Virus record (IMG/VR): IMGVR_UViG_3300020045_015756 | Coordinates: 1 to 44,641 of that record | Reading direction: 5' to 3' (one strand) | Length of the DNA: 44,641 nt | From: a virus | Lineage: Duplodnaviria > Caudoviricetes | Part shown: positions 1 to 44,641 of the stretch, piece after piece | Position numbering within the stretch: the stretch's first letter is position 1 | Layout: every line of letters starts with the position of its first letter | The notes under the pieces: generated by a model | The model's input: only the letters and a program-made list of their open reading frames with translations | The model's database searches: none | What the model was told of the DNA's origin: nothing | Position numbers and translations under genes: made by a program

Positions 1-202
1 AACAAAAAGACGATGCTGGGCAGACATCAACATCATTAATACCGTCTATAGAAATTGTAATTAGAACAGTGGAGTTATTCACCATTTTGCAAATATAGGA
101 GGGATTGGCTAAAGGAGTTCCTAGGGCTTGATATGACCCGGTAAATGTTGTTGAATCAATACTTCTTAGGGTTTCCCATGCTAGCCGTTGTGTGTAGCTC
201 AT
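1..202 (-). CDS. Small virion structural protein, N-terminal part (runs off window); allele of 38932-39264
   Basis: ATG at 202 with GGAG SD; reads MSYTQRLAWETLRSIDSTTFTGSYQALGTP..., nearly identical to the 110-aa ORF. Confidence 0.85.
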   Translation of the reverse strand, partial: MSYTQRLAWETLRSIDSTTFTGSYQALGTPLANPSYICKMVNNSTVLITISIDGINDVDVCPASSFC

Positions 203-210
203 TTTACTCC

Positions 211-423
211 CTATTCTTCATTTATGATCATTATTTCTTCTTCCTCTACCTCTTCCTCTTTTCCTTTCTTCTCTTCAGCTTCTCTGACTTGATCTTCAAT
301 CATTCCAATATGTTTTTGATATTGGAATATGATCTCCTTAGCGGTTACTAATGTAGTGTCGGAAGGAAAGTAAACGTGAGCTGTTTTTCCATCTACTGTT
401 GCCTCAAGTCTGGTAAAGTTCAT
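211..423 (-). CDS. Small acidic hypothetical protein (possible fibre chaperone), present only in allele A
   Basis: AGGAG SD; 70 aa with a Glu-rich tail; lies directly downstream of the fibre gene. Confidence 0.7.
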   Translation of the reverse strand: MNFTRLEATVDGKTAHVYFPSDTTLVTAKEIIFQYQKHIGMIEDQVREAEEKKGKEEEVEEEEIMIINEE

Positions 424-485
424 GTATCATCTCCTTTGTAAAGGTTAAGTTTTTTATTACCATAAGGAGGTGTTTTATTCTACCA

Positions 486-3329
486 CTAATTCATTACCCA
501 TCCAATTACTGTGATGTTCGATGTTGTAGTAGTGGCACCAGTTCCGTTGGTAAATGTTAATGTACATGAACCAGCAGCATTTACAACACTCTTTAGGGAC
601 ACAGCAGATCCTGTTGTTGTCCCAAACCATGTCAACATGATATCTGTTGATGCACCTGTGATTGTTGAGTTTTGTATTACAAGGGCCTGGTCAGCTGCTG
701 CTGCTATTGAAACACCACTGAATGCAACCTTGAAGTGTCTGTTGTTACATACTTGCGGACTTGCTGCCGCAGCAACATCTGTAGGAGTAACTTTGATACC
801 CCCAACATTTGAAAGAACATCTGGCACTGTCACTGCACTTGATGTAAAGGACGATGCTGTTCCAGTTCCGGAGGCTGTTGTTACAGTTAATCCTGTAGCA
901 GCACCAGAAGCAAGTGTTAATGTTGTAGGACCATTAACGGCAACTGTTGTTGTAACCTGACCAATTGTTACTGCGTGAGCGGCAGCTCCTGTGGCAATAT
1001 TGACAGCACCGGCACGTGTAGCGCCTGTTGCAAGTAAGTTAAATGTCTGTGTACCAGCTGTTGCGGCACCGTTCATGATATTTAGAGTTGTGCTAGCACC
1101 AGGTGTTGTACCATTAAGGATATTAACGATGTTTGCACCAGCATTTGATGTGCCTGAAAGAATCTGTACTGTTTGACCTGTTGCGTTAGTAGCAGCACCA
1201 ATTGTGATTGTTCCTGTTCCTGCAGTACCACCAAGTGTTATAGTACCTGATGTCAATGCATTACCAATTGTCACAGAACCAGTTGTTTGTGTGTTACCAA
1301 TAGTAATTACGTTAGCTGCAGTACCGCCAATAGCAATTGTTTTAACGCCGGTACCACCAGTACCGATATTAACTGCCATTGCGTTTGTTCCTGTTGCCAG
1401 ATTAAATACTTGAGTACCACCAGAAGCGTTACCAGAGAACATGTTGATTGTTTGTGTACCAGCAGAAGGGGCACCACCAAGAATTGTTACAGTATCATCT
1501 TGAGCAGAGTTACCGCCAGCGATTGTAATTACACGAGCGGCATCTGGGGCGACATTACCCATACCTATTGTGGTTACCCTGGCGTTGTTACCTAATGCCA
1601 AGACACCAGCACCAGAAGAGCCTGCTCCTGAAAGGATATTAACTGTAGAGTTAGCAGCAGATGCACCGTTAGCAATGTTAACAGTCTGAGCAGTGCTGTT
1701 AATTCCGTTAGCCATATTTACAGTTAAGCTACCAGCGATTGTGTTACCTAGGTTAAGAACCTGTGTACCACCTGTAGCTGTTCCTGAAAGGACGCTTACT
1801 GTTTGTGTACCAGCAGAAGGAGCACCGTTAAGAACGTTAACGGTATCATCTTGTGCTGAGTTACCACCGTTGATTGTTGTTATCCTAGCAGCAGCTGGAG
1901 CTACGTTACCGATACCAATAGTGGTTACACGCGTATTGCTACCAAGAGCTAATACACCAGCTCCTGTTGTACCTGTTCCGGAAAGGATATTAACTGTTGA
2001 GTTAGCACCCGAGTTTCCGTTAGCTATTGAAACCGTCTGAGCTGTTGTGTTTATGCCGTTACCGATCGTTATCTGGTTACCATCTACACCGTTACCTATA
2101 CCGATAGTTTTTGCTCCACCAAGATTTGCTATGGCTATTGTCTGGGCTGCTGTAGAAGCGGAAATGGTAATGGTACCTGTCTGTGCACCTGTACCGCCGA
2201 TAGAAATTGTACCACTTGTCATACCAGCACCGATAGAGACAGAGCCGGCTGTTTGAACATCAGCAATTGTTAGTGTTGTGGCACCAGAACCGTTTGCTAT
2301 TTTCATTGCATTTGATCCAGAAGATGATCCTAAAACCATATCTCCTGTTTGTGCTGTACCCCCGATAGTTATCGATCCTGAAGTTGTAGCAGCGCCTACT
2401 GTGTAAGTAGAAGTCGCTGCGCCATTCAGGGCAAAGTTACCAGTACCAACTAACAATGAGATACCGGATGTTGATGAAACGCTACCGATAGTAACAACGT
2501 TAGAAACTGCCCCTGTACCAATGTTAACTGCTTTCGCTGAGCCAGCGCCTCCGGCAATATTAACAGTGGTAGCTCCTGTTCCAGCTCCTATAGCTACAAT
2601 ATTTGTGCCAGAAGAAGAACCGATAGTCATTGTACCAGTTTGTGCTGTACCACCAATTGTCATAGTTCCTGTTGTAGTGGATGCGCCAATTGCATAAGTA
2701 GATGTAGCGGCACCATCAAGAGAGAAATTTCCTGTACCAACAAGGAGAGAAATTCCAGCTGCTCCACCTGTGTTACCAATTGTAGTAACAATACCGCTTC
2801 CATTACCGATAGTTGTTGTGTTATTTGATGTCAAAGTTGTGAAAGCACCAGCTGCCGGTGTTGTTCCACCTGTTGCTGGAGGAGCCGCAAACACAGCTGC
2901 TAGGTTGCTTGGCTGCACCGCTAACGCTGTAACGCCAGGAACTGTTGCAGTGCCGGCTACAGCTTGAGCATCTGTTGACAAGTTAGTGATACCGGTAACA
3001 CCAGTCTGAGCGATATTAGCGCCGGCTAGAACCAGTGATTGTCCATAGTCGTAAACAGCCTTTGCGTAAGGAACTAATGTTGTTGAAGTAGAATCTGTAA
3101 CAACATTAGAAGACAGTTGCACGATACCCGCAGTTGTGGTAGTAGCGTAAGCATTACCCCCAGCTTGCCAGGTGGATCCGTTGAAGATGTACTCTGTAGG
3201 AGGGGAGGTGGAAGTATCGAAATACTGCTGTCCTAATTGTCCAAGGAATGAGCTAGGAGGTGCACCAACACCTGTTACTGCTCCCTGGGGTACACTTATT
3301 AAACCACCTATTCCATATGCTACGGGCAT
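486..3329 (-). CDS. Tail fibre / adhesin, beta-solenoid-like, allele A (947 aa)
   Basis: G/T/A/N/S-rich with 97-aa and 117-aa internal duplications; AGGAG SD; N-terminus shared with 39277-41868; located in the tail module. Confidence 0.8.
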   Translation of the reverse strand: MPVAYGIGGLISVPQGAVTGVGAPPSSFLGQLGQQYFDTSTSPPTEYIFNGSTWQAGGNAYATTTTAGIVQLSSNVVTDSTSTTLVPYAKAVYDYGQSLVLAGANIAQTGVTGITNLSTDAQAVAGTATVPGVTALAVQPSNLAAVFAAPPATGGTTPAAGAFTTLTSNNTTTIGNGSGIVTTIGNTGGAAGISLLVGTGNFSLDGAATSTYAIGASTTTGTMTIGGTAQTGTMTIGSSSGTNIVAIGAGTGATTVNIAGGAGSAKAVNIGTGAVSNVVTIGSVSSTSGISLLVGTGNFALNGAATSTYTVGAATTSGSITIGGTAQTGDMVLGSSSGSNAMKIANGSGATTLTIADVQTAGSVSIGAGMTSGTISIGGTGAQTGTITISASTAAQTIAIANLGGAKTIGIGNGVDGNQITIGNGINTTAQTVSIANGNSGANSTVNILSGTGTTGAGVLALGSNTRVTTIGIGNVAPAAARITTINGGNSAQDDTVNVLNGAPSAGTQTVSVLSGTATGGTQVLNLGNTIAGSLTVNMANGINSTAQTVNIANGASAANSTVNILSGAGSSGAGVLALGNNARVTTIGMGNVAPDAARVITIAGGNSAQDDTVTILGGAPSAGTQTINMFSGNASGGTQVFNLATGTNAMAVNIGTGGTGVKTIAIGGTAANVITIGNTQTTGSVTIGNALTSGTITLGGTAGTGTITIGAATNATGQTVQILSGTSNAGANIVNILNGTTPGASTTLNIMNGAATAGTQTFNLLATGATRAGAVNIATGAAAHAVTIGQVTTTVAVNGPTTLTLASGAATGLTVTTASGTGTASSFTSSAVTVPDVLSNVGGIKVTPTDVAAAASPQVCNNRHFKVAFSGVSIAAAADQALVIQNSTITGASTDIMLTWFGTTTGSAVSLKSVVNAAGSCTLTFTNGTGATTTTSNITVIGWVMN

Positions 3330-3415
3330 GACTGACTCCTTTATTAGCCTTAAAAATTTTATAATGCATCAAATAGGTCTAATAGTCAAACAAATAATTT
3401 AACGATTCACAGCTA

Positions 3416-3443
3416 TTGACAAAAAATCACATGGCGATATAAC
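3416..3443 (+). promoter_or_regulatory. Sigma70-type promoter for the HTH/micropeptide operon
   Basis: TTGACA-16 nt-TATAAC, conserved at 41955-41982. Confidence 0.65.
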
Positions 3444-3470
3444 ATAAATAACAAACAATGAGTGGTTTAT

Positions 3471-3722
3471 ATGATGAAGAAAAGTTTACGGTTTTTTACA
3501 CCCAAAGAGCTAGCTAGCATGTTGAATGTGCATCCTAATACGATTTACAATAGTATTAAGTCTGGAAGGATTCACGCATGTAGAATTGGGGGAGGGAAGA
3601 AAGGCTCTTATAGAATATATGAAAATGATATAGAAAGGCTTATTGAGAACGACTCAAGGGAGATAATCGAGAAAATAATACAAAATAGAGTAGAAGAAGA
3701 ACTTAAAAAAAGAGGAGGATAG
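3471..3722 (+). CDS. Excisionase/MerR-like helix-turn-helix DNA-binding protein (HTH_17 type)
   Basis: FFTPKELASMLNVHPNTIYNSIKSGRIHACRIGG...YRI pattern; an identical protein is at 42010-42261. Start is ATG 3471 or 3474. Confidence 0.85.
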   Translation: MMKKSLRFFTPKELASMLNVHPNTIYNSIKSGRIHACRIGGGKKGSYRIYENDIERLIENDSREIIEKIIQNRVEEELKKRGG

Positions 3723-3723
3723 G

Positions 3724-3801
3724 ATGAATGTAGTTTTAGGGTTTATTGCCATGTTCATGGCTATTAGTGGTGTTTACTGGAGCGTTCCACATGGAAAATA
3801 A
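3724..3801 (+). CDS. 25-aa hydrophobic micropeptide (not in ORF track)
   Basis: MNVVLGFIAMFMAISGVYWSVPHGK; GGAGG SD inside the HTH 3' end; conserved at 42796-42873. Confidence 0.6.
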   Translation: MNVVLGFIAMFMAISGVYWSVPHGK

Positions 3802-3961
3802 AACAAAGAGAATAGATTGGGAGAAGATATCGGTTTATTTCACTGCATTAGCTATATTGATAACCATTATGGTATTCTTAAATCAATTCCAGAGAGACAT
3901 TATGGATATTGTAGAGAGAATAGCGGTTTTAGAAACAAAAATAGAGGCACACATAAAATGA
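3791..3961 (+). CDS. Small single-TM coiled-coil protein
   Basis: MENKTK..., one TM segment then heptads (DIVERIAVLETK); GGAG SD; allele at 42863-43036. Confidence 0.7.
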   Translation: MENKTKRIDWEKISVYFTALAILITIMVFLNQFQRDIMDIVERIAVLETKIEAHIK

Positions 3962-4026
3962 TTGAATTTGTGTGCATGTTTGTTCTTTGCTTTGGAATTA
4001 AGGTAATACTAGCAGTTATAGATTAA
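3958..4026 (+). CDS. 22-aa hydrophobic micropeptide
   Basis: MIEFVCMFVLCFGIKVILAVID; ATGA overlap with the upstream gene; its stop overlaps the convergent ejection gene stop. Confidence 0.5.
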   Translation: MIEFVCMFVLCFGIKVILAVID

Positions 4027-5516
4027 CGCTCACTATTAGATGCTTCCTCAGTAAGAAAGTCCCAGTCTTCTTTCGGATGGGATTTTTCCATATATTTCTT
4101 TACTTGATTAGCAAGATTTTTTATTCCCTGAATAGAAGATTGGTTGGCGTTTACTACCATTTTCTTCGATATATTCTGCAAATAAGGACTCAAAAGCATT
4201 TCCCTTGCAAGCAGTCGAGAGGCCGCTTCTGTGGCCACAGCTTTTAATGGAAGAGGATTGCCGGTTAGAAAAGCCCACCCTGCCATCGGAAGCCCTATCG
4301 CTTCCGCTTTATTTATGAAAGAATCCACTATTCCTGGTTTAAGCTTCTTATTAATCTGAGAATATTTTGAGTAGAGCTTATTTGTGAGCTCGAAATCTTT
4401 AGCTAATTCAGGAGATGTCTTATGTAGAGCATCTAAAACCGGTTTTTTCAATTCAGCAAGGGCCTTTTTTCCCCCACTAATGCTATTCCAGTTTACAGAC
4501 CTATTGATGTCTTGCCAAAAATTAATCAAGTACTCGGGAGTCACTGATTTATTATTTATCGAATCGATTGCCTCTTCAATAAACCCAAGAGCTGCCTTTC
4601 GATCTGGTGACGAGGCTAGTGTTTTGGATAGTTTGTCTTGGATATCAACAAATTCGTCATATAGTTTTGTTCTTCTATCCCCACCAATAATCTTCTGTGC
4701 TTGTGGGCTGTTCTTAATAGATGTATACGAATCTCCAAGCGTGTCTTTTATTTCTGAGAAGACCCTTTTTGTCTTACTGCCCTTTCTAGCCAATTTAGAC
4801 AATATTGATGACTTAACTTCCCCCTGTATAAGAGGGGTTATTTGTGATTCGGTTAAACCTATCTTCCTTCCCGCCTCTACGATATCTTTAGCCTTTTTTC
4901 CTGGAAGTAATCGTTTAGAAACGGCCGCCTGTCCAATGGGGGCCACTATTTCCGTCAATGCTGCCAATTCCTCTGGGGCTCCTGCTTCCCTAAGTCCTTG
5001 TCCAGCTAAACCTGCGCCAAGAGAAGTTAACAACGTTTTAGCGCCACCACCACCAAAAGCTGCTGTTTCTCCTAGAAACTCTGCTCCCCGACCCGCTATT
5101 CTACCTGCTGGAGTTTTCCCCTCTCCTATTCCAGTCAGCTCCTTAATGCCTCTTTTTACCTGACTAGAGGAAGGGAATCTGGATCCTAAAGGAATAGGTT
5201 CATCTAGTTCAGAAATTAAAAGCATCTCACCATAAGATGGAGTTTCACCTCTATTTAATTTATCTATTATCTGAGAGCGGACATCTTGCATTTGCTTTTG
5301 TTCAGAAGTAATAGCACCCTCTGGAGACTGGGCATGTAATAAATCAAGAATATCTCCATATGCTCCTCCAGCCCCCGCAATCCCCTTAGAAAGGGATTGT
5401 TCGGCAACATCCCTAGAGACAGAAGGTGACTTTGGCTTCAGCCTCAAAGAAGAAGGCGCTGACGATGATTGCTTTTCTGGTTTAGATTTCAAGCGTAGAG
5501 AAGATGGAAAAGTCAT
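4023..5516 (-). CDS. Putative DNA ejection / internal virion protein, allele A (497 aa)
   Basis: Last of three helical G/A-rich ORFs after the nozzle gene, the position of podovirus ejection proteins; hydrophobic Gly-rich segments. Confidence 0.65.
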   Translation of the reverse strand: MTFPSSLRLKSKPEKQSSSAPSSLRLKPKSPSVSRDVAEQSLSKGIAGAGGAYGDILDLLHAQSPEGAITSEQKQMQDVRSQIIDKLNRGETPSYGEMLLISELDEPIPLGSRFPSSSQVKRGIKELTGIGEGKTPAGRIAGRGAEFLGETAAFGGGGAKTLLTSLGAGLAGQGLREAGAPEELAALTEIVAPIGQAAVSKRLLPGKKAKDIVEAGRKIGLTESQITPLIQGEVKSSILSKLARKGSKTKRVFSEIKDTLGDSYTSIKNSPQAQKIIGGDRRTKLYDEFVDIQDKLSKTLASSPDRKAALGFIEEAIDSINNKSVTPEYLINFWQDINRSVNWNSISGGKKALAELKKPVLDALHKTSPELAKDFELTNKLYSKYSQINKKLKPGIVDSFINKAEAIGLPMAGWAFLTGNPLPLKAVATEAASRLLAREMLLSPYLQNISKKMVVNANQSSIQGIKNLANQVKKYMEKSHPKEDWDFLTEEASNSER

Positions 5517-6757
5517 ATTAATCTAAACCCTTCTGGTAATTGTTCTACTTCTTCTTCATCTACTTCATAAGTCTGTCCATCTGGTCCCATAACTTCAACC
5601 ATTCTTCCAGATAAATTTGAACCACCCTGTGGTTGCAAAGAGCCGTATCTATTTAAAAGACTGTCTGTTTCCTCCCTTACAAATGACTGGGCGAGCTCAT
5701 CGGCCTTTTCTTCTGGGATTCCGGAAAGACCATATTTCTTATAAACCTTATCGAGAGAGTCGGCATATAAATTATCTAACTTATTATTCACGCCAATTAA
5801 ATCTATGATTCTTTTTCTACCCTCATGAGTATTAAGCAGGCCTGGAAATTGTTTCATGAAAGATACTAAGTCAAAATTAGTAACCCGTGATCCAAAGGCA
5901 TCCTTAGCCCTATTTTGGAAACGAGCAATGATTTTTACAAATTCCTGAACATCGGGAGAAACAAGCCCTGCTAATTGAGCTAATGGACGAGGCTCCCCTG
6001 TTTCTGGATCTATTATAATTCTTCCCACGCCCTCTGGAAGTTTAGAACTAAGTTTATCTAACCTAGAGAAGTCAGCCTGATCTTTCTTGCTGTCTATAAG
6101 AGTTTTCTTGTTTTGTTGAAAAACGGGAACATTTTCTTTTCTCCAGCTTTTCTTTTCATCATTCCATTCTTTTGGAGAATATCCGGATGGTCTTTTTGTA
6201 AAACTAGGCCATTCGAAGTCTTTTTCTATTTTACCATTTTTCATTTGAGGAATTTTCTTTTCCTGGCCTTCTTCTACATCCATAGGCTGTTCAGGGGCTT
6301 CTACCCCTTGCAACATCTTATTCAGGTCCTCTCCCCTTAGTTTTGCATCAATTCCGTGTTTAAGAAGTTCTGTTTTTCCACCTGTGGGCGCCGCTTTCCA
6401 TATATTAGCAAATTTCTCACCAAAAGCTTCTTTGACCTTCCCATAAGATTCTTCATCCTGAAATCTTTCAGCTTGTCCTTTTTGAGAAAGTTGTTGTTGT
6501 TTCATTCTCTGAATATCAGATGCGCCAGATTGTTTCAGATTTTGAATTAATAAAGCTCTCTGCGTATCTGGATCTAACCCAGATAAATCCATGCCAGTTA
6601 GTCGTGTGGCTGCTTCAGTTCCTTGTTGTCTTTCTCTCTGATTTTTTAAATTAGAGAAATATCTATCCACTTGTTCCGGCAGTTGTTGAGCTGCACTTCC
6701 GACTAAGCTTTCGAAAAAAGACATTGGTTTTGGATTTGCGGGTAAAACTTGGACCAT
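5513..6757 (-). CDS. Putative DNA ejection / internal virion protein (414 aa)
   Basis: Q/E/K-rich and helical; GAGGT SD; overlaps the downstream gene by 4 nt. Confidence 0.6.
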   Translation of the reverse strand: MVQVLPANPKPMSFFESLVGSAAQQLPEQVDRYFSNLKNQRERQQGTEAATRLTGMDLSGLDPDTQRALLIQNLKQSGASDIQRMKQQQLSQKGQAERFQDEESYGKVKEAFGEKFANIWKAAPTGGKTELLKHGIDAKLRGEDLNKMLQGVEAPEQPMDVEEGQEKKIPQMKNGKIEKDFEWPSFTKRPSGYSPKEWNDEKKSWRKENVPVFQQNKKTLIDSKKDQADFSRLDKLSSKLPEGVGRIIIDPETGEPRPLAQLAGLVSPDVQEFVKIIARFQNRAKDAFGSRVTNFDLVSFMKQFPGLLNTHEGRKRIIDLIGVNNKLDNLYADSLDKVYKKYGLSGIPEEKADELAQSFVREETDSLLNRYGSLQPQGGSNLSGRMVEVMGPDGQTYEVDEEEVEQLPEGFRLI

Positions 6758-6774
6758 TTTATACCTCTATTTGT

Positions 6775-7398
6775 TTAACGTACACCAGCACTTCCTAATC
6801 TGCCTCTTCCTAATGCAGCACCAGCACCGCCTGACACACCACCAGCTAATGCGCCGATTGGTCCTGCTGTGAGAAAACCGCTGATAGCGCCAGGAATAGC
6901 CCCACCAAGACTGGAACCGAGAGAAGACATAAATCCAGAACTTTGTTTTGGAACTAAGAAATTTTCATATGGACGCTGACCCAGTAAATCCCCGCTCAAT
7001 CCCATCAAATCCATGATAGCCTGTCTTTGTAATGCTTGACGTCTTGATTGAAGATCCTGTGCAAAATTAGAGGCTGCCTGATTCACTGTATTTTGAAAAC
7101 CGCTACTGCGTCTTGCGCCCATTCCCATTCCACTAAATCTAGAAGCGATATTACCTTGCAATTCGCTAAATTGACGTAGAGCTGGAGCTTCCGTTTGTTC
7201 AAATTGAGACTGATCTCCACCGGCGAGTCTAGACAGATAGCTATCCGGACTAACATTACTGAATAATTGCTGGAATAGTTGCATCTGTTCTGGAGTAAAC
7301 TGCTGAATTTTTCCAGACTTGTACCCAGATGGGATCTTATTTCCGGTTCTTCCTTGTGCCCCTACTAGAGAATTTCCACCTGACATACCAAATGACAT
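6775..7398 (-). CDS. Putative small ejection (pilot) protein
   Basis: Q/G/S-rich with a Gly-rich hydrophobic C-terminus; GAGGT SD favours ATG 7398. Confidence 0.6.
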   Translation of the reverse strand: MSFGMSGGNSLVGAQGRTGNKIPSGYKSGKIQQFTPEQMQLFQQLFSNVSPDSYLSRLAGGDQSQFEQTEAPALRQFSELQGNIASRFSGMGMGARRSSGFQNTVNQAASNFAQDLQSRRQALQRQAIMDLMGLSGDLLGQRPYENFLVPKQSSGFMSSLGSSLGGAIPGAISGFLTAGPIGALAGGVSGGAGAALGRGRLGSAGVR

Positions 7399-7449
7399 AA
7401 CCACCTCACTTTCCTATAGGATATCATAAGTATAAAATATTTTATATTT

Positions 7450-7941
7450 CTATTTGTCCGATATCCATTCTAGCACTATTTTTCCACTGGTAAGAGCTGG
7501 CGCTCCAGCCCCTACCACAAATCTGATCACATCTGAGGTTGTAGAAGCGCCGTTAACTGTGACATAGAATAATATTTGTCCGGCTACTGCCACGCTCGTT
7601 CCTGGAATAAGACCATACCATGAAGTTCCATCAGTATACGTACCATCGAATCTTGTAAATTGAGAGATAGATGAGATTTTAAACCCAATATTTATGTCGG
7701 CTGTAGAAGTAAATGTATATACCTGCCTAAGGCCCTGTTGTCTTTGGGCACCATCTAAGAACCAGTTCTCACCCGTGATAGCACTTCGATTAACTGGAAA
7801 AATCCCTATAGTGCGGTTATTAACAGCATTACTGGTATCAATATAGGCTTTGGATAACTGTAGAGTAAGTTTCTTAATATCCTCAGGAAACTCCCTAGAG
7901 GTTCTTAAAAATGCAACCTGATTAGCAACATTAGCACTCAT
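7450..7941 (-). CDS. Virion structural protein (163 aa)
   Basis: Coupled to the nozzle gene; helical N-terminus followed by a beta-rich domain. Confidence 0.65.
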   Translation of the reverse strand: MSANVANQVAFLRTSREFPEDIKKLTLQLSKAYIDTSNAVNNRTIGIFPVNRSAITGENWFLDGAQRQQGLRQVYTFTSTADINIGFKISSISQFTRFDGTYTDGTSWYGLIPGTSVAVAGQILFYVTVNGASTTSDVIRFVVGAGAPALTSGKIVLEWISDK

Positions 7942-10667
7942 GCTAGTACCTGGGATGGACTTACATCTAAAATAAATGAATGGAGTTCAATTTCCGCAAA
8001 TTGGTGATCGAACTCAGGATCTCTCATTTGTTCATCTGATAAAGTGATTCCTATTTGGACTGTATCCCCCAAAAGAGAAATGTTTTTTCTATGCCATATT
8101 TGAGATTGTTGGGAACCTGTAACCATCTGCAAGTTTATGTTTGCCGGAGTTAATCCTATGTTTGTGCTTTCAGGACATGTATAGAGCACTGAAGAATTAA
8201 CCAACGCCAAATTATCATCTTCTGGGGAGTTATATGCATCTGCCCCGTTTTGACTTAAGAATATCTGTAGGGTAACTTGTGATGTGGATGTCTTTGTTAG
8301 GAGATACTGTTGAGGTCCCAGGCGCGTTTTCCTAGCCATTCCCCATGAAACAGGAAATTGTTTAGTCTGTATCTGAGGGACATACATCCTTACAATCACA
8401 CCTTCGCCAAAATACGTTCCGGTACCTATAGCAGGATTTAGGCTAAAGCTGTTATTTGTAATGGGGTAGTCAACAGAAAACACTTTGTCGTTAACTTCCG
8501 AAGATATAGTGCCTAGACAATTTTTAATAATAATATAATCCCCTATATTCAAGCAGTGGTTGGTAGATGTCACTACACTGCCTGTGAATCCTTCTATAGT
8601 TAAACATTTAGACTCACTTGTACCGCTATCTCTGAATAAAACAAACCCTTGTTGATTACCAACAATTACTTGCGGTTGTAGGACTGTTGTAGAGCCTGCA
8701 TTCCATGGTTCGTTCCAATCACTCCATGTGGGGAATACAGTCCCTATTGTTGCCCAAGTATACCCAGTAGATTGTCTAAACAATCCATAAGTGGTATAGC
8801 ATTCATTAAATATACCCCATGAGTTATCTCTGTAGTTATATTGTAAAGTCTGTGTAGGGAATTTATACGAAAACTGATTGGAAGGGTATGTAAAATATGC
8901 CCACTCATTGATAAAATCTCTCTGCGAACAAACACGTTCCTGGCCATTGTTCAAAAGCTCCAGCTGGAATATCTGATCCGGAATCTCTAAGTCAAATCGT
9001 TTAGATTGGTTCTGATTAGTAATAATATAACCCCTAGAACCACTCGTAAGCACACCTTCGTCCATATTGATAGCTGAAAAAGGACTAGCTGACCCATACT
9101 CCGAATTAATCAGAAAAAAGTTAAAAGGGATTATATCATTACCCGAGTATACCAACTTGGTCTGACTCCTACTGAAACCCATTATAAGCACATCTTCGTT
9201 AGAGGAGACCGTGTTAATTGCCTCAGAAGTACCAGCCTCTATAAAGCCTCCAAAACCTGTTTGATCTTCAAAATAAGCAGAAGCTGTTGCTGTTTGATTG
9301 GTAGGAACCAGGAGAGGACTAAATACAGTAGTTGCTATAGAAGGATCTCCGGTGAACGAAGCAGTGTAATAAGGAGTTCCATTCTGACTATAGATAACAG
9401 TGTCTCTTAGGTATATTGGGCTCCCTGTTGATGTCTGAACACAGGGTCCCACAAACAAAAGCCTGTCTTTGAATGGAACTATCATTCTAGCCCCGGCTAA
9501 ATAATATTGTGCTGCAGGGAGGTCAGCAATGGAAAAAAGTGATTGAGATAGAGGAGGCATGAAGTTAACCCAACCTCTAGTGCCATTAAGAACTGGCGCT
9601 GTAGCGCTACTATTAGTAGGGTCGCCGTCATAGAATCGTATACAGTCTAATGTAGTACTAGATCTGCTGGTAAGATATTGTGCTATACCCCCTGTACCAT
9701 TACCTGCTAAAGTAGCATTTGGAAATGTAACAATAACGTTGTTAGCATCGGTAACGGTCGTTACATATCCTGTCTGAAAGTTGATGCCAGTTGTGGTGAC
9801 TACTTCGTTGATAAATACAAAGTCACCCACAACAAGTCCATGACCAATAATATTAAGGGAAGCTGTGGTTGGTGTTAGAACTGTAACCGTTACAATGCTC
9901 TTAAACTGTATTCCAACATTGGAAGCATTAAATGGCACTGTGATGCCGTTAGTGGCCCATAGTGCACCTTGATAATTAACGGTCCAGAATTGCTGATAAT
10001 CCTGTCCATTCCAGGATGTTGGAGTCCAGTTTGTCTTCTGTACATATCCAGCATATAAACCTGTTGGAGGGTTTTTGTAGAAGCTGACATCATACACATC
10101 AAAAGGAATGGTATTGTTGATGTTATATGAATACTTGGTGTCGAATGCTATAGTGCCAGCAAATGATGGATTGTCTCTTATAAAATCCTCTAAGCCCATT
10201 ACAGGAAGATCCGGATAATATCTAAATACAGCAGAATATGAGCTCCCTGCTTGCGCGGGTATAGTTATCACACCAGTTGCATAATTGATTGTATTGGGCC
10301 CGGACGTACCCGTAGGTGTGAGATACCCATCCATAGTAGGGTCTGTGAATGGACCGCCTGGACCTGTTAGTGTAACAGTGCCTGGAACTATGTTTCCTGC
10401 GGCTTGTAGACCAAAGCCGGTGAGGAGGTTTCCAACACCACTTCCGTTTAATGTGATTGTAGTAGATCCGGTATTATATGAAATTGAGGTTGAATCGAAA
10501 AACCGTGTTAGACGACAAAGAAATGAAGTTCCCCTTTTTCTTTTTACCCGTCCACGCCATTGATAAGCATTGACAAGGCGAGGGAAAGAATCATTATCGA
10601 TAACAAAGGCTGTTCTATCATTCCTTATACCTTTATCTATAGGTCCAACAACTAGCTTTTCTCCCAT
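7938..10667 (-). CDS. Tail nozzle / head-stabilisation protein (P22 gp10 / T7 gp12-like position) with FCCH-like insertions
   Basis: 909 aa beta-rich; N-terminal ...RGRVKRKRG motif; propeller-like FKDRLLF..IYS segment; located after the adaptor. Confidence 0.7.
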   Translation of the reverse strand: MGEKLVVGPIDKGIRNDRTAFVIDNDSFPRLVNAYQWRGRVKRKRGTSFLCRLTRFFDSTSISYNTGSTTITLNGSGVGNLLTGFGLQAAGNIVPGTVTLTGPGGPFTDPTMDGYLTPTGTSGPNTINYATGVITIPAQAGSSYSAVFRYYPDLPVMGLEDFIRDNPSFAGTIAFDTKYSYNINNTIPFDVYDVSFYKNPPTGLYAGYVQKTNWTPTSWNGQDYQQFWTVNYQGALWATNGITVPFNASNVGIQFKSIVTVTVLTPTTASLNIIGHGLVVGDFVFINEVVTTTGINFQTGYVTTVTDANNVIVTFPNATLAGNGTGGIAQYLTSRSSTTLDCIRFYDGDPTNSSATAPVLNGTRGWVNFMPPLSQSLFSIADLPAAQYYLAGARMIVPFKDRLLFVGPCVQTSTGSPIYLRDTVIYSQNGTPYYTASFTGDPSIATTVFSPLLVPTNQTATASAYFEDQTGFGGFIEAGTSEAINTVSSNEDVLIMGFSRSQTKLVYSGNDIIPFNFFLINSEYGSASPFSAINMDEGVLTSGSRGYIITNQNQSKRFDLEIPDQIFQLELLNNGQERVCSQRDFINEWAYFTYPSNQFSYKFPTQTLQYNYRDNSWGIFNECYTTYGLFRQSTGYTWATIGTVFPTWSDWNEPWNAGSTTVLQPQVIVGNQQGFVLFRDSGTSESKCLTIEGFTGSVVTSTNHCLNIGDYIIIKNCLGTISSEVNDKVFSVDYPITNNSFSLNPAIGTGTYFGEGVIVRMYVPQIQTKQFPVSWGMARKTRLGPQQYLLTKTSTSQVTLQIFLSQNGADAYNSPEDDNLALVNSSVLYTCPESTNIGLTPANINLQMVTGSQQSQIWHRKNISLLGDTVQIGITLSDEQMRDPEFDHQFAEIELHSFILDVSPSQVLA

Positions 10668-10673
10668 ATACTC

Positions 10674-11267
10674 CTAGATTTGAAGGACCATAAAGGTAAA
10701 GTTAGCTGGATCTACTAAAGAAGCCCCGTTCAAAGTGACGAAATTCAATTCAAACTGACCCACAGGGGCCAGTAAGTTATAACCCACCTGCGTTCCAGAA
10801 GCTGAAGAAACCACATTAGATGAACAAATGACAGCATATTGATTTGTAGAAACAGCATTAGCCGTCAAAGTCACCACATACTTACCCGTGGATGATCTTG
10901 TCACCGTCGACACATTAACGGATTGAGATCCTATTACAACTGGACCAACACCACCCTGTACATATCCCCAAGCCCTAACACAATTGAGGGGGAATATGCC
11001 ATTTTGGTTTCTATAATTTAGATTTGCCACAGAACTTGCCGTTCCAGAACTGGTATACATAATAGAGGCAGGATCCGTCTGCGCGCCTCCAGCATTCTTT
11101 CCGCTTATCGTTACTTGTTTATGAGTGCCAGACGGAACATCTGCGAATGTATAATGATCAACAGCAATAAGGGTGTCTATTGAGTTAGTGTTTGTTTTCA
11201 TTGGCCCCTGGTCAACCGACGGGTTGTTTGGAGCATCTGGGATATCTCTTGTATATGTGATAACCAT
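10674..11267 (-). CDS. Tail structural protein (197 aa)
   Basis: Lies between adaptor and nozzle; RAWG...NVSTVTRSSTGKYVV beta-domain of a type seen in phage tail proteins. Confidence 0.6.
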   Translation of the reverse strand: MVITYTRDIPDAPNNPSVDQGPMKTNTNSIDTLIAVDHYTFADVPSGTHKQVTISGKNAGGAQTDPASIMYTSSGTASSVANLNYRNQNGIFPLNCVRAWGYVQGGVGPVVIGSQSVNVSTVTRSSTGKYVVTLTANAVSTNQYAVICSSNVVSSASGTQVGYNLLAPVGQFELNFVTLNGASLVDPANFTFMVLQI

Positions 11268-11268
11268 A

Positions 11269-12459
11269 TTAAGTTGTTCCCCCTATGTTATTGTAGCCAG
11301 ATTGTCCACCCAAGAAGCCACCTTGACTATATATTGTTTGTGTGCGATCATTGGTCCACTGACGCTGGCTTCGCTTCCAAACAAGTAGCTCTTGTTCCTT
11401 GAATAAGGGTTCGTAGAATTGGAATTGCTCTACGTCGCCAGTGTCAGATAGTATTTTACGAGCAGCTCCCCTTGCTAGGTATTCGGCCATATATCCGAAT
11501 GGAATTGCTTCCTCTGTGTTTAAAAATGCAGCAGGAGAAAGATATGCGTCCAATTCCACAAGATATTGTCTATCTGGTGGGGATCTGAGGGTAAGCGTAT
11601 TGTTGTAATAAAGAACAGCTCTAGGTAATCCGGTCTGAAAATAATACCATTGGGCGCTAATTGCGACTCCTGATGGAATAGCCACAGGGAAAGTGATGGT
11701 TGCCACTCCAGTGAAATAGTTTATGGTGTTAGAAGTGATGCTATAAGTGCCCGGAAGAGCAGTATTCCCAAATGGGGCATTTCCCGGGGTCATCAGCAAT
11801 CCATAGTTAGCATCCCCTAACAGAAATTGTCCGCTGTCCGCCACTATGATATTAGAACCATCAGAGTCCATTGTAGTAAAGTAAACAGCTGATTCCACGC
11901 TAGTTACAGGAATGCCAGTATTAAAACTAGTAACCATAGGTGGATCTTGATTAGTGCCTGTAGCAATTATCCCAGCCATGTCAATGTGACCTCTCAATAC
12001 ACCGTTCACTGGAGTGTTGATGGGTACTTGATTTCCTGGAGAAAGAGGAAGGGTTATTGTATAAGGTCCTGCTGTGCCATCCCCGATAACCCCGGTGACC
12101 GAATTCTGTACAACGTTAGGCCATATATTAAAGAAAGATGACCTCTGAGATTGTAAAGGAACTTGGATTCCATTTACATATGCTGGAGAAAGAAACCCCT
12201 GATATACGGGATACATGCCAATCTGCTGACCACCACTCTCAGTCTGAACGCTATAGAGAGGCATATTGTAACGGTCTACGCCAGGGGTTGTTTGAAATTG
12301 ATATTTCTTCTTAAGATCGAACAACTGCATACGAGCGTCCACATCCATGATCCAAAACCTATTGATATAGTCGATGATTAGATCATCGCTGATATCAGCA
12401 TTGGATGGACTCTTAATGATTCGCCTTACATAAGTTATTATATCGGATAAAAGATTCAA
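11269..12459 (-). CDS. Head-tail adaptor protein (396 aa)
   Basis: N-terminal LSDIITYVRRII...IIDYIN helix and C-terminal IP..AEYLARGAA motif; TTG start. Confidence 0.65.
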   Translation of the reverse strand: MNLLSDIITYVRRIIKSPSNADISDDLIIDYINRFWIMDVDARMQLFDLKKKYQFQTTPGVDRYNMPLYSVQTESGGQQIGMYPVYQGFLSPAYVNGIQVPLQSQRSSFFNIWPNVVQNSVTGVIGDGTAGPYTITLPLSPGNQVPINTPVNGVLRGHIDMAGIIATGTNQDPPMVTSFNTGIPVTSVESAVYFTTMDSDGSNIIVADSGQFLLGDANYGLLMTPGNAPFGNTALPGTYSITSNTINYFTGVATITFPVAIPSGVAISAQWYYFQTGLPRAVLYYNNTLTLRSPPDRQYLVELDAYLSPAAFLNTEEAIPFGYMAEYLARGAARKILSDTGDVEQFQFYEPLFKEQELLVWKRSQRQWTNDRTQTIYSQGGFLGGQSGYNNIGGTT

Positions 12460-12465
12460 TTATTT

Positions 12466-13038
12466 CTACCTGCTCATAAATATTGATTTTTCATTACCTA
12501 CTGGTTTTGCATCTAACCTCTGTACTGTATTTTCAACAGCCATTGATCCATAATATTGACCCGCATAATCACCACTAGTTGTTACACTTTCCTTCATAAC
12601 CAACGTATGATGACGAGCCTTCTTAATCTGCTCTGCTACGTACCTTGGCGCAAAAACTTTTTTATTAACTGGAATCTTCCAAAACTCAGCAGGCAAACCG
12701 GCAAAAGGCTTTGTCCACATTTCGATTTGTTCGCCTATAATCATATTATTTTCTGCTACAAACGCCACATACTCTTTCGCAAATTCATATTCCTTTCTGT
12801 AGTTCTCGTTAAACTTCTCTCGACTACCAATTGAGCGATTAGGCTTCAGATAAATATCAGCGGCTCTAGCCAACTCTGATTGAGACATTTTAGTCTGAGA
12901 GTCCACCTCTTTTATTGGGGCGGTATTCATGTGATCTAGTGTCATTTGTTGCACCTGATCATCAAAGGCCTTAAATTGAGCTTCGGCTTTATCCAACTCT
13001 CTCTCTGCATCCGAATTTACGTTAGGTTTTCTATTCAT
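12466..13038 (-). CDS. Hypothetical morphogenesis protein (190 aa)
   Basis: AGGAG SD; lies within the structural operon. Confidence 0.75.
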   Translation of the reverse strand: MNRKPNVNSDAERELDKAEAQFKAFDDQVQQMTLDHMNTAPIKEVDSQTKMSQSELARAADIYLKPNRSIGSREKFNENYRKEYEFAKEYVAFVAENNMIIGEQIEMWTKPFAGLPAEFWKIPVNKKVFAPRYVAEQIKKARHHTLVMKESVTTSGDYAGQYYGSMAVENTVQRLDAKPVGNEKSIFMSR

Positions 13039-13046
13039 TCTTACTC

Positions 13047-13706
13047 CTATAACGGTGAGATATTTATAAAACTTCCTGGTATATTGGTAGTTAAATTTAC
13101 ATTACCAGTATTGGAAATTATTCCGCTATTGATATCTCCTATAGAAAATATTTGCGCTGGTGTCTGAGGAACATTGAACAAAGTGGCCACACCACCTGAC
13201 GAATAAGCACTAAAACCTGAAGAATTTATATTTACAGTGAAGCCGCTTGAATTAACCGCTGTAATTTGCCCAACAAGGGTGTTTATTTGCGTCATACCGC
13301 CAACAGATGTGAATTGGATGCTATTGCCTAGTCGAAAGGAATTGTTTGCTGTAACGGTTGCTTGCAAAGCCTGTGAGATATTTGTGATAGTTGCCGTATA
13401 AGGAGTTGGAATAAAGGTATCAACAAACCTAGAATCGAAATCTAATGTCACAGAGGTAGATGAGGGAATGTCTATAACATAAGCACGGACTTCATTAAGT
13501 TGATAAGATCCAAAGATAGCGGGTATTATCAGTCTTATTTCTTGTCCTATCACATAATCATGATCTTGATCAGTCGCAACAACTGTTGTGACGCCTCTAG
13601 TGATATTAGATATATTAAATCGAAGAGGACTATAAAACTCAGGATGTATAGGTACATTTGCATAAGGAGGGACGGGATATGAAATAACTCCTGTTTGAGA
13701 TGACAT
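13047..13706 (-). CDS. Structural protein with two E1-FCCH-like beta domains
   Basis: ISNITRG...HDYVIGQEI and ITNISQA...GMTQIN repeats. Confidence 0.65.
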   Translation of the reverse strand: MSSQTGVISYPVPPYANVPIHPEFYSPLRFNISNITRGVTTVVATDQDHDYVIGQEIRLIIPAIFGSYQLNEVRAYVIDIPSSTSVTLDFDSRFVDTFIPTPYTATITNISQALQATVTANNSFRLGNSIQFTSVGGMTQINTLVGQITAVNSSGFTVNINSSGFSAYSSGGVATLFNVPQTPAQIFSIGDINSGIISNTGNVNLTTNIPGSFINISPL

Positions 13707-13724
13707 TGATATCCCTTTTAATAC

Positions 13725-13747
13725 GGGTAGGGGTCAATCCCCTACCC
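13725..13747 (-). terminator. GC-rich hairpin (terminator or processing site) after the capsid decoration gene
   Basis: GGGTAGGGG-TCAAT-CCCCTACCC, a perfect 9-bp stem; the U-tract is weak. Confidence 0.5.
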
Positions 13748-13785
13748 ACCGTCAGCTTTTTTAATGCTAGCGGAAAAACTTCTAA

Positions 13786-14913
13786 TTAAGGCAACGACAT
13801 ATCGTGCAAGAACGCTTCCCAATAGATTACGTTACCTGCAGCTCCAACAAGAACTGATGTTGTAAGCACACCACCAGCACCTGCTCCAATAATAAACCCT
13901 TGAGCTGTGTTATTAACGAATGCGCCGTTGATAGCTGGTCCGTTAATTGTGTTCACAAGAGTTGTACCAATTGGCATATACTGAGGAGGAGGATACAGAG
14001 CAGATCCGCTGCTAATTACTGTTCCACCTGTATTGACATCCCCTACAGCCACAATCTGAGCAAACGATCTTCCAGGAGTACCTGCGAAGCTGACGTTGCT
14101 TGTAAATGCTGTCATTGCTGAAGAGTCAATATTAACAACAACTGTGTTGTAATCTGTTACAGATACCACATAACCATAGACTGGAGAGCCTGGGGTTAAC
14201 GTGTTAGGTAACGAATTCAACTCTGTTGTTCCCCATGCTGAAGGGATACGGAAAGCAATCTCTTGTCCAACTTTAAAGTTGTGAGCAGAGGCTGTATCAA
14301 CCGTAGTCGTTGTTCCTAAAGTGATGGCACTGATCACTGTTTCTCCAGGGAAATACAGATAAGGGTATAATACCTTCTTAACTGTAGCTCCAGCAGGAGA
14401 ACCCGATAATGCAGTGTAAGCACTCTGGTTAGTATTCCAAGGAATTGTAAATGTGGTTGCGCCTGTTACAGTGACTGTAAAAGGAACCCCCTGAATTTGC
14501 TGCATACCAGTTGTTGAAGACTGATATAGACCTTGGAATATAACAACATCGCCACTTGCTAAATTGTGGTTTGTTGTTGTTGTAACGACGGCAGGACTTG
14601 CCTTAGTGATACCACTAATTGCAAGTGTGGGCCCATACTGTAACAACTGGCCACCAGAAAACGTACTGATACCACCAGTTGAAACAACGTCCCATATGAT
14701 AGCTGGAGTTGCGTTATAACCCTGTTGGATTGCAAAGCCTTGACCCATACCAGAGTCCCACTGTGCTGCAACAACGTTCTGTGATGTTGCGGCGGCAGCT
14801 GACGTGGTATAGTTCATCATTCTTACAAAATCAGGTTGGAATGGCAGATTAATAATCTGTGCTCCCCCTGTTGATGTAAACTTACCTTTTGCCATTCTTG
14901 AATATTCAGTCAT
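13786..14913 (-). CDS. Capsid decoration-type protein with two E1-FCCH-like domains
   Basis: ISGITKASPAVVT..HNLASGDVV motif; directly follows the major capsid gene. Confidence 0.7.
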   Translation of the reverse strand: MTEYSRMAKGKFTSTGGAQIINLPFQPDFVRMMNYTTSAAAATSQNVVAAQWDSGMGQGFAIQQGYNATPAIIWDVVSTGGISTFSGGQLLQYGPTLAISGITKASPAVVTTTTNHNLASGDVVIFQGLYQSSTTGMQQIQGVPFTVTVTGATTFTIPWNTNQSAYTALSGSPAGATVKKVLYPYLYFPGETVISAITLGTTTTVDTASAHNFKVGQEIAFRIPSAWGTTELNSLPNTLTPGSPVYGYVVSVTDYNTVVVNIDSSAMTAFTSNVSFAGTPGRSFAQIVAVGDVNTGGTVISSGSALYPPPQYMPIGTTLVNTINGPAINGAFVNNTAQGFIIGAGAGGVLTTSVLVGAAGNVIYWEAFLHDMSLP

Positions 14914-14914
14914 C

Positions 14915-15895
14915 CTATACCCCCAAGTTGCTTAAGCGTGTGCTTAAGAGGTTACGGATCGCTGTATCTTGTGTCAGAGCTTGTGCCTGAGCGAACTTAA
15001 CCGCTAAGGTTGCGTTCTGAGCCAACATGCCTGAATAGTAAGGATCACGGTAAATCAATCTCATGGTGTAACCATCTTGATCGATGTGTGTGATCGCTTG
15101 CTTACCTACAACTGTGTTGTAGTAAACATCTGATGTTGAACCACTTGCATTAGTAGCAGCGTTTCTAGAAACAGGTGCTTCAGAGCTTGTTAGGATACGA
15201 ATGTTATAAACAGAACCATACTCAGATGGTAACGCGGAAGCATTTGTTGGGTAGTTCCACTGTGACAAGAAACCAGAACCAACTAATGAGTCGAAGTCGG
15301 ACTGGAGCTCTGTAGAGCTCAACATAAAGTATGCTGAACGCACAGGGCCTGTTCCAAACCTATCCATACCTTCGATACCGCTCATGAATTTATAAGCGTT
15401 GTTTGTATCCAATGTAGTAGCAACAAGGCTAAAATCAGAAACTCCCAAGTTGGTGGGATTGAACCCGTTAGACCCACCACCAGCATTGATTTGTGACGCT
15501 GCTGATACGATATAGTCACGGAGGATTAAGTCCTCAGCTTGTCTCATGGCCACAGCTAGACGCTCTGACACCCAAGCTAATACACCCTCTTGGTCTTGCA
15601 GTATAACTTGTTCGTTGATGATACATCCTGTACCGAAGAAAGCCATTTGAGCATCAATGATGTCTCTTTGTGGCACTTGGGCTGGAGGATCAATACCAGA
15701 ATTCCCCAACTGTACTGTTGGAGGAGTAAGTGCGCGTGGGCGCATAAATCGGCAAGTAGTACCGCCATTTGCAGGCATACTTACCTTATCACAAACTGTG
15801 ATGTAGTTCATTGTGGGGGTTGGGACATAGAGCATCGCAGGCGCAAGCGACTGGAGGATCATAGGGCCCAAATTACCCGTGGTCGTAATTGACAT
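14915..15895 (-). CDS. Major capsid protein (N4-gp56-like family)
   Basis: 326 aa; MPANGGTTCRF.R, D.LIRD and E.GSV.NIRI..S motifs; located after the scaffold. Confidence 0.85.
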   Translation of the reverse strand: MSITTTGNLGPMILQSLAPAMLYVPTPTMNYITVCDKVSMPANGGTTCRFMRPRALTPPTVQLGNSGIDPPAQVPQRDIIDAQMAFFGTGCIINEQVILQDQEGVLAWVSERLAVAMRQAEDLILRDYIVSAASQINAGGGSNGFNPTNLGVSDFSLVATTLDTNNAYKFMSGIEGMDRFGTGPVRSAYFMLSSTELQSDFDSLVGSGFLSQWNYPTNASALPSEYGSVYNIRILTSSEAPVSRNAATNASGSTSDVYYNTVVGKQAITHIDQDGYTMRLIYRDPYYSGMLAQNATLAVKFAQAQALTQDTAIRNLLSTRLSNLGV

Positions 15896-15929
15896 ATCAA
15901 ATCTTTTAGTTTGTATGTTAAAAACGATA

Positions 15930-16040
15930 TGATGATCGGTAGACGAGCCTATTTACGTCGTTCTCGAGCATATCTAAGAGTAGAGGCGATCTCTACCTAA
16001 CGCCTAAAAATAGACCCATAACGCAGGGCGTCGCGAAACT
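15930..16040 (-). promoter_or_regulatory. Structured 5' leader of the major capsid gene
   Basis: Hairpins at 15980-15996 (GTAGAG/CTCTAC), 15942-15962 and 16015-16035; GC-richer than the flanks. Confidence 0.55.
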
Positions 16041-16049
16041 CAATAAATA

Positions 16050-16373
16050 CTAAATGAAAAATTTATAATCAATTGTTTTCTTTGATTTTTTGTATAGACC
16101 CATCATCTCCTGCATACACTTTTCCATTGGCATACTGTAATTGAAGTGTAGCTCTGGATGTTGGATATTCCAAAATATGATTTTTTGTAGTGGATGAGTG
16201 GACGGGTGCAACGTTTCACCAAACGCCCACATCTCAAAATCATGTCCTGTATAGCTAAAATCTGAAAAATGTAAATCTAGATCTAAAGCCGCCTTTTTTA
16301 TTATTTTTTGGAGATCTTTTCTTATGTTGTTTATACAAATCCACCATTTTATTAATAGATTTTTTAAAATCAT
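16050..16373 (-). CDS. Hypothetical protein with a DFxxWAFGE domain (possibly the frameshifted continuation of 16255-16584)
   Basis: Aligns by eye with the 109-aa neighbour; the two overlap by 119 nt. Confidence 0.5.
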   Translation of the reverse strand: MILKNLLIKWWICINNIRKDLQKIIKKAALDLDLHFSDFSYTGHDFEMWAFGETLHPSTHPLQKIIFWNIQHPELHFNYSMPMEKCMQEMMGLYKKSKKTIDYKFFI

Positions 16374-16584
16374 TACATATTACCATTTTATTTTCCGGAT
16401 TCTTCTTATTCCATAAGTAAGGAACCTGAGAAAGGGGCATATCTTCTGGTAAGATCTCTCCGAATGCCCATATCTGAAAATCTTTATCCATCCTTGAGGC
16501 CGTTTCCTCTCTAGACAATATAAAAGCTATTATACAAGACAGCAAAACCACAATTACTAACCCTATTATAGATAAAATAACCAT
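16255..16584 (-). CDS. Membrane-anchored protein with a DFxxWAFGE domain
   Basis: N-terminal TM helix; its start overlaps the scaffold stop codon. Confidence 0.65.
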   Translation of the reverse strand: MVILSIIGLVIVVLLSCIIAFILSREETASRMDKDFQIWAFGEILPEDMPLSQVPYLWNKKNPENKMVICNDFKKSINKMVDLYKQHKKRSPKNNKKGGFRSRFTFFRF

Positions 16585-17246
16585 TATCCCAACCTTAATC
16601 TTTGTTGCATTTCTTTCATTTTATTGTAGGCTTGTTTTTGCCCTTCTTTACTAAAATCTCCTGCATTCTGGTAAGGAGAATTTGCAATACCAGTAGGTTG
16701 ATAGTACAACCCCTGCTTATTATTATTAATTTTGTCCTGTATTGCCGACTGTTTGCTTTCCGGAAGATGGAGTCCTAGAGCCTTTATATTTTTGTATACC
16801 AGCTTTTGTCTCTCGAAACCCTCTGGCATCTCCAAGATAGTTTCAGCAAGCTCTGGGTCTTTCTGGGCAAATTTCTCTGCATACTGAAGTATGTCGAAAA
16901 AGTCTGGGTTGTTTTTTAACCATGACTGTTTCCTGTCTTCGGCCTGTTCCTGGCGTGATATTTCCTTGGCTCGTTTCTCTATCTTGTCCTCCATTTTTTT
17001 CTCAAAAGAAGACAGTGTCTTATTTAACTTCTTGTGATCCACATAGGGCTCGGAATCGTCCTCGTGCTCGAGCTCTTGTTCTTTTTGTTGTCTGCTAGCC
17101 AATAAAGCCTGCTCAGCGCCTAGTCTGGCCTGTCTTTCCTGTTCCAATTGTTTTTGGTATTTAGCTTCCAGCTGTCTAAAATTAAATTCCTTATCGCTCA
17201 ACTTAGTGTCTGCAACTGCAGTTTCTTGAACTACTTCACTACTCAT
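16584..17246 (-). CDS. Capsid scaffolding protein
   Basis: Charged coiled coil lying between portal and capsid genes; probable start MSSEV at 17246. Confidence 0.7.
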   Translation of the reverse strand: MSSEVVQETAVADTKLSDKEFNFRQLEAKYQKQLEQERQARLGAEQALLASRQQKEQELEHEDDSEPYVDHKKLNKTLSSFEKKMEDKIEKRAKEISRQEQAEDRKQSWLKNNPDFFDILQYAEKFAQKDPELAETILEMPEGFERQKLVYKNIKALGLHLPESKQSAIQDKINNNKQGLYYQPTGIANSPYQNAGDFSKEGQKQAYNKMKEMQQRLRLG

Positions 17247-17340
17247 GTTCCATCCTTTTCCCATAACGCCGGGTCGCGGTTATATTTACTCGCATTAAAT
17301 TCAATTTGGAATTATATATCAAATAAAAAAGTTGGTGTGC

Positions 17341-17820
17341 ATGAAGATAGACAGACTAGAAACCTATGACAGACTTAAACATTTCAAGGGCCAATCCTTT
17401 GATATTGGAGAATGTTGTCAGGACATTGTCAACCAAAGGCCGTTTGGATCGCATCCATTCTATATATTTGCTCACCCAAGAACAGATGAGGATGGAACAA
17501 CAAAAAGACTTATATGGCAACCGCGGTTAACGAAGCCAAAAGCTCAGACAAACTCAATGTTGTTTAAAGCCTATCCGGGAAGCGATAACATTAAGGTAAT
17601 ATGGATCATCCCCGCCAAAGAGGTTTGGTCTCAATTCGAAAAAGGAAAAGTGACAGAAGACTCTCAAATATATAAAAGTATCCAGATGTTTCAGCATAGT
17701 AGACACGAGTTAGAAGCCCCGGAACCAGATGATTTAAGTGATGAGCAGATTGATGCAGTATATAAAAACATCTCACAGGCATGTAGAACAAAGAAATTAG
17801 GGCTAATACTTCCTTCTTAA
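17341..17820 (+). CDS. Hypothetical protein (~159 aa)
   Basis: Long ORF with globular composition, divergent from the scaffold gene; probable ATG 17341. Confidence 0.7.
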   Translation: MKIDRLETYDRLKHFKGQSFDIGECCQDIVNQRPFGSHPFYIFAHPRTDEDGTTKRLIWQPRLTKPKAQTNSMLFKAYPGSDNIKVIWIIPAKEVWSQFEKGKVTEDSQIYKSIQMFQHSRHELEAPEPDDLSDEQIDAVYKNISQACRTKKLGLILPS

Positions 17821-17938
17821 AACCCTGTGCAGCGACAAGATCATTGTGAAAATATGTGAAAATAATTACTTAGTCTTGATGATAAAGTATAGATCAGGTT
17901 AATCTGATGATACGGAAACCTAAACTTCAGAGGTAAAT

Positions 17939-18496
17939 ATGAGGAAATTAATTGGTTCTTTTTTTCTAGCTTTGTGCGCAAGTTGCGCCATAGTAAATGC
18001 TTCCGTATCTGATTTAGATACGCATGGCATATATGCAGGAGACTTCAGTGAGTCTTTTGGTTACGTTTCGGCAGGCTTCGGTCCAATCATACCGGTGCCA
18101 AACGTTGGAATTGGGTATAGACAACGATTTGCTGGCCAGTGGGGTTGGGATAGCGCACTCAACTTCGCAACCGCCGGAGTTGCTCACCATGCAAGCGCTC
18201 AATTACTAGCTCACTATTATCTAAGTGAAAAACAAAATTCTGTTTATATAGGAACAGGAGCGCGATTTGGTGGATTTCTATCCAACCACAGAAACGAAAC
18301 AGCTGGCGTAATGTCAGTGGATTCAGTAATCGGTAAGGCTTTGGCTAACGATGGAGACGGGAACCATTTCATCGAAATGCATGTTTGCACTCCAGGATAC
18401 TGGTCAACAAAGAAAGTGGCAAAGGTTTGCCCGTCGACTTCTCGTAAATTTTCAGCATTACCTCTAGTGTATATTACCTATGGAGTAGGTTTCTAA
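17939..18496 (+). CDS. Secreted outer-membrane beta-barrel protein (moron)
   Basis: Signal peptide, amphipathic strands, terminal YITYGVGF; GAGGT SD; has its own terminator. Confidence 0.7.
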   Translation: MRKLIGSFFLALCASCAIVNASVSDLDTHGIYAGDFSESFGYVSAGFGPIIPVPNVGIGYRQRFAGQWGWDSALNFATAGVAHHASAQLLAHYYLSEKQNSVYIGTGARFGGFLSNHRNETAGVMSVDSVIGKALANDGDGNHFIEMHVCTPGYWSTKKVAKVCPSTSRKFSALPLVYITYGVGF

Positions 18497-18521
18497 TAGG
18501 TACTGAAAATCGAATTTGGTG

Positions 18522-18550
18522 CGAGGTCGTCGAAAGATGGCCTCGTTTAT
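18522..18550 (+). terminator. Intrinsic terminator between convergent genes
   Basis: CGAGGTCGTC-GAAA-GATGGCCTCG followed by TTTAT. Confidence 0.7.
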
Positions 18551-18717
18551 GCTAGTGTTCGTGGCGGCTTACCCATATCTCTTGGCTTGCCAGCTTTCTC
18601 ACTAAACACATCCCTTGGCTTTCCTATGGGATTTCTTACGCCAGTGCCATAGTAATCACCCATGCCGATCTTGTTTGGCGAGGTATGAGACTGTTTTAGA
18701 CCTTTAATTTTTTTCAT
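18547..18717 (-). CDS. 56-aa basic protein (not in ORF track)
   Basis: MKKIKGLKQSHTSPNKIGMGDYYGTGVRNPIGKPR...; shares a motif with 18926-19189. Confidence 0.65.
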   Translation of the reverse strand: MKKIKGLKQSHTSPNKIGMGDYYGTGVRNPIGKPRDVFSEKAGKPRDMGKPPRTLA

Positions 18718-18719
18718 AA

Positions 18720-18929
18720 TCAACCAGCTTTATGATAAAAAAGAGACCAGTAAACAGTTGCCAACTTAAAATCGTAATCCCCATCCCACCAGTGTGTATG
18801 GGCATCTTTTTGACAACAATCTAACCATTCTGGCCATTCTTCCAATAAGTCTCCGCCCTCTCTACTCTTACGAGTAATAAGCTGATGCTTATCAGAAGGT
18901 TTTTTCTCCTGAAAAGGGACCCATCTCAT
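18720..18929 (-). CDS. Hypothetical protein (Trp-rich, 69 aa)
   Basis: ATGA-coupled to the upstream gene. Confidence 0.6.
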   Translation of the reverse strand: MRWVPFQEKKPSDKHQLITRKSREGGDLLEEWPEWLDCCQKDAHTHWWDGDYDFKLATVYWSLFYHKAG

Positions 18930-19189
18930 TGCTGAACATCAATTGGTAGATTTTCACGAGACATATCATATTCGCTTAATATGGTTCTTGCCTTGTTCGG
19001 CAAACATTCCACTTCTAGCTTGCCATTTGCCTTATGACCAACAGGCTGCTTCATTCCAACACCATAATGAGAGCCAGCATTTGTGTAGCAACTTGTCCTA
19101 GAATCATAATCAGGCATACGAAAATCCCAAGGATTTTTCTTTTCCTGTGTTTTTTTAGGCTGTAGAGGGCCTGGGAATCCTGTTTTCAT
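18926..19189 (-). CDS. Hypothetical protein (87 aa)
   Basis: AAGGA SD; GSHYGVGMKQPVG motif. Confidence 0.7.
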   Translation of the reverse strand: MKTGFPGPLQPKKTQEKKNPWDFRMPDYDSRTSCYTNAGSHYGVGMKQPVGHKANGKLEVECLPNKARTILSEYDMSRENLPIDVQQ

Positions 19190-19204
19190 AAGTATCCTTA
19201 TAAG

Positions 19205-19235
19205 TAAAAGAGTTGTCCGGAATTACCGGACAACT
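19205..19235 (-). terminator. Intrinsic terminator
   Basis: AGTTGTCCGG-AATTA-CCGGACAACT, a perfect 10-bp stem followed by CTTTT on the minus strand. Confidence 0.7.
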
Positions 19236-19237
19236 GA

Positions 19238-19459
19238 CTAGTTTCTATAGTTAGGCTTCATAGGACGTGCCTTAACCTGTCTATTTCCCTCTACCTGTTG
19301 TGCTTTGATAGTTTCTGTTGTGTCTTCATAACGACTAACTTCTCCAGCACCTTCAGCTGAACTTTCAGCCTTCACCATATGTGGACCATCTGGGAATACA
19401 TATCCCTTTTTTGCTGATCCAACCCACGAACTGTGGTCATTTATTTTCTGTCCTGCCAT
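19238..19459 (-). CDS. Hypothetical protein downstream of portal (73 aa)
   Basis: GGAGG SD. Confidence 0.75.
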   Translation of the reverse strand: MAGQKINDHSSWVGSAKKGYVFPDGPHMVKAESSAEGAGEVSRYEDTTETIKAQQVEGNRQVKARPMKPNYRN

Positions 19460-19514
19460 TTTAAACCTCCGGAGTTAACGGCCTATTTTTCTTTTCATAC
19501 ACTAAAATTATTAA

Positions 19515-21653
19515 TTATGCATTTATTTCTTGCATGCTAGGTTGTTGTTCTGGCATTGTCTGTGAAATTCCACCCTGCTGTCCTAATAATTTTTGCATAA
19601 AGTCGTTAGATTGAGACGTCATCTTCGCATCTAACTTCTCCCTATCCTCACTCTGTTGCTGCATATAATCAAAAGACTCAATCTGTCCAAGCTTAAGCAT
19701 CGCCTCTATTTCACCATATTTACCAATCACATCTATAAGCTTTTCAAGAGCTTCCATCTTATCTTTTGTAGCAAGGGCCCTGTTTCTTGTAATTTCACTC
19801 AACCTTTCTTCAAACAGTCCAACATCAGCTTCTGCCCTACCATGTCTTTCTCTTGCCATAGCTATATTAGCCGTTGCCTTAGAGTAGAGTTCTTTAAGTT
19901 TTGCATCTTCAAACGCATGCTGTAGGTCTTGAGCCTGCTGTTGAGCCATAGAAGCCTGCTGTTCTTGTTGCTGAAGAAATTGAATCATTTCCCCTTTTCC
20001 TGTGATGTTTAGTTTAGGCACAATCATAGACGGAGGGAAAACTTCTCTTTGAAACTGGGCGTTAATTTCGAACATTTGCTGCGCCTGTAAATTCTGTTGA
20101 GTGGGCGTCAGATCGCTTTCTTCTACAACGACCTGGTATTTTGAGAATATCCTGCTGTAGAAATAAGGAGAAGGGTCTTCGCCAATATAAAGCTGTACTT
20201 TTTCAGCATTCCAATTATTAAGAACCATTGCAAGTAATCGCTCACCCAATAATTTATCCGAGAAGTCCCATTGATCAAAATATTTCTGAAACACCATTAA
20301 GTTAGCGGCTGATTTAAGAAGTGATGTAAGGGCAGATATTTGCTTATCGCTTTGACCGGCCCAATTCTCCATATTAACGCCAGAGGTGTTGTAGATAAGA
20401 TCTGCCATCTGTTGCGCTAAAGCAAGGTCAGATTCAGGAACTGCGCTAGGAACAATCTTCTCAACATCACTTAATTCGTAGCCCTCATTGATAATGACAT
20501 CCCAGCCTTGACCCGACTTTTTCAGGTTATCCTCATTAGCGACGGCACCGACCTTTCTCTTCCAACCAGCGTTAATCGTAGCCGCTGCTATATCATTATT
20601 CTGTATAACCTTATAGTTAAACAGGAATTGCGGGTCTCTCATGGTGCGAACTAAAGATCTTACACGTAAGTCATACTGACTAATATGGGGTTCATAGTTC
20701 CAATAATAAGGAACAAATGGACAACCATCGAACCCGAGAGGATTATCTCCCTGGAACATCAGCTGATCATTTAAAACAACGGCCAGCTTCCAGCACGGCA
20801 CCTCAACCGACACTTCCTCTAAATCAGGAATGCCATAAAGAATGGCTTCAAGCTGGGAATCTCCACCTGCAAAATCAAAAAACTGATTTCTCTGAGCGCT
20901 GTATAATTTTTTTTTCTTCTTTTTCCACTTATACCAAACATAACTAAGAATCATGAGATCATTTCTAGCCATATTGTAGTTTTCTGGAAGGAAGTAGAAC
21001 CTGCCATATGTCTGAGGAGACCCCTGCATAGGCTTAACCATATTCACTTTATCAGGGAACCTAGCATCTGCTTCTTGTTTGCTTATGTACTCCTGGCACC
21101 ACACAAACTGTGCATCTGACATATCCGGATTACGGAAAAACGGATCAACTAAGAAGGAGTTGTACTCCCACACCTTTATCTTAGCCTCTCCCTGAGCAGG
21201 ATCATTCCCATTAAAGTCCAGATATGGTTGAACAAGAACCATTCCGGACACCGCCGATAGCTCCTTTGCTTTAGAACGCAACTCATGAAGATTCCCCGCA
21301 TTGGCTATATGAGTTACAAGACGAGTATACTGATCTGTTGTTTGAGAGTCCCCGCCCTCTGTCGCCACATAGGAAAACGTCTTTCTGTGCTGTCTCTCAT
21401 AACCAGTAATCATATTTACTGGCTGCTGGATCAGATTGAAGTAATATTGCTGAAATGACGTACTAGGACTGAAATTAAAATACCGATTCACAAATGATTG
21501 GGAACCAGCATAAAACAGAGTGTCTATATTGGATTGATTCCATCTAGATTGCTCTATAGGCTGAAATTTGGAATACAAATTATCTAGCCACGCACGGACG
21601 TTTCCCTGCGAGGGCTCACTTGAATCATTCCAGGGGGGATAATAGAAAGTAAT
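19515..21653 (-). CDS. Portal protein (P22-like, with long C-terminal coiled coil)
   Basis: FNLIQQPVNMITGYER, PFVPYY and SLVRTMRDPQ motifs; Q-rich C-terminus. Start is probably ATT 21653 (the track uses TTG 21578). Confidence 0.85.
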   Translation of the reverse strand: MTFYYPPWNDSSEPSQGNVRAWLDNLYSKFQPIEQSRWNQSNIDTLFYAGSQSFVNRYFNFSPSTSFQQYYFNLIQQPVNMITGYERQHRKTFSYVATEGGDSQTTDQYTRLVTHIANAGNLHELRSKAKELSAVSGMVLVQPYLDFNGNDPAQGEAKIKVWEYNSFLVDPFFRNPDMSDAQFVWCQEYISKQEADARFPDKVNMVKPMQGSPQTYGRFYFLPENYNMARNDLMILSYVWYKWKKKKKKLYSAQRNQFFDFAGGDSQLEAILYGIPDLEEVSVEVPCWKLAVVLNDQLMFQGDNPLGFDGCPFVPYYWNYEPHISQYDLRVRSLVRTMRDPQFLFNYKVIQNNDIAAATINAGWKRKVGAVANEDNLKKSGQGWDVIINEGYELSDVEKIVPSAVPESDLALAQQMADLIYNTSGVNMENWAGQSDKQISALTSLLKSAANLMVFQKYFDQWDFSDKLLGERLLAMVLNNWNAEKVQLYIGEDPSPYFYSRIFSKYQVVVEESDLTPTQQNLQAQQMFEINAQFQREVFPPSMIVPKLNITGKGEMIQFLQQQEQQASMAQQQAQDLQHAFEDAKLKELYSKATANIAMARERHGRAEADVGLFEERLSEITRNRALATKDKMEALEKLIDVIGKYGEIEAMLKLGQIESFDYMQQQSEDREKLDAKMTSQSNDFMQKLLGQQGGISQTMPEQQPSMQEINA

Positions 21654-21730
21654 GGCAACCTCCAGACAAGAACAGTCCTTAAATTGCCAACATACATAAA
21701 AATATTTATTGAATCAATACATTATGTGTT

Positions 21731-22015
21731 CTATATATATATTTTACGCATTTTGGGCCTTTCAAGAGTTAGATGCTCTGGATTAAAGCACTTAGGGTTT
21801 TGACACTTAGAGTACACGCTATCTGGAGCTCCCCCATAAGAAAAGCAAATAAGATACATGCACCTTCTTAAGGACATACTTCTCTTCTTCCATGTAGTCA
21901 TTGGGGTTTTCTTATCGCCCACATGACCTCTCCATATCCAACAACCGTCCACTATTCTCATTTTGGAGACCAGTTCTTCATACTTCTTTTTTGCATCTGG
22001 GTCTGAGATATTCAC
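21731..22015 (-). CDS. HNH-type endonuclease-like protein, possibly degenerate
   Basis: GCWIWRG and CQNPKCFNPEHL motifs; GAGGA SD with GTG start. Confidence 0.65.
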   Translation of the reverse strand: MNISDPDAKKKYEELVSKMRIVDGCWIWRGHVGDKKTPMTTWKKRSMSLRRCMYLICFSYGGAPDSVYSKCQNPKCFNPEHLTLERPKMRKIYI

Positions 22016-22097
22016 GAGTAAATCCTCAAGTGGTTTTTCACCACCTATATGGCATTATCCAGTAATTATATAAACTACTTTTTTCAAGGGGGCGTAC

Positions 22098-22139
22098 GTT
22101 ACATGACTTACATATGAAAGTTATATGATAGTTACATAA
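22098..22139. repeat. 11-bp phased repeats, candidate partition centromere
   Basis: GTTACATGA, TACATATGA, GTTATATGA and GTTACATAA at 22098, 22109, 22120 and 22131. Confidence 0.45.
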
Positions 22140-22180
22140 CAATCGAATAAATATCATACAACTGTGATATGTGAATAGTA

Positions 22181-22483
22181 TTAGTCTCCGAAGTGAACAG
22201 GCGGCCAGTCCGGAAATATTTTCAGTTTAATGGCCTCATGAAACCTTTGAGCAATATACGTGCCGCTGGCGCGATCATAGTGTCTGGTCCACTTCCTTCC
22301 ATCGCCAAGCATGTTACTAAACACTAACTCTGTAGCGCTTCCTTCTTCCTGAACCCACCCACAACTGGAATGCTCAGCGATAATTTCCTGCTCTGTTTGC
22401 CCAGAACCAACAATCGGAGACTCGGAATAGGACCTGGAAGATCTAATCTCTCTATAACTTGAACCACCTACTGGAGTTGCCAT
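22181..22483 (-). CDS. Hypothetical protein (100 aa)
   Basis: AGGAG SD. Confidence 0.65.
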   Translation of the reverse strand: MATPVGGSSYREIRSSRSYSESPIVGSGQTEQEIIAEHSSCGWVQEEGSATELVFSNMLGDGRKWTRHYDRASGTYIAQRFHEAIKLKIFPDWPPVHFGD

Positions 22484-22516
22484 AACTTCTCCTGTTTAAT
22501 AATTCCATTATAATAC

Positions 22517-22717
22517 TCACTGTTTCTTATTCCTTTCCTCTATAGCACAAAGCCTGCCGTGAAAGTCCCTAGACTCCTTCTGAATTTCCTGCCTCCACCC
22601 CCGAACCTCTGTTTCAAAGGACTTCATGTCTGATCTAAGCCAAGATATCAATGCTATATTGGAACCAACTACAGTAACTATAGTTCCAGCAGCTGTCAAT
22701 AAAGTGCCTGTGTCCAT
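22517..22717 (-). CDS. Single-TM coiled-coil protein with DFHGRLCAIEE tail
   Basis: Starts MDTGT at 22717 directly after the RHH gene; C-terminus shared with 43038-43289. Confidence 0.75.
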   Translation of the reverse strand: MDTGTLLTAAGTIVTVVGSNIALISWLRSDMKSFETEVRGWRQEIQKESRDFHGRLCAIEERNKKQ

Positions 22718-22718
22718 A

Positions 22719-22934
22719 TTAACCCCCCATTCTCTGCAGTCTATCCGAAATTGCTTCACGAATCCAGGCATTTCTTGATACCCCCTCATCCCTTATGGCG
22801 TCTATCCTTCTCATCATGTTTTTTGGCATCCTGACGCACACGTCCACACTATCGGTGGTTCTCGCGCCCCTATCAGACACAACATCGGCCCCCTTTTTAA
22901 TAAACTCGGTCTCTATCTTCTTCGTTATTGTCAT
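22719..22934 (-). CDS. Ribbon-helix-helix protein, ParA partner (ParG/CopG-like)
   Basis: VCVRMPKNMMRRID...VSRNAWIREAI with a flexible N-terminus; directly after parA. Confidence 0.8.
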   Translation of the reverse strand: MTITKKIETEFIKKGADVVSDRGARTTDSVDVCVRMPKNMMRRIDAIRDEGVSRNAWIREAISDRLQRMGG

Positions 22935-22941
22935 ATGACTC

Positions 22942-23595
22942 CTATATTATATTTATATCGTTTTCATATACCCTATTGTACAGAACCATCATTTCCTGAA
23001 CGGCCCTTCTGTCTACTGGCTTAGATTCAATGATAGACTTGCCCTCTGTTGCTGTGTTGCTGAATACCTTGCGGTTAGCTATACAGATGTCCACAACACC
23101 AAAAAAACCCTCTTCATTAAGAATGCCAAGAGCGCCCTCGTTATCTTTTCCTATTGCATCCGCCTGATTTAAGAATATACAGTATTTGAGAGAGGGATTG
23201 ATTGCCATTGTCTCGTGGATAAGTGACCTAACCTTGCCAAGAGTCCATACGTCATAGGCCCTTGGCTTAAACGGCACAAGGAACATGTTGGCAATAGACA
23301 GCGCACTACGCTGGGATGTGGTGTCTCGTCCACCAGCATCAATGATGACGTCGTCATAGTGTGAGACTAGTTTTAAAACCTGTGAATTAAGGGATACCCC
23401 GGATAACTGTACCGTGGTCCATGTAGATGGGATCTTTAGGCTTTCTCGCTGCTCAGCCCAATCGGAGGCGCTCCTCTGTTCGTCGGCATCAACTAGCAAG
23501 ACTTTCTTACCAGTTGATGCTCGCATAACCGTTAGGTTGGTTGCGATGGTCGTCTTGCCAGAACCGCCCTTGATGCCGCCTACTACTATAATCAT
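22942..23595 (-). CDS. parA: Plasmid-type partition ATPase ParA (short type Ib)
   Basis: Deviant Walker A KGGSGKTT, LLVDADEQ, VIIDAGG; 217 aa with no N-terminal HTH. Confidence 0.92.
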   Translation of the reverse strand: MIIVVGGIKGGSGKTTIATNLTVMRASTGKKVLLVDADEQRSASDWAEQRESLKIPSTWTTVQLSGVSLNSQVLKLVSHYDDVIIDAGGRDTTSQRSALSIANMFLVPFKPRAYDVWTLGKVRSLIHETMAINPSLKYCIFLNQADAIGKDNEGALGILNEEGFFGVVDICIANRKVFSNTATEGKSIIESKPVDRRAVQEMMVLYNRVYENDINII

Positions 23596-23657
23596 GCATG
23601 TCTCATATCAGGATTGTATAACTATAGTATCAAACATGTATGATGTCCATAGGTTTT

Positions 23658-23792
23658 TCAGCGCTCTTTTCTATCGTGACTGTGATTTTTAGTACGGTTC
23701 GACCCCTTTCGGAACTCCTTAAACATAAATAGATGCATTATCCACATGGAGCCAATAATTGAAACATATGCTACAATAAACTTGATTAACAT
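23658..23792 (-). CDS. 44-aa single-TM protein, paralogue of 23801-24034 (not in ORF track)
   Basis: MLIKFIVAYVSIIGSMWIMHLFMFKE... matches the F-I-x-x-x-x-x-x-x-GSM-x-x-M-x-x-FM-x-K pattern. Confidence 0.5.
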   Translation of the reverse strand: MLIKFIVAYVSIIGSMWIMHLFMFKEFRKGSNRTKNHSHDRKER

Positions 23793-23800
23793 TTTACGAA

Positions 23801-24034
23801 TCAGTGTGTTGTGTCATTGCTAATAGACCTAGATAGAATTACACGATACAAACCATCTAGACGATTGTGTATCTCCCTTACTTCTTTTCTAAATTCTTGC
23901 TGCTCGGCCTTGTATTCTTTCTGATCCTGCTCTAACAGGTCTACTCTTTTATGCGTATCCTTAAGCATAAACTTAAGCATTCCATACATAGAGCCAACGA
24001 CAGTTGCGACCCCTGCGATAAATTGTAGATCCAT
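23801..24034 (-). CDS. Single-TM coiled-coil protein
   Basis: AAGGAG SD; TM segment followed by heptad repeats. Confidence 0.75.
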   Translation of the reverse strand: MDLQFIAGVATVVGSMYGMLKFMLKDTHKRVDLLEQDQKEYKAEQQEFRKEVREIHNRLDGLYRVILSRSISNDTTH

Positions 24035-24073
24035 GATTTTCTCCTTTCTGCATATGTGTGTGGCAGTATTATA

Positions 24074-24349
24074 CTATAAACTCAACATGATATCCATATG
24101 AAGGTTCTGTGTTTTAGGAGGAGGTGGTAGTGGCATCCAGTGGGTAATTTCCCACCTGTCCATAGAATACTCTATGTCATGATAAGCGCCGACGCACAAG
24201 TTACCAAGCAGTTCCCAAACATCATATTCGTGCACAAGTCGTGCGATAGCTACTGGTCTAGGCTCATTTGTTCCTTTATTATCCGCAAACACTAACACGA
24301 AGTCGTATAGATATGGCAACCTATCCTTAACACTTATCCACTCACTCAT
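24074..24349 (-). CDS. DUF551-family phage protein
   Basis: MSEWISVKDRLP...ITHWMPLPPPP signature. Confidence 0.85.
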   Translation of the reverse strand: MSEWISVKDRLPYLYDFVLVFADNKGTNEPRPVAIARLVHEYDVWELLGNLCVGAYHDIEYSMDRWEITHWMPLPPPPKTQNLHMDIMLSL

Positions 24350-24575
24350 CTCGTTCCTTATCCCCATAGGGAGCATAGAAAAAATCATCAGAATTCTGGC
24401 GAATTGATTTCATTATCGAAGAAACCTGCTCCGCATCCATTGATAATATTATCGCGATTTCTTCTGGGGTTTTTCCCTGCTTATAAAGAAATAGAATGAC
24501 ACCTGCCCTGGCTTTTAGGAATGCTTCCCATATGTGTAGTTTAATGTAACAGCTCATATAATCCTTGGTGGCCAT
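24342..24575 (-). CDS. Small HTH-like DNA-binding protein
   Basis: LYKQGKTPEEIAIILSM..EQV. Confidence 0.55.
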   Translation of the reverse strand: MATKDYMSCYIKLHIWEAFLKARAGVILFLYKQGKTPEEIAIILSMDAEQVSSIMKSIRQNSDDFFYAPYGDKERDE

Positions 24576-24608
24576 TCTGGTTTTTTAACTTGACATTCAG
24601 TACACATG

Positions 24609-24704
24609 TTATTCTTTTGGTGATAGAGGAAGAGGCATAAATTTAAGCATTCCATACATAGACCCAATGATTGAGGCCACTCCAGCTATAAATTGTATAC
24701 CCAT
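24609..24704 (-). pseudogene. Truncated paralogue of 23801-24034 ending in a DUF551-like MPLP tail (31 aa)
   Basis: DNA similarity to ~23965-24047, including the SD. Confidence 0.55.
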
Positions 24705-24741
24705 TGTGTTCTCCTTTTTACCTATGAGTATAGCATGAAAG

Positions 24742-25056
24742 CTATATAATATCCATATCTTCCCCCCACTCGGCATTCTCCTTGAAAACCAGCTCATTCA
24801 TCCTCTTAATTATCTGGTCTAGGCTAGGATTTACTCCACCCTCTATGGCCAAGTCCATCAAGGCCTTTTCTCTCAAGCCCATTATCTGACACTTCTGCAT
24901 CCAGAAGAATCCAACCTCTTGAGCCTCTTCTAATGTTTCACAGTCATAAGGATTTTTTGTTTTCATTTTATAAGAGTCGGAAACAATATCAGAGCCAAAA
25001 CGGTGACACTCGCATTCTGTCGCATGCTCCGCACATTTATCGCATTCACCACTCAT
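24742..25056 (-). CDS. Hypothetical protein with an N-terminal Cys/His cluster
   Basis: MSGECDKCAEHATECEC; GGAG SD. Confidence 0.65.
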   Translation of the reverse strand: MSGECDKCAEHATECECHRFGSDIVSDSYKMKTKNPYDCETLEEAQEVGFFWMQKCQIMGLREKALMDLAIEGGVNPSLDQIIKRMNELVFKENAEWGEDMDII

Positions 25057-25088
25057 TCCATTAACTCCATAAAAAACCTGCTTTGGCA

Positions 25089-25313
25089 CTAATCCATTCC
25101 ATTTTGTTCCTTCCTTGGCGGATACTGAGGAACCTCTACATAATGAGTAACATCTAGCAACAGGTTTAGTTTACAACTTGAGTCGAACAAAATCCAGACA
25201 TTGCTAGCTTGAATATATCTGGCCATCACATGCCACATCCACCCGTTTTCATTGCCCACCATGGCGATGATATCTGTTTGTGGTGGGTTGGTTTTGGCGT
25301 TAATCCATTCCAT
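25089..25313 (-). CDS. DUF551-like protein
   Basis: MEWINAKTNPP...VTHYVEVPQYP. Confidence 0.65.
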   Translation of the reverse strand: MEWINAKTNPPQTDIIAMVGNENGWMWHVMARYIQASNVWILFDSSCKLNLLLDVTHYVEVPQYPPRKEQNGMD

Positions 25314-25509
25314 CTGTATTCTTTTCTTGGGGTTTATATTTTTCCTCAACCCAGCCCACGGTAAAATCGTAGATTTGTTGGATCGAGCATCGGTTGGCAT
25401 CTTCTTTCTGAAGCTCAATTACTAGATCATAGGCAAATCGACATAGTAGTGACTTGGTCCTATCTTTATTTATTTCATGAATTAAAGCTAATTTTTCAGT
25501 CGGTGTCAT
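25300..25509 (-). CDS. Hypothetical protein (69 aa)
   Basis: Probable start MTPTEK, overlapping the upstream gene. Confidence 0.55.
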   Translation of the reverse strand: MTPTEKLALIHEINKDRTKSLLCRFAYDLVIELQKEDANRCSIQQIYDFTVGWVEEKYKPQEKNTDGMD

Positions 25510-25744
25510 TCTGTAACCGACTTTGATTGCTACGAAAAAATTCCAACTCCCTCTTATTTTTAAGCGCGTCGAAAGAAAATGTTTCTGGAGACAAAACATA
25601 TTTTCTTTCATTTTCCTCACAGAACTTAACAGCATCATCGTATGAGGCGAAACTGGATATAAATTGCTTTATTCTCTTTCTTCTGATCATCACCCTCCAG
25701 GTTGTCGATCCATCCTTGTTAACGCGAGGAAAAATTGATGCCAT
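25496..25744 (-). CDS. Stand-alone integrase arm-binding / AP2-like domain protein
   Basis: MASIFPRVNKDGSTTWRVMIRRK...SSF...DA..F pattern; no catalytic domain. Confidence 0.6.
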   Translation of the reverse strand: MASIFPRVNKDGSTTWRVMIRRKRIKQFISSFASYDDAVKFCEENERKYVLSPETFSFDALKNKRELEFFRSNQSRLQNDTD

Positions 25745-25754
25745 AAATCCACCC

Positions 25755-26033
25755 CTATCTATTCCCAGAAACGAAATCACAGATCATCGCTTCAACCTCA
25801 GCCATTATCTTATCAGCCTCGGCGTCCCTCTCTTCCTGTGTCACACCTTTTTGACGTGATTCGTCTAATATCTCATCAAACTTCTCGTCGCTCATACCAC
25901 CATGCCTGCACAACGTCCTCATGAAGTATTCTGATTCAAGAGCCTCAGCACATGACATGCTTCCAAATGGTTCCAAAGTATCTGATAATGCCTTAGAAAA
26001 TAATCTAGTTCCTTCGTTTTTCTTTTTTTTCAT
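25755..26033 (-). CDS. Hypothetical protein (92 aa)
   Basis: GGAG SD. Confidence 0.65.
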   Translation of the reverse strand: MKKKKNEGTRLFSKALSDTLEPFGSMSCAEALESEYFMRTLCRHGGMSDEKFDEILDESRQKGVTQEERDAEADKIMAEVEAMICDFVSGNR

Positions 26034-26054
26034 AAATACAACTCCAGGTATATA

Positions 26055-26212
26055 ACAAAAAAACCTGCTTTGGCGCTAACCAGGCTGCAGGCTGCCTGAT
26101 ACTAGACTGATCCACCTTTCCGCGTAAACGGTCAGATGGGCACTAACCCTAAGTAGTATCACAGATAGGGGGCCGTTAACGAAGAGGCCATACACGTTCC
26201 GCGCTTGGAAAT
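26055..26212 (-). ncRNA. Candidate structured RNA / attenuator ending in an intrinsic terminator
   Basis: Stems 26097-104/26154-161, 26107-110/26132-135, 26171-189 and 26197-210; terminator 26064-26091 plus a U7 tract. Confidence 0.45.
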
Positions 26213-26401
26213 CTATTTATTCTTACTGTCTGTCTGATAAAACCCAGATCCTGTAAAATGCACAGCAACACCACCGCCAGGTCCTTTCTGCATAGGCCCA
26301 TGCATACACTTAGGACACACAACCAGAACAACCTCGGAGATGCCATGAAATATTTCTTTTATGTGGTAACACTTAGGGCATCTGTATTCATATGTGGGCA
26401 T
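26213..26401 (-). CDS. FmdB-family zinc-ribbon protein
   Basis: MPTYEYRCPKC...CPKC...FTGSGFYQTD. Confidence 0.88.
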   Translation of the reverse strand: MPTYEYRCPKCYHIKEIFHGISEVVLVVCPKCMHGPMQKGPGGGVAVHFTGSGFYQTDSKNK

Positions 26402-26402
26402 T

Positions 26403-26492
26403 TTATATAACACTCTTTATTAAGATGAGCCAGAATACGAACCACACACCGCGTGAAATGCTTTTCAGTACTTGTCTATCTTCCCAGTTCAT
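26403..26492 (-). CDS. 29-aa hydrophobic micropeptide
   Basis: MNWEDRQVLKSISRGVWFVFWLILIKSVI; exactly fills the gap between neighbours, with an ATGA overlap. Confidence 0.45.
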   Translation of the reverse strand: MNWEDRQVLKSISRGVWFVFWLILIKSVI

Positions 26493-26626
26493 TTCTTCTT
26501 TTCCTTCATGATTTTCTCGCCTATGTCCACAATCTTATCACGTTTCCTGTCGGCCTTGAGTAATTGAGCCTCTTCCTTAACTAGCTTCTTGGTGTCTTTT
26601 TGTATCTTCTTTATTTTCTTATCCAT
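26489..26626 (-). CDS. 45-aa Lys-rich protein
   Basis: MDKKIKKIQKDTKKLVKEE...; abuts the upstream stop. Confidence 0.6.
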   Translation of the reverse strand: MDKKIKKIQKDTKKLVKEEAQLLKADRKRDKIVDIGEKIMKEKKK

Positions 26627-26848
26627 CTAAAACCCCTTGTTTTTTTTACCGACTTCGTATGCTTCTCTGACACTTTCTATCAAATCCTCAATTGATAAGT
26701 CAACAGCACCGTAGCCCATGCCACCATACACTGTTAGGCAAGCGGCCACATACTCTGTCTGCCCATGCTTCTCTATTATATATCCTATATCTTTGCAGAT
26801 TTCGAATAAACTGTTCTCTTTCTCTTTTTCTACCGATTTGATAGCCAT
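26627..26848 (-). CDS. Hypothetical protein (73 aa)
   Basis: Part of a tightly packed operon. Confidence 0.6.
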   Translation of the reverse strand: MAIKSVEKEKENSLFEICKDIGYIIEKHGQTEYVAACLTVYGGMGYGAVDLSIEDLIESVREAYEVGKKNKGF

Positions 26849-27003
26849 TTCTTTAACCTGCTTATTTCTGTTGCGATAATGTAAATAGCCTCAGGAATAT
26901 TTAATGACCCCGAACCATTTTCCTTTAGGCATTCTAGCTTTTCTATTAGATCGTCAAGGTCATCCTTCTCGATCATGTCACCATAGTAATCATTACCGTT
27001 CAT
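26830..27003 (-). CDS. 57-aa hypothetical protein (not in ORF track)
   Basis: GGAG SD; MNGNDYYGDMIEKDDLDDLIEKL... Confidence 0.55.
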   Translation of the reverse strand: MNGNDYYGDMIEKDDLDDLIEKLECLKENGSGSLNIPEAIYIIATEISRLKKWLSNR

Positions 27004-27015
27004 CTACGGATCTCC

Positions 27016-27306
27016 CTAAACAAATCTTCCCCTAGCGGGATTGGGTTCATTTTCTAGATTATCTATTAACCCTAGAAGCACAAATTTCTTTATTTCGTTC
27101 TGTTCCTCCCTGCTCTGGTTGTGCTCTTCTTGTAAAGAAGAGATAATGTCCCAATTCTGTGGATTGTGTAAGTTGGGGTCGTCTTTCAGGAATCCAAACT
27201 CTTGCGTCCCATATCTATTTGCGTTTTTAAACCGATCGGACGAATGATTTTTGATATACTTTAGCCCCTCAACAGTCCTACAGAATAACTGTTCACATTT
27301 TTCCAT
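27016..27306 (-). CDS. Hypothetical protein (96 aa)
   Basis: Abuts the terL stop. Confidence 0.6.
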   Translation of the reverse strand: MEKCEQLFCRTVEGLKYIKNHSSDRFKNANRYGTQEFGFLKDDPNLHNPQNWDIISSLQEEHNQSREEQNEIKKFVLLGLIDNLENEPNPARGRFV

Positions 27307-28593
27307 TTAAAACCCCCTGCTAGTGCTATATTTATTGTTCATCCAATCATGCTGTCTTTTCTTGTCTGCATCGTAGTCATAGACGGACATCTTGTGTGTA
27401 AATGCCACATATCTGGCTGCATCTATACAGTGATCATCTTTTTTTAAAGGCTCGTCATATCCCTTCTCGGACTTCTTAGGATCCCATACATATGATTCTA
27501 CCTCTCTTATCATATTTTCACAAGCTCCACATATGAGTATAGAGCCCTTTTGCACCTGTCCGACCAGGTAATCTATTCCATTAAAGACATCATTGTTAGC
27601 ATTTACGACATGGAAGCCTCTTTTTACAAGCTCTAACTTGAATGCCGCAGCTGACGGATCAACATAAACATTCTTTACACCATACGGTTCTAGAAACTCA
27701 AGCACAGCGTCAGCATACTCTGCATTGGTTTTTTGTCTTCCCTGTTTCTTAGAGTCCCACACATATTCCTTTTCAAACCATCTTATAGCGCCTGTTTGAT
27801 TGGCTCTTCCAGTGCTAACACCCATTAACATGCATGCGAAGTTGTTTGATGTGCCATAATCAACGCCAGCTACCCAGTATTCAGCAGCTGTTGGCGGCCT
27901 TGGAATAACGTGAACCTTCCTATCAAAGAAGTCGAAGATGGCGCCCTGGGCTAGACACCAAAGTCCTAAGTAGTTTCTTTTATAGAACACACCAGATAGG
28001 CTATTTTTTATTCGGTTCTTGTATGAGTCGTCGATAAACGGATTGTCATCTAGCGTGAAGTGAAGTGCATAGTAGTTGGGATCCCCGGCTTCTGCCTTAT
28101 CTATCCATTGCTTAATCTTGTGCCCGGGATGTGAGGGGTTCATGCTAGCAAAACCCATGCTATGGGGATTACTCAAACGAGTGTCTATCATGTCTATGAT
28201 ACTTTCGGGATACAGGGTCATCTCATCACAATAGACAAGAGAGAAAGTTTTACCCTGGAAACTTCCTATGGCGCCCTCATCTTTAGCCCCCAGGGTGGTT
28301 ATTACCTTGTCTTGAAACAAAAGCTGCCTCTTACCTGAGTACCAGGTGCAGAAAGGTTTGAACACCTCAAACTCAGATGACTCAAATAGGAGTCTTATAG
28401 CATTGTGATATATAGTGTCGCTAGAGTGACCAACCATATATATTTGAGAATCTGGGCAGTTTGCAACGGCGTGCATGAAGCGAAATAGGGTACCAACGGT
28501 CTTTCCAGAACGAACAGATCCAGCCGCCAAGTTCCAGTGCGCATTGGAGTTGGCGATGAATTCAAGTTGCTTAGGTGATAATACTTGTTTCAT
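27307..28593 (-). CDS. terL: Terminase large subunit (PBSX-like)
   Basis: Walker A GSVRSGKT, Walker B LVYCDE, SMNP, and nuclease motifs GVDYG, VDPSA and DDHCIDA. Confidence 0.95.
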   Translation of the reverse strand: MKQVLSPKQLEFIANSNAHWNLAAGSVRSGKTVGTLFRFMHAVANCPDSQIYMVGHSSDTIYHNAIRLLFESSEFEVFKPFCTWYSGKRQLLFQDKVITTLGAKDEGAIGSFQGKTFSLVYCDEMTLYPESIIDMIDTRLSNPHSMGFASMNPSHPGHKIKQWIDKAEAGDPNYYALHFTLDDNPFIDDSYKNRIKNSLSGVFYKRNYLGLWCLAQGAIFDFFDRKVHVIPRPPTAAEYWVAGVDYGTSNNFACMLMGVSTGRANQTGAIRWFEKEYVWDSKKQGRQKTNAEYADAVLEFLEPYGVKNVYVDPSAAAFKLELVKRGFHVVNANNDVFNGIDYLVGQVQKGSILICGACENMIREVESYVWDPKKSEKGYDEPLKKDDHCIDAARYVAFTHKMSVYDYDADKKRQHDWMNNKYSTSRGF

Positions 28594-28640
28594 ATATTTT
28601 CAGAAGGTACGATAAAAAAAAATATAACTCAAAAGGTTTT

Positions 28641-28832
28641 ATGACGGGTGGTGACTGGTTGCTAAGCTCAATGCTAGTAGAACTGGAGAAGCAACAGCTA
28701 TATCTATGTCATATAGCTATTAACCTAATTTCTGACGATGTAACACGCGAGCATATTATAGATTCAGTAAAACATTTGGAATGTGCTGTTATCTCTCTTA
28801 AGAAGACAATCGAATCACATACATTAGATTAG
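28641..28832 (+). CDS. Hypothetical helical protein
   Basis: First of three + strand ORFs between terS and terL. Confidence 0.5.
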   Translation: MTGGDWLLSSMLVELEKQQLYLCHIAINLISDDVTREHIIDSVKHLECAVISLKKTIESHTLD

Positions 28833-28844
28833 AGTGGGGAAGAA

Positions 28845-29117
28845 ATGAAAAACAGCGATCTTCCTGATATTTTAGCAGAACACATAGAGGCGAACGCGGA
28901 TGCCTGCTTGGACTACTTTGATGATCTAATGTTTCTAAATTATGGAGATCCCACCCTTGAATGTTTAACTATCAATGCAATATCTCAGGCGTTTGCTGTT
29001 TTTCTAGCAAGGATGTACATCGTGGATGATTCCCAATTAGAGAAAGACTTAGAAGACATGAATAAAACGTTCGGAAACAATCTACGCAACTACATAAAGC
29101 ACTTAAGACATGAATAA
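28845..29117 (+). CDS. Hypothetical acidic protein (90 aa)
   Basis: GGGGA SD. Confidence 0.65.
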   Translation: MKNSDLPDILAEHIEANADACLDYFDDLMFLNYGDPTLECLTINAISQAFAVFLARMYIVDDSQLEKDLEDMNKTFGNNLRNYIKHLRHE

Positions 29118-29298
29118 AAAAGATGCACAAGAAGAGCTGATGACTTCCTTAAAGATCATGATAGAGAACATCGAGTCATTGCCTGTGGAAATAATGTCAC
29201 ACGCGGTCAGTCACTATGATTTGGTCAGCTTCATGATACTGGTATATAACCTGCATAGAGTGAATGAACTGCCAGATGAGTATGATGCACAGGATTAG
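29110..29298 (+). CDS. Hypothetical protein (62 aa)
   Basis: 8-nt overlap with the upstream gene. Confidence 0.6.
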   Translation: MNKKDAQEELMTSLKIMIENIESLPVEIMSHAVSHYDLVSFMILVYNLHRVNELPDEYDAQD

Positions 29299-29358
29299 AT
29301 AATAGGAAAGCGTTAAGTTGCATGATGTGGAAGCTCTCATAATCCTTAACGCCTTAAC

Positions 29359-29904
29359 CTAATTTTTTTTCTGAAGAGAATTAAGTTGCTCGATGAGCAG
29401 GTTGAAATTCTTCAGGGCCTCTTCATTAATAGATTGATCTTGGTGGGTCTCCGACTGACCAAGTCTTTGTTTTCCTAGCCAAATGAGAAGTGTATTATCA
29501 CCAAGTTGGCTCAATCCTAATGCTTTTTTAAATTGCTGTTCTCTTAAGAGAGACTCGCCCTTTGCCTTCATCATTTGCCTATAAGAGATGAAATGCATCT
29601 GATATTTCTCAGACACCTTATTGTAGAAGGTTTGAGCTGCCATTCCGAAACAAGCGGCTATCTCTTCTCCGGTGCATCCGCATTCAAGAAGTTCGTCAAC
29701 CCTATCCCAATCTACAAACAAAACACCTTTACGCCCCCCTTGTCTTTTAAACCTGGGGGTTGTTCTTCTGTCTGGCTTTCCGTCTTTGCGGTTAGCGCCG
29801 TAGGCTATTTCTTTTTCTTTGGCTTTGTCTTGCTTTTCTTGACGCTCTCTTTGGAGCTCTTCATCACTTTTTTTTCTTCTTCCTTTAGTTTCTTTTCCAT
29901 ACAC
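29359..29904 (-). CDS. terS: Terminase small subunit
   Basis: HTH (GCTGEEIAACFG), LREQQFKKA..GDNTLLIWLGKQRLGQ; upstream of terL. The start is uncertain. Confidence 0.8.
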   Translation of the reverse strand: MYGKETKGRRKKSDEELQRERQEKQDKAKEKEIAYGANRKDGKPDRRTTPRFKRQGGRKGVLFVDWDRVDELLECGCTGEEIAACFGMAAQTFYNKVSEKYQMHFISYRQMMKAKGESLLREQQFKKALGLSQLGDNTLLIWLGKQRLGQSETHQDQSINEEALKNFNLLIEQLNSLQKKN

Positions 29905-30047
29905 GGCTTCCCCTTGGTTTAACACGGTTTATGATTATTTATTTATTCTCTAATAGGAAAAAGGTCAACAAATTTGTGACAAATGTTTTTTTCTGTTGCG
30001 GTTTTTTATGCATCTTTCTACCATGTAAGTTAAAACTAGGAGTGATT

Positions 30048-30260
30048 ATGGAAAAGGTGGCCAACTTCGGAATTCGTCTACGTGTATTATTCTTCGTAAT
30101 AGCAATCATCGTGACAATTATATTGTGTTGCATGGGCAAAGGCACTAAGGGTGAAGAAAAAATCAACCTTGCCGTTATATTGTGGCCACCAGACCTGGTT
30201 CCCCATCCACCGCACTTTCCTCAGCCTAAAGATCCTCAAGAGGGAGGAGGACGAGCTTAG
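30048..30260 (+). CDS. Small membrane/secreted protein with a Pro-rich tail
   Basis: AGGAG SD before ATG 30048; one TM helix. Confidence 0.6.
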   Translation: MEKVANFGIRLRVLFFVIAIIVTIILCCMGKGTKGEEKINLAVILWPPDLVPHPPHFPQPKDPQEGGGRA

Positions 30261-30574
30261 TTTTTTACGCCTACCAGAAGTTTGAATTTCTTCCAAATGG
30301 AGACTTTCCCAACTGTAAGTGTATGCCTTTGTTCTGGTAGGTGCTTTTGTTCCTCTTTTGGCTTGTAGTTTAGATTAACCCAGCGAATGATAGCTATCTT
30401 AGGGTAGAATATTATTCCTCTCTTGCCTTTGAAGAATGCTATCTTGTTCTTCTTTCTTCTTCTAAACCAGTAGCTTCTGTTCTCGACCCCCATGGATAGC
30501 AGCTTTTGGTTAGAGATAATCTTCCCTGGGACTTCTTGTACTGCCTTTATTAACTCTTCTTTTGTCGTATACAT
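30257..30574 (-). CDS. Basic DNA-binding protein (excisionase-like)
   Basis: AAGGAG SD; Arg/Lys-rich, with an IIFYPK..IIRW wing-like segment. Confidence 0.6.
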   Translation of the reverse strand: MYTTKEELIKAVQEVPGKIISNQKLLSMGVENRSYWFRRRKKNKIAFFKGKRGIIFYPKIAIIRWVNLNYKPKEEQKHLPEQRHTLTVGKVSIWKKFKLLVGVKN

Positions 30575-30666
30575 ATAAACTCCTTTTTGACTGTAAGCTC
30601 AACATACTTTTTTTATTTTATTTTGTCTACATAGATAGCTTTTTATGTATAAAAACTGTTTTCGGG

Positions 30667-30703
30667 TTGACATTGTATGTATAATTGTAGCATTATACAT
30701 ACA
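30667..30703 (+). promoter_or_regulatory. Promoter overlapped by a 12-6-12 palindromic operator
   Basis: TTGACA at 30667; TGTATGTATAAT-TGTAGC-ATTATACATACA. Confidence 0.6.
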
Positions 30704-30792
30704 TACATAGACAGTAGATTAACAAAGTTCACAATAGAGCGTTGTGAAAGTTTGTGAATCAGGACCTGTCGATTGCCTAAAAGGAGGTATGT

Positions 30793-31011
30793 ATGTTGAA
30801 TTTACATGATGATTTATATGAATGCCGTGAGTATACTTGTTGTGGTTGTGAGCAGAGGGACTATCTTCTCAAAGAAGCCGCTAACGAGATTAGTAGTGTC
30901 ATGAAGTGTTTAGTGAATCTCAAGAAGAATAACAGTGAATTAGAAGAAAAGCTTCTAAGCAATTTAGAGAATGCATGTCATATGGTAGGAATACCATTTA
31001 AGTGGAGTTAG
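30793..31011 (+). CDS. Hypothetical Cys-containing protein
   Basis: AAGGAGGT SD. Confidence 0.7.
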   Translation: MLNLHDDLYECREYTCCGCEQRDYLLKEAANEISSVMKCLVNLKKNNSELEEKLLSNLENACHMVGIPFKWS

Positions 31012-31012
31012 G

Positions 31013-31207
31013 ATGACAGAAGAGTCTGCAGATAAGAAGGGGTACCATCTTTATTTAACGATGGATGTGATGAAAAGATTCAAGAAGATGTGCATAGAGA
31101 AGGGTGTCCCTGTTGGTTATGAGATCGAGAGACTCATGTCTAAAAAGCTTAAAGAAGATGAAGAGAAGGCTAAGAAGATTAGTAAGTGGAAGCAGGGGGA
31201 GTTGTGA
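31013..31207 (+). CDS. Ribbon-helix-helix-like regulator
   Basis: YHLYLTMDVMKRFKKMCIEKG...EIERLM. Confidence 0.65.
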   Translation: MTEESADKKGYHLYLTMDVMKRFKKMCIEKGVPVGYEIERLMSKKLKEDEEKAKKISKWKQGEL

Positions 31208-31395
31208 AAATAAGTAAGAATGCAACATTCCGCAGGGTAGGTTCTCCGGAGTTTGTGCCTATAGTGATACCATATTCTACTTGGACAATCTTAAATGATT
31301 TGGCTAGTGAACATGAGGTTTCTGTGAATGACTATGTGCTGTCTTTAGTGGACCAACATTTGTTGGATATTGCGGAAAGCGATCCTACTTCTTAG
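31204..31395 (+). CDS. Ribbon-helix-helix-like protein
   Basis: GTGA overlap; IVIP......L..LA.E..VSVN.YV. Confidence 0.6.
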   Translation: MKISKNATFRRVGSPEFVPIVIPYSTWTILNDLASEHEVSVNDYVLSLVDQHLLDIAESDPTS

Positions 31396-31510
31396 CTTTC
31401 TTGGCAATGTTGAGTGCTATCGCGACGGACTGTTTTTGGGGTTTGGTTTTCATTTCTTCTTTTATATTAGCTTTGATCGCTTTTTTCGATCCGCTTTTTA
31501 TTAGTGGCAT
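31385..31510 (-). CDS. 41-aa basic phage protein (not in ORF track)
   Basis: MPLIKSGSKKAIKANIKEEMKTKPQKQSVAIALNIAKK resembles a small protein commonly found near phage packaging genes. Confidence 0.7.
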   Translation of the reverse strand: MPLIKSGSKKAIKANIKEEMKTKPQKQSVAIALNIAKKAKK

Positions 31511-31518
31511 ATGAATTC

Positions 31519-31704
31519 CTATAGTGATACGTCGGCTTTACCGTCGACTTTTTGTGTTGAGTCTATTAGGTCTTTTGTTTGTCCTTCTGTGTGGCTTAGG
31601 ATAACTTCTGTTGTGCATGAGGTTAAAAGCATTATCATCAGAAAGGCTGTTCCTAGAAGACCAGCTACGACAACTGACACGAAAGTTTGAGTTTCTTGGT
31701 TCAT
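31519..31704 (-). CDS. Small lipoprotein
   Basis: Hydrophobic leader with lipobox LTSC; AGGAG SD. Confidence 0.65.
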   Translation of the reverse strand: MNQETQTFVSVVVAGLLGTAFLMIMLLTSCTTEVILSHTEGQTKDLIDSTQKVDGKADVSL

Positions 31705-31768
31705 CTTAATCTCCTAATCTAGGGTTCTACCTCTTAAATAAATAGTATTTTTTATAAAAGCAATGGAT

Positions 31769-32206
31769 TTATTCCCATCTTGGGATGAAATTCTTTAGCG
31801 AGTTGTTTTGGGCAAACCATGATTTGTCTATGAGTCTTATCTTTTCATCAGGATAATAGATTCTCATTCTTTTAAGCTTTGTTTTACTTTTTGAGTCCAG
31901 GTATCCTTTGACTTCATGCCATGTGTAGCTTCCATCGTTTTCGAAGACCTGAAAATCCGGAAGGTAGGACCTGACTCCCCTCTTTATTGAGTTGAACCAG
32001 AATGTTTTGGGTTCATAGAACCAATCGCCTATAAGTTTCTGTTCTTTCTGAAATTCTAGGTAGCGGGCGTAGTTTGCTTCCCAGGCGCTCCGGAAGAATA
32101 GCTTTTGAGTTCCAATTTCTCTCCACCCACTTCTTGCTTTTGGCCGAGTTTTACATTTCTTCTGTAGAGCTCTGTATTCTTCTAGGGTGATGAGAAAATC
32201 TGGCAC
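31769..32206 (-). CDS. PD-(D/E)XK endonuclease (DUF1064/resolvase-like)
   Basis: FRSAWE, YEP, YLPDF and EVKG motifs. Confidence 0.8.
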   Translation of the reverse strand: MPDFLITLEEYRALQKKCKTRPKARSGWREIGTQKLFFRSAWEANYARYLEFQKEQKLIGDWFYEPKTFWFNSIKRGVRSYLPDFQVFENDGSYTWHEVKGYLDSKSKTKLKRMRIYYPDEKIRLIDKSWFAQNNSLKNFIPRWE

Positions 32207-32212
32207 TTGAAC

Positions 32213-33298
32213 CTACTGTTTGATAATTCTTCTGAATCCTCTCTGTTTCATAGCATCTTGGATGATTTTTTCAAAACATTCGTTGTCATATTGTATTTCT
32301 ATCGTTTTTCCCATTCCTGTTTTTGGTTCTATGGATACATGTTTGTTTAGGACATGGATTTCATAGTTTTCGGAAGCCAGGTGTTTTTGCATGTTCTGTA
32401 CTGTTTGCTTATTGATATCTGCTTTGCTCTCCTTTTCCTGAGGAGTTTTTGGTCTATCTTTTGGGTTTTGAGCAAGAAACCACTTTATTGCCTGTATAAC
32501 GGTTTTTTTTATGTGGGTGGTAGGGTGAGTTGCCCAGGCTATAGATAGCTCAATAGCGGGCAAATTATGATGCTCTAACAGCCATTCCTTTTCACTAATG
32601 GGGATGTCTAATGACTCAAGCGCTTCGCTTCTCTTTGTTTTCTCAACAACGAGAGCTGATGGCTTGGCAATGACTTTCTTGGTTGCTGTTTTCTTTTCTT
32701 CGCCAGAAGAAGCAGCAGCAGTCACAGCTTTTGGGGACGAAGAGTTTTTTTCCACTGATTCTATTGCTGCTGTTTTTGTTTTAGCATCTGTTTTAGTATC
32801 TTTACATATAAGATAGTCCACTTTTTGACGTGGAGAGTCCATTTTTGGATTTGGAGAGTCCATTTTTGGACTTTCGAAAGTTGTTTTTGGATTCTCCTCT
32901 GTAGACTCTTCTCTCTGTTGGAATGTCCGATTATGGACATTTATAAACATTTTTTCATCGACTAATGCATACCACATAGTCTTAATTTGCTTATTTTTAT
33001 TGTGGTTTTTGGCGATCAGAAGTTTAGAGTCGATAAGACTTTTAAGGATTCGCATCACTTGTCTTCTGTCCCAATAAGGGAAATGGTGAGCCATTTCTTC
33101 TTGCGTTTGATACATCCAAGTTCTTCCCTCGATGAAGTTAGAGCCTTTTCTCATATTGAAGTCTATCCAGTATATAATGTGTTTTATTATGATAGCTTCT
33201 TGTATTCCGTAGGCTGTGGCAAATTCAGTATCGAAATAGTGGCAGGGCCCGAAAAAGTGTTGCGCGTTATTGTGTGTATTGGTATTCTGGGATTGCAT
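32213..33298 (-). CDS. Phage replication initiator with N-terminal winged HTH
   Basis: A..YG..EAII...I.YW, GRTW.Y...E....FPYW, T.WY pattern; internal iterons; GAGGAG SD before ATG 33298. Confidence 0.8.
   Translation of the reverse strand: MQSQNTNTHNNAQHFFGPCHYFDTEFATAYGIQEAIIIKHIIYWIDFNMRKGSNFIEGRTWMYQTQEEMAHHFPYWDRRQVMRILKSLIDSKLLIAKNHNKNKQIKTMWYALVDEKMFINVHNRTFQQREESTEENPKTTFESPKMDSPNPKMDSPRQKVDYLICKDTKTDAKTKTAAIESVEKNSSSPKAVTAAASSGEEKKTATKKVIAKPSALVVEKTKRSEALESLDIPISEKEWLLEHHNLPAIELSIAWATHPTTHIKKTVIQAIKWFLAQNPKDRPKTPQEKESKADINKQTVQNMQKHLASENYEIHVLNKHVSIEPKTGMGKTIEIQYDNECFEKIIQDAMKQRGFRRIIKQ
32815..32870. repeat. Three 21-bp-spaced iterons (putative origin)
   Basis: AGTCCACTTTTTGA, AGTCCATTTTTGGA and AGTCCATTTTTGGA at 32815, 32836 and 32857. 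Confidence 0.7.
33260..33288 (+). promoter_or_regulatory. Antisense promoter inside the rep 5' end
   Basis: TTGCGC-17 nt-TATTCT with an extended TG. Confidence 0.55.
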
Positions 33299-33455
33299 AT
33301 GGAAAACTCCTCTGCGTATGTGGGTTAGTCGAGACAGTGAGGGGAGCCTGCAAAAACCCACCTCGCTGTCTCTGGTACCTCTGTTGTACGTGGAATGGTA
33401 ATATAAAATCAAGTGTCTAGATGGGGAACCCGTAAAAAGGTTCCCCTTCCTTTTT
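33295..33455 (+). ncRNA. Candidate antisense RNA to the rep leader
   Basis: Bounded by a + strand promoter and a + strand terminator; 12-bp stem 33331-33372. Confidence 0.5.
33423..33455 (+). terminator. Intrinsic terminator on the + strand
   Basis: GGGGAACC-CGTAAAAA-GGTTCCCC-TTCCTTTTT. Confidence 0.7.
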
Positions 33456-33563
33456 CTATATCAATTAAAATAGCTGTGAATGTATAAACTGATTCGAAGG
33501 GAGTCATGCCCCCGTCTTCATTGTGTTCTAAAATTACGCATTTTTGGAAAGGGGTAGTGACTT

Positions 33564-33791
33564 CTACCCCTTTTCTTTTTGCTCGTAGGCTTCTTTAAGC
33601 ATCTTGACTATATCGATCTTACCTTCTGAGTGTTTGTCTAGCTCGTAGAGAAAGTGGGCGCTGGGGAGTTGCTTCTTTTTCAGTACTCTTGAAAAATAGC
33701 CAGTAGAAAACCCAAGTTTTTTTGCAAACTTAGTGTCAGAAAATTCTTTACTTTTCTTCTTTTCATAAAATAGGTATTCGTCTAAATCCAA
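33564..33791 (-). CDS. Cro/XRE-like HTH regulator
   Basis: GGGAG SD with TTG start; FAKKLGFSTGYFSRVL...PS. Confidence 0.75.
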   Translation of the reverse strand: MDLDEYLFYEKKKSKEFSDTKFAKKLGFSTGYFSRVLKKKQLPSAHFLYELDKHSEGKIDIVKMLKEAYEQKEKG

Positions 33792-33815
33792 GGTATGCTC
33801 CCTATGTACAGGGGT

Positions 33816-33844
33816 ATGATAACACGATGGATAAAATAGATCAA
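33816..33844 (-). promoter_or_regulatory. Leftward promoter (cro-rep)
   Basis: TTGATC-17 nt-TATCAT with an extended TG. Confidence 0.65.
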
Positions 33845-33867
33845 TCGTTTCCTTTTTGTGTTTGTGT

Positions 33868-33896
33868 TTGACTAAATAGGAAACAAATGATAAGAT
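33868..33896 (+). promoter_or_regulatory. Rightward promoter (recombination operon)
   Basis: TTGACT-17 nt-TAAGAT with an extended TG. Confidence 0.7.
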
Positions 33897-33950
33897 TACT
33901 AACGTTCGTGTGAACAAATGAGAAAAAACCAAACAAAAAGGAAAAAAATC

Positions 33951-34742
33951 ATGAGCTTTTTACCAGATAATTACCAAGCACCAAGAAGCAGTAACTATTA
34001 CATGAAGTTAGTAGAGGGAGAAAACAGAATCCGTATTATGTCTCGTCCGGTTCTCGGGTGGGAAGATTGGAAAGATAACAAGCCTGTTAGATTTACAATG
34101 GATAAGAAGCCAGCAAAGCCTTTCGATCCAAAGAAGCCAGTTAAACACTTCTGGGCTTTCGTTGTATTCAACCAAAACGAAGAACAGATACAAATCCTGC
34201 ATGTGACGCAGGCGTCAATTCGTAAGAGTATAGAGGCTTTGTGCAAGGACACTGACTGGGGTGACCCATATGCATATGATCTTAAGATTATGAAGACGGG
34301 AGAGGGTGTTGATACTGAATATGCAGTAAATCCTGTACCGCACAAACCTGTTGATCAATTCCTCATCACATGCTTTGACGAAAGGCCTTGTTACCTTGAA
34401 GCGTTGTTTGATAACGGGGATCCTTTTTCTCAAGAGTGGGGACCAGATAAGAGGACTCCTAGAGCTACCGGGTCTTCTGATTCAAAGGTGGTGAGTATAA
34501 AAGAGGAGAAGTCTTTCACATCTGCAGAGGCTTCTAAATTCGTTAATAAGAAGACCATAACTGAAAAAGAGGCTGCCGAGTTGGTGGCTGTGTTGAGTAA
34601 GTGTTCCGAGGAATATGTTCTTAGCGTTCATGATTTCATGAAGAAGCATGGGATTGCTCAGTACGGGGATCTGACAAGAGAAGTATATGATCGTATATTA
34701 GCTAAGGGTATAGAAGAAAAAAATAAACAGGAAAGGAAGTAG
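33951..34742 (+). CDS. Putative ssDNA-binding/annealing protein
   Basis: MSFLP...YMKL.EGENRIRI...WGDP..YD.KI...G.G..TEY; paired with YqaJ; AAGGA SD. Confidence 0.65.
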   Translation: MSFLPDNYQAPRSSNYYMKLVEGENRIRIMSRPVLGWEDWKDNKPVRFTMDKKPAKPFDPKKPVKHFWAFVVFNQNEEQIQILHVTQASIRKSIEALCKDTDWGDPYAYDLKIMKTGEGVDTEYAVNPVPHKPVDQFLITCFDERPCYLEALFDNGDPFSQEWGPDKRTPRATGSSDSKVVSIKEEKSFTSAEASKFVNKKTITEKEAAELVAVLSKCSEEYVLSVHDFMKKHGIAQYGDLTREVYDRILAKGIEEKNKQERK

Positions 34743-34744
34743 AT

Positions 34745-35620
34745 ATGCCATATGAGATTATCAATCTTGAACAAAGAAGTGATGAGTGGCTTAACTTTCG
34801 TAAGAAACATATTGGGGCCAGTGAGGCCCCAATTATTATGAAAGAGAGTCCGTGGAAGACGCCAAGAGACTTGTGGATGGAAAAGCTAGATCTTTCCCAA
34901 AAGCCATCGTACACAAGTAAGGCGATGCAAAGAGGAATAGACATGGAAGAGCAGGCCAGACAAAAGTATATTGAAATGACTGGAACTTATGTGTGCCCCC
35001 TAGTTGCAAGAAGCAAAGAATATCCATTTATGATTGCTAGTTATGACGGTGTTAGTGATGACAAGAAGAGAATTGTAGAGATCAAGTGTCCTGGCGAGGA
35101 AGATCATAGTAGGGCTAGAAATAACGAGATACCAAAAAAGTATATCTATCAGCTGATTCAACAGATGCTGGTGTTGGATGTCGATAGCGTTGATTATTTC
35201 AGCTATAGAGACCCTAATGATGTCGCTCTGCTACACCTAACAAGACAAGATGTTAAGGCGGAAATTAAGAAACTTATCCGTGAAGAACAGAAGTTTTGGG
35301 AGTGCTGTCAGAATTTAGAGGAACCTGACTTATTGCCACAAGACTTTACAGAAAAAGATGATGATCAATGGAGGGTCGCTGCCGCGGAGTATTTATCCAT
35401 TAAGGTTAGATTAAAGGAAATGGAGGAGCTTGAAACTGCTGCTAGAAATCATCTTATCCAGTTGAGCAATGGACAGAATTGTGAGGGGGGTGGGATTAGA
35501 TTAACTAAATACTTCCGCAAAGGAATGGTTGATTATAGTTCAATACCAGAATTAAAGTCGATTAATCTTGACAAATATCGTAAGGCTTCTATAGAATCAT
35601 GGAGGTTTGCTGAACTATAG
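34745..35620 (+). CDS. YqaJ / lambda-exonuclease family recombination nuclease
   Basis: QRSDEWL.FR...IGASE, RG...E, ASYDG, EIKCP and Y..Q...Q motifs. Confidence 0.92.
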   Translation: MPYEIINLEQRSDEWLNFRKKHIGASEAPIIMKESPWKTPRDLWMEKLDLSQKPSYTSKAMQRGIDMEEQARQKYIEMTGTYVCPLVARSKEYPFMIASYDGVSDDKKRIVEIKCPGEEDHSRARNNEIPKKYIYQLIQQMLVLDVDSVDYFSYRDPNDVALLHLTRQDVKAEIKKLIREEQKFWECCQNLEEPDLLPQDFTEKDDDQWRVAAAEYLSIKVRLKEMEELETAARNHLIQLSNGQNCEGGGIRLTKYFRKGMVDYSSIPELKSINLDKYRKASIESWRFAEL

Positions 35621-35631
35621 GAAAAAAAATC

Positions 35632-35826
35632 ATGCAACAGATGTTATTGTTTGAAGAGACATATGAAGAGAAGTTGTTAAAGCGCCTTGAAGAACTCGAA
35701 GATAAACTAGACAGGCAGAGAAAAAGTCAGTTTGCTAAGATAGGCGCTCTTTCTAAGAAATATGACGAAGCAATGTATGAATTGAACACGTTGAAGTCTG
35801 CTATGTGTCGTAGTAGTATTGCTTAG
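35632..35826 (+). CDS. Small coiled-coil protein
   Basis: AGGA SD; heptad pattern. Confidence 0.7.
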   Translation: MQQMLLFEETYEEKLLKRLEELEDKLDRQRKSQFAKIGALSKKYDEAMYELNTLKSAMCRSSIA

Positions 35827-36965
35827 TTAAACTCTGTAAATATTGCAATTCCGTTGGCCCCGCTACCGCCGGTCGCGCCGTTACTTGTATCAAGGGTTAC
35901 GGCACCACTACCGCCTCCACCATAAACCAATCCAGCGCTACCGTTTGATCGGGCAACAGAAACTGCAGTTACTGGAGCACCACCAAACCCCAGTATAGAA
36001 TCACCGCCTTTTCCTGAATATCCCCCACTTACTGCGGCCTGCCATCCAGGAACACCAGTCTGCCCTGCGCTTGATACTAAAACGGTTCCTGTTCCTGTTG
36101 TAACTGTCCCCCCAGCGCCACCAGCACCAAACTCAATAGCGCCTAAAGTGCCCTGTTTCTTAAGGCTTAAGGCTCCCCCGGCTGCCGTCCATGCGGCCGA
36201 TGTTGCTAGTGTTGTGTTTCCTCCGGCATTACCATCGTTACCTCCGGTGCCGCCGGCTCCACCAGCTCCAACGCTTCCGCTGAGGGAGGCTCCAACTTGG
36301 GCTGCTGTTAGAATAAATCTAGCGTAAGCGCCACCGCCGCCACCACCCGATGCTCCGGAAGTACCGCCCGTTCCAGCACCACCAGCACCACCACCAGCAC
36401 CAACTAATTCAACGATAACATATTTCATTCCAGATGTAGGTGTATAAGTGAATGCACCTGTTGAGGTAAACGCTTGTCCGGTTACTGCGGTAAAACTACC
36501 ACCGCTAGCTGCTATAGTAATACTGTTACTTCCTGGGGTTATTGTGATACCTGTACCAGCTGTCAAGCTAGCTGCCGCTGGTGCGCCTGCTGTAGATCCT
36601 ATAATCAATTGCCCATCTGTTGCCAGGGCCGTAACTACAGGCACGCCTGTTGAGTTGGTGGTGACAACGGCACGGTTAGCTGTTGCAAGACCAGAGACAA
36701 CGTTAGTGGCGCTGCTATAAAGAAGTTGACTAACGGTAGTTGTAAGTGGGTAGGTAGCTGTGCTGAATGCTGGGTCGGCGGCAGCTCCTGCTGATTGTAA
36801 AACTTGCCCTACTGTTGCTGTTGGTCCTACGTTTGTTAGGGTGCTGGATGTTGATCCACCAATTATAACAGCATGATTGGTTACTGCGGTTCCTGTAAAA
36901 GCGGTTCCTGTAAATCCGCATATACCTGTTGTCCCTTCATTAATTGCGTTAGCTGCTCCTGCCAT
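35823..36965 (-). CDS. Glycine-rich tail fibre-like protein
   Basis: YTPTSGMKYVIVELVGAGGG followed by Gly-rich repeats. Confidence 0.75.
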   Translation of the reverse strand: MAGAANAINEGTTGICGFTGTAFTGTAVTNHAVIIGGSTSSTLTNVGPTATVGQVLQSAGAAADPAFSTATYPLTTTVSQLLYSSATNVVSGLATANRAVVTTNSTGVPVVTALATDGQLIIGSTAGAPAAASLTAGTGITITPGSNSITIAASGGSFTAVTGQAFTSTGAFTYTPTSGMKYVIVELVGAGGGAGGAGTGGTSGASGGGGGGAYARFILTAAQVGASLSGSVGAGGAGGTGGNDGNAGGNTTLATSAAWTAAGGALSLKKQGTLGAIEFGAGGAGGTVTTGTGTVLVSSAGQTGVPGWQAAVSGGYSGKGGDSILGFGGAPVTAVSVARSNGSAGLVYGGGGSGAVTLDTSNGATGGSGANGIAIFTEFN

Positions 36966-36968
36966 TTT

Positions 36969-37457
36969 TTACTCCTTTTTTATTTTCCCAAAACCATCTT
37001 TTGGCCTCATCCCAAGTGAAATTTCCATTTTTCTTTCAACCCACATATGACAGCGAGCGCACAAAGTGATTCCGTTACTTATATCAAATCTTCTTTCTTT
37101 GTTGTCTTTCCAAGACTCAACGTGGTGAGCGTTTAACTTATCTTGCCTTCCACAACCTTTACATGTAAAACCATCTCGCCTCTTAACGTCAAGTGCCCAT
37201 TGTGATCTTTTCAAGGCCATTGGGTGTTCACTGAAAATACGTGAAGACTTTTTTGTATACCTGGGTGTTGTTCTTGGTTCTACACCTTTTTTCCCCTTAA
37301 TCCAGGGAATGTGGCCTTTTTTAAATCTTCCTGTATTTACTTTTCCTGTTCTATATTGAGCCGCATAACAGGCTTTGCAAGTATGTGAAAACCAAATTTG
37401 CCTTTTTCTAAATTTATCTAATTCTTTATCTTCTAAACAAATTATACATTTTCTCAT
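36969..37457 (-). CDS. HNH homing endonuclease with a Zn finger and NUMOD-like motif
   Basis: RDGFTCKGC..LNAHH..NGITLCARCH; FKKGHIPW.KG. Confidence 0.85.
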   Translation of the reverse strand: MRKCIICLEDKELDKFRKRQIWFSHTCKACYAAQYRTGKVNTGRFKKGHIPWIKGKKGVEPRTTPRYTKKSSRIFSEHPMALKRSQWALDVKRRDGFTCKGCGRQDKLNAHHVESWKDNKERRFDISNGITLCARCHMWVERKMEISLGMRPKDGFGKIKKE

Positions 37458-37513
37458 TTTACACCTCACATATCTATGTGAAGTATATCAAACAGTCCAA
37501 TTACCGTCCACAA

Positions 37514-38365
37514 TCACGCGAGGGTCCATGTTCCTATTACAGAATCTGCGCGCCAGACGGTGCTAGCTCCTGCTGTTATACAGATTAACTCTATACAATC
37601 TCCGACATTATTTGCGGTAGCAGTTCCTGTAACGCCAACGCTTCCAGATGCTGATCCTATAAGGATTTGTTGGTTAGCATTTGGTGTGATAGTGGCAAGA
37701 CCAAGTTTTCCAACGATCTTAATGATATCTCCTAAGGTTCCCGATGCTGGAAGGGTATATGTAACACCGCCACCACGGTCTGTAACATATCCTGTTTGTG
37801 CCAACAGTGCTTGTGTAGCTCCTGTGGCATCTACCCATGTAAAACCACCAGATGTGATAGAAACAAATCCTGTAGAAGCAACTGAAAACTGTGAGGAGTT
37901 AAAGTGTGAAACACCATTTTTTGTTGTATCTGCAGCTGCGGATGAGTCGGATCGTTGTATTTGAATAGCAAAAGAGTTGGCAGCAACAGAGTGTGTCTGT
38001 ATGACATTAGCAAGGGACGCATTAACAACTTGTCCCCCTGTGATAGTAATATTCCCCCCAACTGTTGGAAGAACAGGGTTGGTTCCTGGTACTGTACTAT
38101 TATCAACCGTAATCTGTTCAATCGGCTGAGTTCCTCCTGTAGTTTCGATGGTGATGTTTGGCGAAGAATAACCTACTGTTAAAGTGGTGGAGGTGATGTT
38201 TCCAACGTTGATATGCGTTCCGCCAGCATTTAAAGCTGTAGATCCTATCCACAGTTGACCGTTTGTTATTAAACCATTATTTTCTGAAGATGCTGCATTA
38301 GGTCCGTCAGACTGGGTATAGTCCGCATTCTTTGCGACTAAGGTACCATTTTTAAAACCACCCAT
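37514..38365 (-). CDS. Tail fibre/structural protein (283 aa)
   Basis: GQLWIGST motif, also seen in the neighbouring fibre; TLPA...GDII C-terminal domain. Confidence 0.7.
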   Translation of the reverse strand: MGGFKNGTLVAKNADYTQSDGPNAASSENNGLITNGQLWIGSTALNAGGTHINVGNITSTTLTVGYSSPNITIETTGGTQPIEQITVDNSTVPGTNPVLPTVGGNITITGGQVVNASLANVIQTHSVAANSFAIQIQRSDSSAAADTTKNGVSHFNSSQFSVASTGFVSITSGGFTWVDATGATQALLAQTGYVTDRGGGVTYTLPASGTLGDIIKIVGKLGLATITPNANQQILIGSASGSVGVTGTATANNVGDCIELICITAGASTVWRADSVIGTWTLA

Positions 38366-38368
38366 TCT

Positions 38369-38929
38369 TTATGCTCCTATAAATGTGTATAGACCAACTG
38401 ATCCCCAATTGATTGTCTGTGCTAGGTATCCGGTTCCTCGTAATATTACACTAGCTCCTGATACAACAACGGCTAGATCAACACCAGACATGGCTCCCTC
38501 TTCATTGTTAATTTCATCGAAGGCGTCGCAGATATTAGAGTTAACGCCATCGAAACGAATGGCGCCAAAGAAACTATATCCAGCACCTAACAAGCTCGTT
38601 GTGTTGTATGCTGATGTACGGTATTCGAGGGCATATGTACCAACAACGGTTGGTATGAATGTTATGATATCTGCCGTTCCAGCCCCTACACTTGTTGCGC
38701 TTCCCTGTAGTCTATTAGTAAGAACGATATCCATCTCATTAGATGTTCCTGTTCCTACCACACCACCTTTTGTTATGATACCGTTTGCGTTATCCTGTGT
38801 AGAATCTTTACCATTTACCAACAGAATATTAAGAGCTGGTACAGCCGTTCCGTTGTCGGTAACGAAATCTGTAGGAACTGCTGGTGGTGGTGGTCCTCCT
38901 GATGTGCTTATAATTCCTGCTTGGCTCAC
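38369..38929 (-). CDS. Virion structural protein (186 aa)
   Basis: AGGAG SD with GTG start; FVTDNGTAVP. Confidence 0.7.
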   Translation of the reverse strand: MSQAGIISTSGGPPPPAVPTDFVTDNGTAVPALNILLVNGKDSTQDNANGIITKGGVVGTGTSNEMDIVLTNRLQGSATSVGAGTADIITFIPTVVGTYALEYRTSAYNTTSLLGAGYSFFGAIRFDGVNSNICDAFDEINNEEGAMSGVDLAVVVSGASVILRGTGYLAQTINWGSVGLYTFIGA

Positions 38930-38931
38930 CT

Positions 38932-39264
38932 TTACTCCTGAATGATATATTGAGTAACTAAATACACACTGCCAGTTCCAGCGCTGCCTTTAACCATTAT
39001 TTGTGTGCCTGCTGGAAGAGCGGGAGCACCAGCATTTAATCCTGCTTTTCCCTCATCATATAACCAAAAAGACGATGCTGGGCAGACATCAACATCATTA
39101 ATACCGTCTATAGAAATTGTAATTAGAACAGTGGAGTTATTCACCATTTTGCAAATATAGGAGGGATTGGCTAAAGGAGTTCCAAGTGCTTGATAAGAAC
39201 CCGTGAAGGTTGCTGAATCAATACTTCTTAGAGTTTCCCAAGCAAGTCTTTGTGTATAGGACAT
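38932..39264 (-). CDS. Small virion structural protein (110 aa)
   Basis: GGAGG SD; a second allele is at the window start. Confidence 0.8.
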   Translation of the reverse strand: MSYTQRLAWETLRSIDSATFTGSYQALGTPLANPSYICKMVNNSTVLITISIDGINDVDVCPASSFWLYDEGKAGLNAGAPALPAGTQIMVKGSAGTGSVYLVTQYIIQE

Positions 39265-39276
39265 TAATTCCCTCCA

Positions 39277-41868
39277 TTAAGCTGTGAGTACCCAGAAATT
39301 AACAGCAACGTTACCGTTAAGAGCTGCGGCGCCGTTATTTTGACATGTAACAGTTAAGGAACCGGCAGCTCTTGTCACGCGTGTTACTGTCATTTGTGCA
39401 TCGTTAGCGCCTTCATTGCATACTGTTACAAGGACGCATGATGATGTAGTTACAATACTGTTTGTGATCACAAATGCCTGAGAGGCGGCCGCTGCTGTCG
39501 TAAACCCTGTGAATGTTGCTCTACCAACGTTAGCGTTAATCTCAGCAGTTGCCGACGGGCTTGCTTCCGTGTCTGTGGCAGCAACCACAGTTGCAAAACC
39601 AGCAGAACTGATGTCTACTGATCCACCACCTGTTGTAAGGTCAATACCGCCAGCTGCATTAGATGCTGTTAATACGATTGCATTAGCAACGGCTTCTGTT
39701 GCTGTAATGTTAACAGAGCCACCCGTGTTGATGATGTCAATGTCTAGACCCGCACCTGCACCAGGAGCTAAGATATCAATCCCCCCCGCTGAACTGGATA
39801 GTACGATAGAGTCTGCTATTGCTTCTGTAGCTACTACAACAACAGAACCACCCGTGTTTGTAATATTGATATCTTCTGTAGCTGCACCGACGGCATCAAT
39901 GTCTATACCGCCTGCTGAAGCTACGATACGAACAGCGTCAACAGCATTCTGTGAAGAGGCAATATTAACTTGTAAAGCACCATCGATATCGACACCACCA
40001 GCTGCGGCAGTAAGATTAATAGCGTCAGCTGTCGCAAGACCTCCAGAGATTGTAACCCCCCCAGCTGTGGAACTAATGCCGATAGATGCTGCTCCTGTAC
40101 CCTGAGAGGCGGTCAGCGTTAGAGTTTCTGATGTGCCACCGTTTGTGGTGAGAGATATAGCACCTGCTGTGTCTTCATCAGAGTTAACCTTAACAGAACC
40201 ACCTGAAGATGAAAGTGTTAGATCTATACCAGCGCCTGTAACAGTGACGTTAGAGGCAGCAGCGCCATCAATAGAGAATGCGCCTGTTGTGTCTATTGCA
40301 ATACCAGCTGTACCAGCATCTACGTCTATACCACCACCAGCATCATCGGCCTGAATTCTCACCGCGTCTGCAGCAGCTTCACCACCAGTTAACACAAGTC
40401 TTCCTGCTGAGCTATCCAGTGTTAAGTCGATTCCTGCACCAGAAACGGCTACATTGGAAGCAGCGGCTCCATCAATAGAGAAAGCACCGGTTGTATCTAC
40501 TGCAATACCTGCTGTGCCAGCATCGATATCGATACCACCACCAGCATTAGATGTTACTAAATTGATAGCATCAGCTGTTGCAAGACCAGCTGTTAGAGTA
40601 ATACCGCCCACGTCTGAAAGAACATCGATAGAAGTGACACTTGTACCTTGGTCTGCTCTTAAACGAATTGTTTCTGATGTACCACCATTAGCGTGTAGAT
40701 AAACAGCTAAAGCAGCATCCTCTGTTGATTCAATGTTAACTGATGACCCTGTAGCTATGATATCAATATCTTCCCCAGCTGCTGCACCAGACGCTAGGAT
40801 GTCAATACCTCCTGCACTAGACGTAATGACGATAGAATCGGCTGCGTTTTGTGAAGAAGCAATATTAACCTGACCCGCTGCATCAACATCAACACCACCT
40901 GATGAGTCTATATTAATAGCATCTGCTACCGCTTCACCGGCATTAAGAACGATAGAACCTGCTGTGTTTACAATATCAATATCTTCTGTTGCAGCACCAG
41001 CCGCCGTGATATCGATACCGCCAGCTGTACTTGTGATGGTGATAGAATCAGCTGCGTTTTCTGTTGCACTAATATTTACACTAGATCCGGTTGCAACGAT
41101 ATCAATGTCCTCACCAGCAGATGCGCCAGACGCTAGAATGTCGATACCTCCTAATGTAGCTTCTAATAAGATAGCTTGAGCGTTATTTCTTGTTGATGTG
41201 ATGCTTGCAAGTAAAGCTACATCAACATCAAGACCACCCGATGTAGCGTTAAGGTCGATTGCGTCTGATGCAGCTTCTCCGGCATTTACTACCAAGCTAC
41301 CAGCTGTAGAAGCTAGTGTCAGGTCTATAGCACCTGTGAGTGTAATGTTAGAAGCCGATGTCGCACCAAGACTTACTGTGCCGCCACTTGTTGTTAAAGA
41401 GGTGAAGGAAGCGGCTGCTGGTGTTGTTCCTCCAATGACAGGGGGTGTAGCAAGCAGGCTTGCAGTCTTTGACGGAGACATCCCAACTGTATCATCTACA
41501 GCGGCTTGTGCCTCAGCAACTGTTGCTCTTCTGAGGATACCTTTTGTTACTTCAGACCAGTCTGGAGCGCCAGCGATAGCAACTAAGGCAACCTTTGCAG
41601 GTGTCATGATAGTTGTATCATCTGTTCCGGCAGTTGCCTCAGCAGCAGTCGCAATTTCAGCTATACCAGCAACAGTTTCAGTAGCCTGTACGTTACCCCC
41701 CTGCGCCCAAGTAGTTCCATTAAACACATACTGAGCAGGTGGACTTTGAGAGGTATCAAAATACATTTGTCCCAACTGACCAATAAAGGTAGAGGGTGGT
41801 GCTCCTACACCCGTTAGTGCGCCTTGAGGTACGTTGATTAAACCACCTATTCCATATGCTACTGGCAT
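39277..41868 (-). CDS. Tail fibre / adhesin, allele B (863 aa, acidic GGIDI repeats)
   Basis: Same N-terminus as allele A; 68-aa and 113-aa duplications. Confidence 0.8.
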   Translation of the reverse strand: MPVAYGIGGLINVPQGALTGVGAPPSTFIGQLGQMYFDTSQSPPAQYVFNGTTWAQGGNVQATETVAGIAEIATAAEATAGTDDTTIMTPAKVALVAIAGAPDWSEVTKGILRRATVAEAQAAVDDTVGMSPSKTASLLATPPVIGGTTPAAASFTSLTTSGGTVSLGATSASNITLTGAIDLTLASTAGSLVVNAGEAASDAIDLNATSGGLDVDVALLASITSTRNNAQAILLEATLGGIDILASGASAGEDIDIVATGSSVNISATENAADSITITSTAGGIDITAAGAATEDIDIVNTAGSIVLNAGEAVADAINIDSSGGVDVDAAGQVNIASSQNAADSIVITSSAGGIDILASGAAAGEDIDIIATGSSVNIESTEDAALAVYLHANGGTSETIRLRADQGTSVTSIDVLSDVGGITLTAGLATADAINLVTSNAGGGIDIDAGTAGIAVDTTGAFSIDGAAASNVAVSGAGIDLTLDSSAGRLVLTGGEAAADAVRIQADDAGGGIDVDAGTAGIAIDTTGAFSIDGAAASNVTVTGAGIDLTLSSSGGSVKVNSDEDTAGAISLTTNGGTSETLTLTASQGTGAASIGISSTAGGVTISGGLATADAINLTAAAGGVDIDGALQVNIASSQNAVDAVRIVASAGGIDIDAVGAATEDINITNTGGSVVVVATEAIADSIVLSSSAGGIDILAPGAGAGLDIDIINTGGSVNITATEAVANAIVLTASNAAGGIDLTTGGGSVDISSAGFATVVAATDTEASPSATAEINANVGRATFTGFTTAAAASQAFVITNSIVTTSSCVLVTVCNEGANDAQMTVTRVTRAAGSLTVTCQNNGAAALNGNVAVNFWVLTA

Positions 41869-41954
41869 GGCCGACTCCTTTATTAGCCTTAAAAATTTTA
41901 CAATGCATCAAATAGGCCTAATAGTCAAACAAATAATTTAACGATTCACAGCTG

Positions 41955-41982
41955 TTGACAAAAAATCACACGGTGATATAAC
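41955..41982 (+). promoter_or_regulatory. Sigma70-type promoter (copy B)
   Basis: TTGACA-16 nt-TATAAC with TG. Confidence 0.65.
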
Positions 41983-42009
41983 ATAAATATCAAACAATGA
42001 GTGGTTTAT

Positions 42010-42261
42010 ATGATGAAGAAAAGTTTACGGTTTTTTACACCCAAAGAGCTAGCTAGCATGTTGAATGTGCATCCTAATACGATTTACAATAGTATTAAGT
42101 CTGGAAGGATTCACGCATGTAGAATTGGGGGAGGTAAGAAAGGCTCTTATAGAATATATGAAAATGATATAGAAAGGCTTATTGAGAACGACTCAAGGGA
42201 GATAATCGAGAAAATAATACAAAATAGAGTAGAAGAAGAACTAAAGAAGAGAGGGGGATAG
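42010..42261 (+). CDS. Excisionase/MerR-like HTH protein (copy B)
   Basis: Identical protein to 3471-3722. Confidence 0.85.
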   Translation: MMKKSLRFFTPKELASMLNVHPNTIYNSIKSGRIHACRIGGGKKGSYRIYENDIERLIENDSREIIEKIIQNRVEEELKKRGG

Positions 42262-42262
42262 G

Positions 42263-42541
42263 ATGGAACAAATAATTATAGATTATCTCAAATCTATGGA
42301 TATAGCACAGTTATTGGCTACGGGACTAATGTTCTGGTTTTTTTATAGGCGTTTAAATTCAAAGATAGACCGTTCAAATGGTAAGATAGACGGATTAAAT
42401 ACTAAATTAGAAACGGGATTTAAAGAATTGGGTGAAAAGATCCATACCATCGACATCAGACTGTCAAGGATTGAAGGAATCTTGCACGCCCAAGATTGCT
42501 GTGCAATTAAAGCGTCTAATGACATAAGAAAGGCGGAATAA
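42263..42541 (+). CDS. Single-TM coiled-coil protein (92 aa)
   Basis: TM segment, KID repeats, IDIRLSRIEG. Confidence 0.75.
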   Translation: MEQIIIDYLKSMDIAQLLATGLMFWFFYRRLNSKIDRSNGKIDGLNTKLETGFKELGEKIHTIDIRLSRIEGILHAQDCCAIKASNDIRKAE

Positions 42542-42542
42542 A

Positions 42543-42728
42543 ATGGAAAAACAAAGTTTTTTAAAGAATCATGCCGATACGTTGGCTATAATGGGACTCA
42601 ATTTGGCGATAGCTGCTATACTCATTGGTATGTGGACAGCTAATACAGCAAGAATTGATGCAGCTAACGCTAGAACAGATCAGTTATATCAGACACTAAT
42701 TGATATTGTTAATCAGGGAAGAAAGTAG
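42543..42728 (+). CDS. Single-TM coiled-coil protein (61 aa)
   Basis: Paralogue of 43038-43289. Confidence 0.75.
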   Translation: MEKQSFLKNHADTLAIMGLNLAIAAILIGMWTANTARIDAANARTDQLYQTLIDIVNQGRK

Positions 42729-42795
42729 GTGGGGACATTCATTAAAATAATACAAAATAGAGTAGAAGAAGAACTAAAAAAAAGAGGAGAATAGG

Positions 42796-42873
42796 ATGAA
42801 TGTAGTTTTAGGGTTTATTGCCATGTTCATGGCTATTAGTGGTGTTTACTGGAGCATTCCCCATGGAAAATAA
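42796..42873 (+). CDS. 25-aa hydrophobic micropeptide (copy B)
   Basis: MNVVLGFIAMFMAISGVYWSIPHGK. Confidence 0.6.
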   Translation: MNVVLGFIAMFMAISGVYWSIPHGK

Positions 42874-43036
42874 AATAAAAAGAATAGATTGGGAGAAGAT
42901 ATCAGTTTATTTCACTGCATTAGCTATATTGATAACCATTATGGTATTCTTAAATCAATTCCAGAGAGACATTATGGATATTGTAGAGAGAATAGCGGTT
43001 TTAGAAACAAAAACGGAAGAAAGGAATGGGAAATAA
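42863..43036 (+). CDS. Single-TM coiled-coil protein (allele of 3791-3961)
   Basis: Near-identical except for the C-terminus. Confidence 0.7.
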   Translation: MENKIKRIDWEKISVYFTALAILITIMVFLNQFQRDIMDIVERIAVLETKTEERNGK

Positions 43037-43037
43037 A

Positions 43038-43289
43038 ATGGAAAAACAAAGTTTTTTAAAGAATCATGCTGACACAATGGCCATTATGGGACTTAATTTA
43101 GCAATAGCCGCTATACTTATTAGCATGTGGACAGCCAATACATCTAGGGTAGATGCATGTAATGCTAGAATAGATGCAACAAATCTTGCTTGGGAACAAG
43201 AGAGAATTGCTTTTTATCAAGCATGGAAAGAAGAAAGCAAAGACTTTCATGGGCGTTTATGTGCTATAGAAGAAGGGAGAAAGAAATAA
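43038..43289 (+). CDS. Single-TM coiled-coil protein with DFHGRLCAIEE tail
   Basis: N-terminal half resembles 42543-42728; C-terminal tail resembles 22517-22717. Confidence 0.75.
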   Translation: MEKQSFLKNHADTMAIMGLNLAIAAILISMWTANTSRVDACNARIDATNLAWEQERIAFYQAWKEESKDFHGRLCAIEEGRKK

Positions 43290-43290
43290 A

Positions 43291-43368
43291 ATGAGTTTTA
43301 TTATTGCATTTGGATGGACATTTATTGTAGCGGCACCCCTGATGATTATAGCTGCGTGGCTAGACTAA
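43291..43368 (+). CDS. 25-aa hydrophobic micropeptide
   Basis: MSFIIAFGWTFIVAAPLMIIAAWLD; its stop overlaps the convergent ejection gene stop. Confidence 0.5.
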   Translation: MSFIIAFGWTFIVAAPLMIIAAWLD

Positions 43369-44641
43369 CCCTCTGAAAACTTATTTTCAGTTAAGAATCC
43401 CCACTTTTCCTTAGGGTGTTTTTTTTCCATATGAGTCTGCATGTTTTTGGCAAGTTCTTCTATCCCCTTTACAGAGCTTTGATTAAAGTTAACAACTAGT
43501 TTCTTGGCGATGTTTTGGAGGTATGGACTGATCAACATTTCCCTTGCTAATAGGCGCATCGACATGTCTGTGGCAACTCCTGTAAGAAAGTAAGGGTTTC
43601 CCATAGCAAGAGCAGCTGCACCAGCCGGAAGGCCAAGTATCTCTGCTTTGTTTAAGAAAGAATCTACTGTGGTTGTATTAAGTTTTTTTGAGATCTGAGC
43701 ATATTTGCTATATAATTTATTGCTATCCTCAAAATCTTTAGCTAATCTAGGTGATTCTTTTTCTAAAACATCCATGATCGGTTTCTTTAAAGAAGCAAGA
43801 GCCTTTTTTCCACCACCAATACTATTCCAGTTTACAGAACGATTAATGTCCTGCCAAAAGTTTATAAGGTATTCTGGAGTTACTTCTTTGTTATTCAAAG
43901 AATCTAAAGCCTCTTCAACGAAGCTTAACGCAGCTTTTCTGTCAGGTGAAGATGATAAAGTTTTAGATAATTCTTCTTGTATATTTAAAAAATTATCACT
44001 GAGAGACAGTCTATTTTGGCTAGAAATCATCTTTTTAGCCTCTTCGGAACCCTTGATCTTATTATATGAATCACCTATGTTTTCTTTTATTTCAGATAAA
44101 ACACGTTCCGTTCTTGAGCCTTTTTTTGCAACCTTAGATAAAATTGCAGATTTATTTTTCCCTTGAATCAGAGGAGTAATCTGAGATTCAGAAAGACCTA
44201 TTTTTCTTCCTGACTCGATAATATCCTTAGTAGATTTACCGGGAACAAGGCGCCTGGAAATAGCGGCTTGCCCTAAAGGCAAAGCTATTTCAGCTGCTGA
44301 TGCTAACAATTCTGGGGCATTTGCTTCTCTTAAGCCTTGTCCTAATAAACCGGCTCCAGTGGCAGTCGCCAATGACTTTACCCCGCCTCCCCCAAAAGCT
44401 GCTGTTTCTCCTAGAAACTCTGCTCCCCGACCCGCTATTCTACCTGCCGGAGTTTTTCCCTCTCCTATTCCAGTCAGCTCCTTAATCCCTCTTTTTACCT
44501 GACTAGAGGAAGGTAATCTAGATCCTAAAGGAATAGGTTCATCTAGTTCAGAAATTAAAAGCATCTCACCATAAGATGGAGTTTCACCTCTATTTAATTT
44601 ATCTATTATCTGAGAGCGGACATCTTGCATTTGCTTTTGTT
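43365..44641 (-). CDS. Putative DNA ejection protein, allele B (5' end outside window)
   Basis: Near-identical to 4023-5516 up to FGGGG, diverged thereafter. Confidence 0.7.
   Translation of the reverse strand, partial: QKQMQDVRSQIIDKLNRGETPSYGEMLLISELDEPIPLGSRLPSSSQVKRGIKELTGIGEGKTPAGRIAGRGAEFLGETAAFGGGGVKSLATATGAGLLGQGLREANAPELLASAAEIALPLGQAAISRRLVPGKSTKDIIESGRKIGLSESQITPLIQGKNKSAILSKVAKKGSRTERVLSEIKENIGDSYNKIKGSEEAKKMISSQNRLSLSDNFLNIQEELSKTLSSSPDRKAALSFVEEALDSLNNKEVTPEYLINFWQDINRSVNWNSIGGGKKALASLKKPIMDVLEKESPRLAKDFEDSNKLYSKYAQISKKLNTTTVDSFLNKAEILGLPAGAAALAMGNPYFLTGVATDMSMRLLAREMLISPYLQNIAKKLVVNFNQSSVKGIEELAKNMQTHMEKKHPKEKWGFLTENKFSEG

Follow-up and report, generated by a model that had tools for sequence, protein, structure and literature searches.

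A conserved cassette for a predicted antisense RNA at the 5′ end of a phage replication-initiator gene

The rep locus and its surroundings

The window considered here is a virus record of 44,641 nt (IMG/VR IMGVR_UViG_3300020045_015756; Caudoviricetes), in which genes for a P22-like portal, terminase, capsid, ParA, a cro-like helix-turn-helix (HTH) protein and a replication initiator (rep) are followed by an endonuclease block. Its closest terminase matches in deposited phage and plasmid collections share about 35% identity. Gene motifs had prompted the guess of a chlamydial host, which was set aside; sequence searches identified no host.

The rep gene (32213..33298, minus strand) encodes a 361-aa protein that matches PHROG 11233, replication initiation protein (E 3e-23), and O-like families. 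Its start codon, ATG at 33298-96, is fixed by a Shine-Dalgarno (SD) sequence, AGGAG (33307..33311, minus strand), lying 8 nt before it, and by seven homologues that align from MQSQ. Within rep are three 21-bp direct repeats (32812..32874), candidate iterons which, by analogy with lambda O, are likely to belong to an internal origin. The rep of one relative introduced below, L044, also contains a triple repeat, with 22-bp spacing, and none was found when it was looked for in the rep of the other, L002.

Upstream of rep lies the cro-like HTH gene (33564..33791, minus strand), with weak PHROG HTH/repressor matches and 71% identity to its L002 counterpart. It appears to start at a TTG, judging from its SD and from L044, and probably shares one transcript with rep. 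The likely source of the rep mRNA, as far as its sequence tells, is a promoter-like site ahead of the cro-like gene, TTGATC-17-TG-TATCAT (33816..33844, minus strand).

The window ends share diverged blocks (3211-3726/41750-42265, 92%; 4303-5302/43642-44641, 75%; 3-197/39065-39259, 93%), so arranged that 3-5302 repeats against 39065-44641 with a period of about 38.5 kb, and smaller internal repeats occur at 42211-43175. The pattern looks like the outcome of two alleles of one tail-gene region, of a duplication or of a strain-chimeric assembly. An excisionase-like HTH gene is present in two copies (3462-3722 and 42001-42261) with identical PHROG scores, even though an integrase was not found. 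The orphan ParA gene is at 22942-23595; in fragments from relatives its positions and strands differ.

An opposed promoter motif in the first rep codons

On the plus strand, facing rep, is the promoter motif TTGCGC-17-TGnTATTCT (33260..33288), composed of a -35 element TTGCGC (33260-65), a 17-nt spacer, TG (33280-81) and a -10 element TATTCT (33283-88). A sequence-only reading of this DNA had picked out all of these parts correctly but had placed them between the two genes, when they actually lie inside the rep coding sequence, over codons 4-13. Both the -10 and the -35 fall below the threshold of a generic promoter scanner, so that the support for this promoter is its conservation.

Leader DNA was obtained for two relatives, L002 and L044, the latter from the best 80 of 251 terminase relatives, which with the window makes three leaders. 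Both relatives keep the promoter motif, a central hairpin, a pre-SD element and two terminators in the antisense direction, with unrelated stem sequences. The form TTGnGn-17-TGnTATTCT occurs in all three leaders over the same codons with exact spacing, the spacer sequence varying; its -35 reads TTGCGC in L002 and TTGTGA in L044. Other routes to further leaders gave little. With Rep as query, a single-protein viral scan and a genome scan returned no homologue; among metagenome matches, L003 and L005 came without a leader and L004 duplicates L002. Pattern scans for the leader recovered only L002 and L044 as true members (one of eight and two of 17 matches), and a looser pattern run over 50 related records gave four matches: L142 is L044, L140 does not fall at the start of a gene, and L141 and L143, assessed on the matched letters alone, were taken to be chance. 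Queries with the endonuclease, the SSB-like protein and the cro-like protein yielded no further leader.

The motif leaves a footprint in the protein. Among 154 proteins screened, all eight close Reps and P0135 satisfy all six constraints that the promoter imposes on the codons beneath it; an M-x-x-Q-[N/D] start is present in 13 of the 154, nine of which fit six constraints, two five and two only two. Rep residues 6, 7 and 12 each take three amino acids, all within the promoter-permitted sets, whose background frequencies are 0.05-0.41. The motif is thus conserved in the 5′ coding region of rep, and its promoter activity is predicted.

Close relatives of Rep are few (seven and eight proteins in two protein searches). 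The L002 protein aligns with that of the window only in the C-terminal half, and the L044 protein aligns with neither. Since pairwise comparison of these three Reps found no significant alignment of their N-terminal domains, codons 1-13 appear to travel with the regulatory module. The close Reps point the same way: in five of the eight, the same first 13 residues lead into a different N-terminal domain, which makes those codons part of that module. In the loci L043-L122, the slot after the cro-like gene houses many unrelated initiator families in phages whose terminases are 63-87% identical, and resembles a hotspot for swapping.

Could the motif be a chance promoter-like sequence, standing beside terminators that merely stop stray antisense transcription, with no regulation involved? 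Promoter-like matches are common in this A+T-rich DNA (20 against 14.6 expected in 7 kb), and a similar motif with an upstream hairpin turned up in one of 15 unrelated pattern matches (L127). Against this stand its exact conservation within a coding sequence that is otherwise non-alignable, the codon footprint, and the covariation and cassette enrichment described below, and the explanation seems very improbable. In L127, an unrelated high-G+C phage, the same promoter-in-first-codons motif (MQPQNS...Q) is found at 1440-1540, with a G+C hairpin just upstream, and precedes a 125-aa gene without a PHROG match.

A second promoter-like motif, TTG..-17/18-TA(C/A)AAC (33383..33412, minus strand), was noted by eye in all three leaders as a candidate only. 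Its final -10 base (ACTTG...TA(C/A)AAC) is C, and the stretch folds into a hairpin in two of the three leaders; it could serve either as a weak sense promoter opposing the antisense promoter or as a hairpin element of the RNA.

The predicted antisense RNA and its central hairpin

From the promoter spacing and the terminator, the antisense RNA would extend from 33295 to 33456 (plus strand). Its predicted length is 162 nt in the window, 169 nt in L002 and 171 nt in L044. With the promoter in codons 4-13, the predicted RNA begins in codon 2 and covers the AUG and SD: its +1 falls 4 nt inside the rep coding sequence in all three leaders, and its first ~35 nt are complementary to the rep AUG, SD and pre-SD element. 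The proposal of a ~160-nt RNA directed against the rep SD and leader is supported by conservation and covariation, the RNA itself being a prediction. Its 5′ end is predicted to be folded in part, and strongly in L002.

The terminator that had been proposed for this RNA, here called T1 (33423..33456, plus strand; stem 33423-46), is present, and occurs at the same position in L002 and L044 with an unrelated stem sequence; its U-tract is interrupted. A second terminator in the same direction, T2 (33546..33580, plus strand), had been overlooked. In the window it spans the cro-like stop codon, and it is present in all three leaders. T1 ends about 110 nt short of that stop codon, and only read-through to T2 would reach the cro-like gene.

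Between the pre-SD element and T1 is the central hairpin (33331..33372), with a 12-bp stem (33331-42/33361-72), which can form in both the antisense RNA and the mRNA. It had been argued that this stem pairs fully only on the antisense strand, where U-G replaces C-A; the base difference holds, and the predicted stabilities on the two strands are alike (-22.5 vs -22.6 kcal/mol). The predicted plus-strand RNA folds better than shuffles (z -3.8, 1/200 as good), as does the mRNA strand (z -3.6, 0/200), so that with equally stable hairpins the U-G asymmetry alone does not mark the antisense strand. The predicted shapes differ, with an open 13-nt loop in the antisense RNA and a G-U-rich upper stem closed by a 4-nt loop in the mRNA. 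In each leader one G-U pair falls in the lower stem on the antisense strand, and on the mRNA strand G-U pairs fall in the upper stem, a placement that in these folding models may give an open antisense loop facing a narrower target loop. The hairpin is likely to be the recognition element. A YUNR-type motif, the U-turn consensus, is seen at the apex of the mRNA hairpin in the window (33349-33354, minus strand) and at about 1050 in L002; it is unclear in L044 and too short to be given weight.

Examination of the homologous leaders reveals that the hairpin co-varies. In a MAFFT alignment of the three, 34 of 36 stem cells are paired and eight of the 12 pairs have changed on both sides; this paired share of 94% compares with 76% in column shuffles (0/500 reach it) and 31-54% in slid controls, and any of the covariation measures is reached by 0-2 of 500 column shuffles, figures that, with three leaders, small counts, a structure derived from those same leaders and related sequences that can beat shuffles, constitute support and not proof. 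A search of Rfam at 32800-34000 gave no match near threshold, and none of nine loci totalling 127 kb reached the gathering score. ATG frames for a small peptide on the antisense strand were seen by eye in all three leaders, have no common sequence, and were rejected.

The start codon is AUG in all three leaders, each of which has a weak SD/AUG hairpin (-5.4 to -7.4 kcal/mol). The pre-SD element, UAAC(C/A)C(A/U)C (33320..33327, minus strand), contains AACCCAC and is placed 19-21 nt before the AUG in all three. It pairs with the SD/AUG in L002 (-7.4 kcal/mol) and L044 (-6.1), the only leaders in which the SD hairpin is built from it, and is predicted to be unpaired in the window.

The proposed pseudoknot

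The sequence-only reading had offered an IncI/IncB-like switch, in which GUGGGUU (33355..33361, minus strand), at the top of the mRNA stem, would pair with AACCCAC (33320-26), the pseudoknot so formed making the SD accessible unless the antisense RNA prevented it. The two heptamers are indeed complementary, and in the window their match exceeds chance mildly, with a longest Watson-Crick run of 7 nt from hairpin to pre-SD element, reached by 43/1000 shuffles (14/1000 for the apical part), and a pre-SD duplex of -11.3 kcal/mol, matched by 10/500. The pre-SD element is moreover conserved, and in L002 and L044, but not in the window, it supplies the anti-SD strand of a weak hairpin, an arrangement also known from IncI.

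The match does not carry over to the homologues. The longest run is 5 nt in L002 (822/1000 shuffles) and 4 nt in L044 (1000/1000), with duplex energies matched by 75/500 and 218/500 shuffles, respectively. In a fourth relative, P0006, the called gene is extended by 47 codons ahead of the shared start, presumably through the leader, and in these TAACCC is encodable at -23 and GTGGGTT nowhere; recovery of the hairpin from this peptide was not significant (179/200 shuffles reach the score), and P0006 serves here only to show that GUGGGUU is absent.

Structure and geometry argue the same way. Six of the seven GUGGGUU nucleotides are predicted to be paired in the upper stem of the mRNA (P unpaired 0.14 or less); as a nested fold the 7-bp helix is less favourable than the hairpin by 8 kcal/mol, and 7.2 kcal/mol would be needed to open the upper stem. 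Since AACCCAC is predicted to be unpaired in the window, there is no hairpin for it to open. It stands only 4 nt from the base of the 12-bp stem, a geometry unlike that of IncI, and on the other strand the two helices would abut directly, so that the fold would probably be sterically strained.

According to PMC4705826, IncI control (ColIb-P9 repZ) depends on a loop carrying GGCG, on CGCC as its distant partner, on a leader peptide, and on a weak GUG start that is masked; Inc is located about 100 bp upstream of the repZ start. The window resembles IncI/IncB in having an antisense RNA over a leader hairpin, and two homologues have a weak SD-masking hairpin, but the loop motif, its partner and the leader peptide are not conserved in the three leaders, where rep has an AUG start, in the window with a good SD, and the predicted RNA overlaps the rep start in all three, unlike the upstream Inc. 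The sequence-only reading had itself seen no clear leader peptide, rightly, as no upstream frame is common to the three leaders; the window has one 28-codon TTG frame without an SD, and no counterpart to it was found in L002 or L044. Taken together, these results weigh heavily against an IncI/IncB-type pseudoknot, which is judged improbable.

Proposed mode of action

The reading preferred here, held at a probability of roughly 0.6, is that the promoter inside rep makes an RNA that meets the rep mRNA at the central hairpin, zips over the SD and AUG, and blocks initiation of translation. The promoter in codons 4-13 would drive a ~160-nt antisense RNA ending at T1. First contact would be made between hairpin loops, open on the antisense strand and narrow on the mRNA, from which pairing would zip down across the SD and AUG. 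The resulting duplex would keep ribosomes from loading and may be a substrate for RNase III. With an RNA level that scales with genome number, the outcome would be negative feedback on replication. Direct shut-off of initiator translation is predicted because the 5′ end of the RNA is complementary to the start codon and SD; neither a pseudoknot nor a leader peptide would be needed.

Distribution across the phage family

The wider occurrence of the cassette was assessed by a scan that required an opposed promoter between -130 and +20 relative to a gene start and a terminator 40-200 nt further on. The set comprised 33 initiator loci, three near-duplicates having been dropped beforehand, of which three were excluded as too near a contig end; as controls served 233 other genes with an upstream gap from the same loci. 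A cassette scoring 9 or more was found at 18/30 initiator genes vs 4/233 control genes, for which P 2e-16 is an overstatement, given that examples had been viewed before the thresholds were chosen, that the loci are related to one another and that start codons were assigned automatically. With the three discovery leaders left out, the count is 15/27. This enrichment is the further point against chance announced above.

In 14 of the 18 cassettes the RNA would end short of the SD. The predicted access to the SD on antisense binding fell by more than 0.2 in three of the 18 and rose by 0.1 or more in three. With most of the predicted RNAs missing the SD and predicted refolding inconsistent, the family-wide cassette may work in another way than that of the window.

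An alternative explanation for the window cassette is indirect refolding of the pSK41 RNAI, repABC ctRNA or pT181 type, in which binding at the central hairpin drives the leader into an SD-masking or terminating fold; PMC3155836 describes the repABC ctRNA as acting through refolding. Masking of the SD by antisense binding is predicted in the distant relatives L097, L064 and L054, and the weak SD/AUG hairpins of all three leaders would suit it. In the window, however, the RNA is complementary to the SD itself, and on the mRNA strand none of the leader hairpins has a U-tract, which would leave attenuation without a terminator. This explanation is accordingly thought unlikely, if marginally less so than the pseudoknot.

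Shorter upstream cassettes with long inverted repeats were noticed in L097 (3300-3443), L085 (5750-5870) and L071 (2880-2997). By eye these repeats are possible anti-anti-SD/anti-SD switches of pSK41-like character, an impression that folding supports for L097 and not for L085; the L071 -10 ends in C, and the cassette scan missed this locus.

No tyrosine integrase was detected in any of 28 near-complete genomes (control 14/14), a resolvase occurs in one of the 28, and ParA in three, the window included. Such a gene content is compatible with both a plasmid-like and a purely lytic life.

Comparison with known systems

Among described systems, pMV158 has RNAII, whose promoter lies within the 5′ end of repB and which, in the accounts of PMC5703833 and PMC4485353, is proposed to obstruct the binding of ribosomes. 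As in the window, the antisense promoter of pMV158/pLS1 RNAII (copG-repB) lies in the 5′ coding end of the initiator gene and a small repressor gene stands upstream. RNAII differs in being a 48-nt RNA with one hairpin, from a rolling-circle plasmid, that pairs just upstream of an atypical RBS, whereas the window RNA would be ~160 nt long with several hairpins, would cover the SD and AUG, and would belong to a tailed phage with an O-like initiator. P22 Sar and IS10 RNA-OUT, each about 70 nt, differ in their targets, an antirepressor and a transposase and not an initiator. PMC7968456 describes both as cis-encoded antisense RNAs that block the ribosome binding site of the overlapping gene. By analogy, the cassette would work most like pMV158 RNAII, and also like P22 Sar and IS10 RNA-OUT, while sitting in the position of lambda pO/OOP; judged by sequence, it is a member of none of the compared systems.

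The RNA of the P1 lytic replicon (kilA-repL) is made within kilA and works via the upstream gene. The window is without such an upstream gene and has its promoter in rep. What the two would share is an antisense RNA that regulates the replication initiator of a phage, with the origin inside the gene; for P1 such control is already in print (Heinrich et al. 1995, as cited in PMC9948254).

Lambda deserves closer attention. Its pO/OOP unit, as described in PMC3985674, shares several features with the window: a promoter opposing the initiator gene from its 5′ end, origin repeats inside that gene, a short transcript with its own terminator, and a location downstream of a cro-side promoter. The same paper states that OOP RNA exerts no control of O, and that lambda replication is affected by pO activity, which acts in cis, and not by the RNA. 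The window promoter could likewise act in cis, its opposed transcription damping read-through from the cro side and tuning the origin in rep, with the RNA a by-product or acting on the cro-like message and the hairpin serving the mRNA. The overlap of T2 with the cro-like stop codon and the many family cassettes that end before the SD fit such an arrangement. OOP, however, targets the cII mRNA by overlapping the cII 3′ end, and the window RNA has no gene beneath it and a co-varying internal hairpin. In the subgroup of the window, L002 and L044 it would cover the initiator SD and AUG, unlike OOP; its length (162-171 nt) and hairpin are conserved, and T1 would stop it about 110 nt before the cro-like gene. 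A role of this kind is considered rather unlikely, although the most credible of the alternatives to blocked initiation.

No published description of the cassette was found in the literature searched, which was thin on subscription and older papers; the inc RNA of N15 was not found there either. Antisense RNAs that restrain initiators are an established principle, and what the cassette adds is a further family and a different layout, the mechanism not being new.

Conclusions

Comparison of the sequences shows a promoter motif, a hairpin that co-varies and a pair of terminators, all kept in front of different initiator domains. The antisense cassette is judged real, conserved and uncatalogued, with a predicted RNA and an unsupported pseudoknot. 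The N-terminus of Rep, MQxQN...Q, would be conserved because the opposite strand encodes a promoter, and would mark a recombination boundary for initiator swapping. More tentatively, and with greater doubt than attaches to blocked initiation, the leader and first 13 codons may form a portable control cassette onto which unrelated initiator domains are swapped, within a family-wide antisense brake that would enable plasmid-like prophages at a set copy number, the RNA taking over the role of the lambdoid integrase and repressor. For a large phage family that has no cultured relative and is mostly free of integrase, the cassette offers a concrete and testable form of replication control.
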